Shown: piece by piece, positions 1-64,000 of the stretch | Layout: every line of letters starts with the position of its first letter | Numbering within the stretch: position 1 is the stretch's first letter | Source of the DNA: Podarcis pityusensis | Taxonomy: Eukaryota | Assembly: GCA_964106645.2 (NCBI GenBank) | Contig: OZ067038.1 | Direction: 5' to 3' (one strand) | Length of the DNA stretch: 64,000 nt | Translations under genes and position numbers: made by a program | The notes under the pieces: model-generated | The model's database searches: none | What the model was told of the DNA's origin: nothing | The model's input: only the letters and a program-made list of their open reading frames with translations

Positions 1-844
1 ACTCAAGAGTGCATTTTTTTCTGTTAGTGCAAGGACTTCCACTTGCACAACAGAATTTCCCTTCCCTGCCCTCTTCCACATGTAATTCTGCTCCCAAGTT
101 CTGTTTTCACTGACAAGGACGAGTTGGTTGAATGCCACCCATAATTACCAGTTGCAAGGGAATAGAAGTGGAATCCTCTGAACTTGAAAATAACTAGTAA
201 ATTTTGTTTAAGCCTTACCTGTTGCAGACAAGCTAAACTGATTACGATTCTCTCAGGCTAAAACTGAAATTCTAGATCTCCCAAACAGAAACCTAGGCTT
301 CATATATTCAGATTTATTTTAATTATTATGCTGGGTGTAAACCAGACATAGCAGGTTGAGTTGAGGGATTAAGTTTTTGTGGTAAGGTGGCACTCATGCT
401 TTTTGGTATTAGGAACACTTAGTTTTTTAAAAAAAGTTGCTTAGGGAGCTTAAGCCCACCTTCCTCCAAGTTTCTTTTACAGCACCCAGAAGAGAATAAC
501 AGTTTTAGTTTCTTGTCTGCGAAGCTTATTTATCTTCCAACTTGGCCGTGAAGAATAATTACGATATTTCAATATGTGGTATGTGTGCTGAGAGAGAATT
601 TCTAGAAAACTGCTGAACAGAGCACAGTAGTAGCTATTTTCACAGTTTACATACAATATCAGACTGCCCCAATTCCTTCTAAACATCAAAACTGAAATAC
701 AGCTGCACCTAAACTAGCATTTGTAGCAAAAAAATGAGATCTGTTGTTCTTCATAAGCAGGAAGGAATATTCTCGGTTTTCTGAAAAACTTAGAGATACA
801 CTTACGTCATTTAAAATGATATTTTTTTTTATCCTCCTTTGCAG

Positions 845-981
845 AGTATTGGGAAAGGGTCTTTATGGTGTATAGACCCAGAATATAGACAAAATCTTAT
901 CCAGGCTTTGAAAAAGACCCCCTATCACCCATATTCGCATGTGTTCAGCACCCCTCCAGCGTCTCCTCAGGCATATCAAAG
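845..981 (+). CDS. FOXN3: FOXN3 (CHES1) internal coding exon, end of forkhead domain
   Basis: Polypyrimidine tract plus ttgcag acceptor (AG ends 844) and AAG|gtaaga donor at 982. Translates [45 protein letters not shown](S). GKGSLW is the forkhead wing motif and the sequence is recognised as FOXN3. 137 nt, phase 0 to phase 2. Confidence 0.96.
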
Positions 982-2429
982 GTAAGAAAACTTGAATATA
1001 ATTTTAACATGGGCAGCTGCTTTTGTCTTATCTCAAATACTGGATCAGGCAAGGTCTAGAAATCGGGGAGGGCTCCTAACAACATTATGTAGTCTAGCTT
1101 TTACTAGAATGCCTCTGCTTGATGGGCTAGCAAAGGCGATTACTGCGCTTATCGCAAATTAGTTGTACTTTAACTGTTGAAAGATCCAAAGTATGCACTC
1201 TTGGTATGTAAATTTAGCTCAGGTCAATCGACTTGTGCATATTTGGGATCTTTTAAGGCACAACTAATTGTGATAAGCGATCCCAGGTATGTAATCTCGC
1301 TTAACAGCACAGGATGCACCTTTGCTGGTTTAAACCAAAACCCACCTAATTCACTGTTTTTTTGCAAGAAACACAGCAACCCGTTAGTTCTCAGTGGCCT
1401 GCTGGAAACTCATTGGTGGCCTAGTGGAGACAAATTAGACCACAGTCTGTCTTCTGCCCCACTCCCTGCCATAAAGGACTACAGCAACTGCAGAAAGCAT
1501 GGTAGTTCCCTAAACTTATTGGTACTTAAATCGTCAGTTAGAGCCGCAGTATGTCTTACCGGTTTTGGAGGAGCCGACCTGTTCATTTGCAGTTTGTCAT
1601 TGTAAGTTTCCAGTGCTCCTTTGGATGTTTCTGAAAAACATTCTAGCTGCTTGTGCTCAGGGCCATAGCTGGAGTTTTAAAAGGGAAAGGAAACCGGCTG
1701 GGTTTTCCTCTTTGCTTGCATGAATAGATGTGTACCTCTTTGGAAGCAGGTCGGTGGTGCTTTTTGTCCTCCTAGCTCCCTACTTGGTAGATCGCTTTGT
1801 CAACGCAGCTATATAAACTTTTGCTTCTAGGTAACAGGAAGCTTCCCTTGCTGTTGTGGTTACCTGCTCTGTGAGGCGAGTGTGTCTGTGCATGGTTATG
1901 CCTAGTTGCCATAGCTCACTCCTGTTCATCTTGTAAAAAAGGTGAACCAGGACTGGTGACTTTGAAATGTCATTGGAGGGGGAAAATGGAAGTACAGTAC
2001 TTGAACAGTGATTGTTTGTTTCTTGTTTGTCCTACTCAGGGGAAAGTATGAGATAATTACGGGGTATCAAACCGCCCGCTTTTCATAACAACCATTCGGG
2101 AAATGAATTATTTGTTTCTACAAACGGAGGATCAAATCACATCTGCACGTAGGACAACAATAGGCAAATTTATAAATAATAATGATTTAGAAACTTGTGT
2201 TACCTGTTGCACAAATTAGATCTAAGCTACACCCACCTGCCTGGCTGCAGATATATATGTTAAAAGCCGATAAGGAATTTTAAATGTGTATTTAGATGGG
2301 GATTTTGGGGGTGGTGCAATACTTTTCTGCCCCCCTCCACTCAAGTTCCCTGCTTTTAAGAAGCCAGCAACATGCAAAGTAATTTCGTTCTGGTAACGTT
2401 AATGAGGTTCTCGTGCATCTGTGTTGATC

Positions 2430-2700
2430 CGCGCGTTCCGTCACATGACCCAGACAATCAATCTTCAGGCAGAGATTGGGAGGAACAGCTGGGCTTTTGC
2501 AGGAGACGGCTGTATGTCTGCCCTTGCTAGGCGATTAGCGTGATGGTAACCATAGCGACTAGAACGTCTCCATAGCAACGCATAGCTGAGACAGGTGCAG
2601 TTGCATCACAAGGCTGTTGCCTGGCAAAAGGACAGGCCATTAGTACTAAGATATACGCTGTTGCCTTGGTAACGGATAACCCTACATAGCAACTACAGTG
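2430..2700. promoter_or_regulatory. Candidate intronic enhancer/promoter with homotypic RFX X-box cluster
   Basis: GTAACCATAGCGAC 2546-2559, GTCTCCATAGCAAC 2566-2579, GTTGCCTGGCAAA 2616-2628, GTTGCCTTGGTAAC 2660-2673, CCCTACATAGCAAC 2680-2693. Also GTCACATGAC E-box at 2440-2449 and local CpG retention. Confidence 0.6.
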
Positions 2701-3009
2701 GACTTGCAGCATTTTTACCCTCCTGATTAAAGAAAATAATAATAATAAGAGACATTCTACCAGGTTGTTGTTGTTGTTGTTGTTTTAATCTATGATCAGC
2801 AGCACTGGGAGCTCTCACTGCCAGGGTGTCTGTTGCTAAAAGGTGTACTGAATGTGAGATTGAGCACTGATGACAGAAGGAGGTGAAGAGCTGCGCCTAA
2901 GGAATTGATACTAGCTGTAGCAAGTTGAATATTGGAGGTTAAGGCTGCCATCTCATGTTTGCCACCATTGAACTTAATGAGGTTTATGCCTTGGTAGAAA
3001 TTATTAGTT

Positions 3010-3357
3010 GGGACGCGGGTGGCGCTATGGGTTAAACCACAGGGCCTAGGACTTGCCGATCAGAAGGTTGGCGGTTCGAATCCCCGCGACGGGGTGAGCT
3101 CCCGTTGCTCGGTCCCTGCTCCTGCCCACCTAGCAGTTCAAAAGCACCACAAAGTGCAAGTAGATAAATAGTTACCACTCTGGCAGGAAGGTAAACGGCG
3201 TTTCCGTGCGCTGCTGTGGTTCGCCAGAAGCGGCTTAGTCATGCTGGCCACATGACCGGGAAGCTGTACGCCAGCTCCCTCGCCCAATAAAGTGAGATGA
3301 GCGCCACAACCCCAGAGTCGGTCTCGACTGGACCTAATGGTCAGGGGTCCCTTTACC
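3010..3357 (+). mobile_element. Sauria SINE (Squam1-type), full length
   Basis: gggacgcgggtggcgct head with B box ggttcgaatcc and a tttacc tail. Imperfect TSD tagaaattattagt / tagacgttattagt. Near-identical copies elsewhere in the window. Confidence 0.92.
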
Positions 3358-3572
3358 TAGACGTTATTAGTAGCAGCAGCAATAGTGAGATCAAGCATTT
3401 TTGCCCTGCTCTTTAGTAAAATGTTTCCAGAGTTCTATAGGCAGGTTTGCGCTCAGGCTTACATTCTAAAATACATGACATACAAGGGGAAAGGGATGGA
3501 GAGGGAGGAGGAAAAAGGCAAGTTAGGGCACTAGTTCTTATGACGACCACCTGGGAAGGAAACAGTTTAGGG

Positions 3573-4068
3573 CAGGGGTTTTCAACCTTTTTGAATCCAT
3601 GGCTCCCTAGACCAACTACATTATTTCTGCGGCAACCCTGTGAGGCTCAGGAGCCCAGTTATATCCCCCCTTGCCCTTTTCCAAACACCTTCCCTTGTGG
3701 AGTGTTCCCTCAGCCTCCTCTCCTCTCTTTGGGAGCCCCCTCTCTTTGGGAGTCCTCTGGGCACTCAGAGCTACCGCTCCTGGTCTCTGAGCTGCCCCCT
3801 CTACCCCAAAGAGAGCTGCCTCCTCACACTGCCCCACAGGGGCCTGGGAAGCACACCCTGGCCAGCCCCAGAGGCACCATTCGCCTGGGGAGCTTGTAGC
3901 CAGGGCTGCTGCAACAAACAGCTATGCAAGCCTTTGGGAGGCAGAGACGCAAGAGGGTGTCAGAGGAGGGAGGGAAGGAAAGAGAGACAGGCCGGTGTTG
4001 CCCACAGCACACCCTGACCATCCTTCAAGGGACCCAGGGTGCCATGGCACACGGGTTGAAAACCTCTG
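3573..4068. mobile_element. Non-autonomous hAT transposon
   Basis: TIR caggggttttcaacc / ggttgaaaacctctg with perfect 8-bp TSD gtttaggg. Related copy at 55951-56265. Confidence 0.88.
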
Positions 4069-4110
4069 GTTTAGGGAGCCTGAGGGTGGAATGGCTGCAG
4101 CTAGGTGATA

Positions 4111-4301
4111 CAGTGGTACCTCAGGTTACGGACTTAATTCGTTCCGGAGGTCCGTTCTTAACCTGCATCTGTTCTTAACCTGAAGCACCACTTTAGCTAA
4201 TGGGGCCTCCTGCTGCTGCCGTGCCGCCGGAGCACAATTTCTGTTCTCATCCTGAAGCAAAGTTCTGTAACCTGAAGCGTATGTAACCCGAGGTACCACT
4301 G
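4111..4301 (-). mobile_element. pogo/Tigger-like MITE family A (internally deleted)
   Basis: TIR cagtggtacctc / gaggtaccactg with TA TSD. Strand is given relative to the copy at 4402. Confidence 0.9.
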
Positions 4302-4401
4302 TAGTTGGAGGGGGGGACCCAAAGGCAACTGGTATCAGCAGAGGCAATGGAATAGCGCTGGTTCCCATCTCTACTCTGTCTTGCGGCCTGATGGAGATGT
4401 A

Positions 4402-4643
4402 CAGTGGTACCTCGGGTTACAGACGCTTCAGGTTACATACGCTTCAGGTTACAGACTCCGCTAACCCAGAAATATTACCTCGGGTTAAGAACTTTGCTTC
4501 AGGATGAGAACACAAATCGTGCTCTGGTGGTGCGGTGACAGCAGGAGGCCCCATTAGCTAAAGTGGCCCTTCAGGTTAAGAACAGTTTCAGGTTAAGAAT
4601 GGACCTCCGGAACGAATTAAGTACTTAACCTGAGATACCACTG
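4402..4643 (+). mobile_element. pogo/Tigger-like MITE family A
   Basis: TIR cagtggtacctcgggtta and TA TSD; six copies in the window. Confidence 0.9.
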
Positions 4644-5085
4644 TATATGGGTTTGTTTACCCTGGCATATATAAGATTGTGTTGTTAATATCTGCTTTAT
4701 CCTCTCAAACGTGCCCAATAAATTCCACAATAGTCTCTTTGATGTTTGTGGTTTTTTCCTGTATCCCTCCCTGAATTAGTCACCAATCTGCTCTGGCCCA
4801 AAGTAACTAAATGTTTTGTAGCCTGACCTTATAGAGCCACAACAGTACAAGCCAAGCCTTACGCTGCAGCAGAACAATAGCAGCAATATCTTATCTCTGC
4901 CATGCATAGCTCGACCCTAAGTGGCACTCACAGTTTGGGAGGGCAGGAGAGAACTGTCAGGGGCAAAGGCATTTAAGAGGGTGCATGAATGGGTCCGAAT
5001 TTTATCCACACCAACTCGGCACATGAAGCTGCTGCAGGGCTTGGCTATGGTGTCATTTACTGGCATAGTAGTTGTTTGTTTAGAA

Positions 5086-5221
5086 CAGGCATCCCCAACC
5101 TGTGGCCCTCCAGATGTTTTGGCCTACAACTCCCATGATCCCTAGCTAACAGGACCAGTGGTCAGGGATGATGGGAACTGTAGTCCAAAACATCTGGAGG
5201 GCCGAAGGTTGGGGATGCCTG
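5086..5221. mobile_element. Palindromic hAT MITE (caggcatccccaacc subfamily)
   Basis: About 55-bp inverted arms and perfect 8-bp TSD gtttagaa. Confidence 0.9.
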
Positions 5222-5421
5222 GTTTAGAACTAGTTGACTACAGTGATTAAGAACCCGATGAGATGGGAAGATCCCAGCACCCTTATGGGAAGGGCTCCTG
5301 GTGATCCTGGTTATAACAAAATCTTGTCCCTGTGATTTTATTGATGTGCTTTTGTTATTTGTAAATCGCCGTGGAATAATTTGTAATCAGTTAACATCGC
5401 CTCTACCACCTCAGTTGTTGC

Positions 5422-5547
5422 CAAGGCTTTTTTTCAGCCAGAACTCAGTTCCGGCACCTCTCAGGTGGGAGCCATTGCCATTCTAAGAGAACAAGGGAGG
5501 TGTTCATGGTGAGTTCCAGCACCTCTTTTTCTAGAAAAATAGCATTG
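5422..5547. mobile_element. Short degenerate hAT-like element
   Basis: Imperfect terminal repeats (caaggcttttttt / aaaaatagcattg) and repeated agttcc[ga]gcacctct subterminal motif. TSD unclear. Confidence 0.45.
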
Positions 5548-5788
5548 GTTGCCAATGTTATATAGATAACTGGACCACATGATTTCAACAGTGCCCTTCT
5601 ATGGAGGCGTTTGCAGAGCTTGTGTTAAGATCGGGGTGGGAATTTTGTTAGAATAAAGTTATAAACTGAAACAAAAAAGTAGCCAGTCCCTGGCCCCTTA
5701 CGGGCCTGCTTCCATGGATAGAAGGTGCTTTTGGAGCCCTCCATTAATGGAAGAGATGGTGGTTTTGACTAATTTCCCCCCTTTCCAC

Positions 5789-6236
5789 CAGTGTTAGAAA
5801 CTGGGATAGAAAAGCTAGGAGCCAAATGCCTCCTGGGACCTGGGTTGTGGGCGACAAAACAGTGTGTCTAGTTGCCATTGGGGGGTGGAGTTTGGCAACA
5901 CTTTCTATTTATTACTTTGATATTACGCAATTCACATAAGTGACACAGTATCACAGTTTTAACAGAAGTTGTTAATACATGTTTAATTTGGAGTTTACAG
6001 TAAAAAATATTGGTACTGTACTTCAGTTTTCAAAACACTCTACCCTTTATTGTTAAACTCCTTAACGTATTGTCTGTCCTTAACATATACTTCAAGGCTT
6101 CAAAGCACATACATTCCAGTAATCCTTGAGTGTCAGCCAGGCGCAAAAAAATCGCACCCAGACTTTTTTAGGTGCTCGCAAATGGAGAATCTTTAGGCGC
6201 AAAAAGCATCTGGCGCCCTGCTAATTTCTAACCCTG
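5789..6236 (+). mobile_element. Non-autonomous hAT transposon
   Basis: TIR cagtgttagaaa / tttctaaccctg with perfect 8-bp TSD ctttccac. Collinear copy at 22808-23241. Confidence 0.88.
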
Positions 6237-6554
6237 CTTTCCACACCCTTGCTGTTCTGGATTTTTTTTCTTTCTTCATGATGGGTGGGGGAGAACGCCT
6301 TTGTAGAGGTTACCCTAAGCTCCTTGGAGGAAGGGCGGAATAAAAATGCAATAAAAGTATGTACAGCGCCCCCACCCCACCCCTGCGACCGCAATCCCTC
6401 ATGCTTGGGTTGGGTTACAGTCTAAAACATTTATTGCCCAGGTAGAAACTTAAAGCAAAATGTGTGCCATAAACATCAACCACTGCTAGAACCTTCACTT
6501 CGGCTGCCAAATCCAGGCCAAAGGGAGGAAGGAGTCTGAATAATGTTTCCAAAA

Positions 6555-6995
6555 GTGCCTCTGGCAATTTGGGACCAGGTTACTGAAAGGTCATCTGCCC
6601 CCTGTATAGACCTGTAAGACCACTTAGATTATCTGGGGAAAATTCTGTTCATGGCATTGCACCCCACTGAATGCCATACAGCGGGGACCCCAAACCAGGT
6701 GTTTTCTGTTATTGTCCCTGTGTTATGGAATGCCCTTCCCTCTGCCATATGTGAAGCAACAACCATCAGTTGCATCAGACATCTTGTAAAGACTTCTTTT
6801 TTAGCCCAGACTTTCCCTCACCTGTAAGGTCAGACTCTATTTTATGCGTTTGAATCCCCTGAATGCATATTTTATTTGTTTTTAATATGCTTTTATGCTG
6901 TTGTTTAATTGGTCTTGGGTTGAATTTTTGTTTTAATAGTTTTGTTTTTAAATGCACACCACATAAGAAAATTTACAAACACCAAGCAGTTTACA
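6555..6995 (+). mobile_element. Old L2 LINE 3' fragment
   Basis: Degenerate L2 ORF2 C-terminus (LGPGY..., FSVIVPVLWNALP..., VKTSF) followed by a T-rich 3' UTR. Confidence 0.7.
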
Positions 6996-7796
6996 AATGC
7001 TTTTAACTAAACTAAGTCAGTCATTGGGAGAAGCACCTCTGGGTGCCGTTGCAGCCTGGCCCCTTAATTTTCCACGTGAAATCAGATCGAAGAGGAGGTT
7101 TCTGAAGGACAATTCATTTTTAGGCTTTATAGGAACTGCCGTCTGCTATACCTGTCTTGGCAACTTCTCAGCTTTTTTATTTGAATGCTGCGAACTGTCC
7201 TTGGGGTGTACTTGAAGGCTGCTCAGAAACATCACCAGGTGCCAAATTTTGCCTGCAGTGAATACACTAATTATTTATGTATGTGTTTATTTCAGGTGCT
7301 TATATTCCACTTTTCGTCACGCAGTGACCAAAGCAGTTTCCAATTTATTAAGCCAGAACACCGTAATTTGAAAATTTAAAAAATGCTACTAAAATCATCA
7401 ACAATTTAATTTATAATAAAAATAACTATTGCAGAACAACCCCCTCCCCCTCAACTCAGAGCAATCCAAATCTTACTTCAGACCAGCACTGAAGGAATTT
7501 CAGTGGCTGATGCCCAGACACAACTTGAGGAAGTGCATTTGACCTTCTCAAAGCCCTAACAAGCTTAGATTGGGCAGATTTTTGAGCTTATCTACTCCCA
7601 TGTGAACCTCCTGGTGATCTTCTGATGATGCTTTGTTAGTTGTTCCATGTGCCACCTCCTCCATGGATTTGGCCGATAGTGTCCTTGCACGAAGTTTTCA
7701 AGAAAAAAGATGGGATATGAGTCGAAATAACTGGTCACTGGAGAACAACAGCAGCTGGTTGGCCGTTGTGGGAAATGGAATGTCAGACTCAACAAG

Positions 7797-7921
7797 GCAG
7801 CTGTGGGGAACGTTTGGCCCTCCAGATGTTGCCAAACTACAATTCCCATTGGCCATGCTTGCGTAGCTGATACAGGTTGTAGTGCAGCAACATCTGGAAG
7901 GTCAGAGGTTCCTCACGCCCG
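7797..7921. mobile_element. Old palindromic hAT-like MITE
   Basis: ccctccagatgttg..actacaattccca / ttgtagtgcagcaacatctgga arms related to the 5086 and 9229 family. Further decayed relatives near 10595, 42260, 48520, 54965 and 58500. Confidence 0.6.
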
Positions 7922-8320
7922 CAGTAGGCCTCTTATCCACCAGGAATCTTAGATCATTTCAACCAACAGCTGGAGTGACCTTGAGTGGAGTTAACGGTAG
8001 AAACGAGAGCTCATGCTTTGCACATGTAAGTTTCTAGGTTTAGTCCGTGACATCCACAATTAAAAAGGATCTTAGGAACATGGGAAGCTTGTCAGTGCCT
8101 TGTACTGAATCTGACCATTGGGCTGCCTTTCCTACCCTTACCTGGAGATGCCACAGAGTTAACCCAGGACCGTTTCCGTGCAAAACATCTGCTCTACCAT
8201 TAAGCTGTAGGTTCTGCTATAACCTGGAAGAGTCGCTGCCAATCAGGCTTGCTGTTGCTAAATTGGCCAGTGGCCTGACTTTGTGTTAAGCCAGTTCCCT
8301 ATTTGAATCATGCCATTCTT

Positions 8321-8452
8321 TAATAATGATGATGATGATGATAATAATTTGTTATTTGTACCCCGCCCATCTGGCTGGGTTTCCGCAGCCACTCTGGGCG
8401 GCTTCCAACAAAGATTAAAAATACATTAAAATGTCACACATTAAAAATTTCC
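8321..8452 (-). mobile_element. L2-type LINE extreme 3' end
   Basis: ccgcccatctggctgggtttcc.cagccactctgggcggcttccaacaaagatt, nearly identical to the copy at 18301, with a microsatellite tail. Confidence 0.75.
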
Positions 8453-9228
8453 AATGAGTTTAAAACCGTTGGAATTGGGTTTCATTAGTATTTCCTCCCT
8501 CCCTCCCTCCGTAACTGATCCAACCGCCTCAGAGGGGTCTGGAAGGGTCTGAGTTAGAATTGATTAACGGATCTGATACTCTCTCATCAACAAGCTATAG
8601 GAGTGGCTTTCTCAGCACTGAAAGTAACTTTCCCACTTTAGATGGTTAAATTAACAAAGCATGGAAGATAGCATTATACCCAGGGGCTGTGGGTGTCAGC
8701 CCCGCCCTTCTCTGATTAGATCTTGTACTCCTTTTCTGCGCTGCTTAGAATTTCGGGTGGGGAACCTAGACCTATATCTTGCTGTTTGTTTGTTTTATGG
8801 TCCCTCTGAATATTGTTCCTACCTTCCCCTTGTTTTCTGTCTGTGTGCCAGAGGTGGGGAACCAGAGACCAAACACTGGCCTTCAGTACTCTCCTCAGGC
8901 CACACACCCCTCCCCAACCACACCTCAAACTAGCCATGTTTCATACCTTTCTTGCATGCCTTTGCCTGGCTAGAATGTGCCCTTAAACTTTGGATAATGA
9001 TTTTTGCTGACCGGCTGGAGGATGGAAATGGGTGTGTGAGTGTGTGCAGAAACTTGGCTTCTGGACAAAATGTACATTCATAGCTCTGCCGGCTCCGGCC
9101 TCTGGTCCCACACACCACTCGCATGTGGCCCCCTTACAAGTTGCTCAGAAAGGAGTGTGTCTGAAAACAGGGTCCTTGCTCCCTGCTACTCATTTAAGTA
9201 GCTGCATCATGTATCCTAGAAAATAGAC

Positions 9229-9361
9229 CAGGCATAGGCAAGCTCGGCCCTCCAGATGTTTTGGGACTACAATTTCCATCCCTGACCACTGGTCCTGTTA
9301 ACTAGGGATGATGAGAGTTGTAGTCCCAAAACATCTGGAGGGCCGAGTTTGCCTATGCCTG
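9229..9361. mobile_element. Palindromic hAT MITE (caggcataggcaaact subfamily)
   Basis: Near-perfect inverted arms and perfect 8-bp TSD aaatagac. Confidence 0.9.
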
Positions 9362-10920
9362 AAATAGACTCTAGTTCACACAAGTTTATGCCAGTGAAAA
9401 TGCAACAGCTTTTAAGATGCTACAGGCAGTCTTACTATAAGAAGGCAAAATTCGTTTCTTTTGAAACATTCCTATCCTGAATTTTCCTTAACTGGGCATA
9501 AAAAGAATAAATTACGAAAGGTGTTAAAAATAAAATTGTCATACTTTCCCTTCCCTCATTTGGAAAACTCGAGCAGTCCTTGGCATTTAAAGCAATTTCT
9601 AGTTAAGATTCTGGGATATTGGATTACCTCCTGATTGGTAAAGCACTTCATTTCTCATTTACTGAAATTGCTAATGCTAGTGCCATCACACAAAGGGGCT
9701 TCTGGGAAGCTGTTAAAAGACGCAATTTGATGCTGAAATAATTTCACCAAATGCTGGCTGTCAGTTCTTCAATAATGGACGTGCTTATCTGTATAACTTT
9801 GTGTGTATATAGGAGAAACATTCAGCTTGTCCAAATTGTCTTGTGCTGGAAACTTGTATAACTAGTTTTCAGAAACAATTAGTGTCTCCAAAGGAGGAGC
9901 AGGCTCCCATTTGCCAGTCAGCGTTTTGTAAGAAGTTGCAAAGTGAAATTGTGGTTTTAGGTGTGCAGATGCTATCTTCAAAGGAAAGTTGTGTGGCGGC
10001 ATTCCATCGCCTCCCCAAAGCTCCGAAAGACCGACACCTTTGGCTCCATAGCTCAGTGACTGAAATTAATAAACTACACGCGGAATAACTTTTAATTCCC
10101 CCAATATTAAGATGCCTCTAGGGGGCTGGATTAATGGAAGGAATTACAAGGTTTATACAGCTCTGCTGGCAGGATCCCGTGGAGGCAAATTGACCCACTG
10201 TTTGTGTCTTTCAAACCTTGCAGAGAAACAAATATTGAGGTTTGTCGCCAACTGTTCCAGAGCTCATTCTGCTGAATACTTAGCTGCCATGCATTGTGTT
10301 CTATTATAGTTCTCTGCAACATTTTGGAGCAGCGACAGCATCAGAACATAGGACTCTGCCACATGCTGGATGCTATTGAACACTATAGCTCTGCTCATGC
10401 AACAGACATCTCTGTATCCTCTCCCTCTTTGTCCCTTCCAGTGCCTCACATACCCTTAAAATCAGTTCCATAGGGCTGCAGGATCCTTCAGAGCAGATTT
10501 GAGGGCGTGTGGGAAAAGAGTATATGAAAGTCCCATTGTTCATGTGGATTTTCAATCACGCAGCATTGGATGCAAACCACTGAATATTCCGAACCTGGTG
10601 CCCTCCAGATGTTTCGGACTACAACTTCCATCAGCCCCATCCAGAACCTCTGCAGCTCCTTGAGCTGCTTGGAAGTGTAGTCATTAACCTAATTTGGGAA
10701 ACTATGGTCTAAACGAGGCATACAGCCTAAAGGAGCACATTCCCTAGTGAGCAACCTTCTGTGTGCCTGCATATGGGTGGTGGAAACAAGTGAGTCGGGA
10801 GCAATGGGTGCAATTTTTGTACAGTAAGCTATATTCCAGCCACCCAAATTCAGATGTTTCTACTCATAACAAACAGCACACAGCATCCAAAATTTGGAGA
10901 CATACTAAAGGTAACCAAGT

Positions 10921-11271
10921 GGGACGCGGGTGGCGCTGTGGGTTAAACCACAGAGCCTAGGACTTGCTGATCAGAAGGTCGGCGGTTTGAATCCCCGCGA
11001 TGGGGTGAGCTCCCGTTGCTCGGTCCCTGCTCCTGCCAACCTAGCAGTTCGAAAGCACCTCAAAGTGCAAGTAGATAAATAGGAACCGCTCCAGTGGGAA
11101 GGTAAACGGCGTTTCCGTGTGCTCCTCTGGTTCGCCAGAAGCGGCTTAGTCATTCTGGCCACATGGACCCAGAAGCTGTACGCCGGCTCCCTCAGCCAAT
11201 AAAGCGGGATGAGCGCCGCAACCCCAGAGTCGGTCACGACTGGACCTAATGGTTAGGGGTCCCTTTACCTT
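10921..11271 (+). mobile_element. Sauria SINE, full length
   Basis: Perfect 13-bp TSD taaaggtaaccaa (10906-10918 and 11272-11284). Confidence 0.94.
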
Positions 11272-12309
11272 TAAAGGTAACCAAAGCAAAGTTACGCAGC
11301 AGCAGCAGCAGCAGCAGCAAGGAAAAGCTCTTGAAACCAAAAAATCCAACTTGGTAGGGGGGAAAATACTGCAGATCTCTTGGGGAAAGAGAATGCCATC
11401 CATTGTGTGAGAACTGGAAGATGGGGGGCGTTTTTAAGTGTTGCTACTTCTCCTGAGCCTCATAAGGGGTCAGGCATATTAGTTAGAATTTGAACCAATA
11501 GAACAAAAATCCACCCACATTGTCCTTCTGAACTTACACTGTAAATAAAGCAAAGTTATATGATTGCATTTTCCTTAGCAGCTGATGCCATTGCTGAAGT
11601 CAACACTTTTTTAAGTTAACTTCTGGGAAATACACCTATTTGCAGTGTTTGTAATGTATCCCCACAGAATGTATATCCTTCCTATAAAAAGTGTTTGCAG
11701 AGCTAAAGCAAAGCTATTGACTCACTGGCTGACTTCTCTTTGTAACTTTCTGATGTCCCAACGTTCATTTTCTTTCCTCAGAACAAATTCTTTCGGTTGT
11801 AAAAAAAAGAAAGAAAAGAAAACATGCTTGCACTTAACAAGGAAATGGGAAAATCTTTCAAAGTAGCTTTCCTTTCAGAAAAAGAAACAGCATTTTGCAT
11901 CATCCCACATAATTCAAAATATATGCTATCAAAGTAAGTGCCAATACATAATAGTTTGGGTGAAATGCACTGTATTCATCTTTTCTCTCAAAGGTTGGCT
12001 TGATGGAGACAGTAATAATAGTTGTAAAAGGCTTTCTGTGCTGAGTTTGGCAGTGTTTTCCTTTAGCCCCTTCCCACCCCACAAATCAACCAAAATGATT
12101 TTGGGGTTAGAGGACGTTCTCTTCAATTTGGCTGTTTTCGTGTGTGTAGGCAAAAGGCAGCCAGGGTGGCAGACTTGACATAGACGCTTAGAAAATTAGG
12201 CATGTTGCAGTTATTTGTTTGTTTGTTTGATTGATTGATTTCTGGTTAGAGGGGTGTTTCTCCCCCCCCCTCTCCCCACCCCCCCAAATGTTTCAACTCT
12301 GAATTGTCC

Positions 12310-12510
12310 ATTTGAAACTGGTTGGCAATAGATTAAGGGCAGAAAATGTATAGCGAGCTTACGGAATTCCTTGCCACAAGATGTTGTGACAGCCGCTAGT
12401 CTTTGATAGGCTTAGGTGGAAATGTATGGAAGGCTGACCTACTAATGGGAATCTCTCAAGTCCTACTTTAGGAGACAGGATGCGGGACTGATCTAACTGG
12501 GCTGCTTTTC
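12310..12510 (+). mobile_element. Old CR1 LINE 3' fragment
   Basis: ggaattccttgccacaagatgttgtgacagcc resembles the CR1 ORF2 end (WNSLPQDVV). Boundaries approximate. Confidence 0.5.
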
Positions 12511-12711
12511 CTCTTCTTCTTTCAGCTTAGTTTGGAATAAAAAGCCTTTGTTTCATTTTGATGCTTTCCCCCACTCCAACTTCTGAATTTGGTGAATTGA
12601 TCAGCCTCTAAGATAAAATATTTTTAAAAACTTCAGAGTTGATCCTTAAGCTGCTAGCTGCATTCTTGTGCTGAGTCTCAAAACCAGCTCACTCAAGATT
12701 ATATCCTGTAT

Positions 12712-12847
12712 CAGGCATAGGCAAACTCAGTCCTCCAGATGTTTTAAGACTACAGTTCCCACCATCCCTGACCACTGGTCCTGTTAGCTAGGGATGATGG
12801 GAGTTGTAGTTCCAAAACATCTGGAGGGCCGAGTTTGCCTATGCCTG
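12712..12847. mobile_element. Palindromic hAT MITE
   Basis: Same family as 9229; TSD tcctgtat / tcctatac. Confidence 0.88.
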
Positions 12848-13267
12848 TCCTATACGGATACAGGTTTTGTGTTGAAAAGCCATGTGTGGAGACACAACTT
12901 TTAATGCCGAAGACCACAATATATGTGTGGTGTGTGTACATACTTCTTGCACACCGCAGGCTAGGAACATTTTTCAGCCTACAGGACACATTCCTTCGTG
13001 CGCAATCTTCCAGGCGCCATGTAGTATAATTTGAAGCATGCAGAAGTCAGAGGTTTACACACCCTTACCTGTTCATCCTCAAATCAGGGCAAGTAAGAGG
13101 CAATGTCATAGCTCAAGGGCGCATTTCTTCCTGGCAAAAGCATTAAAGGAGAGCATGTAGCAGAACTTTTGAGTGGCATGACCTCAGGAGACACCCAAGG
13201 ACCAGGTCAGCTTCCAAGTGCCTAATTCGGGTCCTACCTCCGAAGTTGCCTTCCTCTCTCCTATACA

Positions 13268-13792
13268 CAGGGCCGTCTTACCCATAGGCACTAGGGGTGC
13301 CAGGCTGAGAGTCTGGGGCTCGAGAGTTGAGTCCGGGGAAGAGCCCACCCGCTGGTCGGAGCGCTGCGGCGGGCTCTTCTGCTGCAGGTGGCTCTCCACC
13401 CCAACCCCCCGCCCTCCTGCCCAGCCTCTGATGGCGGTCATCGTCGTCAAAGTCTTAAGGTGCCACAGGACCAAAGCGAGTGGGTGCTCCGGGTCCCCGG
13501 ACGTGCTTTCGCGAGCCGCCCACAGAGGCTTGCCACTTTCCTCCTTCCCTTTCTCTGCCTCCCAAATTTTAGGCGCCTTGCTGGAGATGGAGGGCAACAT
13601 GTGAGCAGGGAGGGGAACGCAGGCGACAAAGAAATAGGCTCGGCCATTTTATTTGATCTGTAACCCCCTCCCTGTCGCCAACACCCGGTGTCCGACTGAG
13701 CTCCAGCTGCAGCAGTTCCATCCAGAAGGTGGGGGGGGGGCCCGCCAGGCGAATTTTTGCCCCCGGTGCCACATATGCTTAAGACAGCCCTG
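13268..13792. mobile_element. GC/CpG-rich non-autonomous hAT element
   Basis: TIR cagggccgtctta / taagacagccctg (12 of 13 match) and perfect 8-bp TSD cctataca. Confidence 0.88.
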
Positions 13793-15269
13793 CCTATACA
13801 AGAAGGATATGCTTGGGGGGGGGGGGAACCTATTTCACACAAAGCCAACCTCTTGACTAAAGAACACGGGTTTTATTTACTTCTGTAGGTACCCTGTGCT
13901 TTTGAATACATGAATAATATCACTTGCTCATTGGAAAGAGCAGTATTGTACTTGCTAATGCTTCCTTTTTATAGCACCAAGGAATGAAAAGCTGTTTACT
14001 AGTAAGTTAATAGTTTAAGTGTCTGAAGGACCACCATCTGGAAATTCAGTTGGATCACATATATTTTGCAGCTTGTGGTTGTAATAATTTTCTATATAAG
14101 CAAAATGCTTCAAAGCCTACGGGGCGAGGTGCTAATTTAGTCTCCACTATTGGTTATAATTTTGAAAGTGGGTGTAATTTACACCCTCTCTTTTTAGAAC
14201 ATTTATCCTGCTTTTCCAATTGAGGGCACCGGTCAAAATATGTTGTTTTTCTGGCTTCAATAAAGTTAATGGATTTTAACTGTGACATTTTCCTTGTTTG
14301 AAGTGTTGCTGCGGGACTGAAATTCTTAGAACAACCCCAAGATCATCACTGCAGTAACTGGTGTGTGTATCGAAGAAACAAACAGTTCTGTTATTTTTCC
14401 AAAAATCCTAGTCCCATGAAGAACACAACTATGAATTATTATTTTATTTATTTTTGTTTGTATCCCTTCATACCACACAAATGGGCTTACAGAGCAGCTT
14501 TCCACAGCTAGCTGTATGAACAAAACCCATTTAAACAAAAATATGTGTCAATTAAATCTTTATATTAAATAACAATATTAAATACTATACTATATTAAAT
14601 ATTTTTCAAGCACCAAAGGTACACAGAAGTCGAGATTAAGGGACTTTCTGCATTTATAGTGGAACCGTTGCTGTTTTTTCCAAGTTTTTTGGGCACATTG
14701 CCAGACAAGGCCAGTATCGTTCAGCTAGTATTCAGGAATAATGTATTCAAAAATGTTTTGGGAGCTTGTAATCAAATGGGCAGCCCGTTTTTGCACTAAG
14801 GAAGTTATTGAGCAGCCTTCAGCATGAAAGAAAACCATTTACAACAGTGATCAATAATGAAATACTTAACAACACGTGTGTTTGTGTTTCAAACTGCAGA
14901 AACTTAAAATACTACAAGCGTTGGTTGGGGGTCTTCGGCATATTGTTGGCTTGGCTCCTCATCTCAGATTTGGCTCTCCCTGGTTTTAGTCAGATGCTCC
15001 AACCCAGGCAGTCAAAACCTTTGGTCCACAGTTTAACGTGGCCTCTCAATCCAGCTCCCGGCCCTCTCCCTAGATCCCTCCTTCATTCTGAAGTAAGCTG
15101 GCCGTATAGGAAGATTGAATCTTCCTTCTTTTCCTGCCTGGCCAGATCATTGCATTCCCTGTCTGTGCTCACTTGAGAGAGTGGAGCCCAGAAGGGGGGA
15201 AAGGGGGGCGGGTTGTAGTCTAGGAGGAGGCCTTGCCCTCTTTGGGCTCACCTGCTGCCATTATGTAGT

Positions 15270-15624
15270 GCGGATGGCACTGCGGTCTAAACCACAGAGC
15301 CTCTTGGGCTTGCCAATCAGAAGGTCAGCGGTTCAAATCCCCACAACAGGGTGAGCTCCCGTTGCTCTGTCCCAGGTCCTGCCAACCTAGCATTTGAAAG
15401 CACACCAGTCCAAGTAGATAAATAGGTAACTCTGCAGCGGGAAGGTAAATGGCGTCTCTGTGCGCTCTGGTTTCCGTCACAGTGTTCCATTGCGCCAGAA
15501 GCGGTTTAGTCATGCTGGCCACATGACCTGGAAAGCTGCCTCTGGACAAACACTGGCTCCCTTGGCCTGAAGCCATAGGTGCCTTTGACTGAACCTAACT
15601 GTCCAGGGGTCCTTTACCTTTTTT
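15270..15624 (+). mobile_element. Sauria SINE, diverged subfamily
   Basis: Collinear with other copies but with indels; 10-bp TSD attatgtagt. Confidence 0.88.
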
Positions 15625-15880
15625 ATTATGTAGTAACTTGAGCCATTTTCTCCTGAAAGCATCTGACATTTGGGACGGGGTTTCCCACCCCTGTTCTAAC
15701 CACTGCACAGAGATGTTTTTCACAGGGGGTAGGATATCCCCTTCCCTGAAGCGAGAGACTTTGATCATACCTTTGCCAATACTGGCTGTCCGTTTTGGGT
15801 TTCCCTTTGAGCACTAGTAGCTAGTGCCAGTCTGGGACTGGAGAGGTCCAGGTTGAAATTCCCCACTCAGCCATAAAGCC

Positions 15881-16012
15881 GTAGAACCCTAGAGTTGTAG
15901 AATTGGAAGGGACCCCAAGGGCCATCTAGTCCAACCCCCTGCAGTGCAGAAATATTCTTGCCCAACGTGGGAATCGAACCCGCAGCCCTCAGATTAAGAG
16001 CCTCATGTTCCA
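15881..16012 (-). mobile_element. tRNA-Lys-derived SINE with CR1-derived tail (Squam2-like), nested in an older SINE
   Basis: Reverse strand reads catgaggctcttaatctgagggctgcgggttcgattcccacgttgggc (tRNA-Lys(CTT)-like), then a tail matching the CR1 end at 62558-62599. Confidence 0.75.
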
Positions 16013-17620
16013 TCCCAGCACCAGTCACTGTTGTCTTAAATCTAGCCTACCTCTTAGGGTTGTTGTAAGCGGGCAGAAATGTGAACACGGCTTGCTCTTT
16101 TTGGAGGAAAGGCAGGGTATTAAATGTAATGAATAAATAGCTGAAAGAAGGACATGCTATGAGTTCTTAAAAAAATGAACACCATACAACCCCAAATAGA
16201 TTAACTTATTTGTAATGTCTCCTTTCTCCATTTCCTTAAAAATGTTCCAATTTTTCCTCCCTCAGCTTGTTGCATTGAGATCTTAAAGGTTTGCTGGATT
16301 CAGCTGCTGTTTTTATCTCTTGAGAAGCAAAAGAAGTGGAAAAGCAAACTTTAAAATGCCTGCCTCTGTTAATAAAACTAAACTGCCTTAACATTCTGTG
16401 CAGGCAAATAACTGAAATCTCCTCTTTGCCCCCAACCCCAAACCCTTAATTGACAGTGAAGCCTGCCTCTGTAAAATCTTGGTGCTCAAACTGTGAGAAT
16501 TAATAATTATTTGGCGAAAAGAGTTCTGCTGGGGTTCTTTTTTAAAATAAAGTTACACCCCCAGGGCAGAGGGCCCCTCTGCTTTGGCACCCTGATCTTC
16601 TGAGCACCTAAATAATATTAGAAAAGGAGGAAGGGAAGGAGGGTGGAAATGGCAAGAGGCTGGAATTCTGGCACCAATTAGTCTTGAGATTACTTAAAGA
16701 GGATTGCAATTTCAAGGCAAAAAAGAGTAGGGAGTGGGGTAAAAGGATTTGAAATGAGATTATGGGACCTAAAAGTGCCTTTCTTTTGTTAAGGAAATAA
16801 TTCAACAGTTTTGTTCAAGCTGCTGCTGCGACAATCCAGTTTAGAAAACTTGTAAGTGTGAGATCAGCATCCTGTGGCTTTGGAGATGCAGCTGATCCCA
16901 TTTTTCGTTTATTTGAAAAAAACCCCCAACAGTTTCCCCACCCCCTCCAGCAGCTAAGCAAGCTATCCTAAATGACTAGTGCCTTAATTAAAGGCTTTGT
17001 TCTTTTTTATTTGAGGAAAGGGGAGATGGGAAACGATATCTGAACCTCGCCTGCACTGTTGCTTCATTTTCTTGCAGGTGTCCGGTTTGGGTCTCACTCT
17101 TCCCCCACCAACCAAATGTTTTAAAAATATGTCCTTGAGCCCTTAAAACTGTGTTTGGTGTAAATATTTTGTCCCACCCGAAGATCCACGATGGACAGCT
17201 TTCGGCTTCTAGTTCAGCAGTAGTGTTTGTAATCCTTATCTCAGCACCGAGGGCTAAGCTTGAGTCTTAAAAAAAAAAAAAAAAACCCGAAACCTAAAGC
17301 CAGACAAAAATACAGGATCAGCAGATGAGAAATCAAAAGTGTTTATCTGGATAATCTGGGTCTGAACCTCTCTACTTGTTTTAAGGTCACTCGAGGACTC
17401 TTCAAGACTTCTTTTTTAAAAAAAGAAAGAAAAGAAAACTTTTAATTACTATAACGTGTTTCTCAACCCAAAATGAGTTATGATTAAAATGCACAAAAAG
17501 GTACCATATAATTAATTAGGGATATGTTGCAGGTGTGTGCATGATTGTGTATGTGAGTGATTTCTTGAGACTCCTGACCATGTTACAGTCCAGGCCAGGA
17601 GTTTGTGTGAGTGTCTTAAG

Positions 17621-17912
17621 CAGGGGTCAGCAAACTTTTTCAGCAGGGGGCCAGTCCACTGTCCCTCAGACCTTGTGGGGGGCCGGTCTATATTTTGAAA
17701 AGAAAAAGAAAAAAATGAACGAATTCCTATTCCCCACAAATAACCCAGAGATGCATTTTAAATAAAAGCACACATTCTACTCATGTAAAAACACCAGGCA
17801 GGCCCCACAAATAACCCAGAGATGCATTTTAAATAAAAGGACACATTCTACTCATGTAAAAACATGGCGATGAGGCCAGATCCAGCCCCCAGGCCTAAGT
17901 TTGCCTACCATG
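17621..17912 (+). mobile_element. hAT (Charlie/OC1-like) MITE with internal 71-bp-period duplication
   Basis: Ends caggggtcagcaaact / agtttgcctaccatg with perfect 8-bp TSD gtcttaag. Segment 17732-17793 is repeated at 17803-17864. Confidence 0.88.
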
Positions 17913-18300
17913 GTCTTAAGTGCTACAGCTCAGCCGGATGACATAATGATGGTAAAGTGGCTACCCTAAAGAACAGCCCTCCTGTTTTCAGATTGCAATT
18001 CAGGTTTTTTGACTTCCGTCAAGTCTGCAGTTGTGGATTCTTATTTTCTTGTAGGTGGGTAGGGGGATTTTTGAGATTCCATCACCAACCTGCTGAGATC
18101 TGAGGAAAAGAGGGCAGTAAGGTCGGTTCTGCTAATAGATTGTGACTGATATCCAACTGTACCTGTTCCGAAGCGGAACAGAATGGACTTCTGCTCATGC
18201 AACTGAGCCTTCCTTCCCTTCCCTCCCTCCGCCCCCCAAACCTTCTCTGCACAGTTGGGCTGCCCTGCACTCTAAAGAAGATTGGGTGGGGGCATGGTGG

Positions 18301-18586
18301 AATAATATTTATTTATTTATTTATTTATTCATTCATTCATTCATTCATTCATTCCCTGCCCATCTGGCTGGGTTTCCCCAGCCACTCTAGGCGGCTTCCA
18401 ACAAAGATTAAAAATACATTAAAATGTCACACATTAAAAACTTCCCTGAATAGGGCTGCCTTCAGCTGTCTTCTAAATGTCAGGTAGTTGTTTATCTCTT
18501 TGACATCTGATGGGAGGGTGTTCCACAGGGCAGGCACCACCACCGAGAAGGCCCTCTGCCTGGTTCCCTGTAGCTTTGCTTCTGGC
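18301..18586 (-). mobile_element. L2 LINE 3' fragment with (TTTA)n(TTCA)n tail
   Basis: Reverse strand encodes QGPSRWWCLPCGTPSHQMSK in one frame and RAFSVVVPALWNTLP in the L2 ORF2 frame. Confidence 0.85.
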
Positions 18587-19520
18587 AGGGCGAGGTGATG
18601 ATTGGGGAATCCCCTTGCACAAGGTTAGCTGTTACCTTATGATGTTTGCTGGAAGTAGGTGCTGGAAGGTATTTCCAAGGCCACTGCACACATGTGGCAC
18701 ATCTTTTGAGAGAGAGGGGAAGAGAGAGATGTGGATTGGATGAGGTGCTTGCGTGCTATGCAGCGTGATCCCCTTTTCCCCTTTTGGTAATTTGCTAATC
18801 AGTCATCTGAAGAAATTTGGGCAACTGAGAGGAAGTTGACCCCTTCTGCATAAATTGGGGAAAGGTCACCCCTGTTTAATGAATGGCGGCCTTACCTGCT
18901 TGATTAGTGTAATTTGTCTTGGGGAAAGTATTAAAGTGCTATGAAGTTAGTAGCGAAATAGACTTTTAGCATTCTCAGCCGGCTGACGACAGGTTTGAGA
19001 ACTGTGGTGAATACGAATGAAACCTGCACACTAAAGAGGGGGCGGCCTTAGTTTTAACAGTGAGACAAGTCCTGCCATTAGTCTAGCAAACCCAAAAGAT
19101 AAGACACAGAAGAGGGAAAGGGGGAGAGGAGGGATAAGGTGGAAACAAGCTTTTAAAGGCCAGAAGAAAGTGTTGAGCTGCAGACATTTTCTATCTGGTT
19201 CAGGCCAGGCTGATCTTCCCAGACTGATTGTTCTCCTTTGAAGAGCAGTTGGTGGGTGGCAGTTCTCCCTTTGGCCTTTCCCCTTGCCTTCTGCGCTCCC
19301 AAGGGCAACTGGCAGTTAGAGACTTCCAGGCAGAGAGGAGGAAAGGAAGGAGCTGGAGCTCCTCTGGCTGATGGATGGGGCCACAACAATCTCCCTGTTT
19401 TTGTCAGCCTCCTGGTGGTCCTTCATTCCTTGATGGATGTCAGAGGCCAGACAGTGCTTGCCCTTCAGCTCTGAAGTCCCAAGGCTGCAGTCATGTAAAT
19501 TTACTGCATTCATTTCAAAT

Positions 19521-20215
19521 TGTCAGGTGCGGGTGGTGGTTGCTCGTGAGTAACCAGGCAGGACTCTGACCTGTCTTTTACATGTTTTATTTTGCAAACT
19601 ACAGCGGTACCTCAGGTTAAGTACTTAATTCGTTCCGGAGGTCCATACTTAACCTGAAACTGCTCTTAACCTGAAGCACCACTTTAGCTAATGGGACCTC
19701 CAGCTGCCACCACGCCGCCGGAGCACGATTTCTGTTCTCATCCTGAAGCAAAGTTCTTAACCTGAAGCACTATTTCTGGTTTAGCGGAGTCTGTAACCAG
19801 AAGCGTATGTAACCTGAGGTACCACTGTATTTGCAGTGCAGAACCACAAAGTACATGTCCGTCTTAGTCACCTGCAGAATCCGGGAGTGGCCCCTTTCGG
19901 CTTCTCCCCCAGCATAAGAACTTCGGTACCCCAAGTCTCTGCCTCCCCTCTTTGCGTTTCACCTCTCTGCGCAAGCTGGGCGACGGAAGTGGCATGCATC
20001 CCTCCTGCGCAGCCTGGCTAGGTGAGGCGCTGGGGCTCTCAGCAGGATCCTCGAGCCCTTTCCTCTCTTGTCTGGCCCCTTCCCTTTCTTCTCCACTGGA
20101 GGTGTGGCTTTTCCCACCGCTGGAGGAGGAACTGCTCCTCAGGAGTTTCGGAGGCTCCCTGTATCCCTGCGGGCCCCCTGCCTCCCTCCCCTGTTCCGAT
20201 GGCAGTCCCCTGACA
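19521..20215 (-). mobile_element. Solo LTR (5-bp TSD, probably Gypsy-type) interrupted by a MITE
   Basis: TGTCAGG...CCTGACA termini with perfect 5-bp TSD caaat. AATAAA on the minus strand near 19586. Confidence 0.8.
19602..19827 (-). mobile_element. pogo/Tigger-like MITE family A (nested in LTR)
   Basis: TIRs and TA TSD. Confidence 0.9.
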
Positions 20216-20617
20216 CAAATATTATAGGGGTGGAAATCCAGCCTGGCGTAGATCATTTGTGTTACTTAACGAATGCAGCGATCAGATCTAAACGAAATTC
20301 TCTTCAAAAAAAAGCCAAACCCAGCTTCACAAGAAACTTCAACCCATTAACACCTGCTTTAATGCACTTGCTTCTTGAAACGCACATGCCTCGAACAAAC
20401 GGAAGCCACTGTCTGAGCTACCTAATAATAGCAGAACATAAGAAGAGTCTGCTGGATCAGCCCAATGGCCCATCTAGTCCAGCATCCAAACAGTTGCCTG
20501 TGGGAAGTTCTCAAGCAGGAGCTGAACACAAGGCCATTCTCCCCTCCTGCACTTTCCAGCAACTGGTGCACAGAAGCGATACTGCCTCCAGCCACGGAGG
20601 TAGAGCCTCATGACTAG

Positions 20618-20970
20618 GTAAAGGTAAAGGGACCCCTGACCATTAGGTCCAGTCGTGACCGACTCTGGGGTTGTGGCGCTCATCTCGCTTTATTGGCCGA
20701 GGGAGCAGGCGTACATCTTCCGGGTCATGTGGCCAGCATGACTAAGCCGCTTCTGGCGAACCAAAGCAGTGCACGAAAACGCTGTTTACCTTCCCGCTGG
20801 AGTGGTACCTATTTATCTACTTGCACTTTGATGTGCTTTCGAACTGCTGGGTTGGTAGGAACTGGGACCGAGCAACGGGAGCTCACCCCGTCGCGGGAAT
20901 TCGAACCGCCGACCTTCTGATCAGCAAGTCCTAGGCTCTGTGGTTTAACCCACAGAGCCACCCGCGTCCC
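20618..20970 (-). mobile_element. Sauria SINE, full length
   Basis: Perfect 14-bp TSD agcctcatgactag. Confidence 0.94.
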
Positions 20971-21163
20971 AGCCTCATGACTAGTAGCCACCAATAGCCC
21001 TCTCCTCCATGAACTTGTCCAAATCTCTTTTAAAGCCATCACTGCCTCCTGTGGCAGAGAGTTCCATAGTTTATGTGCTGCATGAAGAAGTGCTTTATTT
21101 TATTAGTCCTGAACCTTCCCAACATTCAGCTTCATTGGATCTGCACAAGTTCTAGTGTTATGA

Positions 21164-21578
21164 ACACTTGTTCTTTAGATGTCCCTTTTATGAAGAGGCG
21201 CATAGTGAGACCATTGATCCCCTGCTGGTGAGGCTAGCTGACCTCCCAGAAAAGCAAAAAATTGACCTTTTCCTGTTAGGCAAAGATCATAAGACAACCC
21301 GGATGGTCGCCAGATTCTGTGTACAGATCTGTAGGCGCAGACCATCCCCCGACCCAAACTAGTTCGTTAAGAAAATCCCCAAACTGGGTGACTCTGGGTC
21401 ATCTCTCTGTGGTAGCTTATCTTAAAGTTTTAAGTGTCTGTACGCTTATCGCATTTATAAATTTTAAATTTATCGTTGCACATTGTTTTAAATGTTTATT
21501 TTCCTTCTGGGATTGTACCCCCAAGTGTGTTTTATAAGCTGGTCTCCGACCGTAATAAATTATCTAAGTCTAAGTCTA
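21164..21578 (+). mobile_element. 5'-truncated non-LTR retrotransposon 3' end (clade uncertain, possibly RTE-X-like)
   Basis: Open frame HLFFRCPFYEEA... to a stop at 21362, then 3' UTR, AATAAA and a (TCTAAG)3 tail. 10-bp TSD agtgttatga. Confidence 0.75.
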
Positions 21579-22320
21579 AGTGTTATGAGGGAGGGAGGAA
21601 AAAAACCCTTTTCCTATCCACTTTCTGTGTGCCACGCATAATTTTATAAGCTTTCTATCATGTTGCCAAGAGCATCTTCCCTCACCCCCGGAATGCTTTG
21701 GATTTGAGCCATTGGCCTGCAGATGACTCTTCCCTGCCAGGCTTATGAACTCCTGTGTTCTCTTTAAAATAGGATAAACTTTTCTGGCTGTCCTTAAAAA
21801 AAACAAAACACAGCGGAATTGTTTTTATTAGTTATTATTTAATAGGTAATGTCTACACTTTATTGCTAAGCATGGCCTTCTGATAGTTTTTGTAGATAGC
21901 AGGGCAGAGGCTGGTACTTTGCCCCCTGCCACCTCAGGGCCTCCTGGAATAGGGGGGAAAAATGGATTGGTAGCACTTATCATAAGTAGCTGTCACCATG
22001 GTTATGCATACCATCACTGTAACATGATACAAAGCATGTGTCTGTGAAATATAAACAGAACACAAGCTGCTCCTCTAGTAAGCTCTGTGGAAGTTTGGAG
22101 GACCTGAGCAATGCAGTAGCAGAAGAGAAGAGAAACCACTTCTTAACTCTGCACGACAAAGAGTTTTGCGCTGTGCTTCTTTCTTGAATATGCATGGTTT
22201 GATAGTGTAGTGGTTGCTTAGGTCGTGATTAAAGAAAGCTCTGTGCACTTAACATACCTCCAGATTTTCAAGATTAATTGTAAATATATTGGGGCTGTGG
22301 CTAGGTCTAGATTATTATTA

Positions 22321-22549
22321 CAGTGGTACCTTGGGTTACATACGCTTCAGGTTACAGACTCCGCAAACCCCAAAATTGTACCTTGGGTTAAGAACTTTGC
22401 TTCCGAATGAGAACAGAAATCGTGTTCCGGAGGCACAGCAGCGGCAGCAGGAAGCCCCGTTAGCTAAAGTGGTGCTTCAGGTTAAGAACAGTTTCAGGTT
22501 AAGAACAGACCTCCGGAACGAATTAAGTACTTAACCTAGGGTACCACTG
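22321..22549 (+). mobile_element. pogo/Tigger-like MITE family A, inserted in the (TTA)n tail of an L2 end
   Basis: TIRs and TA TSD. L2 remnant continues at 22552-22685. Confidence 0.9.
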
Positions 22550-22807
22550 TATTATTATACACACACACATACAATGCCCATCTGGCTGGGTTTCCCCAGC
22601 CACTGGGTGGTTTACAGCATGTCTAAAAACATAATAAAAACAACAAGCATTAAAAACCTCCCAGCCTTCAGGTGTCTTCTAAGAGTGGGTGTGAGCAGAA
22701 GATCTTGTGGTATGGTTTGTTCATGATGTCAAATGTTGGAGGTGTAAGTCAGTGTATATATAATGAATAAATAAATCCAGGGTGTTTGAGCAATGCTAAC
22801 TTGATAA

Positions 22808-23241
22808 CAGTGTCAAAAACCGAGATAGAAAAGCTAGGAGCCAAATGGCTTCTGGGACCAGGGTTGTGGGTGCCAAAACAGGATGTCTAGTCTAGGGTGG
22901 CAACACTTTTTATTTATTATTTTGGTAAGCATGAATTAATATGCAATTCACATAAATGATACATTTTTAGCAGAAATGGTCACTACACGTTTAATTTGGC
23001 CTTTACAATAAAGATAGGTACCATACTTAAGTTTTCAAAACACTCTACTCTTTATTGTTAAACTCCTTAACATATTGTCTATCCTTGACCTATACTTTGA
23101 GGCTTCAAAGCACATACATTTTCAGTAATCCTTGAGTGTCAGCCAGGCACAAAAAATGGCACCCAGACTTCTGGAGGTGCTTGCAAATGGAGAATCTTTA
23201 GGCACAAAATGCTCCTGGTGCCCTGCTAATTTCAAACGCTG
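22808..23241 (+). mobile_element. hAT element, second copy of the 5789 family
   Basis: Collinear similarity over about 430 bp; TSD decayed. Confidence 0.85.
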
Positions 23242-23824
23242 CGTCAGAATTACCATGGATCATTCAGTGGCATAGGTGCTGTAGCCTGTTGAAGCAAAAA
23301 CAATTAAGACTTCTGGCACATTAAGGACAAACAAATTCAGTAGGACGTTTTGTGGACTACAGTGCATCAGATGGAGGAAGTGGTCTCTTAGTTGCCTTAG
23401 GATCTTCCAGTTACTGTTGTGGTTCAAAGTATTGCCTGACTTGGACTTGGACGCTCTGTCTTCTAGTTCAAACAGCGGTTTCCAATTCTGCTTTGAAGGC
23501 AGACTGATTAGTGTAACGATCTTTTTGCCCATTCAGGATGTAACAGAAATGTGATAGTTGGTGCAGATCAGCAAGTAGCAGAGAGAACTGGAGCCTGTGT
23601 TCTTATCTGGTGGAGGAACTGACAGGGCAAACCACAAGTCTCTGGCTGCAGCCCCAAGGAGTTGCACGAACCTAGCTTCCACCTTCAGTGATAGCTAACC
23701 ACGTGCCTTAGGACAACTCGTAAGAAGGGCACGATCGCACATAGCCATCCCATGATACTGTTCCCAGCGACTGATAATCAAAGGTACACAACTTCTGAAC
23801 AGAGAAGTTCGATGATTAGTTGTA

Positions 23825-24042
23825 CAGTGGTACCTCGGGTAACAGACGCTTCAGGTTACAGACTGCGCTAACCCAGAAATAGTACCTTGGGTTAAGAACT
23901 TTGCTTCAGGATGAGAACAGAAATTGCGCAGCGGCAGTGGGAGGCCCCATTTGCTAAAGTGGTGCTTCAGGTTAAGAACAGTTTCAGGTTAAGAAGGGAC
24001 CTCCAGAACGAATTAAGATCTTAACCCAAGGTACCACCACTG
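23825..24042 (+). mobile_element. pogo/Tigger-like MITE family A
   Basis: TIRs (right TIR has a cca duplication) and TA TSD. Confidence 0.9.
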
Positions 24043-24121
24043 TAATGGCTAGCAGCCATGGGAGACCCAGCTTCAAATCCTCATCCAGTTCACTGGATGT
24101 GCTTGGTCCAATTGCTATCTA

Positions 24122-24472
24122 CAGTGGTGCCCCGCAAGACGAATGCCTCGCAAGACGGAAAACCCGCTAGACGGTTTTCCGTTTTTGAGTTGCTTCGCAG
24201 GACGAATTTCCCTATGGGCTTGCTTCGCAAGACGAAAATGTCTTGTGAGTCTTGAGATTTCTTTTTTCGCTTTCCCCCCCTTTATCTAAGCCACTAAGCC
24301 TTTAATAGCCTTTTAGCAGCTAATCCGATAAGCCGATAAGCCTTTAATAGCCGCTAAACCGCTAATAGCGCTAATCTGTTAAGCCGCTAATAGGGTTGCT
24401 TCGCAAGACGAAAAAACCGCTAGACGAAGACTCTCGCGGAACGGATTAATTTCGTCTTGCGAGGCACCACTG
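24122..24472 (+). mobile_element. pogo/Tigger-like MITE family B
   Basis: TIR cagtggtgcc[ct]cgcaagacgaa and TA TSD, with internal cgcaagacg and gccgctaa repeats. Confidence 0.9.
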
Positions 24473-24481
24473 TATTTAGGC

Positions 24482-24731
24482 CATGGGTAGGCAAACCTAG
24501 GCCCGAGGACCAGATCCGGCCCAATCGCCTTCTAAATCCGGCCCGCAGACGGTCCGGAAATCAACATGTTTTCACATGAGTAGAATGTATGCTTTTATTT
24601 AAAATGCATCTCTGGGTTATTTGTGGGGCATAGGAATTCTTTCACCCCCCCCTTCAAAATATAGTCTGGCCCCCCACAAGGTCTGAGGGACAGTGGACCG
24701 GCCCCCTGCTGAAATAGTTTGCTGACCCCAG
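24482..24731 (-). mobile_element. hAT (Charlie/OC1-like) MITE
   Basis: Reverse complement of the 17621 and 45834 family. Confidence 0.87.
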
Positions 24732-24864
24732 TATGAGGCTAAATTACCTCCCGGTAGTGTTGTGAGAATAAGATGGGGTTTGGGAACGAGCCCCTTGCAT
24801 CCTGCTATGAGGGCTGGTAGGATTTTAAAAATAATAATAATTAAAAATATATATATTTTGGTAC

Positions 24865-25230
24865 AATGGCTTTATCTAAGTTGTCTTAAAAGATACTTGC
24901 GCTAGAGGCCATGTGGCAATGAATTAGGTAAGTTAATTGCCTGCTGTGTTGAAGAAGTGCTTCTTTTGTTTGACTCAAACCGGCTGACAGTCAATTTATG
25001 CGTGCAACTCGGATTCTAGTGTTTTGGGAGAAGGGATTTATCTGTGTTCACTTTCTCTGCACTGATCTTAATTTTGTTAACATCTATCATGCTCCCTCGT
25101 CCCGCTGCTGCTGCTGCCCTTAGTCGCTTTTCTAAGATATAAAAAACAAAACAAAACAAAAACCTAACAACTTTATCAATCTAACTTTATTTGCAGGGGA
25201 AATCTCCATCCTTTCCTGATAATTACACTG
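24865..25230 (-). mobile_element. Old CR1 fragment
   Basis: Resembles the 20985-21667 CR1 sequence (gaagaagtgcttcttttg, ttctagtgtt). Boundaries approximate. Confidence 0.5.
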
Positions 25231-26911
25231 AGCTTCATGGATGGGGGAAGGGTGTTTTCTTTGCGTGTTTGGCAGCACTTTTGAACTATTTCAGTCTCTT
25301 TCCTATGTATTTGCTAATGTTAAATGTATGCCCTTTGCAGGGAAAGGGCCAGGCTGGGAGAGACCCATTTCTGAAGTCTTGCAGAGCCTCTACCAAGTCA
25401 AGCCTATTACTTGTGAGCACATTTGTGCACAAATTACGGGCTGTTGTTTTCTTTTTAAAAAAAATTGTCTGTAGAAGGAAACATTTTTAAACATTGTTTC
25501 ATTAACCCACAGCTTTATTGAACATGTCTGGCATCCTAATTTTCCCTTGGCAACTTCCCTACAAATGCCACCGAAGTAAAATGTGGTGGTGGAGAAGGAG
25601 GAGGAAATGCTTTCAAAGAAATCTTAACAGCACTCTCAGAAACAAGCAAAAAAAGGAGGGGGAAGCTTTAGTCAAAATGCTTAAGTGTTTGAACTAGATA
25701 GCTTGATTTGAAAATATATTTCTCCAAAGTTATACTGGATATGTTGTAAGCAACCCAAGAGGGACTCAGGTGTTTTCGATCCTTTGCTCACGTCTTCTGA
25801 AAACTATTTTAAGAAAATGGCAACGGCTAGAACTCTGCTGCAGAACCAGAGAGTTCTGCTCTTTGCCACTATGCCAAGCAGTATATATAAATTTGTTCTT
25901 GAAGTAAGTCGTTTCTCTGACTTCAGCAGCTTCCCGCTGATGGGACACAAACTCAAAACTGGTTAGTACTCCTGTTTGCTGTTCATGGGAAAAGAGGCAT
26001 GGGCTCCTCCCAAATTTATATAGGCACGATTCCAGTAGCTTAGATCTTAGTGTGTCACCCAGTAAGATTGCTGTACAAATATGAAAATAGGAGAATTGCA
26101 TGCTAACAATGGAAGGCAGTCTGTCATTGAAGAGGGATGGAGGTGAGAAGATTTTAACTTGTTTATTTCTAATTAGTTTATATTTCTGGAAGAAGTTTCT
26201 GGGGATAATGAGAAATTGTTAACCCCAACATTAGTTTATTTTACAACGTAGTAAAAATATTATGAGCCCTATCCATCCTGAGTTCAAGCACTTTTAAATA
26301 CTCAAAACAGGAGACTTTAAACGTGTTTGAACATTAGATGGATGGTGCCCTAAATGTCTTGGCATAAACACATTAAAATATTGAAATATATTTTAATTAG
26401 TCCAGTTACTTTTCTGTTTCTTCTCTTCCTTGACTTGCGAAGAATACTGCTAGCTGTTGCTAGGTAACACCTAATTGTGATATTAACTGCCAGCAGCTGT
26501 CAGAAGGAGCGGTAAATTCTTTTATCTTGTTAACAAAATTTACTAAAGCGATGGCAAGACATAAATATTCATTTTTTAATTTCAAAATTTTATAATGCTG
26601 CAATGTAGACTAGGCTGTGACTAGGTTTTATATATTAGCAATTCTTTGTAGAACTTCTGGCTAAAGAAACAGTCTCTAATCCTACTTCTACCTCGTTCCT
26701 GCCCTAAACGTTAGCAGATCATTGTATTGTACGTTGTTGAAGGCTGTTTTCAGATTGCCAAGTGATTATTTATAAACATAGATATGAACATTAGTAAGAC
26801 CTGTTGGCGTTCACAAGTGTAGATGGATTCCTGATTGCAAATCCTTCTCTCCCGCTTTGATGACTAGCTGTGAGGACTAAGCTCCTTTCAATTCCTGCCA
26901 GTCATAAAGTA

Positions 26912-27140
26912 CAGTGGTGCCTCGCAAGACGAAAAACGCGCAAGACGAAAGAGTTTTCCGTTTTTTGAGTCGTTCCGCAAGACGAATTTCCCTATGGGCT
27001 TGCTTCGCAAGACGAAACGTCTTGCGAGTTCTTGCGAGTTTGTTTCCTTTTTCTTTAAGCCGCTAAGCCGCTAATAGCCGTGCTTCGCAAGACGAAGAGA
27101 CTCGCGGAACGAATTAATTTCGTCTTGCGAGGCACCACTG
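26912..27140 (+). mobile_element. pogo/Tigger-like MITE family B (short variant)
   Basis: TIR cagtggtgcctcgcaagacgaaa and TA TSD. Confidence 0.9.
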
Positions 27141-27240
27141 TATTGGACTTGGTTTATGTTGGAACAGTAGCTGCTGTTGGGCAAGATGCAAAGAGCCCCA
27201 TGCACACTCAGAAAGCAGTTCTGCAATCAAGATGCTGACA

Positions 27241-27407
27241 GGCTGTAACTCAGAGGTAGAGCTTTGGCTTTGCATGCCTAAGGCCCCAGATTCTACCCCT
27301 GGTATCTCCAGGTGGGGCTACAAGGGTTCCCTGCCTGAAACCCTGGAAAGCAGCTACCAGTGGGAACTATATACTAAGCTTATTGGATTAGTGAAGTGAC
27401 TTGGGTA
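27241..27407 (+). mobile_element. Old tRNA-derived SINE
   Basis: Degenerate A/B boxes plus the cctgcctgaaaccctggaaagcagctaccag body. Relatives at about 28120-28268 (-), 43943-44050 (+) and 8110-8215 (-). Confidence 0.55.
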
Positions 27408-28113
27408 TGTAAGAGTGTGGCAATTTCCCCATATTCTGGCTGCAGTACCTTTTCAAGAGACTGCAAAGGGAAGGGCTATAAGACCCCTGGTGCCAAACAC
27501 AAGTGGCTTCCTTACCCAAGTCAGATTGCTTTCAGGGCTGGAGTTGGGTAGGTCAGCAACCAAACAATAAATCACCATAGGCCACTGAAGTTAACTCTTT
27601 ATTCAAGGAAGCAAACCACAACTGGAGGTCTTGCCCCGACGGAAGCATTTGCGAGGACTGAAGGTCCCTGCCCACTAGATCTCCTCATCTCCAAGGTCTT
27701 TCTCGTGCAGTCTCAGCCTGCATCTGCACACAACCTCCTCTTGATCTGGCTGTTTCATTACTCTTGTGTGTGCTAGGAGACCAGGGTGGAGGAGAGCTGG
27801 TCGCAGCAGGAGGGGGAGACTCCCTGGCTTCTTCCACAGCCGGCCTCCCTGCCTCCTGGCCCTACTCCTCCCCAGCCCCGCTTCTGCCTCGGTGTCTGAA
27901 CTGTTCCCTGCTGCAACATCTTCCTGTTCACTAAACACTGTCACTACTTCTGCTTCCAACACCGACGCCTCCTCCTAGCCTGCTCCTTCTCCTTCTGACC
28001 ACTCATCACCTTCCCACCACCAATCCTCTGGTTCTGAGCCTTCTTCCCTGGGGGGTTCCATAGCTGGTGCCTCTCACCGCTCTTCTGCATACAGCCAGTC
28101 CATGACCCTGGCA
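27408..28113 (-). mobile_element. Probable solo LTR
   Basis: TG...CA termini and the same pyrimidine-rich layout as the 19521 LTR. Minus-strand AATAAA near 27598. TSD decayed (gggta / tagta). Confidence 0.55.
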
Positions 28114-31100
28114 TAGTATCATCTGCATTGACTGTTGGTGGCTCTCCGGGTTTCAGGCAAGGGTCTTTCTCAGCCGTATCTGAGGGGTGGGGAGGTGGGA
28201 GAGACAAGGATTGAACCTTGGACCCTTTGCGTGCAAATAATGTGCTCTTATCATTGAACTTTGGCCCCTTAAACCCCCTGCCAATATACAAAAAAACATA
28301 CAAGATAAACTACAAGACTTTGAGTAATCAGAATGCCTTGGACTATGTATGTACTGGGGTTTTTTCCTCCCTTTTGGTGAAATACCTAAAGTTTGATTCC
28401 ACTCTGAACCGCTCCTCCTCCTCAAGCAGTAGTTAGCCCTGTTGTTAGTCATTCTGTCTCCCATGGATGGAAATTCTTTGGGGCGTGACACCAGGATCTG
28501 CCCCAAAATGGTTGCTTTGCTAGCCTTGCCCAGTGCCATCTTGTGCTAGACCTTGTGACTCCTGTACGAACAACTATGAAGCGTTGGGTGCTTTGCCAAT
28601 GTGCAGGGAATTCAGAGAACTCTGGGTTAGCAGGGGTGGGGTTTAGGTTTCTTGGAAAGGGGTTGATTGTTCCTGGTGGCTCAATTTCTCCCCCTCGTGA
28701 CTCTGATAAAAACCTGTTTTGCATGAGTGCTGCCAATATAGTATTTACTTTTGTCATTTCCCTTGAATGCCCTCAGTTCACTGCCCCACCTCCTCAAATC
28801 ACAAATAGATTTGTTGATGTTTTGGCCAAGGTAGATATTCGTATTGCTGCTTTAAGAGTGAAAAAATCAGGAAGTATATGAAGTGCTTGTTGAGTTTTAT
28901 GATTTTATAATCTATTTAAGAGGTGAAAGCTGAAAATGACCATATGGTCACTAAAACCATTATTGGTTTTAACATGCATTGGCTTTAATATGTCAATAAT
29001 ATGCCATCACTTGTAATGGATAGAAAATTTAACTTTTCAACTCTGCGGTGGGCCTGTGTATCTTGTGTGAGGTTTAAGAGGAACATGAAAATGATGACAT
29101 CATCAGGCCCCTTTTTTCAACACAGAAAACAGTTTGTGCTGTACTTGAAAGTTTTTGCTTCTCCTTGAGTAAATGCAAATAACAGCTGAAATTAAAACCT
29201 AATTTTAAGGAGAAATAGTGATGACTTGGATAAATGGAGGCTTACAAACAAGAGGCTTCTGTTCTCACATTATTAGCTTAGTATGTCACTTGAATGTTGC
29301 AAGGCACCCAACTGCAGTGACCGCGTGTGTGCATGTGTGTAAAATCTTCCTTGTGTAACTAGTTGCGGTCAGGCACTAATAGCCTTTTCCTTCTCTTCTT
29401 TTTTCTAAATTGAATTCATTTTCCTGGGAGGGAAATACCCACCCTTCTATATTTAGGTAGAAGATGCATCCCCCATTTAAGGGAATATTTTTCAGTCTGT
29501 TTTGAAAGATCTTGATTCTAATGGATGCTTTCTTCTCTTTCCTTTCCCCCTTAAGCTTACCATTTCCAGGTTTATAAGCCTGTAGTAGACTGAAGGGAAG
29601 TCGGGACAGAACTCATTCATGAAGAATAAGGTTTCAATGGTTGCTAGCCGCAACGACTGTTCTGTTGGAGGCGGTGCCTCTGAAACCAGTCAGTGGGAAA
29701 TGCAGTTGGAGAGAGTGCTGTTGAGCTTAGGATCTGCTTGTTGGCTTCCCACAGGAATCTGTGTGACAACAGTGAGGACAGAATGCAACCCAAAGCGACA
29801 TACAACAATAAATAAAATAGCACACATTATTTGTTGTTGCTTTTAATAAACTAGGCAATATGTACTTTGGCTGAAACGGTGTGATAGAAAGGATTTGGCA
29901 TCTGAATATAGATGCAGGGCATATTTGCATGCAGAATGCAGTGTTTGACATGTGCAAGGCAGTTATGTTGGCTATTGTGTGTGGGGGGGTGTCTCAGCTG
30001 TTGCTTGTAGAAGCAGCTAATCCACTCTAATACACCTGCTATGACTATAATTAAAACCTGCCCAGCAGTGGGTATGAAGACGTGTGAAGGTTGGGCTGAA
30101 TCATCAATCTAAAGGTTGTGCAAATTGGCGGTAATGTGATGATCGTTCCATAAGAAGATGATGACTGTTTGTGCCTCCATCTATTTCCTTAGCTGCAATT
30201 TATTCTATCTATTAAGACAGAGCAGAGCAGGGATGTGGCAGATCGTAAACCTTGCCTGATTCAACTTTCAGACGTCCTCGTGTCAATGAAGTTAAGAAAA
30301 TAACTGGACATAGTTCCATTTATCTATTGGATCAAATGTCTTTGGTTAGTTGATTTAGTGCTGATAGTGTGCCGCAAACCTGAAATTAAGCTGCAAGTCT
30401 CTGCATATCAAGAGTTGTTTCCTAGCTACAGTGATGCCATTGGTGATTAGATAGGCCGCTCTCAAGTTGGCCCCAAATCTCACAGCGTTGTGGGTGTGTG
30501 GGTGTGTTTTGCCTTTAAGCATTGTGTGATGAAATAGCTTCAGGGTTTAACCAAGAGCATCTAATATAGCTTTAAAAAAACCCTTTTTCTAAGCTGAAGA
30601 GGAGATAATGTCTTTCTCCAATTCTGATACCCCGAAGCCTTTGAATTGGAGAAAATTGTTAACCTTTGTAGAACATCATGCGATTTGACCTGTGGACATA
30701 CACATGTATAGACATGATCCATCAACACACACACATAGTTGTTGACAGATTTCATAGGCAGAATGCCTGTGCACAAACTTGTTGATATATACACGTGCAA
30801 ACTTCAAAATTCACACCGCCACCTGTGAAGCCTAACTTCCAGAAGATTGCACCCGGAAAGACCCACCTTTGCCGCCATAAGAAGTTGTCCTCTAGGTTGC
30901 AATAAAACAGCATCTGGTTCAGGGTTGGTTTATGCAAGCAACAGATGCCGCCTTTGGTTTATACTTTTTAAAATGGGAAGTGAGATCTGGCTTATGGAGT
31001 GTGAGTGTGTCAAGCATTTTTGCATTTCAGAAGTAAGCTTAATGTATGTTTTGCCGGGCTATGAATTTATTATGTTTTTTTAAATTGTGTGTGGGAGAAA

Positions 31101-31371
31101 TATTTTTGTTTCTAGATTTCTCTTCCCTCCCTTCTTAAAAGTGTGTGGGCCGACATTGGGCTGAGTTTCTTCTTGTGAATAGAATGTGATAGTTAAATAA
31201 TTATTTTTTTTAATGAAGAGCTAAGCCCTACGCTTTAAAAACAAAATGCTCTGTTCTTACCACAGTGAAACAGATGCCACGCTTTAAAAAAAAGGAAGAA
31301 GAAGGTATAATTATGCCAACTGCGAAATCACATAAAGATTTTCTTTACACTTCTTTTTTTATTGCCTTCAG

Positions 31372-31436
31372 CACATCAGGTCCACCTATTTGGCCAGGAA
31401 GCACCTTTTTCAAGCGAAATGGAGCCCTTCTGCAAG
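31372..31436 (+). CDS. FOXN3: FOXN3 next coding exon (65 nt)
   Basis: ttcttttttattgccttcag acceptor and CAAG|gtaggt donor. Joins the previous exon in frame (AG+C = Ser), giving [22 protein letters not shown], a recognised FOXN3 segment. Confidence 0.95.
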
Positions 31437-31553
31437 GTAGGTCATATATTCCATTTTTCTTCCCTTGACATCTTCCCTTCTCCCTCCCCGTCATTAATTC
31501 TTTTGAGCATTATCATGATTTTCACAAGCTTTCTGGAAAGAAGCTGTGGTGGA

Positions 31554-31556
<3 letters not shown>

Positions 31557-31584
<28 letters not shown>
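31557..31584. repeat. (GT)n microsatellite
   Basis: Seen directly, about 120 nt downstream of the 65-nt exon. Confidence 0.95.
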
Positions 31585-32623
31585 ACACCACAGATATATA
31601 AATATATATATTTCTCTGTGCCTACCTTTATAACATGCAAAACATTTATTGGAAAAGGTTACAGTGTGTTGTGAAGGTGGCTCTCTTCTTCCTTCCTTCC
31701 CTCTCTCCCCCCCTCCATGTACATCATTGATTTTGTTATCTCCCATTTCTAGCAAAGTCAACAGAGTTTATGCAGGACATGTTCCGGTAACTTTCAATTG
31801 TGTTGATAAAGATAATAACTTTGCTCCTTATTGCGCCTGTGCAAAAATAACTTGCAGCAATTGTCTGCCAGCTCTACAGCAGCAGAAGGTGATTGATATA
31901 AAGGCACAAAGTCTTCCGTTTTTGAAATTTTGTTATATTCCGACCGTTTCCCCTATTCAGTACTGGAGAGATGTGTATATCTGTGAGGCTTCTTTTTTCC
32001 CATTAGAATAATCTTAACTAGTACATTATGCATTTGTAACTTGGAAATTGGATCTGATGCAACTTGGAGCATCACTTTCATGCTTGTGTGTGTGCGCCAC
32101 ATTCTGAATCATAATTGTAATCCGATCTAGACTCGGGTTATCTTTTGGGTATAGTTTTATCAGCTGTACTTCCAGGCTGCTATTCTGTGAAATTCGATTG
32201 CACATATCAATAGGAGATCTGCCTATCTTTCCATAACTCTTGGGAGGCAGTAATCAGAACACGTAACCAAAATCTGGCAGCCAGCTATGGCTACTGCTTC
32301 ATTTGCATTTAGAAAAGACAAGGAGGCTAATTTTCTAGATTAATGGAGGTACTTGTCTTTTGTGTTTTTCCATGGATTGCATTTGCTGAAAATGTCTGTA
32401 AATATCAGGTTGTAGTGAAAGATTACATAGTACTTTATGGAGATGATGCTGCTTAAATGAATTTGATGCCAAATGAAAATTTGAAGGCCAGCCTCCCTAC
32501 CTGATGCAAAAGCAGCACTCAAAACAGGGAAACGGCCATGTTTTAAGGAAGCAATTATTATCTGTACATAAGGCGCAGTGATCACGGTTCCATATCCAAA
32601 GTAAGATTACCATTTTGGCTTTA

Positions 32624-32854
32624 TAGTGGTACCTCGGGTTACATACGCTTCAGGTTACATACGCTTCAGGTTACAGACTCCGCTAACCCAGAAATATTAC
32701 CTCGGGTTAAGAACTTTACCTCAGGATGAGAACAGAAATCATGTGGCGGCAGCAGGAGGCCCCATTAGCTAAAGTGGTGCTTCAGGTTAAGAACAGTTTC
32801 AGGTTAAGAACAGACCTCCAGAACGAATTAAGTACTTAAGCCGAGGTACCACTG
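32624..32854 (+). mobile_element. pogo/Tigger-like MITE family A
   Basis: TIRs (first base C>T) and TA TSD. Confidence 0.9.
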
Positions 32855-35800
32855 TATAGCCTTGGAATGTGTGAACGCAAAGTCTGGGGGACTCATTATC
32901 CACTGTATTTCCCCCTTTAAGCTATTTATATATTGCAGTTCATCCAAAAATACCACAGTGCTTCACAAATTTTAAAAAGCACCTAACGAAAACACCACTA
33001 AAATAATGCAAAACCATGCAAAATAAAACCCAAACAGCCGAACAATGAAGCAGCAGCAGCACATACCAAAAATAGCACAGTTGTCTAGCAATAGCTGGCC
33101 AGCATACGGCCAAGCTGACTGCTTTTGAATCCCATGTTACAATCTGTGGCTGGGAAAGTTTTGTTTTGATATTTTCCCTCTTCTGGTCCATAGAATGGAC
33201 TGCCCTGAAAACACATTCAGATTTCTTGCGTGTGCCGTATTACAGACTGGTTTACAAATGGCTCTCTCCTCTTGTTCCCCCACCCCCACCCCAGCTCACC
33301 CCTCCACACCAAATTGTAAGAACTTAATATTGTGGATTAGGAGGAAATGGAAGGTGAAGCAGAGTTTCGATGCTCAATGAAATGGGTAGGTTTGAGCAGC
33401 TAGCTAGGTCGAAATTCAAAAACCACTGTAGAATCCTGGGAATATGAATGTGTTAAATTAAGAACCAGGCAAGTTTTCATCATTTAGAGGAATAAGCACA
33501 TCTGGGCTTTTGTTAGTTTAGAATTCTAGTTCATTTGGACTAGGCTAGAGTGCAGTATCTAAAGAAGGCTGAATTTTAGCAGCTATACCTTCCACCATCT
33601 ATCATGTGGCACGTGCAGGAACAGCTGCCTAACCCAAAATTCTCACCTTGGGACAACAATAAGGGCATAAAACCTTGTTTTATAAATGAAGGCATAAAAC
33701 CATTGTCTTGGCAGACATCTTGACAATCTTATTTTCAGCTATGTGCCCAAAAACTATTTTATATATTAATGATGATGGCAGTGTTCAAATGCCTCCTGTG
33801 AAAAATGCTACTCTGTGAAATTCAAGTAACAATAAGGCCTCGAGTCACAAGACCTCGAGGGCAATACTTATAAATAAAACAAATCATTCTTTAAAAAGTG
33901 TACAGCTTCTCCCACACCAATAATTATTTTTTCTAGGGATTGTGGATGAAACAACCCAAATTTGTATATATGTATGTGTGTGTATATATTTAATTTTAAT
34001 TTTTATTCATTTTTATTGTCTTTATTTTTTTATTTCTTTATTATTTTATGTTACTGAATTACATGTTCTTGCATTTATTTATTTATTTATTTATTTATAT
34101 ACATACAATCTTATTTGAGCTCAGTGCTGCCTCACAGTAATTTGAGGGAGGTTCATAGTAGTGGCTGGTTATAACAAGCGGCCTTGCTCATTCCAGCACG
34201 TGTGTGTGTGTGTTGAAAATACAGATCGGCAAATCAAAGCAATACAATCAGTCTTATATAGTCAGCAGCCTCAGGGTACTTCCCATTGAATATGATACAT
34301 CCGTTTTTCCTAGGAATTATCCAGAATCATAAACACATGGTACACACAAACACACAAAAAAAAACCAAGGAACAATGTGAAAGATTTTGAAGTCCTACAA
34401 ATAGATTCCCTTGGAATGTTCATATGGTCAGTAAAACACATTAACATTGCATGTATTCTCTCCTGTTGCATTACTGATGCTACCACGCTTTTGCAGTCTT
34501 TTGGCAATATTTCAGACTTAGAGTTCTGCATTTTCAGTTACTGATATAAAATAATTATTGGCTGAGCATTAAATAACCAACCAGTGACACCATCTTCCTT
34601 GTAAAGTTGCTGTTCAAAGCCCAAGTGCACTTAATATACTGATGGAGTGATTTTAAAAGAGAAATTTCCAGTGTCAGCTTCATGATTAAATATTTGGTGG
34701 ATTAGTTCTGTTTTGGGTTACCATTGGAAGAGAGGTCAAGGTTTTTGTTATCCATGTCCTTGCAATGAACCTAAACATCTCAGAAAGCTTTACTAAGACT
34801 GCACTTCTTTTCACACTTGCCTGGAAATTAACTACACTGAGCACAGTGGGATGTGAGTAAAGCTCTGAGTAAACATGGATAGGATTGCGTTTTCCATGCG
34901 TGTATGCATAAGTACATGGACTTTTGTACAGCTTGCAGTTGAATGGATGAGAGCTGTGCAGGGTGTTGAAGAGACGTGTTCCTTGTCCGATATGATTATG
35001 GTCAAGGTAGGCAGAACATAGTTTCAGGAGAAGGGAAGAGTGGTGCAACACAGCAAGAACCATGGATGGAACAAGACTCGGCTCGAACTATGATTTTCTC
35101 GTGATTAGGACAGTTCGTTCCTGTGATAAAAATCTGCGTCTTGAGACTTTCTAACACCCGTATTCTTCTGCACATTTGGAACAGGATGAAAAGGTACAGA
35201 GGTGAACATTGAAGAAAATGTCAAGGAACGTAGAAGTGGATCTGATCTGTAATACATCTAAAATAAATGTTAATAGGGCAGAGCATTTTTAATAGGTCAG
35301 TATTTTAAGTTCAGCAGTGAAGGTAGAGGTATTCTTGTTAGCACAGTTGTAGGTTTAAATATCAAGGGGACTGGCCTTGGTACAATGGTCTCTTACTTAA
35401 AAATATTTTGCTTACCCATATTCGAATGCTAAAGTCTTACTACTAGATTCATCCAGTGGCTCTAACAACATCTATTCAGGTAAGAAAACCACCAGATTCC
35501 TGTGGAGTAGCAGACTTTCACCAAGTCTATGTTACAGTGAATGTTGGTTAGAACTAATGACTGGCTACTTGTCTTTATTTCACTGTGGCTTTAGGCAGAG
35601 TGGTTGCAATTGGAGGGATAACTTGAGCAGGCTGCACAAATCCTGCGGAAAGCTTTTGAAATAGAAATGTTGTGTTGTGTTTTAACTATGGTCATTAGTA
35701 AGATGGGGCAAAATTGAAGGGGTAGCTAGGGTGGGACTGACAGTTTTCAGCAGTAGCAAGCATAATGGGGATGCTGGGCCAGCAAGTATTTAAAATATCC

Positions 35801-38800
35801 TATCTGTTTTTCTGCCCTTCCTTGAGGAAGTGTGCAGTAATGTACATAGGGCTATTCCATTTTGTCTTCACAATTTCTCTTGTGAGATGTCGTAAGCTTA
35901 GATAGAATGGTTTGCCCAAGTGAGTTTCATGCCTCCAGCAAGTTATTTGTGGTTGTGTTCACTTCGCTATCTGGTGGAGGGTAGGCAGTAGACTCTCCCC
36001 TGCCTGAACTGTGCTCCATGGAACTTTTGTGTTCCACGCCATCTTTTCAGCGGAATTATTCAAGGCTTCCTATTCTGCAGCAAAGAGCTGAAGTGGAATG
36101 ATGGGAAATTCCCCACACAGTTAAATCCAGAGGACACAGGTGTGGCCATGACAATGTGAGATGGGGATGATTTGTCTTAGCAGAGGCAGGGTGAATTCAT
36201 TGGAAAGAAAAAAGGTGACAGGACAGAATATCAGAATGCCACAAATGTTTATAGGTGTGTAAATGTGATAGCTCTACAGTCAGCACACCATCTTAATACC
36301 GTTTATTGAGGCAGCCAGTGATGCTTCTGGCATTTACTGGGATTTTAGACAGTTTAGAACTAGCTGCATCTTCAGAGATCATAATATAGCTAAGCTGGCT
36401 ACAAGGCAAAAACATTCTTCACTAATTTCAAAACTCTGTCTGAGTTTGATTTGTGTGTCAGCTGACTACCGTAGCCACTTGTGAATGCCTCTGGGCAAAG
36501 TTTGCTGCCTTTGTTTACATTACCTTGACAACCGAGGGGAGTGGTTGCTACTTCAGGTCAGGTCAGGGTACACCACAAACGTTAGGTAGGGGTGTAGTTA
36601 TCTTGAAGCCAGGGCTCCTGGATGAAGTGTTGAGCAGGAAAAGGGAAAGAAAAACACTATCTTTGCTGAAATGCATGATGAAAAATAGTTTTGCTGATGA
36701 CAACATTGTTCTTTGCAAGCCCTTGCCCAGCCTCTCTGATGTTGTAATCTAAAAAGGGCTGTGGGAAAGCAAATAAAAATTATATGCTTAGATCATGGGA
36801 AAGCATAAGGTAGAGCAACATCTATAGAAATCTGAAATAGGGTAATTAAATGGTTTGTTCACTGTGGCCACATCTGGTCTAAAAGAAGCAATATGTTTGT
36901 TAACTCCTTTTCCAAGCAGGTTCACTGGTGTTATCCATGTGTTTAAATCAGTGTATGATTTATAACTGCATCCAAGGCATGCTCCTTCATTATTTTTGGT
37001 GGCAGATAATTGATGCAGTTAAACAGGTAGTTGGGCTGCCTTGTCTTTCGATTTTCCATCCTTAGCTGTGACCTGGAAAAAAATGGCGACAGCGTTCAAG
37101 CACATGCAAGCCATGTGTTTGCAGTTTCTTTTTCCTCGTTTCAGATGAACTCAGAATATTTTTCTCCCAAGGTCTTTGTGCTTTGTATAGGCTAAAGTCT
37201 GTGCGTTGTAAACTCTTGATAACTGGGGCTTTATTTATTTTTCCATGGCTAAGATTGGGATGTGAGGGTGATCTACCTGTGACATTTGTCACCCCGTTGA
37301 TCACCAGGGTCGATTTGGCTAATTGGCTGGCTAGGCAGGTGTCACCTTCCTCCCTTACCACTCCATGTACATCCCTCCCGAAGCTGGATACTCGGTGGAA
37401 GAGGACAACCATCCCAGATAAAAGGAGCGTACTGTTCTTTGGTCAAAGGTATAGGATAGCTAAGATTGGTGTCACATTTCACTCTTATCCTCTCCCCATC
37501 GTTCCATGAGGTGGATGGTGACTGTTTGAAATGGAAGAGCCCTTCTATACTTGTAAAAAAAATACCTGTGCATTTTAAAACCTGGAAAATGTGTGGGGAG
37601 CCTCCAGCAGTAGAGCAGTTCACCAGTTTACACACACAAACCAGCTTGGGGTGGGTGGGAACTGGATTGACTACAGGGGATGGAGGTAATGGAATCACTT
37701 TAATATATCACCATCTGAGGATCATTGCCAGACTCTCCCATATGGTAAGTTAACCTGGAACCTGCTTGCCTTAGGAGGGCTGTTGTCTGTAACCATTCCA
37801 CCCTCCCCTTTGTTCTCAGATGGTCCTTGGATTTCCCCATAGTGACCAAGTTAGCACAGGCTTCAGCACACCAACCTTGTGTGTCTGGAGGCTTTTTGCA
37901 GATGCAGGATCCTGGAAGGCCTCTACATTCAAAGCCTTCTCCACATCAGATGCCACTGCTAGCGCGCGCACGCCTTGGATGGGGCGGGACTGAGAGGAGC
38001 TGTGTGGTCCCATTGGCTGCATTGCTTAAAGGCATGACCCACGAGCCCGTGGTAATATTGTTTTGCCTTTTCATGCACGTTAACATGTGAAGATCTCTAA
38101 GGTGTGCTGGCATTATGATAGTTGCCTATAGGAAACCCTTAAACAAGACCTGATTGAAACCGCACTCTCCCCACCTGTGATACAAGCATCCGTCTACAGA
38201 GGCATACTGCGCTGTCACCTCTATTCCTAAACATTTATGCTGGCATAGTGATGATCAAAACATATCACGATTTGCAGCGATTTACTAGTGCTGTAGTCTG
38301 TAGGCCTGATCCAGTGCAAGTTGCAGCATTTGGGGTGTTTAGTGTCTTTATGAAACTTCTCTCAAGCAAGCAGCACAACACTATTGTGTGTGTGTGTTTT
38401 AATGGACGTACAGAAAAGTTGTACTTGCGTGCTCAACCTCGGGCAGAAATGCAAAAAAAGTAGTGTATCCCATCAATAGTGTGTCTAGACAACCTGCTTA
38501 TTAAGCATTCATTTTGATTTGTTTGCAGGAAGGAAATAAGACATTGCATCAAAGGAAGTGTTACCCAACACTTTCCAGTGCATTTTCCTGTCACTTATCC
38601 TTACTGCAAAAAATCCAATATTTTGGAGAAGTAGATTTCTTGAGAAAGAGCTCCCAGCCAGCGATAATTGTGCAACCTGAGTTTGCCGGTATATGATTGC
38701 ATCCCACCCAAAAATAGCACCAGTCTGGAAGCACCCCAGGTGTAAAGAACACATGTTTGTAGAGAAAAGTGTGTGGCTTTTAAATTACTTTGAAACAGCA

Positions 38801-39248
38801 GCCAGGAAATGGCACACCGTAGCTTCTGAGTCGCCACCCTCTTTTCTTCTTCTTTGAAGGACACCTAAATGTGGCTTGGACCCTAATAAATTTTCCACCT
38901 CTTCCTACCCCTGCAGCTGTCATGGGGCCACTCTTGACCAATGTGAAATGACTAGGAGAGGATGCTGTCAGAGGGGGAAGTTGCCCCAAATTGGATGTTG
39001 CTACTCCTGGTTTTAGGGCAATTTCCACCTTCCACAGTAGCTCTCCCATGGTCCCATTGCACAGGAGCCACCACTTCCCAGTACACTGAAGAGAGATTTT
39101 CATGGGTGCAGGTGGCTGGGGGGGTGGAGAAGGGATCAGAAAACTGTCTTTCCATACACCATAGTTCTTGTGCATGCCCTTCACTCCTGGTGGGTTACGC
39201 ATGTAGATTATACTTGAGTGTGTCCACCAGATGTAAAGGGAGGCCTTA

Positions 39249-39939
39249 CCGTATTTTTCGCACCATAGGACGCACTTTTTCCCTCCTAAAAAGCAAGGGA
39301 AAATGTGTGTGCGTCCTATGGAGCGAATGCAGGGGGGAGGCAGGCGGGAAAAGCCCCCAAGAGCCGCACACAAGCTTCGTGCGCTCTTGCGGGCTTTTCC
39401 CCAGGAGGGAGAAGGGACTGACTGGCTGCATCCTTTGAAGCAGCAAAGTGGGGGAGGAGCAGCTTACACTCCACTAAGCAGCTTCTCTCCCACTTTCCTG
39501 TTTCAAAGTGGAGGGAATCCACTGCAGTTGCGAGCAGAGGATCCATGGCTCCACTTCCTTCCCTTGAAGCAGGGTGCAGGGGTGCAGGGGGGAAAGAGGG
39601 CAGGAAATAGATGCCGGGCAGGAAGACACAACCACACTTTGACCACTGGAAAGTCCACCTCAGCCTCCCCAGATTTCCACTGAGACGGCCAGGCTAATCT
39701 CAATGGCCATAAGTCAGGCTCAGCATTATTAACTGGACTTAGATAAGCCATGGTTCCCCTTCCTACCCTCCTCTGAGGCTCGATTTAAAGCAGCAAAGCG
39801 GACAGGAGCCGCCCGCTTTGCTGCATTAAATAGTTTAGTAGTGCAACATTTGATTCAGAATATTTTTGTGTGTGTTTTCCTCCTCTAAAAACTAGGTGCG
39901 CCCTATGGTCAGGTGCGCCCTATGGTGCGAAAAATACGG
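39249..39939 (+). mobile_element. Tc2/pogo-like non-autonomous element
   Basis: Perfect 20-bp TIR core ccgtatttttcgcaccatag and TA TSD. Confidence 0.9.
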
Positions 39940-40207
39940 TAATTACAGATAGATTCACTAACCATTACTTGGTTTTAGTTCATGTAGCTGAAGTGCTGTA
40001 AGTGATTTATTCCTATCAAACCACCACCACCACAACAACAACCAACACCAGTGAAAGATTTTCAGAGGTCTTATCTCTTGCACCAAGTAATAAAGGTGAG
40101 GAGGTTAGTTTAACAAATGCCCTCTTTAATATCTGCATCTTAAGCCAACGCTACTTTCCTGCACCACAATTTGTTCATGGTAGACATCAGTAGAAGATAA
40201 GATCTGT

Positions 40208-40430
40208 GGCAGCTGCGGTAGCGTAGTGGCTGAAAACCGGAGCCATAAATCTCGAAGTCTCTGGTTTGAGTCTCACCTCTGCCACAAATTCAGTAGGTAG
40301 CCTTAGGCTGGTCATGCTCTCTCAGTTATGGGAGGTAATAATACTGCCTTGCCTTGCAGTGTTGCCGCAGCAATTGCAACCTGATAAAGCTGGTGAACCT
40401 CTTTGAACAGTCTTTGCAATATGCATTTAA
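40208..40430 (+). mobile_element. Old tRNA-derived (MIR/CORE-like) SINE
   Basis: A box tagcgtagtgg, B-box-like ggtttgagtct and degenerate CORE-like body. Confidence 0.5.
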
Positions 40431-40546
40431 TGAACAGAATCAAAATTGGAAAGGATGCCCAAGGGAATTTAGTGCAACCCCTTGTTGTTGTTCGTATCAT
40501 TATACTATTAGTATGATCTGAAAGCATATGGAGCCATCACTTGGCT

Positions 40547-40630
40547 GAAGCTAAGCAGGTCTGGGTCTGGTTGGTGCGTTGGATGGGTTCCATGGTGGAA
40601 GGAAGATGGGACATAAATGTAAGAAGAAAA
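40547..40630 (+). mobile_element. 5S rRNA-derived SINE fragment
   Basis: gaagctaagcaggtctgggtctggttggtgcgttggatggg resembles the 5S internal control region, followed by a SINE/L2-like tail. Confidence 0.65.
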
Positions 40631-41363
40631 GTAAAAAAAATGTTCACCTGAAGTTAAATAGCAGACTTGTGCCAGAGGGAAGATGCCACTCAAGTCATGG
40701 GACCAAAATAATTCCAGCAAGGTTCAGTTCAGATCCTTTATGGTGATTGTTGTGTTTGTTACACTAGTTTCCATGAGACTTGGCATCACCGCACTCCTCC
40801 TCCAAAGAACTTGCCATTTTACCTGTAACTGTTACAGTATGTAATTATAGAGTTCTAAGACAGTATTTTAGAAACTTTGCTGCTGTAGCGAGGAATTTAT
40901 TTTACACTGACAACACCCAGTTGCTCTTGGTGATTATCTCTCTTTCTTTTCTCAGCAAAGACAACATCCAAACAGGGATTGCTGTTGTGTTTGTTACCGT
41001 TAAGATATTAATATATTGCATTGATCAGCCTGGACAATGTATAAAGTTGAGTGTCAAATTTGCTCTCAAATGAAAGCCTGCTGCTTACTTTATTTCTACC
41101 CTGTAGGGTGCTGCTTTGACATTTTGTGATGGCTGGATTTTAGAACACCTTTTGGGTTCCAAGCTGAAACTGATACTTCTGGCGCATTCCAGTAAACCAT
41201 ATTTTTACCATGAGCATGCCCGAGAGGGCTCTTTGTCTCATCCCTCATTAGCGTTATGTCTGAACCAGGGATCTTGATTTGTTTTGTTCCTTAAAAAGCC
41301 ACAATCAGTAAATTTAGAACAAATATTGGCTGGCAGAGAGAAGTGAACTAACAGAAGTTAGCA

Positions 41364-41499
41364 CAGGCATCCCCAACCTTCGGCTCTCCAGATGTTTTGG
41401 ACTACAGTTCCCATCATCCCTGGCCACTGGTCCTGTTAGCAAGGGATCATGGGAGTTGTAGGCCAAAACATCTGGAGGGCTGCAGGTTGGGGATGCCTG
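41364..41499. mobile_element. Palindromic hAT MITE (caggcatccccaacc subfamily)
   Basis: Near reverse complement of the 5086 copy; TSD agttagca / gtttagca. Confidence 0.88.
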
Positions 41500-43180
41500 G
41501 TTTAGCAGGAACGTGCTGTCTTCCAGGGAGGAGATCACAGCTGTGTGACTTAATCTGTCATCTGAACCTAGGGGTCGTGGTTAAGCTCTCTTCTCCCTAA
41601 GTAAGTAAGATTTGTAACTAAAGTTTGTTCTTGGCTTAGCTTCCACGTAGTGCTGAATTATAAGGACCAAGGATGAGCAAAACAAGTGTGAGCTCCTCCT
41701 TGGGAGCCAGCACATTTGTGTAGTCTCAGTAAGCCATAGTTTGTCTTACCAGGACATGTGATCCAGACCAATGTATGCAATCTTAAGAGTGCAGTCTTCT
41801 GTTAAGAGTGCAGTCCTTTTTTCTTTTTACAACTTGTATATATATTGAAAGGCATATGATACGGTTGTGGTTTTTGTTTTTGTTTTTAAAGTGGATGTGC
41901 ATCGTGTGCATCTAAAATTTGGAAAATATGGATGTATTGAATCCTACACTATTCTAGGCATGTTACATATGATTAGAGTTAAGTTTGTGACAACTGATGC
42001 AGAAATTCAGTTCACTGCAGAAAATGGTTGCATAAATAGATTGTCCTTATTTGCAAATAATACTCTCTTGATGTATACACCTTTTTAATAATAGCACAAC
42101 AGTGGGAGAGGTTTTGTACACCAAAATTAGAAGTTACAAGACACCACAATTATCTCTTTGGTGTGCAATAGAACCCTTTTTCCAACCACATCTTTCACCA
42201 AGATCTATCTACTATATTAGAAACATGACTCCCACCTTATATTAGGGATGCAGAATCTGTAGTCTAGATGATGTTTGAGTATCACTCCAACATCCCTGGC
42301 CAGTGGCCTTGCTGGCTGCGGTTGGTGGCAGCTGCATTCCCACAGCATATGGAGAACTGCTGGTTCCCCATTCCCACCTCATTGTGCTTATGGTGTTGAA
42401 CAGTTGCTGTATGAGTGGGGTGGGGGAGAAAGACAAGTGAGCGACTTGGGTGAAATGGGCCTCAAAGTATGTGCTGGCAGTGGGAGAAAGAGCTGCAACT
42501 GGCCCTTCATTCCACCTTCCCTTCCAAGAATGACTCCATGAGGACATCATAATAAACTATGGAAGCCTAGGCAGACCTTGGGCTTACACTCTTCTCCTCC
42601 CCGTCTTCTCCTCCGAGATTGATAATTTCTGTCAGGGGGCCAAAATATTTTAGGAATATAGTCAATAAAATCAGTTCACAGTAGAATCTGGGATCTTGCC
42701 AGACTGGAACATTAAACCCTCTTACATGCAGCTGCATAAATTCAGCCCAGGGTTTCCCTTTGCAAGGCAAGCAGGAGCGTTAACATCTACTGGATTTGCT
42801 GCCGTTTTTATTTATCTAACAAATGGGAACAAGCTTTGGGAATTCTGCCTTGCATGTTATGTAATGATGAGGGGGGTTTAGGATGGGTATGACGTCAACT
42901 GCCTGATCCTTATCTAATAAACTGATCATTAAATACAGTCCAACAATTAACTTTTGAGCTGGACACTAAGAGTAGCTTTGAAACCTTTTTAATTTAATTG
43001 CAGCATCTGTCACAAGAACAGTCAGCTCTGTTCTTAATAATATGTGATTCATTTGCATATATTAACATTAGGATCATTGGCAATTCCCCCCTCTCCCCCT
43101 CCCCGCTCCACAGCATCACTTACTAATAAATGAACTTTGCTACTGTTTTTTTGTTTTAAACTTTTCTCCCTTTCTTTATC

Positions 43181-43182
<2 letters not shown>

Positions 43183-43216
<34 letters not shown>
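43183..43216. repeat. (AC)n microsatellite
   Basis: Seen directly. Confidence 0.95.
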
Positions 43217-43218
<2 letters not shown>

Positions 43219-45463
43219 TGGCCTTCCACGTTGTCACTGTAAATAGATTGCTGATGACCTGGCTGGAAGGTTGAAGCTGCCTATGTCAGAGTGACCTGGC
43301 TTTTGAACAGCAGCAGGAGATAAAATAGGTGTACACTAAGGTTTTGGGGACTTCGGTCACCCTTTTGAAAAGAATGCAAAGTTATATTTCCGTCATAATC
43401 AGACCAAGGTTGATATTTGTGAATGGCACCAGAAACTATTGCCAGCTTAAGCTAAGCAAAGAAAAATGCCCAGTGACAAATAAAAGATTGATACAGAATT
43501 TACTTTGTGTTACTTCCCTGCACCTAAAATGCAGCCTGGAATTACATTGTCCGAATTGTAGCACCTGTATCTAAAAGCACAGAGTTTTATAAACCACAAA
43601 AAGACTGGTTGCCTTTGGGGGAGTGGAGTGTGGTGTAAATAAATAAATAAATATAGGGACCGTATTTATTACTTAACTTTTCTATCCCAGTATTCTGTAC
43701 TAGGTGCAGAAGGAGGCCAACAACAAAATCTAAATTTAGAATATAATAAAGGCAGACATAACATAAATATAGCCAGAACAAAGAAAAGCATTAGCCAATT
43801 AAACTAAAACCAACAACTTAACCATTGTTACTCCAGCCGGCCAAAAGTGTACCTCAACTTACCTATTTTGGGAAGGCCTTTGGAGAAGGTGGAGACTGGT
43901 CTCCCCTAGAGAATGCAGCTGCTGAGAAACCTTTTCTCCAATGGAAAGCCTTGGCTCAGTGGTAGACAACGCACTTTACATGCAGAAGGTCCCGGGTTCA
44001 GTCCTTGGCATCTTCAGGTGAGGAAGATCTCTGTCTGAAACCCAGGAAAGGTGTGTGAGAAAGAGCTTCATGGTAGGAACAGTGCAGTCTGTGGCTGTTT
44101 GGCCCAGATGTGTCTAGTCCTCAAATGCTGGCTAAGGGAACAGGATCTAGATTCAAGGCTCTGCAAGACTATTTGCATATTCTTGGCCTTCTAAAGTCTA
44201 ACATCCACAGTGTGTGAACTCCTCTTTGTCCAACTCCCCACGGCGTGTACCAGTTTTTACTGTGCTGAATCACATGCTGCAACTTAACCGTCCAAATGGT
44301 TCAGTGGGTATGATGCCCAGTGTTTTCTATATTCCAAGAGCTAATAACTTTTTTGGTGTATGTGCAAGGGAGGTTACAGTTCACTTTTCCCTTGTGGGGT
44401 TTTGCTTCCTGCAACAGCACATTGATGAACCAATAAAGACTAAATTTAAAGTCGAAGTGTAGTCTTTGTGAACAAAGTATGGATTTATTAAAGCATTGTT
44501 CTGTTCTGTTGCTGGTGCTTGGCTGATGCTGATTTCTCTGTTTGCAAACAGAGAGACATTCCCAAATTATTATTGACATCAGTGGAAATTGCACATTTGT
44601 TTAAAGTTCTGACAGTTTTATTGAAATTGTGAAAATCTTGGTTTGCCAGCAAAGAACAAAACCACTGATGGGATGTACTTAACTATCTTAATGTTTCTAC
44701 CAAACAGTATTTAATGGATCACTTCTTTACATGATTATTGCAGCTGCTTTATTCTGAGCATGCCACATAATATATATTTCTTTTAAATTAATGCAACTGC
44801 AAAAGAGAGGCTTTCTCTTATTTATAAGATTATATCTGGATACAATGAAATCCACACACATTCAGAAATTTCAGGCTACCTTGTGAACTCTGTGCATGCA
44901 CAGAATTAACACCAGGTGTAGTGAGTTATGATTTCTTTAAACTCAATTCCAGAGCTCAAATGCTGGTCTGCAGCAATAAAATGATGCACGTTTGGTGTGA
45001 CTCTTCGTGGCTAATGAGCTTATTTGTGTCCTACTTTGTGGTGCAGAATGGAAACTGAGAATATACTTATTTCTCCCAATTTGTAGCTCACATTTCATCA
45101 CACCACTTTGATGCCAGGACTATTGCCCAGACCTAATGACATTTTAATATGAGAGGCTGCATGTGATCCAGGGGAGGGCAGACTTCTACTTTGTGTTTTA
45201 CTAGAACCCCAAGCTCCTCCAGCTAGAACCAGGTACAAAACTTAGAATAGTTTTGTACAGGGATATGTTCTGTGTACCATAACTAAGATTAGTTTACTGT
45301 CCTTCCACATGCAAACCTAGTTACTGAAGCTTTTTTCATTTCATCTATCTAATTAATTTAGGGGAGGGAGAGTCATTTCTATTTTTAAGCAGTTTGGAGT
45401 TGAAAATCCTTTCTGATCTACTGCAGATCACCCAGAGACCTGCCAGTATATCCTGATACCTCC

Positions 45464-45705
45464 TTGGATTTGGATTTGATATCCCGCCTTTCACTCCCTT
45501 TAAGGAGTCTCAAAGCGACTAACATTCTCCTTTCCCTTCCTCCCCCACAACAAACACTCTGTGAGGTGAGTGGGGCTGAGAGACTTCAGAGAAGTGTGAC
45601 TGGCCCAAGGTCACCCAGCAGCTGCATGTGGAGGAGCGGAGACGCGAGCCCGGTTCACCAGATTACGAATCTACCGCTCTTAACCACTACACCACACTGG
45701 CTCTC
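45464..45705 (-). mobile_element. tRNA-derived SINE (Squam3-like)
   Basis: Reverse strand begins gagagccagtgtggtgtagtggttaagagc. Near-identical copy at 57198. Confidence 0.88.
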
Positions 45706-45833
45706 CTTCCCATTCTTGGTCTACTTCATGCATCCAACCAAAGCAGTCTGTTGCATATGGAAGCTTGCACTAACTAGTGCTTTGTATCTGTATGTATGAG
45801 TATACACAGAGGTGCCCAATGAAATACTTAAAG

Positions 45834-46075
45834 CAGGGGTCAGCAACCTTTTTCAGCCATCCCTCAGACCATGTGGTGGGCCGGACGATATTTTGAAAAA
45901 ATAAATAAAAAATGAACGAATTCCTATGCCCCACAAATAACCCAGAGATGCATTTTAAATAAAAGCACACATTCTACTCATGTAAAAACATGCTGATTCC
46001 CAGACCATCTGCGGGCTGGATTGAGAAGGCGATTGGGCCACATCCGGCCTATGGACCTTAGGTTGCCTACCCCTG
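45834..46075 (+). mobile_element. hAT (Charlie/OC1-like) MITE
   Basis: caggggtcagcaacc / ggttgcctacccctg with perfect TSD acttaaag. Confidence 0.9.
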
Positions 46076-46931
46076 ACTTAAAGTAATGCCCAGAGTCCAG
46101 AGTTAGGTTTTGATTATAGCAGGAAACATCTGCTATACAAAGAAGCAAATTTGTCGACCAGTCAATATATGTCTCGAGGTGTTTTGTGCAACATAATATA
46201 AAAACAGCCAAGCATCTTTTGTGCTGGATTTTTCTCTTAATGTAATTTCCTTCAGTAAGAGAATAGAGAGCATGTTCTTGGGATCATTTTGCTTGGCAGC
46301 ACACAGAGAAGAAGAGAAGGGCTTTTTTATTACTTCTCAGCTCCTTTGCACAAAGAAATATTGTTCTGCTTTTTATTTTTTAAAAAAGCTTAGTTACAAA
46401 TGCCTCCTGTCACAAGTCATAAGCATTCTGCTGTTTTGATATGGGCTGTAGTTGATACTGCAGCTTTATGAAATTATAGTACCAGACTCAATGAGCAAAA
46501 ACGCCGATCACTATAGGGCTTGTGCTTTTCTTTGTTTTTTTATTAGTTTACAGTTGTTTTCTTTGTGACATGATTTTTTAAAAAATGTCTTAGCACTATT
46601 GGGCGCTATGGCTACAAATTACCATACATTAAAATATTTCTCCCACACCAATGGATTGGCTTTTAGTAAAGCAAACATTTGATATCATGCCTCAGGAAAG
46701 AACATATTTTATCATGCAAGATGTGTTATAACCTAAAGAAAACTCTCTTAATTACAAAACTGTAGCTGCCATGCTGCTGTTAACATTGCATCGCCATTTT
46801 TATTATAAAACTACTGTGTCCATTACATAATGCCCTCAAATTTTTGTTTTTGCTGTCATGGTTTTAAATTCAATTTGAGAATGCCATCTATTAATACAAG
46901 CACATCTCTATATGTTTGGTTGAAGGTTTGA

Positions 46932-47646
46932 GTGTTGTTGTTGTTTACATTTATATACCACCCTTCAGGATGGTTCACAAGATAAAAACACAAAATAAAT
47001 AGTTAAAAACAAAAGACAATAAAACAAAAACACCTCCCACATTTAAAAGGCCACAGAATATTAATCAGCCACTGGCCTGGTTGAAGAGGAGCATTTTTCA
47101 AATGGTGCCTAAAGATGTACAGTGGTGCCCCGCAAGACGAATGCCTCGCAAGACGGAAAAACCGCTAGACGAAAGGGTTTTCCGTTTTGGAGTTGCTTCG
47201 CAGGACGAATTCCCCTATGGGCTTGCTTCGCAAGACGAAAATGTCCTGCGAGTCTTGAGATTTTTTTTCACTCCCCCCCCCCCTTTATCTAAGCTGCTAA
47301 GCCTTTAATAGCCTTTTAGCAGCTAATCCGCTAAGCCTTTAAGCCTTTAATAGCCGCTAAACCGCTAATAGCGCTAATCCGTTAAGCCGCTAATAGGGTT
47401 GCTTCGCAAGATGAAAAAACCGCTAGACGAAGATACTCGCGGAACGGATTAATTTCGTCTTGCGAGGCACCACTGTATCATGAAGGCAGCAGACAAACCT
47501 CCCTGGAAAGAGCGTTCCACGGACAGGGGGCCACTGCAGAAAAGGCCTGTTCTAGGGTTGCCATACTCCAGACCTCTTGTGGCATGAAGAAGGGCCTCAA
47601 AAGATGATCTCAGGTTGGTTTATATGGGGAGAGGTGGTCCTTGAGG
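46932..47646 (-). mobile_element. Old L2 3' fragment interrupted by a MITE
   Basis: gcgttccacggacagggggccactgcagaaaaggcc is the reverse of an AFSAVAPCPWNAL motif. (TTG)n tail at the left. Confidence 0.65.
47120..47475 (+). mobile_element. pogo/Tigger-like MITE family B
   Basis: Nearly identical to the 24122 copy; TA TSD. Confidence 0.9.
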
Positions 47647-50600
47647 AGAACTGTCAGTACAGTGGACCATAAGTGTAGGTCACACATCCTTCCTAAGGGT
47701 TCTTTATCCCCTCCTCCCTTTGTTGTTGTTTTTCTAATTGATATGGGCTTGATGTCCTTGGATAACCTGCTTTGGCATCCCACTGGACCAACCTTGGCTA
47801 AGGAGTCCTGGCCCTTCTCACTGCGCTTGGCAGAACTGACCTGATGCCACTGAGAGACTATAGGTACCCCTTCACCTAGGTAGCTTGTGTGCCAAGAAGC
47901 TAACAAGGTAATTTATAACACGAACTCTGAAAGTGGTGGACTTCCTGTATAATCTACGGCAGTCTCTTGGGGCTTCCAGATGATACTCTTCTGCACAGAT
48001 TGAGAATACGTTGTAAAAAAACACGATTTTTATGTAGCATTGTGTGGGTGTGCAATTCAAAAGGGGGGAGAGCGAAAATTGTTACTGGACCCTTGTAACG
48101 CCTCATGTCTGCCTAAAACTGATTCACAGCCTCAAATCTAGACCTGTACATAGTTCATTTTCCATTACAGTCAAAAGAATCGGGATAAATGGCTGATGTG
48201 TGCGTGATTTGATGGATAGATTCTGATCAGTGGGTTTCTCCACCCTTTCAGCTGCTAGATCCAAGATACTGTGCAGGGTCTTTTGTTACTACACAGAACA
48301 ATATATGTGTTCTGACAGCAATATGGTTCTTATAGATATAATTGTCTAATGGAACATGAAGAGAGCTGTGGTGTTCATATTGGAGAGGGGTGGGGAGAAT
48401 CCAATTTTGCTCCTGATTGGATGGACAAAGCAATTTTTAAAATTTGTGTGAGGGGGAACCTCTTGGATTATGTTGATCAGGGTAGCCAATGAACATCCAT
48501 CCCCCCTCTCCGAATATTCCTGAACTACAGCTCCCATCATCCCTTATTATTGGCTGTGCTGGCTTGGGCTGATGGTTGTTGAAGTCCAACAACATCTGGC
48601 GGGCAACACATTGGAGATACCTACTACAGATCTTCTCAGAAAACAGATGGCGTAAAAGCAAAAGCTTGTGTCACAACAGCTGACACTTAAATTCTGGTAA
48701 TTAGATCATGAAAGAGAACTACAGAATAGTTATTCGTAGGTTGTGGGAAGGTGCTCAGGTTATCACAAGCTTAGTTGAAACACATCTCTCCAGTAGAGAG
48801 ATTTAGAAATAAGGAGATAGCAGTTGAAATGCAGTGTTTTGCTCTGAGCTTAGGCGAGGAATTCTGATTACCCCTAGGCAATTTTTCAGTAGACAAAAAT
48901 GGATCCACCCCCACCCCCCCAGTTGTTGAACGGCTGTTTACAGCTAGGAAAGCTAAGTGAATGTTTTATGAGCAAAGCCTTATGGGGCAGCTGCTGTTTG
49001 GAAAGGAAGGCAAAAATTACATTTTTTGTTTTTGTTTTTGCAAAGCACTCGCCTTGAAGTGATTAAAGGACATTTTGGGGTCCACAGATAAAATGTTGAT
49101 CGTAAATAAAGCCGCCACCAATTGCACACAAATAGCAGCATTTTACTCTGAGCCTATGTGTGGGTCTCCTTCAAATTAGGTGGCTTTCTAAACGTGCCGT
49201 GTGGCATTTCCTGTTCAGCCTCTGTTTTACATGATATAGTGCTTGTGGTATGCGAAATGTTACGGGTTACCATAGCAACAGATAGCTGGCCTGCACTGAG
49301 GAAGGAAATGCTACCGTCAAGATGTCTTGAACTGGGAAACGGCTGAAACTGTAGCAAAGGTATCATATTATTGGCCTGTATTACACACTTTGGAGACTCT
49401 CCCCAACACATCTAGGGTGTCCATTCTAATGTCTGAATCTGGCAAGTGGTACATTAAATGTTCGTTTTTTAGTATTTTAAAGGACTGCAAGGCTTCCATG
49501 CTACACTTCTCTGCTTTGACTTGAAAAACAAAGCTGAATTGTCAATAGGCGACATTCCTGGCATTTTCCTATTATGTATTATTTCCTATTATTCACATAT
49601 AAGAGAGAGTTGTCATGTCTTTGCAGTATACATATAATACTTAGATTTGGTTTCTTATTCCCAATAACTAATTTGCAGTAGGTCACTCTCAAGGTTAAAA
49701 TCAGTATTCTATTGAAGCATCCTTAATGGGCTAGGTAAGTTGTCCCTGGCTTGATTTCAGAGAGTTCAAGATACTTCTAGGTATGCAGGGAAAATTCTCT
49801 TCCACATTTAGGAGGTGCTTTGCCTCTGCATGCCAGTTGCTGCGGGGGCACAAGCAGGGAGAACCCAACAGCCCTGCTTAACCATAGTTTATTAGGCTGC
49901 CATGCCCAGGTGCTCACCAAGCTAACAAAGGCACAAGCAGATAGAAAATAATCCAAACCTTGGAGAAACTACCTGTGGTTTGTTGGTTGGTTGGTTTGCT
50001 TATCGGTGAGATGACTTTTAGTTTGTTGAAAAAACCATGGTTAAAACAAACCATGGCTTAATCAGGACCATCCATGCAGTGTCCATGGGAGCACTGGCAG
50101 AGACCTTCCCTGGCAGTCATAGGGCCCCCCCCAGCCCTAAAAAAATTAGACTTGAAGGAAATATTCATCTGTAGCTAATACAATAGATTACACTGTATTC
50201 TGGGTTGATTTGTGTGAGTGGTGCCCATAAGAGTTCCTCCAGCATGCAGATGGGGCAGTGGCCAAAAAAGATTGGCATTGCCTGTGTCCAGATGCAGCCA
50301 CTGCGTGCTATGGATTATACTGTGAAAACAGTGAAGCTAAAATATTAAGTTTAAGAAAGTGCTACAATGCTATCCTTACTGTGTGGTTTATTATATACAT
50401 GTTGTCTCTGTGTTGGATTTGGTTTGTGGCATGTGCTTGTTTTTCGTTTTGCCAGCACCCATTTTCTTAAAATATTTGAAAATAGCACATATAGAAATAT
50501 GGTTGTACTGCTTTAGTATTCAGTCAACTATGCACAATGTTTCGTCAGCTATGAGGCCAACAAGGGTTGTCTTATTATTATTATTTTAATGGCATTAGTA

Positions 50601-52028
50601 TTCCAAGCAGCAAAATCCCTGGTTGGAGAAATGTCAAAATGATGATTGCTCATTAGCAAATAGAATACAGATGTTATGTTCATTTTGCCCAACTGCTTCA
50701 CATAAACACCTTCAGGAAGTGACTGGTAGAAGATGGAAAATATGATCATCTAATAGAGCACCAAACATGTCTGTACTGGTAAGTGAAAGTTTACCAGGCA
50801 GTAGTATCGTAAGCCTGGTGGGCTTTAAAATGCAGTTGGAACAAATTGTGTGCCACATCCCAAAGATGTTGCTTGTCTAGAGAGTTATTTTTAAGGGTAC
50901 TTCCTTGCTTTGATTTTATATTAACTTCCTGCCAAAATTGTATATTGGATATGTCTAGATGCATGTTTTCCCCTAAAAATTCTATTTGTTAATAGAATAC
51001 TGGATGGTACCCAACTAAATACTTCCATTAGCACAAAGACTTTCATCTGTGCCATGGAACTCTCCTTTCCTTTTGCCCACCCATGCCCCATAATCTGTTC
51101 TTGGGTGGGGGGAGGTAACCCTCCAAAGCAGATTTATGGGGGCCACAAAGAATGGTGAGGGCAAGGAATTTCTATGGCACAGCAAAATGTGTTTGCAGAA
51201 CTGTTTAGTTGGCCACTGCCCTCTGGGTTTAAAGAGCTTAAAGTATAGATTGGGGAGACCAGGGAGATGCTTAAAAATTGTGATGAAGTCTTCAAACTGC
51301 TAAGTGCACATATGTGAAGGGATAATTTGACGTCTCAAAACAGGGTGGCCATTTATGCCGTATTTTGTGTAAATCCACTGTTTAAACACAATAATTCTGA
51401 TCAAGATCCCACGTAGATTTGTAGGCTTGTTTTAGTACCACAAAATATGCACTTACATCTCAATTGTGTACAGTTAGGCTTAGTTACCCTATATCTTGGT
51501 TATCATAGAATTAATTCTGCATATGTGTCCCATTAGTGCAGCAGCTATATAATACTGTGTAAAAAAAACAAACCCCATACACTGTTCTGCCCCCACATTT
51601 TTCCTTACCTCCCCTTCCTCTGTTGACTCCCCTGTTCAAATTTTATATAATAAATTTCTTGGATCAGGGACCTGTCCTCTTTTAACTTTGTAGAGCAACA
51701 TGCACACTGAAACATCAAGGGACACTTTTCGTCTCACATGATTTTAAACATTTTTATGGGTTTTGCTGAAAATTCGTGCCATAATATCTAACATATTCAA
51801 AGCAATTCCCCATTTTTTTCTGGGGGACTCTCCTTCCTACCCTAGAGATTACCTTGTGAAGCTGAAAACATTACCTCTCTGGCCCCCCTGTCCCAAAATA
51901 CATAGTAGCTATTGAAGGGCTTAGAGCACACACAGGGTTTGATTCACACTTGATGGGCTACCTGTTCAATGAACTGCTGTTGTTGAAAAAGTATTGTGTT
52001 TGAGTTGACACTGTGTAATATGAAAGTT

Positions 52029-52498
52029 GCCAACAAAGGTCTGTATAGTTAAAGCCATGGTTTTCCCAGTAGTGATGTATGGAAGTGAGAGCTGGACCAT
52101 AAAGAAGGCTGATCGCCGAAGAATTGATGCTTTTGAATTATGGTGCTGGAGGAGACTCTTGAGAGTCCCATGGACTGCAAGAAGATCAAACATATCCATT
52201 CTTCAGGAAATCAGCCCTGAGTGCTCACTGGGAGGACAGATCCTGAAGCTGAGACTCCAGTACTTTGGCCACCTCATGAGAAGAGAAGACTCCCTGGAAA
52301 AGACCCTGATGTTGGGAAAGATGGAGGGCACAAGAAGAAGGGGACGACAGAGGACGAGATGGTTGGACGGTGTCCTCGAAGCTACAAACATGAGTCTGAC
52401 CAAACTGCGGGAGGCAGTGGAAGACAGGAGGGCCTGGCGTGCTCTGGTCCATGGGGTCACGAAGAGTCGGACACGACTAAACGACTAAACAACAACAA
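52029..52498 (+). mobile_element. Bov-B (RTE clade) LINE, 5'-truncated
   Basis: Uninterrupted ORF KAMVFPVVMYGSESWTIKKADRRRIDAFELWCWRRLLRVPWTARR...LVHGVTKSRTRLND, (CAA)n tail and 12-bp TSD aatatgaaagtt. Confidence 0.96.
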
Positions 52499-54837
52499 AA
52501 TATGAAAGTTATGTTTCTGGTGATCCGTGGTGTGTCATTTGTGCATTGAAGGTGTTTTTTGTTGCTGCTGTTGATGGATGGTCATATGTTTGTGAGCCAG
52601 CCCTTAGACCGGTGCTGAAAATTTTGACCAGCTAGATCAACACAAACACTTGAAGAGCATCTTTCTTTTCACAGCCATGATTTGGAATGTACACACCAGA
52701 AACCTCTTAGTCAAAGGAGCTGTTTGCTCCCTCTTTTGCCTTGCTGCAAGTGACACACAGGCAGAGTCCCAATTTGGAGTCTGTTAAATGAACTCAAGTC
52801 ACTTATTTTCTGTTTAGTTGTTGTGGCAGCAGGACCAGTGGATGTAAAAAATTTAGCCAAACAAAAGACCCAAGCCCTGCCTTGTTCATGCTGCTCAGAA
52901 ATAGTGCTTGAGGTTGCAGAATAATGGCCTTTGGAATAAAAGCTTCTGGGTGACCGGTCTTTCTGCATAGTTTTTTAGAAATAATGAGCCTTTCATTGCT
53001 GTTTAAGCCGTGAACAAACTTTCAGCCTAAATTACAATAAAAGGAATAAAGGTGCTTTAACGGGATAAATTACAATTTTTTCCTCTGAAAACCACAAAAT
53101 GGTTACAGTAGGAGGCAGCTGTGGCTGTGTTGTGTTGGATGTCTTTAGGGCCCATGATTATTTTGAAAAAATGCACTAAAAGAAAGAAGACTGTATAAAT
53201 ATTTCCAAGGGACATCTGCCTGTGATGTTTATTTTATTATATTTATGTCCCACCTTTCTTAAATCATGTAACTCAAGGCAGCATGCATAGGCCATATTTG
53301 TATGTAACACTAAACCATTGTTTAGTGTTACGGACATGAGCTGGCACAAACTCAAGAAAAGCATTCACTTTCAGTTTTCCAACAAATTTCAATTTGTTGA
53401 GTGGAAATGGGGGTTGTGCTTTGTCACAAATTCTGGTAAGTTCAGCAAGAACCCGTGCATGGTTTGAAGTTGGCTTCATTTTTGAAAATGGCATCCCCAT
53501 CAAATTCTCCCCTAAATTTCCACTGTAATATCAAGGAACCGTGGCAAACAGTCAATTTCCTCCCCACCAGCACCCAGTTATATAGAGCAGGGATGGGGAA
53601 ATATCCCTGCAAGCTGTCCTTAATGTCACGAGGGAGATGTGAATGTCATCTCCAGCCACTTCTTTGTGTCATGAAAATCATGTGGTTCAGTACAGAGCTT
53701 ATACACTTATTGCCAGAAGCTTGGTCAAATACTTGCTGGATCCAGGTAATTGTCAGTCATGTTTCTGAAACCTTTAAATTGTTCTTGCTTTGAACCTTGA
53801 TAAATGGGAGAGAGAGAGAGTGCGCGCGAGAGCGCTTTGCTAATATTTGAGAAATAATTTCAAATGCTGTTGGGCTGGGCTTTGTTGTAGTAGTAGTAGT
53901 AGTTGTAAAAAATAATAATGAGGTACCAGTACTTATATGTACTCATTAAGTGCTGTGCATGCCAGCACAAAATGACTGTGATGGACAGCAAGAAAAGAAA
54001 AGAGGGGTGATGGTACTCCTCAGCAGTGTGTACACAAAAAAGCCCTGATTATAAACCTGGCCACTGCAACCCAGCTGCTAGATCTGAGTGAATCACTATA
54101 GCGTCTTAATATCTGTAATACTTCTATATTTGAGCTAAATAATGTCATGGATGAACTGAGACCAGCCAAAGCAAAGAGATGACAGTAGAATGAAGACGTT
54201 GGTAGGCTTTTACCCGTTTAAGCTCTTGCATAAAGTAAGGAAGAAAAAGGCCTCTGGCAGTTCAGTGAGAGACATCATTTCCAAAGAGCACTTAGTGCTG
54301 CCTAGCAAAATATGCTGGGGTTTTCTTTTCTTTTCTTTTTCTGTTGTGCTTATAGATTAGAGAGAATAGAAGGAGGTGGGAAAGAATTGCTAGGTCATTT
54401 CCGTTGGTAGTCAGATGACATAGGGATGGGTGGGCAACACAGGAGAGGCCTATTTTATGTGTTTCTCTCTCTATATATATATATATATATGATAAATGAG
54501 TAGAAAGGATGTAGGACCATGACCTTGTGTTCAGTGTGATGTCTGGAAAAAGAAGTCTACATATGAAAGTTCCTTCAGGTGTTATGCTAAACATACAGGT
54601 GTTGAGGACAGCGCAGCAGGGCTAGCAAGCAAGGACACAATCCCACTTTTCACACATTCAGTATACAGATGGGAACAAGCATCTGAATGGGCTCTTGCAT
54701 GGCTGGATGGTGTGACCTAAGGTTTGTTCTCCAAAGGTCTCGGATTTTCACTGTCATGAAAATGTGAAAAGGAAACCAATGTGTACACAGTTGCCTTAAC
54801 AGATCATTGTATTGGATAAGTCTTCCTCAACCTCATA

Positions 54838-54960
54838 CAGAATCACAGACTCGTAGAGTTGGAAGTATGAGGGTCGCCTAGTCCATCCCCCTGCAACGCA
54901 GGAATATTTCACCCAATATGGGGCTCAAACCCACAGCCGTAAGAGTCTCGCGCTCTACAC
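54838..54960 (-). mobile_element. Squam2-like tRNA/CR1-tail SINE, degenerate
   Basis: Similar to 15881-16012. Confidence 0.65.
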
Positions 54961-55134
54961 CTCCCATTACCCTCAGCCAGCATGGCCATTTGTTGGGAAT
55001 GATGGGAACGACAGTCCAAAACATCTGGAGCACGCTTGGTGGGGAAAGTCTCTCCTAAAGTATGCTGAAGCTTCTGGAGGAACACTTGTGAAAGGATATC
55101 CTTGTCACAACAATCCATGCCGTGGTAACCCCAC

Positions 55135-55440
55135 ACCTGGGCTACTGCAATGCACACTATTTGAGGGTGCCCTTCAATTCAGAAGCTGCAGCTGGTGCAG
55201 AATGCTGCTGTCTGGTTATTGAACGGCACACCGTTTGAGTCACATTACACCTATTCTTAGTGATCTGCTGTGACTGCCTATTTGTTTCTGTGCCCAGTTT
55301 AAGGTATTGCAATTGACTTAATAAAAAATTTAATGGCTCAGGGCCCCAATACCCGACAGCATGTGCCAGCCCGGCCCTTGTGATCATCCTTTCTAGGATG
55401 CTTCTGCCAGGTGAAGCCTTCTCAGCTGTGCTGCTCTCTG
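55135..55440 (+). mobile_element. Old L2 ORF2 fragment
   Basis: Degenerate motifs YCNA, QKLQLVQNAA, HITPIL and AQFKVL with frameshifts. Confidence 0.75.
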
Positions 55441-55950
55441 CTCTTGAAGTCCATCAGAAACCATATTTACTCCATTTTCGTTTGACTCCAACCTTCAAGA
55501 TTTATTGAGATAGTTGCTAGTTAGGCTCAGGAAAATTTGGTTTGTGAACAGTGTGGGATCATTTACTTGCTGCTGTTTTTAAGGCTAAAGATGACTTTCT
55601 AATTTTATTTTCCTCTGTTAATGCATTTCCCAGTGTTGACATGTCAAGTGCTTTGTTAGTTTTGAATTAAGAGCAGTTCATAAATGAAGGTAAACAAACA
55701 AACACCCGTACTCTTCCTGCATGGTAGCCTATAGCTCATCAACCTATTACTTTACTCAGTCTGCCACAGCTTCTAACCCCAAACCTTCCAGGCAGCTGAC
55801 CAAAATTCCTGAGCAAAGCAGAACGAAGAATATTTCCCCTTGGAAAGCAAAGAAGTCAATGGTTACTTGGGATACCCAGGCACTTGCATTGGTATTTGCC
55901 AAAGCTTCCTGTCATAGACTTGCAGACTGCAACTCTGCCCAACCAGCAGG

Positions 55951-56265
55951 CAGAGGTTTTCAACCTTTTTGAGTCCACGGCTCCCTTAACCAACTACATT
56001 CTTTCTGCGGCAACTCTGTGGGGCTCAGGAACCCAGTTGTGTCACCTCTTGCCTGCAGAGCTGGCAGCCTCTCACCCTTTGAAAAACACCCTCCCTAGTT
56101 GAGGCCTCCTCTCCTCTCCTTTGGGAGGCAGAGATGTGAGAGGGCATCAGAGGAGGGAGGGAGGGAAGGCAGGAAAGAGAGACAGAGACCAGTGTTGCCT
56201 GTGGCACCCCTGACCATCATTCAAGGCATCCCAGGATGCCACGGTACATTGGTTGAAAACCACAG
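55951..56265. mobile_element. hAT element, second copy of the 3573 family
   Basis: Same termini and subterminal sequence with a shorter interior. Confidence 0.82.
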
Positions 56266-56488
56266 CAGTAGTGGCTTCAGATGAGTTTCCGTCTCAGAAA
56301 ACAACAAACTCCACAGCCAGCACTCAGCTAGCCACAATGAATCTCAAGTGTGCCAGAGGAGCCGGTACAGTTGAGGGAAACCATACTGCTTCCTTTGTGC
56401 CAATGGCATTGCTGCCACTTACTGTAGAGTTGCCGTATTTTGAAGAGCAAAAAAGAGGATGCATTTGCTGACTTCTACTTTTAACTGT

Positions 56489-56840
56489 GGGACGCGGGTG
56501 GCGCTGTGGTATAAACCACAGAGCCTAGGGCTTGCTGATCAGAAGATTGGCGCTTCGAAACCCTGTGACGGGGTGAGATCCCGTTGCTCGGTCCCAGCTC
56601 CTGACCACCTAGCAGTTCGAAAGCACTTCAAGTGCAAGTAGATAAATAGGTACCACTCCAGTGGGAAGGTGAACGGCATTTCTGTGCGCTGCTCTGGTTC
56701 GCCAGGAGCGGCTTAGTCATGCTGGCCACATAACCTGGAAGCTGTTTGCGGACAAACGCCGGCTCCCTCAGCCTATGAGCGCCGCAACCCCAGCGTCGTC
56801 CGCGACTGGACCTAATGGTCAGGGGTACCTTTACCTTTTT
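56489..56840 (+). mobile_element. Sauria SINE
   Basis: Full length; TSD cttttaact. Confidence 0.92.
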
Positions 56841-57197
56841 GCTTTTAACTATGGATCATTATGACAACTCTCATTTTGCACACCCATGAAACAGAGGACA
56901 CATGGCAACCCCAAGTCTTCCTGGCACTGTGTAGAGGTGGGACAGGGCAGCAGTAAAGTCAGGGCTGTGTGGGCACAATGATGGGAATGCCTGCTGGCCT
57001 CCACTGATGTGCCCAACTTCACTGTCACCTTGCCCTCCCCCACCCTAGTATGGGGCAGCATTGCTCCTTTCAGGAGGTTAGCACCACACCACTACGCCAG
57101 ACACTCCTTTCCATGCTCAGATCTTTTCTCTCCAATAAGCTATGCACCTGCACAACCCCCAATGTATGTCCTCTGCATTTGTTCCAGTCTCCCTGGA

Positions 57198-57450
57198 AGT
57201 ATAGCGTAGTGGTTAAGAGCGGTAGACTTGTAATCTGGTGAACCGGGTTTGATTCCCTGCTCCTCCACATGCAGCTGCTGGGTGACCTTGGGCTAGTCAC
57301 ACTTCTCTGAAGTCTCTCAGCCCCACTCACCTCACAGAGTGTTTGTTGTGGGGGAGGAAGGGAAAGGAGATTGTTAGCCTCTTTGAGACTCCTTACGGTA
57401 GTGATAAAGCGGGATATCAAATCCAAACACTTCTACTTCTTCTATTTCTT
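57198..57450 (+). mobile_element. tRNA-derived SINE (Squam3-like)
   Basis: Reverse complement of the 45464 copy with a (CTT)n-like tail. Confidence 0.87.
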
Positions 57451-60041
57451 CCTCCCTACGAGGGACCAGGCAAACCCCTCTCCCAGCCCCGACTTACAAA
57501 CGAACGGGAAGAGGTTGTGCTCCCTTTTGAAAGCGGCGACTTGAAGGGGGAATCATTTACCGAGTCTTACCATTCATTGAGCCACCCACCCACATATCCC
57601 AGCTTGGGATACCATACTTCCACTATTGCAAGGAATTGCCCTGTGCTAAAAGCTGGCAACATACCAGTAACATTGGAGCACCTCCAAATCTCTTGGAACA
57701 GTCAACCGTTGTTTGCCAAGGTTTTATTCATAACATTTCAGATGGCCAATTGTTTTGCTCAGGGAATTTGCTTACAATTTGAAAGTTAAGGGATTTAGGG
57801 GCCAAATAATGGAAGTAGTGTCAGTCATCCTGCCTGTGCGCTAAGCACTGTTCGTTATCACGTCTTGGATTACGCATAGGAAAGCACAGGCATATTGCGG
57901 TGATTTTCACACTTGGATGGAAATAAACTGGTCTGAAGGAAGCATCTTCTCCTTTTCATCTATATTTAGGTATGCAACAGACTTCTGTGGCAATTAAAAA
58001 AAAATATTGATACAGCATCCAAAATAGAACCTTCCTTGGTTAGCGCTGAAATGTGTTTTTGAGTCATTATTTATAAACCTAAGCTGTAATTTTCGGCGAC
58101 TCGTAAGGGATTTAATATTTATCCATGTTTCCATATTGCTGAAAGTTTTCACTGAAGCTCTGAATATTCTAATCAAAATAAACTCCCAACCTCGTAAAAC
58201 AACAAACCTAAATTGCCCGGTGCTTGTTAATTTGAAGTTCATGAGCTGAAACTAGTGCACAGCTGTGCAAATCCTGTTATGTTTAAATAATGTTGCAGTG
58301 TGTTGAAAATGGTCACTTTCCTAGGGCATTCTTCTCGACTTCCTAAATGGAATTTTCTGTGAGAAGGAGGGACGTGGTGTGTGTGTGTGTGTATGTGAGA
58401 GAGAGAGAGAGAGAACACAACTGCACATCTTTTCTGAGTGCAGTTTACTCTGACTTGCAAAAGCTTTCTAAGCTTTGCTACTTAAGGCCTTCTCAAGTAA
58501 GAGGTGGAGAACCTATGCCCTCACAGATGTTGTTGGACTCCAACGCTCATCATCCCAGACTATTAGCTGGTGCTTGCTTGGACTGATGGGAGCTGGGAGT
58601 CTGGCAACATCTGGAGGGCCCATCCCTGTTATGTGGAGATGCCACAGACTGAATTTGGGATCTCTATAAAAATATGTGCTGTACCACTAATCTATAGGCC
58701 CTCCAATGGTTCTCATTTGCAATAGGTAGAAAGCAGCAAACCACAACATATGGTAGTGGGGGAATCTTACCTTAAAACTTGCCTCCAACAATACTGATTT
58801 CACAACAATAAAAATCTGATTTTAGGTGTGGGTGTGGAGATTATGACCTAGTTCTCACATAACACTAAGTTTAGCGTGAATGTGTGGGTTCACGGAGAGG
58901 AGATTTCAGGCACTTTGCTCCTCATGCACCCCGTGGGTTCTGTGTCTAAGTACTCTTGTGACCCACTTGGTACGAAAAGTTGGAATTTCCCTGAGATAGA
59001 AGGACCAACCGGCCTACTCAGGGTTAGGCAGCTCCCTATTTAGGAGAGGGAGGGTGCCTCTTCAGTAAAGCAAGCACTGAGAAGATGAACTCTTTTAACT
59101 GTTGGTTTCAAGCAGCAGGGTGTTTAGATTAAACAAGGCAAGTCCACATCCAAGGCAAGTACAGTATTTTATGTACCTAGTGGCTTTAACATTCTGAATC
59201 CTGTTAAACCTGTTGGTGAAATGAGAGCCCTCAGTCCCTATTATCTCCCATGCCCAACTGTGTTGCTACGGATTTTATTTGAATCACATAGCAACAGTGC
59301 TTTATTTCCCCAGGGCTTGCCTTATAAAACACAAAATTTCACCTGGTGACACCAAGCCGCAGTCCCCAGGAACAGATTATACCTGGCTTCATTCTGTAGA
59401 CACTAGGAAGAGAAATCTGTAAAGGGTTTTTGCCCTGTTTGGTGACCTACTCTTTCTGCCAGATTTTCCTAAATTGCAGTCATTGCTTTCAGATTTAATC
59501 CTGTAACCCAAAACGTACAAAATAAAAAGACTTGGAAGGGTGGAGGTGGTTTGTGCCTCTGCACCTACAGATTCCTTTAATTGATAGGCAAGCTTCTACT
59601 GATCAGATCTCAGGGTATATAACTGGTCACCACCTGAGACAAAGCATATGTGGGGAAAATGTGCAGCTAAACAATGTGAGGAGAGCAATAAATTATCAGA
59701 AACAATCCAGAAATGTAGGAAGGAGTTCAGCAATATTGTGTTAGAAATATTCTGTTAGCGCAAGAATGTCTTCTTGCCCAGTGGAACAACTTCCCCTCTC
59801 CTCCCCCCACACATTGTTCTGAGGGATTCTCCTGACTCCCCCCAAGTTGATTTGGAAGATGCAGGGGGGCGGGGGGCGGGGAGCCTTGTTCTGCAATAAG
59901 TCCTTGCATGGGGCTATCATGACCAGTTATTTGAATCCAGGTTTGTAATTTAGGGTTGTAATCAACTAAGTCCTGCTTAGAGTAGACCCGTTGGAATTAA
60001 TCAGCCTCACTTAGTTATGCCCATTAACTTCAATGGATGTA

Positions 60042-60301
60042 CCGTATTTTTTGCTCTATAAGACTCACTTTTTCTCTCCTAAAAAGTAAGGGGAAATGTG
60101 TGTGCATCTTACGGAGCGAATGCAGGCTGTGCAGCTATCCCAGAAGCCAGAACAGCAAGAAGGATTGCTGCTTTCACTGCGCAGCGATCTCTCTTGCTGT
60201 TCTGGCTTCTGAGATTCAGAATATATTTTTTTCTTGTTTTCCTCCTCCAAAAATTAGGTGCGTCTTGTGGTCTGGTGCGTCTTATAGAGCAAAAAATACG
60301 G
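60042..60301 (+). mobile_element. Tc2/pogo-like MITE with internal hairpin
   Basis: Perfect 23-bp TIR ccgtattttttgctctataagac and TA TSD. Subterminal sequence shared with the 39249 element. Confidence 0.9.
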
Positions 60302-61381
60302 TACTCTGCATAGCATTCAGTAACACCCGTAGCTTTATCACACAGGGTGGCTGTAGCATGGTGGTTATTTGAGCCAACAACTATGTTGAGATTATTCACC
60401 ATGGCCAGCTGCTCATGAGAAGCCCTTTCCTCATGGTGCCAACCCAATGGTTTCCTGCATTTTTCAGTCATGTTAAATTCACCCAGAATTGCCTGGGGAG
60501 CAGGTGCCACGAGGGCAAAATGGTCTTCACCCAGTTGCATTTTGAAGCAGCAGCCACACCGCTGGTTGCAGAATGAGGGCAAACAGCAGATAGCCTGTTT
60601 ATCTCCAAAAATCTTTCCAGTGCCCCCAACAGCCTTTCTCGATTTGCAGTATTATTTTTTTAGTAAAACATTTCATTTTTGCACAGATTGCGGCAAGGAT
60701 GTTTTACTAATTAAGGAAGACTAGAGTGATGCTCTTGGTGACAGGTGATATATTTTACCCAGACAATGCAAAACTCACTTCTAACACATTTGCCAGGCTA
60801 GAGGAAATGCTTCTGAAGGATTGAAAAGGACACAGGAGACGGTGAGTCATGTCTCCAACGATCTGGTGAGAGCTTTGCTGTTCCAAAGTATCGGATAGCA
60901 GGTTAGGTTAGCTTTTGTATAGCAGAAAAGGCTGAATTAGCACAATCAAAGCAAAGTTGCTTGATTGTAAATATTTTAGAGCTCTTCATTGTACACTGAG
61001 ATTTTCCTACCCCCTACTGGACATACAAAGAAACAGGCCAGTCAATGTTTCCAGGAATGGCAACCGCCGTCTTTCATTAGATAATTTAAGTAATTTGAAA
61101 GTTACCATACTGCTTCGCCTTGAAAGGGTCACTAGATTAGTAGGTCCTCTGTTGTGCTGAGGTCCTTTCAGAGTGCATTTCATTTTCTCATGAGCCTGAA
61201 TGCTGAAGATTAGCATTCAGAAAGGGTAGACTTAAGAGTGTTAAGGTTAATGCATTGTCAGTTCTCTTCATTTTACGCTAAGAAACTTTTTTTTATCAAA
61301 ATGATAGTTGAGCAATATTTGGATTGGATTTAATAGACAAACATGCTTTTATTTTCAATAAAATAACATAATCGTCCTGGC

Positions 61382-61758
61382 TGTTAGGCCTGGAAGACCT
61401 GCTCCCTGCCTTCCTGGCTTTTTTCACCTGGCCTGAGAGGGTGGGGCCCGGACTGACTCCAGCTACAAAAGCTGAGGCGGCTAAACAGACTCTTGGGTTT
61501 GGGTATTGTTTGGGGGGTTTTGTTGGGGTGCGCTGGGTTCTGCATCTGTTGTTATTTCCCCAATTGTTTAAAATGTTTTGAGTGGCTTTTAACGGCTTTT
61601 TAACTTGCGTGTTTTTAAATTTGAGGGTTTTGATTTTTGAATTGGGGGGCGCAGGATGCGCCTGGAGGAGAGAGTGGGGGTAACCACAATCACAGTGGTT
61701 CTGGGCAAGAGGAGGGATAGTGGAGTAATGGGGTAGGCCAGGTAAGGGGCACACAACA
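61382..61758. mobile_element. Possible solo LTR
   Basis: TGTT...AACA termini, flanks ctggc / caggc (4 of 5 match) and distinct G/T-rich composition. Confidence 0.35.
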
Positions 61759-62545
61759 CAGGCAATTAGTGACTGTGCCCATATGCCAGCCCCTCCACCT
61801 CCAACCGGGGGAATTTCAATTGCCCTTGGAGCCAGCCCTTGGGTCTGCAGTTGTTGTTCCTAAATGCCAGGTCTGTGCTGAGTAAGACCTCCCTCATCCA
61901 TGAAGTGATTCTGGTTTGTTTTGTTTTTGTTTCATTATATATTTTGTCTTCTCATTTTGTATTTTTATATTGTGAACCACCCTGTGGTCTTTGGTTGAAG
62001 GGCAGTATCCAAATTTAATAAACAAAAACAGTTTAATAACCAACAGTAACATTTTTTCTCAGCCATACATGGTTCAAACTGCAATTTAAACCAGCTGTCT
62101 TTCCCTCAACTATCTGCAAATGGAACTTCCCCGATATGTGATTAAAAAAAGCAACCCCAAAACTACTAGGTTTTCCCTACTCTTATATATATCTTGGGGG
62201 GAGGGGATTTCTTTCACAGCTTCAGTTCACTGTGGAATTAACTGATATTTCTACCCAGCGCTGTTAAATTCTGTAGATGTCCTAGTGGGAAATTAAGACC
62301 CGCTCTAGAGAACAGCTGAAGAAAAGAGGAAAGCCACACTGAAATTAAAAGTGCTTTTTTGTTGCAGCCTTTCTAATCTGGTTTTATAAAAACCCTTATG
62401 AAAAATTTACCAGTCCTAGTGAACTGGAAACCAATACAATCCCTGCAAGTTGGAAAGCAGTATATGCCAATAGAACCTGTAGGATGTGTTGAATTGCTGA
62501 AGTCTGGAAGGATTTCCATGCGTAAATTGGTCAAAATCCCTTCTT

Positions 62546-62776
62546 AGAATCATAGAGTTGGAAGGGACCCCAAGGGCCAGCCCCCTGCAATGCAGAAATC
62601 TCAACAAAAGCATCCATGACCGACGGCCATCCAACCGCTGCTTAAAAACCTCCAAGGAAGGAGAGTCCACCACCTTCCAAGGGAGTCCATTCCACTGTCA
62701 AACAGTGCTTAGAACAGCTCTTACTGTCAGAAAATTCTTCTTGATGTTAAGCTGAATCACCTTTCTTGTAACTTGA
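62546..62776 (-). mobile_element. CR1 LINE 3' end
   Basis: Reverse frame VDSPSLEVFKQRLDG (CR1 ORF2 C-terminus) and an attct-type terminal repeat. Confidence 0.88.
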
Positions 62777-63754
62777 TATAATGATATTTGTCCGTTTGTT
62801 TATTAAATTAATAATGCATTTGTTTAGAGGAACATCAAACGCTTTTTCTGGATAAGGTAATTTTGGGAGATGGAGTATACGCAACTAGATGAAATTTTGG
62901 GGAAACAGCAATTCCAAACTGTTGATGCAAGATTACTGCCACCCCCCACCCTTATCTGCTCCAAAGAAATAATTAAAAAGCATCTTCTCCATTCAACATT
63001 GCTCTCCCTGTAGAGAACACTCAACATTCCATCCTCCAAAGAAATGTGTATATTATATGTGTCCTTATAATACACTTAGCTTCTGTCTCCAGGATTCAGC
63101 AGCAATGCAAAACAAGGATTGTGAAGTGTTCCAGTGGGAAATGGGCTTTAATCTCCATTAGTACTTGTTCTAAGAACTTCTGATGTTTCTTCACATTGAT
63201 ATTTTTGGGGTGGGGATGGGGGAGTCAGTTTGCCCTTTCACAGAATTAATGAGTGAAGCCTCCAATGGGATTATCTTCTATAGATATATTACCCTTTCTT
63301 ATTGTACTTAATGCTAGTAGGCGCTACTTCTTTTTTTTAAAAAAAAGAATATTCCAAAATGAGTCTTATGTTAATGAATTCTTTGGCACTTAGTTGCTTT
63401 GAAGCTAAACCTTTAGGAAGAAGTAATTTTTAAAAAAGCAGCAGACGAGTTTCCGTTGCCTTGGCTGATTTGATGCTCATAATTACGTATGGGAAAAAGA
63501 CTTTACACATTGCCCATACACACCTAAAGCACATCAAGCCTTTTTGAAACTGTGGGAAATGATAGAGAAAATGAGTTTTCAATACGCATTTGTTGAAGTT
63601 GCCATATATTCAAATACTGGGCAAGCGGTTCTGCATAAATCACAGTGCAGGGGATTCTTACATTTCACTGAAATAATATAATACCCATAACACTTCCGTA
63701 GAATAACTTTACCTGCTTTCTCATGTTACAATCCTCGCAACAATCAATGCTGGC

Positions 63755-64000
63755 ATCAGTCTCGACAGACAATGGCGTGCTCCTCCAGGGGTGAAGCCAA
63801 ACCACTGGAGAATCACATCACCTGCTCTGCCTGCAGAAACCGGTCACTTGTAACTTTGAAGTGACCTGAGCAATATGTATAGAGGTCCTAGGCTGCCCAG
63901 ATGACAAGGCCTCCCTCTCAGCCTTGCGGATGTGGTCCAAAGGAAAGCAGAGCAAAGCATTTGGCACCAGCTTGGCTGCAGGAGTTGCCAGAAGGAGGTA
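63755..64000 (+). mobile_element. Probable RTE-clade 5' UTR-derived repeat, runs off window
   Basis: gatgtggtccaaaggaaagcagagcaa..tttggcaccagcttggctgcaggagttgcc, recalled from RTE 5' regions. Memory-based only. Confidence 0.4.

Follow-up and report, generated by a model that had tools for sequence, protein, structure and literature searches.

Background

What does a tight group of RFX-type X-boxes do within an intron of FOXN3 in a lizard: does it start a transcript of its own, or does it act on the gene that hosts it? FOXN3 represses cilia genes through RFX3 and limits its own expression (10.1101/2024.10.28.620684; PMC12304973), and an antisense unit at this locus is of interest for the way in which ciliated cells might get round that brake.

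The window, that is, the whole stretch of 64,000 nucleotides that was analysed, corresponds to G000:C1:23994001-24058000 of a 1.5-Gb genome. X-boxes were scanned for with the consensus GTNRCC N0-3 RGYAAC as given in the preliminary description of this DNA rather than with a PWM, and splice scores come from an approximate matrix. RNA reads of four of the 24 listed runs (X15, X17, X22 and X24) were compared with positions 700-2508.

Results

An X-box cluster in the FOXN3 intron

The exon at 845-981 encodes the C-terminal segment of the FOXN3 forkhead domain, and RNA reads spliced at its 5' edge support the assignment. The next FOXN3 exon lies near 31370; the intron between them measures ~30 kb, and the cluster sits 1.5-1.7 kb into it. 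The preliminary description had likewise assigned the cluster to a FOXN3 intron. That description counted five X-boxes and a weaker one. Four of them (2546, 2566, 2616 and 2660), each with at most one mismatch and all inside 130 bp, and the weak one at 2523 were recovered (Table 1), while the site at 2680 was rejected as a full X-box, having four mismatches that all fall in its left half; since this site is a right half-site, the tally becomes four good sites, one weak site and one half-site instead of five plus one. Likewise, of the two pairs said to be spaced by 20 bp, one holds two full sites and the other includes the half-site.

Table 1. Features of the window that bear on the X-box cluster and the candidate antisense unit
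Feature	Position	Strand	Basis
FOXN3 coding exon, 137 nt, end of forkhead domain	845-981	+	translation; splice scores 9.8 and 11.2; reads in X22 and X24; loose end at 842
Probable antisense exon, 109 nt	1560-1668	-	4 reads of X24 opposite FOXN3, none in flanking bins; minus-strand acceptor and donor
Read pair of single-cell run X22	1654-1788		minus-strand RNA 5' end near 1788 or template-switch mis-priming artefact
Second, proximal X-box-like group	1823-1919		1905-1919 (1 mismatch); 1823 and 1850 weaker (2 mismatches, relaxed consensus)
Strongest minus-strand splice donor in 1500-2508	2232-2240 (last exon base 2237)	-	score 9.5, top 0.34%, approximate matrix
CpG run, then USF/MiT-TFE type E-box GTCACATGAC	2429-2440 (CpG run), 2440-2449 (E-box)		motif match
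CCAAT box	2475-2479	- (forward on minus)	motif match
E-box CAGCTG (Ascl1 type)	2486-2491		motif match; CAGGTG also at 2592
X-box, weak	2523-2535		2 mismatches to consensus
X-box	2546-2559		1 mismatch
X-box	2566-2579		1 mismatch
X-box, 13-bp form	2616-2628		1 mismatch
X-box	2660-2673		0 mismatches, perfect consensus match
X-box right half-site (formerly site 2680)	2688-2693		left half 4 mismatches, right half 0

Helical phasing, which had also been proposed, turned out to be borderline, with p values between 0.018 and 0.25 depending on the sites and the period chosen. At a period of 10.5 bp, a Rayleigh-type test gave p=0.14 for four sites, 0.057 for five and 0.018 for six with the half-site included; with the period floating from 10.0 to 10.8, the values were 0.25, 0.19 and 0.067, respectively, and two equal neighbor gaps among six sites are expected in 23% of random placements.

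The density of the sites, on the other hand, exceeds what chance delivers, and the X-box cluster is a real element. The segment 2430-2700 contains four X-boxes, whereas dinucleotide shuffles of it average 0.11 and none of 5000 reached four or more; furthermore, no 150-bp stretch with four X-boxes arose in 200 block shuffles of the window, in which the best was three, found in 5 of the 200. At 2523-2693 the cluster is the densest in the 84 kb examined. The proximal group of Table 1 lies about 0.7 kb from it. As a claim about sequence, an RFX input module at this place is well supported.

Promoter-type content and copy number

The CpG run, the E-box and the reverse CCAAT that had been described upstream of the X-boxes are all present. 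The interval 2401-2600 holds 11 CpG; across the window, the median for 200 bp is 2. A motif scan of 2300-2800 returned no FKH, FHL or TATA motif. The CpG, CCAAT and USF content looks promoter-like. The layout of MHC-II promoters (S-X-Y) does not fit, with the CCAAT on the other side of the X-boxes.

The claim that this DNA is non-repetitive held as well. The segment 2380-2740 has one match in the 1.5-Gb genome, and because of this single match, which alone is not proof of rarity, the cluster does not appear to be carried by a repeat; no tandem repeat was found in the cluster stretch either, and we rejected a repeat origin. Among the subset of CpG-rich stretches tested, seven of the eight others have repeat copies within the window and the cluster stretch has none. 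A second CpG-rich stretch, at ~13250-13700, is also without a copy elsewhere in the window.

Several repeats lie nearby or carry similar motifs. The SINEs of the window resemble those of lacertid lizards. One of them, at ~3015-3360 and presumably of the Sauria type, lies 300 bp to the right of the cluster and carries a one-mismatch X-box-like 13-mer at 3104; its copies near 10950, 20700 and 56600 each bear this 13-mer too. Small inverted-end elements at ~4110-4645, 19800, 22325, 23830 and 32630 also give one-mismatch X-box-like matches, so that the background count of the window is inflated. Two related 42-bp tandem arrays (24287-24366 and 47289-47396) are CpG-rich and repeated in the window.

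Away from the cluster, perfect X-boxes occur in FOXN3 introns at 26456-26468 and 49266-49279, with FKH motifs within about 170 bp (26364 and 26561 for the former; 49102 and 49128 for the latter) and, near the X-box at 26456, a CAGCTG at 26494.

RNA from the strand opposite FOXN3

Run X24, a stranded bulk library with a related species label, of which about 12% was read, gave 12 aligned reads. In 8 of 8 reads on the FOXN3 exon the first mate lies on the minus strand and in 4 of 4 reads at 1554-1675 it lies on the plus strand (the 8/4 split follows from depth arithmetic), while the neighboring bins have no depth. A first mate on plus means that the RNA at 1554-1675 came from the strand opposite FOXN3. 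This pile comprises four reads, perhaps two molecules, and 384 read-bases; all X24 reads align in part only, 10 of the 12 continuing into unlike sequence. On the minus strand, an acceptor precedes 1668 (top 14%) and a donor follows 1560 (top 0.7% of GT sites). Such splice signals prove little by themselves, because the 84 kb contain 48 acceptor-donor pairs with scores no worse than these. The region is single-copy, and we regard 1560-1668 as a probable antisense exon in the FOXN3 intron. No splice junction from it is listed among the X24 reads, and splice scores did not single out downstream antisense exons.

The exon lies about 0.9 kb from the X-box cluster, and the strongest minus-strand donor of Table 1, at 2237, is 200-300 bp to the left of the cluster; further minus-strand donors lie to its right, at 2719 and 2819. 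Neither X22 nor X24 yielded reads on 1798-2508, including the predicted first exon (2237-2500). The small-share runs X15 and X17 produced 0 contigs on 700-2508 and carry no weight either way.

The single-cell run X22 contributed a read pair that ends at 1788. Its 23 unaligned letters, compared with 22 in the library oligo (sequence taken from PMC9546772), would fit a tagged 5' end, but the eight bases followed by GGG that come after 1788 also fit mis-priming; because of this ambiguity the pair was not counted as evidence. The nearby TATA match, at 1810, belongs to the plus strand. Another loose end of X22, at 958, is a Smart-seq3 tag whose adjoining stretch complements the 3' end of the oligo; as an antisense start it was rejected in favor of mis-priming, the reads also carrying the upstream FOXN3 exon. 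In addition, the interval 1661-1786, bounded by an acceptor at 1660 and a GT at 1787, could be a cryptic exon of the plus strand that contains an in-frame stop; the one X22 pair over this interval is better explained as a tagged fragment.

Coding potential of the probable antisense exon

One frame is open over all 36 codons of the 1668-1560 exon, and a related run shows two differences in the exon, one of them synonymous in this frame. Could the antisense unit be a small protein-coding ciliary gene with the cluster as its promoter? We consider this variant of our preferred reading quite improbable. With the short 36-codon query, no homologue was found in Pfam, PDB, 1.84 billion representatives or the ESM Atlas, and word searches among proteins of 22-70 and 71-2000 aa gave no match; a six-frame comparison with distant FoxN2/3 loci recovered the FoxN exon only. 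Open frames of 36 codons are common by chance, the sole phase-compatible upstream ATG exon has a donor score of 2.1, and mouse 3300002A11Rik, discussed below, is filed as a lncRNA (PMC10045570). The antisense transcript is probably non-coding, although a coding role retains some weight because the query was short and covered the exon instead of the spliced product.

Candidate counterparts in mammals

We take human RP11-356K23.1 to lie antisense inside FOXN3 and mouse 3300002A11Rik (ENSMUSG00000033731) to lie antisense inside Foxn3, and we assume that the two are orthologous and that both start just after the exon matching 845-981. Genomic coordinates for the two RNAs were not found in the literature searched, including the consulted parts of PMC9542162, PMC12519442, PMC11288953 and PMC5548003, the last two of which hold list mentions only. 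RP11-356K23.1 is ENSG00000258752 (PMC5356355), maps to chr14, where FOXN3 is given as its associated gene, and has a level in ovarian carcinoma 1221-fold below that in fallopian tube (PMC5979786); it is among listed ciliated-cell markers (PMC10357887). It is possibly identical to FOXN3-AS3, both terms occurring once in PMC12519442. Mouse 3300002A11Rik is an ependymal marker (PMC11924690).

In ependymal cells, the 3300002A11Rik promoter has ChIP peaks of RFX1, RFX2 and RFX3 (PMC7498320 Table S6). Among the peaks assigned to Foxn3 (12 for RFX1, 3 for RFX2 and 12 for RFX3; PMC7498320), two are separated by 0.9 kb, one at +52.8 kb for RFX1 and RFX3 and the other at +53.7 kb for all three factors (Table S8 of the same paper). 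Judged from gene sizes, these two peaks would lie just after the matching exon. Two results speak against the parallel: Table S1 of PMC7498320 lists 3300002A11Rik but gives no fold changes for it in the single knockouts of Rfx2 and Rfx3, and the Foxn3 knockout genes searched (PMC12304973 supplement) do not include it. In the largely open-access literature searched, we found no paper that connects either RNA with RFX or with the control of FOXN3, or that reports a reptile counterpart.

X-boxes at distant FoxN2/3 loci

Ten distant animal FoxN2/3 loci were retrieved from metagenome contigs (62-79% identity), none of which has an intron alignable to that of the lizard. Seven were counted, leaving out L011 and L013, which are near-copies of L012, and L014, a weak match. 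In these, six perfect X-boxes occur in 40,758 bp compared with 0.5 expected (0 of 300 simulations), at the following positions, counted from the point where the FoxN exon match ends: L006, -1905 and +459; L007, -600; L009, +1994 and +5639; L012, +5448. The three remaining loci have no perfect X-box. The LxxLxWL motif that binds Rfx3 according to 10.1101/2024.10.28.620684 is likewise encoded by L006, in the form LTSLAWL.

Discussion

A proposed promoter for a nested antisense transcript

We propose, with a probability of roughly 0.55, that the cluster is a promoter from which RFX drives a nested antisense transcript, perhaps with a second role as an enhancer of FOXN3. Its distance of about 0.9 kb from an opposite-strand exon makes it a likely promoter of this transcript; factor binding, transcription start, exon join and cell type are what we infer. 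RFX1/2/3 dimers would bind several of the sites at 2523-2693 in motile-cilia or germ cells, while NF-Y at the CCAAT box and a USF-type factor at the E-box, both on the left side, would set a minus-strand start near 2400-2500. The first antisense exon would then end at the donor 2237 (or 2204) and be spliced to 1668-1560, from where the RNA would continue towards the FOXN3 exon at 845-981; the same element may also act on FOXN3 as an enhancer. At the level of motifs, unique CpG-rich DNA, promoter-factor motifs and a downstream minus-strand donor are all present, and the CCAAT box reads forward on the minus strand, which is that of the antisense RNA and of the donor 2237. Against the proposal stands that the antisense RNA is known from four reads of one run with a related species label. 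Its start could also lie at the proximal group (1823-1919) or to the right of the cluster. Of the options that the preliminary description had allowed for, regulation of FOXN3 or the start of an internal or antisense transcript, it is the antisense one that gained direct, if thin, support from the 1668-1560 exon.

The lizard antisense transcript is probably the counterpart of RP11-356K23.1 and 3300002A11Rik, an orthology that we infer. Like the lizard unit, these are FOXN3-associated RNAs, the mouse promoter being bound by RFX and the lizard exon lying beside an X-box cluster. The mammalian RNAs are markers of multiciliated cells. In addition, the spacing of 0.9 kb between the two mouse Foxn3 peaks is similar to that of about 0.7 kb between the two lizard X-box groups.

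Enhancer, sense transcript or chance

Could the cluster instead be a FOXN3 intronic enhancer only, which RFX together with Foxn4/Ascl1 activates and FOXN3 represses in a negative feedback, the antisense RNA starting elsewhere, e.g. near 1800-1900? This is possible but clearly the less probable account. In mouse, Foxn3, Rfx3 and Foxn4 bind two enhancers in Foxn3 introns that are responsive in reporter assays (10.1101/2024.10.28.620684), Foxn3 mRNA rises in knockouts and Foxn3 autoregulation is reported (10.1101/2024.10.28.620684; PMC12304973); given this precedent, the option of an enhancer of FOXN3, raised in the preliminary description, may be kept by analogy. The Ascl1-type E-boxes at 2486 and 2592 would also suit it, and the X-box excess at distant FoxN2/3 loci suggests that an RFX input to the host gene is ancient, although that count lacks a genome-wide control and three of the loci are close kin. 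However, the stretch 2300-2800 combines several RFX sites with no FKH or FHL site, unlike mouse enhancer 2, and its CpG, CCAAT and USF content is that of a promoter. Responses of the host gene itself also speak rather against an enhancer: Foxn3 was not found in the knockout table of differential expression, its identifier appearing only in Tables S8 and S10 of the consulted material (PMC7498320), and Xenopus foxn3 rose 2.4-2.9-fold after multicilin induction at one of three time points, with adjusted p of 0.11 and 0.27 (PMC5245798, 12 of 17 supplementary files). The promoter and enhancer roles are, in any case, not mutually exclusive.

We give little credence to a start in the other direction, by which an internal sense FOXN3 transcript would be spliced to the exon near 31370 and encode a protein without the forkhead domain. 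The X-boxes are near-palindromic, plus-strand donors of moderate score follow at 2853 (6.9) and 2882 (6.6), and the forkhead-coding exon ends upstream, at 981; yet a poly(A)-type signal, ATTAAA, lies on the plus strand at 2726, ahead of both donors, and the sole stranded signal besides FOXN3 in the reads over 700-2508 comes from the minus strand. That the sites arose by chance or from a repeat and have no function is hardly credible: neither the 5000 nor the 200 shuffles reached four sites, the DNA is single-copy and it contains no tandem repeat.

What the antisense unit might mean

The promoter reading can be extended, in a form that we regard as doubtful, to an amniote-wide switch. Antisense RNA fired by RFX would silence or truncate FOXN3 by transcriptional interference across the forkhead exon in multiciliated and germ cells, its output in mammals would be RP11-356K23.1 and 3300002A11Rik, and RFX sites would have stood in FoxN2/3 introns since early bilaterians. 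If a conserved RFX-driven antisense unit is indeed present, it would offer a testable route by which ciliated cells escape FOXN3, and a function for a widely used, unexplained ciliated-cell marker. Should the cluster be no more than an enhancer or a bystander promoter, it would be an ordinary RFX target, and the gain would be modest, namely that the arrangement is shown outside mammals.

Comparison with known RFX targets

Among the closest published elements are the mouse Foxn3 enhancers 1 and 2 (Zhang, Nair, Meng, Turner; 10.1101/2024.10.28.620684), which share with the lizard cluster the gene, the intronic position and the presence of E-boxes, and which are bound by Rfx3 in mouse. Enhancer 2 does not fit the cluster, because it combines one Rfx3 site with the forkhead sites FKH and FHL-N, in contrast to the 4-5 X-boxes and the lack of a forkhead site in 2300-2800; in its layout it is closer to the lizard X-boxes at 26456 and 49266. 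Enhancer 1 may be the counterpart of the cluster. Beyond this gene, the promoters of motile-cilia genes targeted by RFX1-3 (Lemeille et al., PMC7498320) have the same X-box consensus; these authors infer that most bound regions contain a single site or 2-3 close ones, so that four to five sites in 150 bp place the lizard cluster at the high end. Closely spaced multiple sites, as in the lizard, are likewise known from the multi-X-box genes of C. elegans (PMC3245922). Judged by its motifs, the cluster would function as RFX target promoters commonly do, with an unusually large number of sites.
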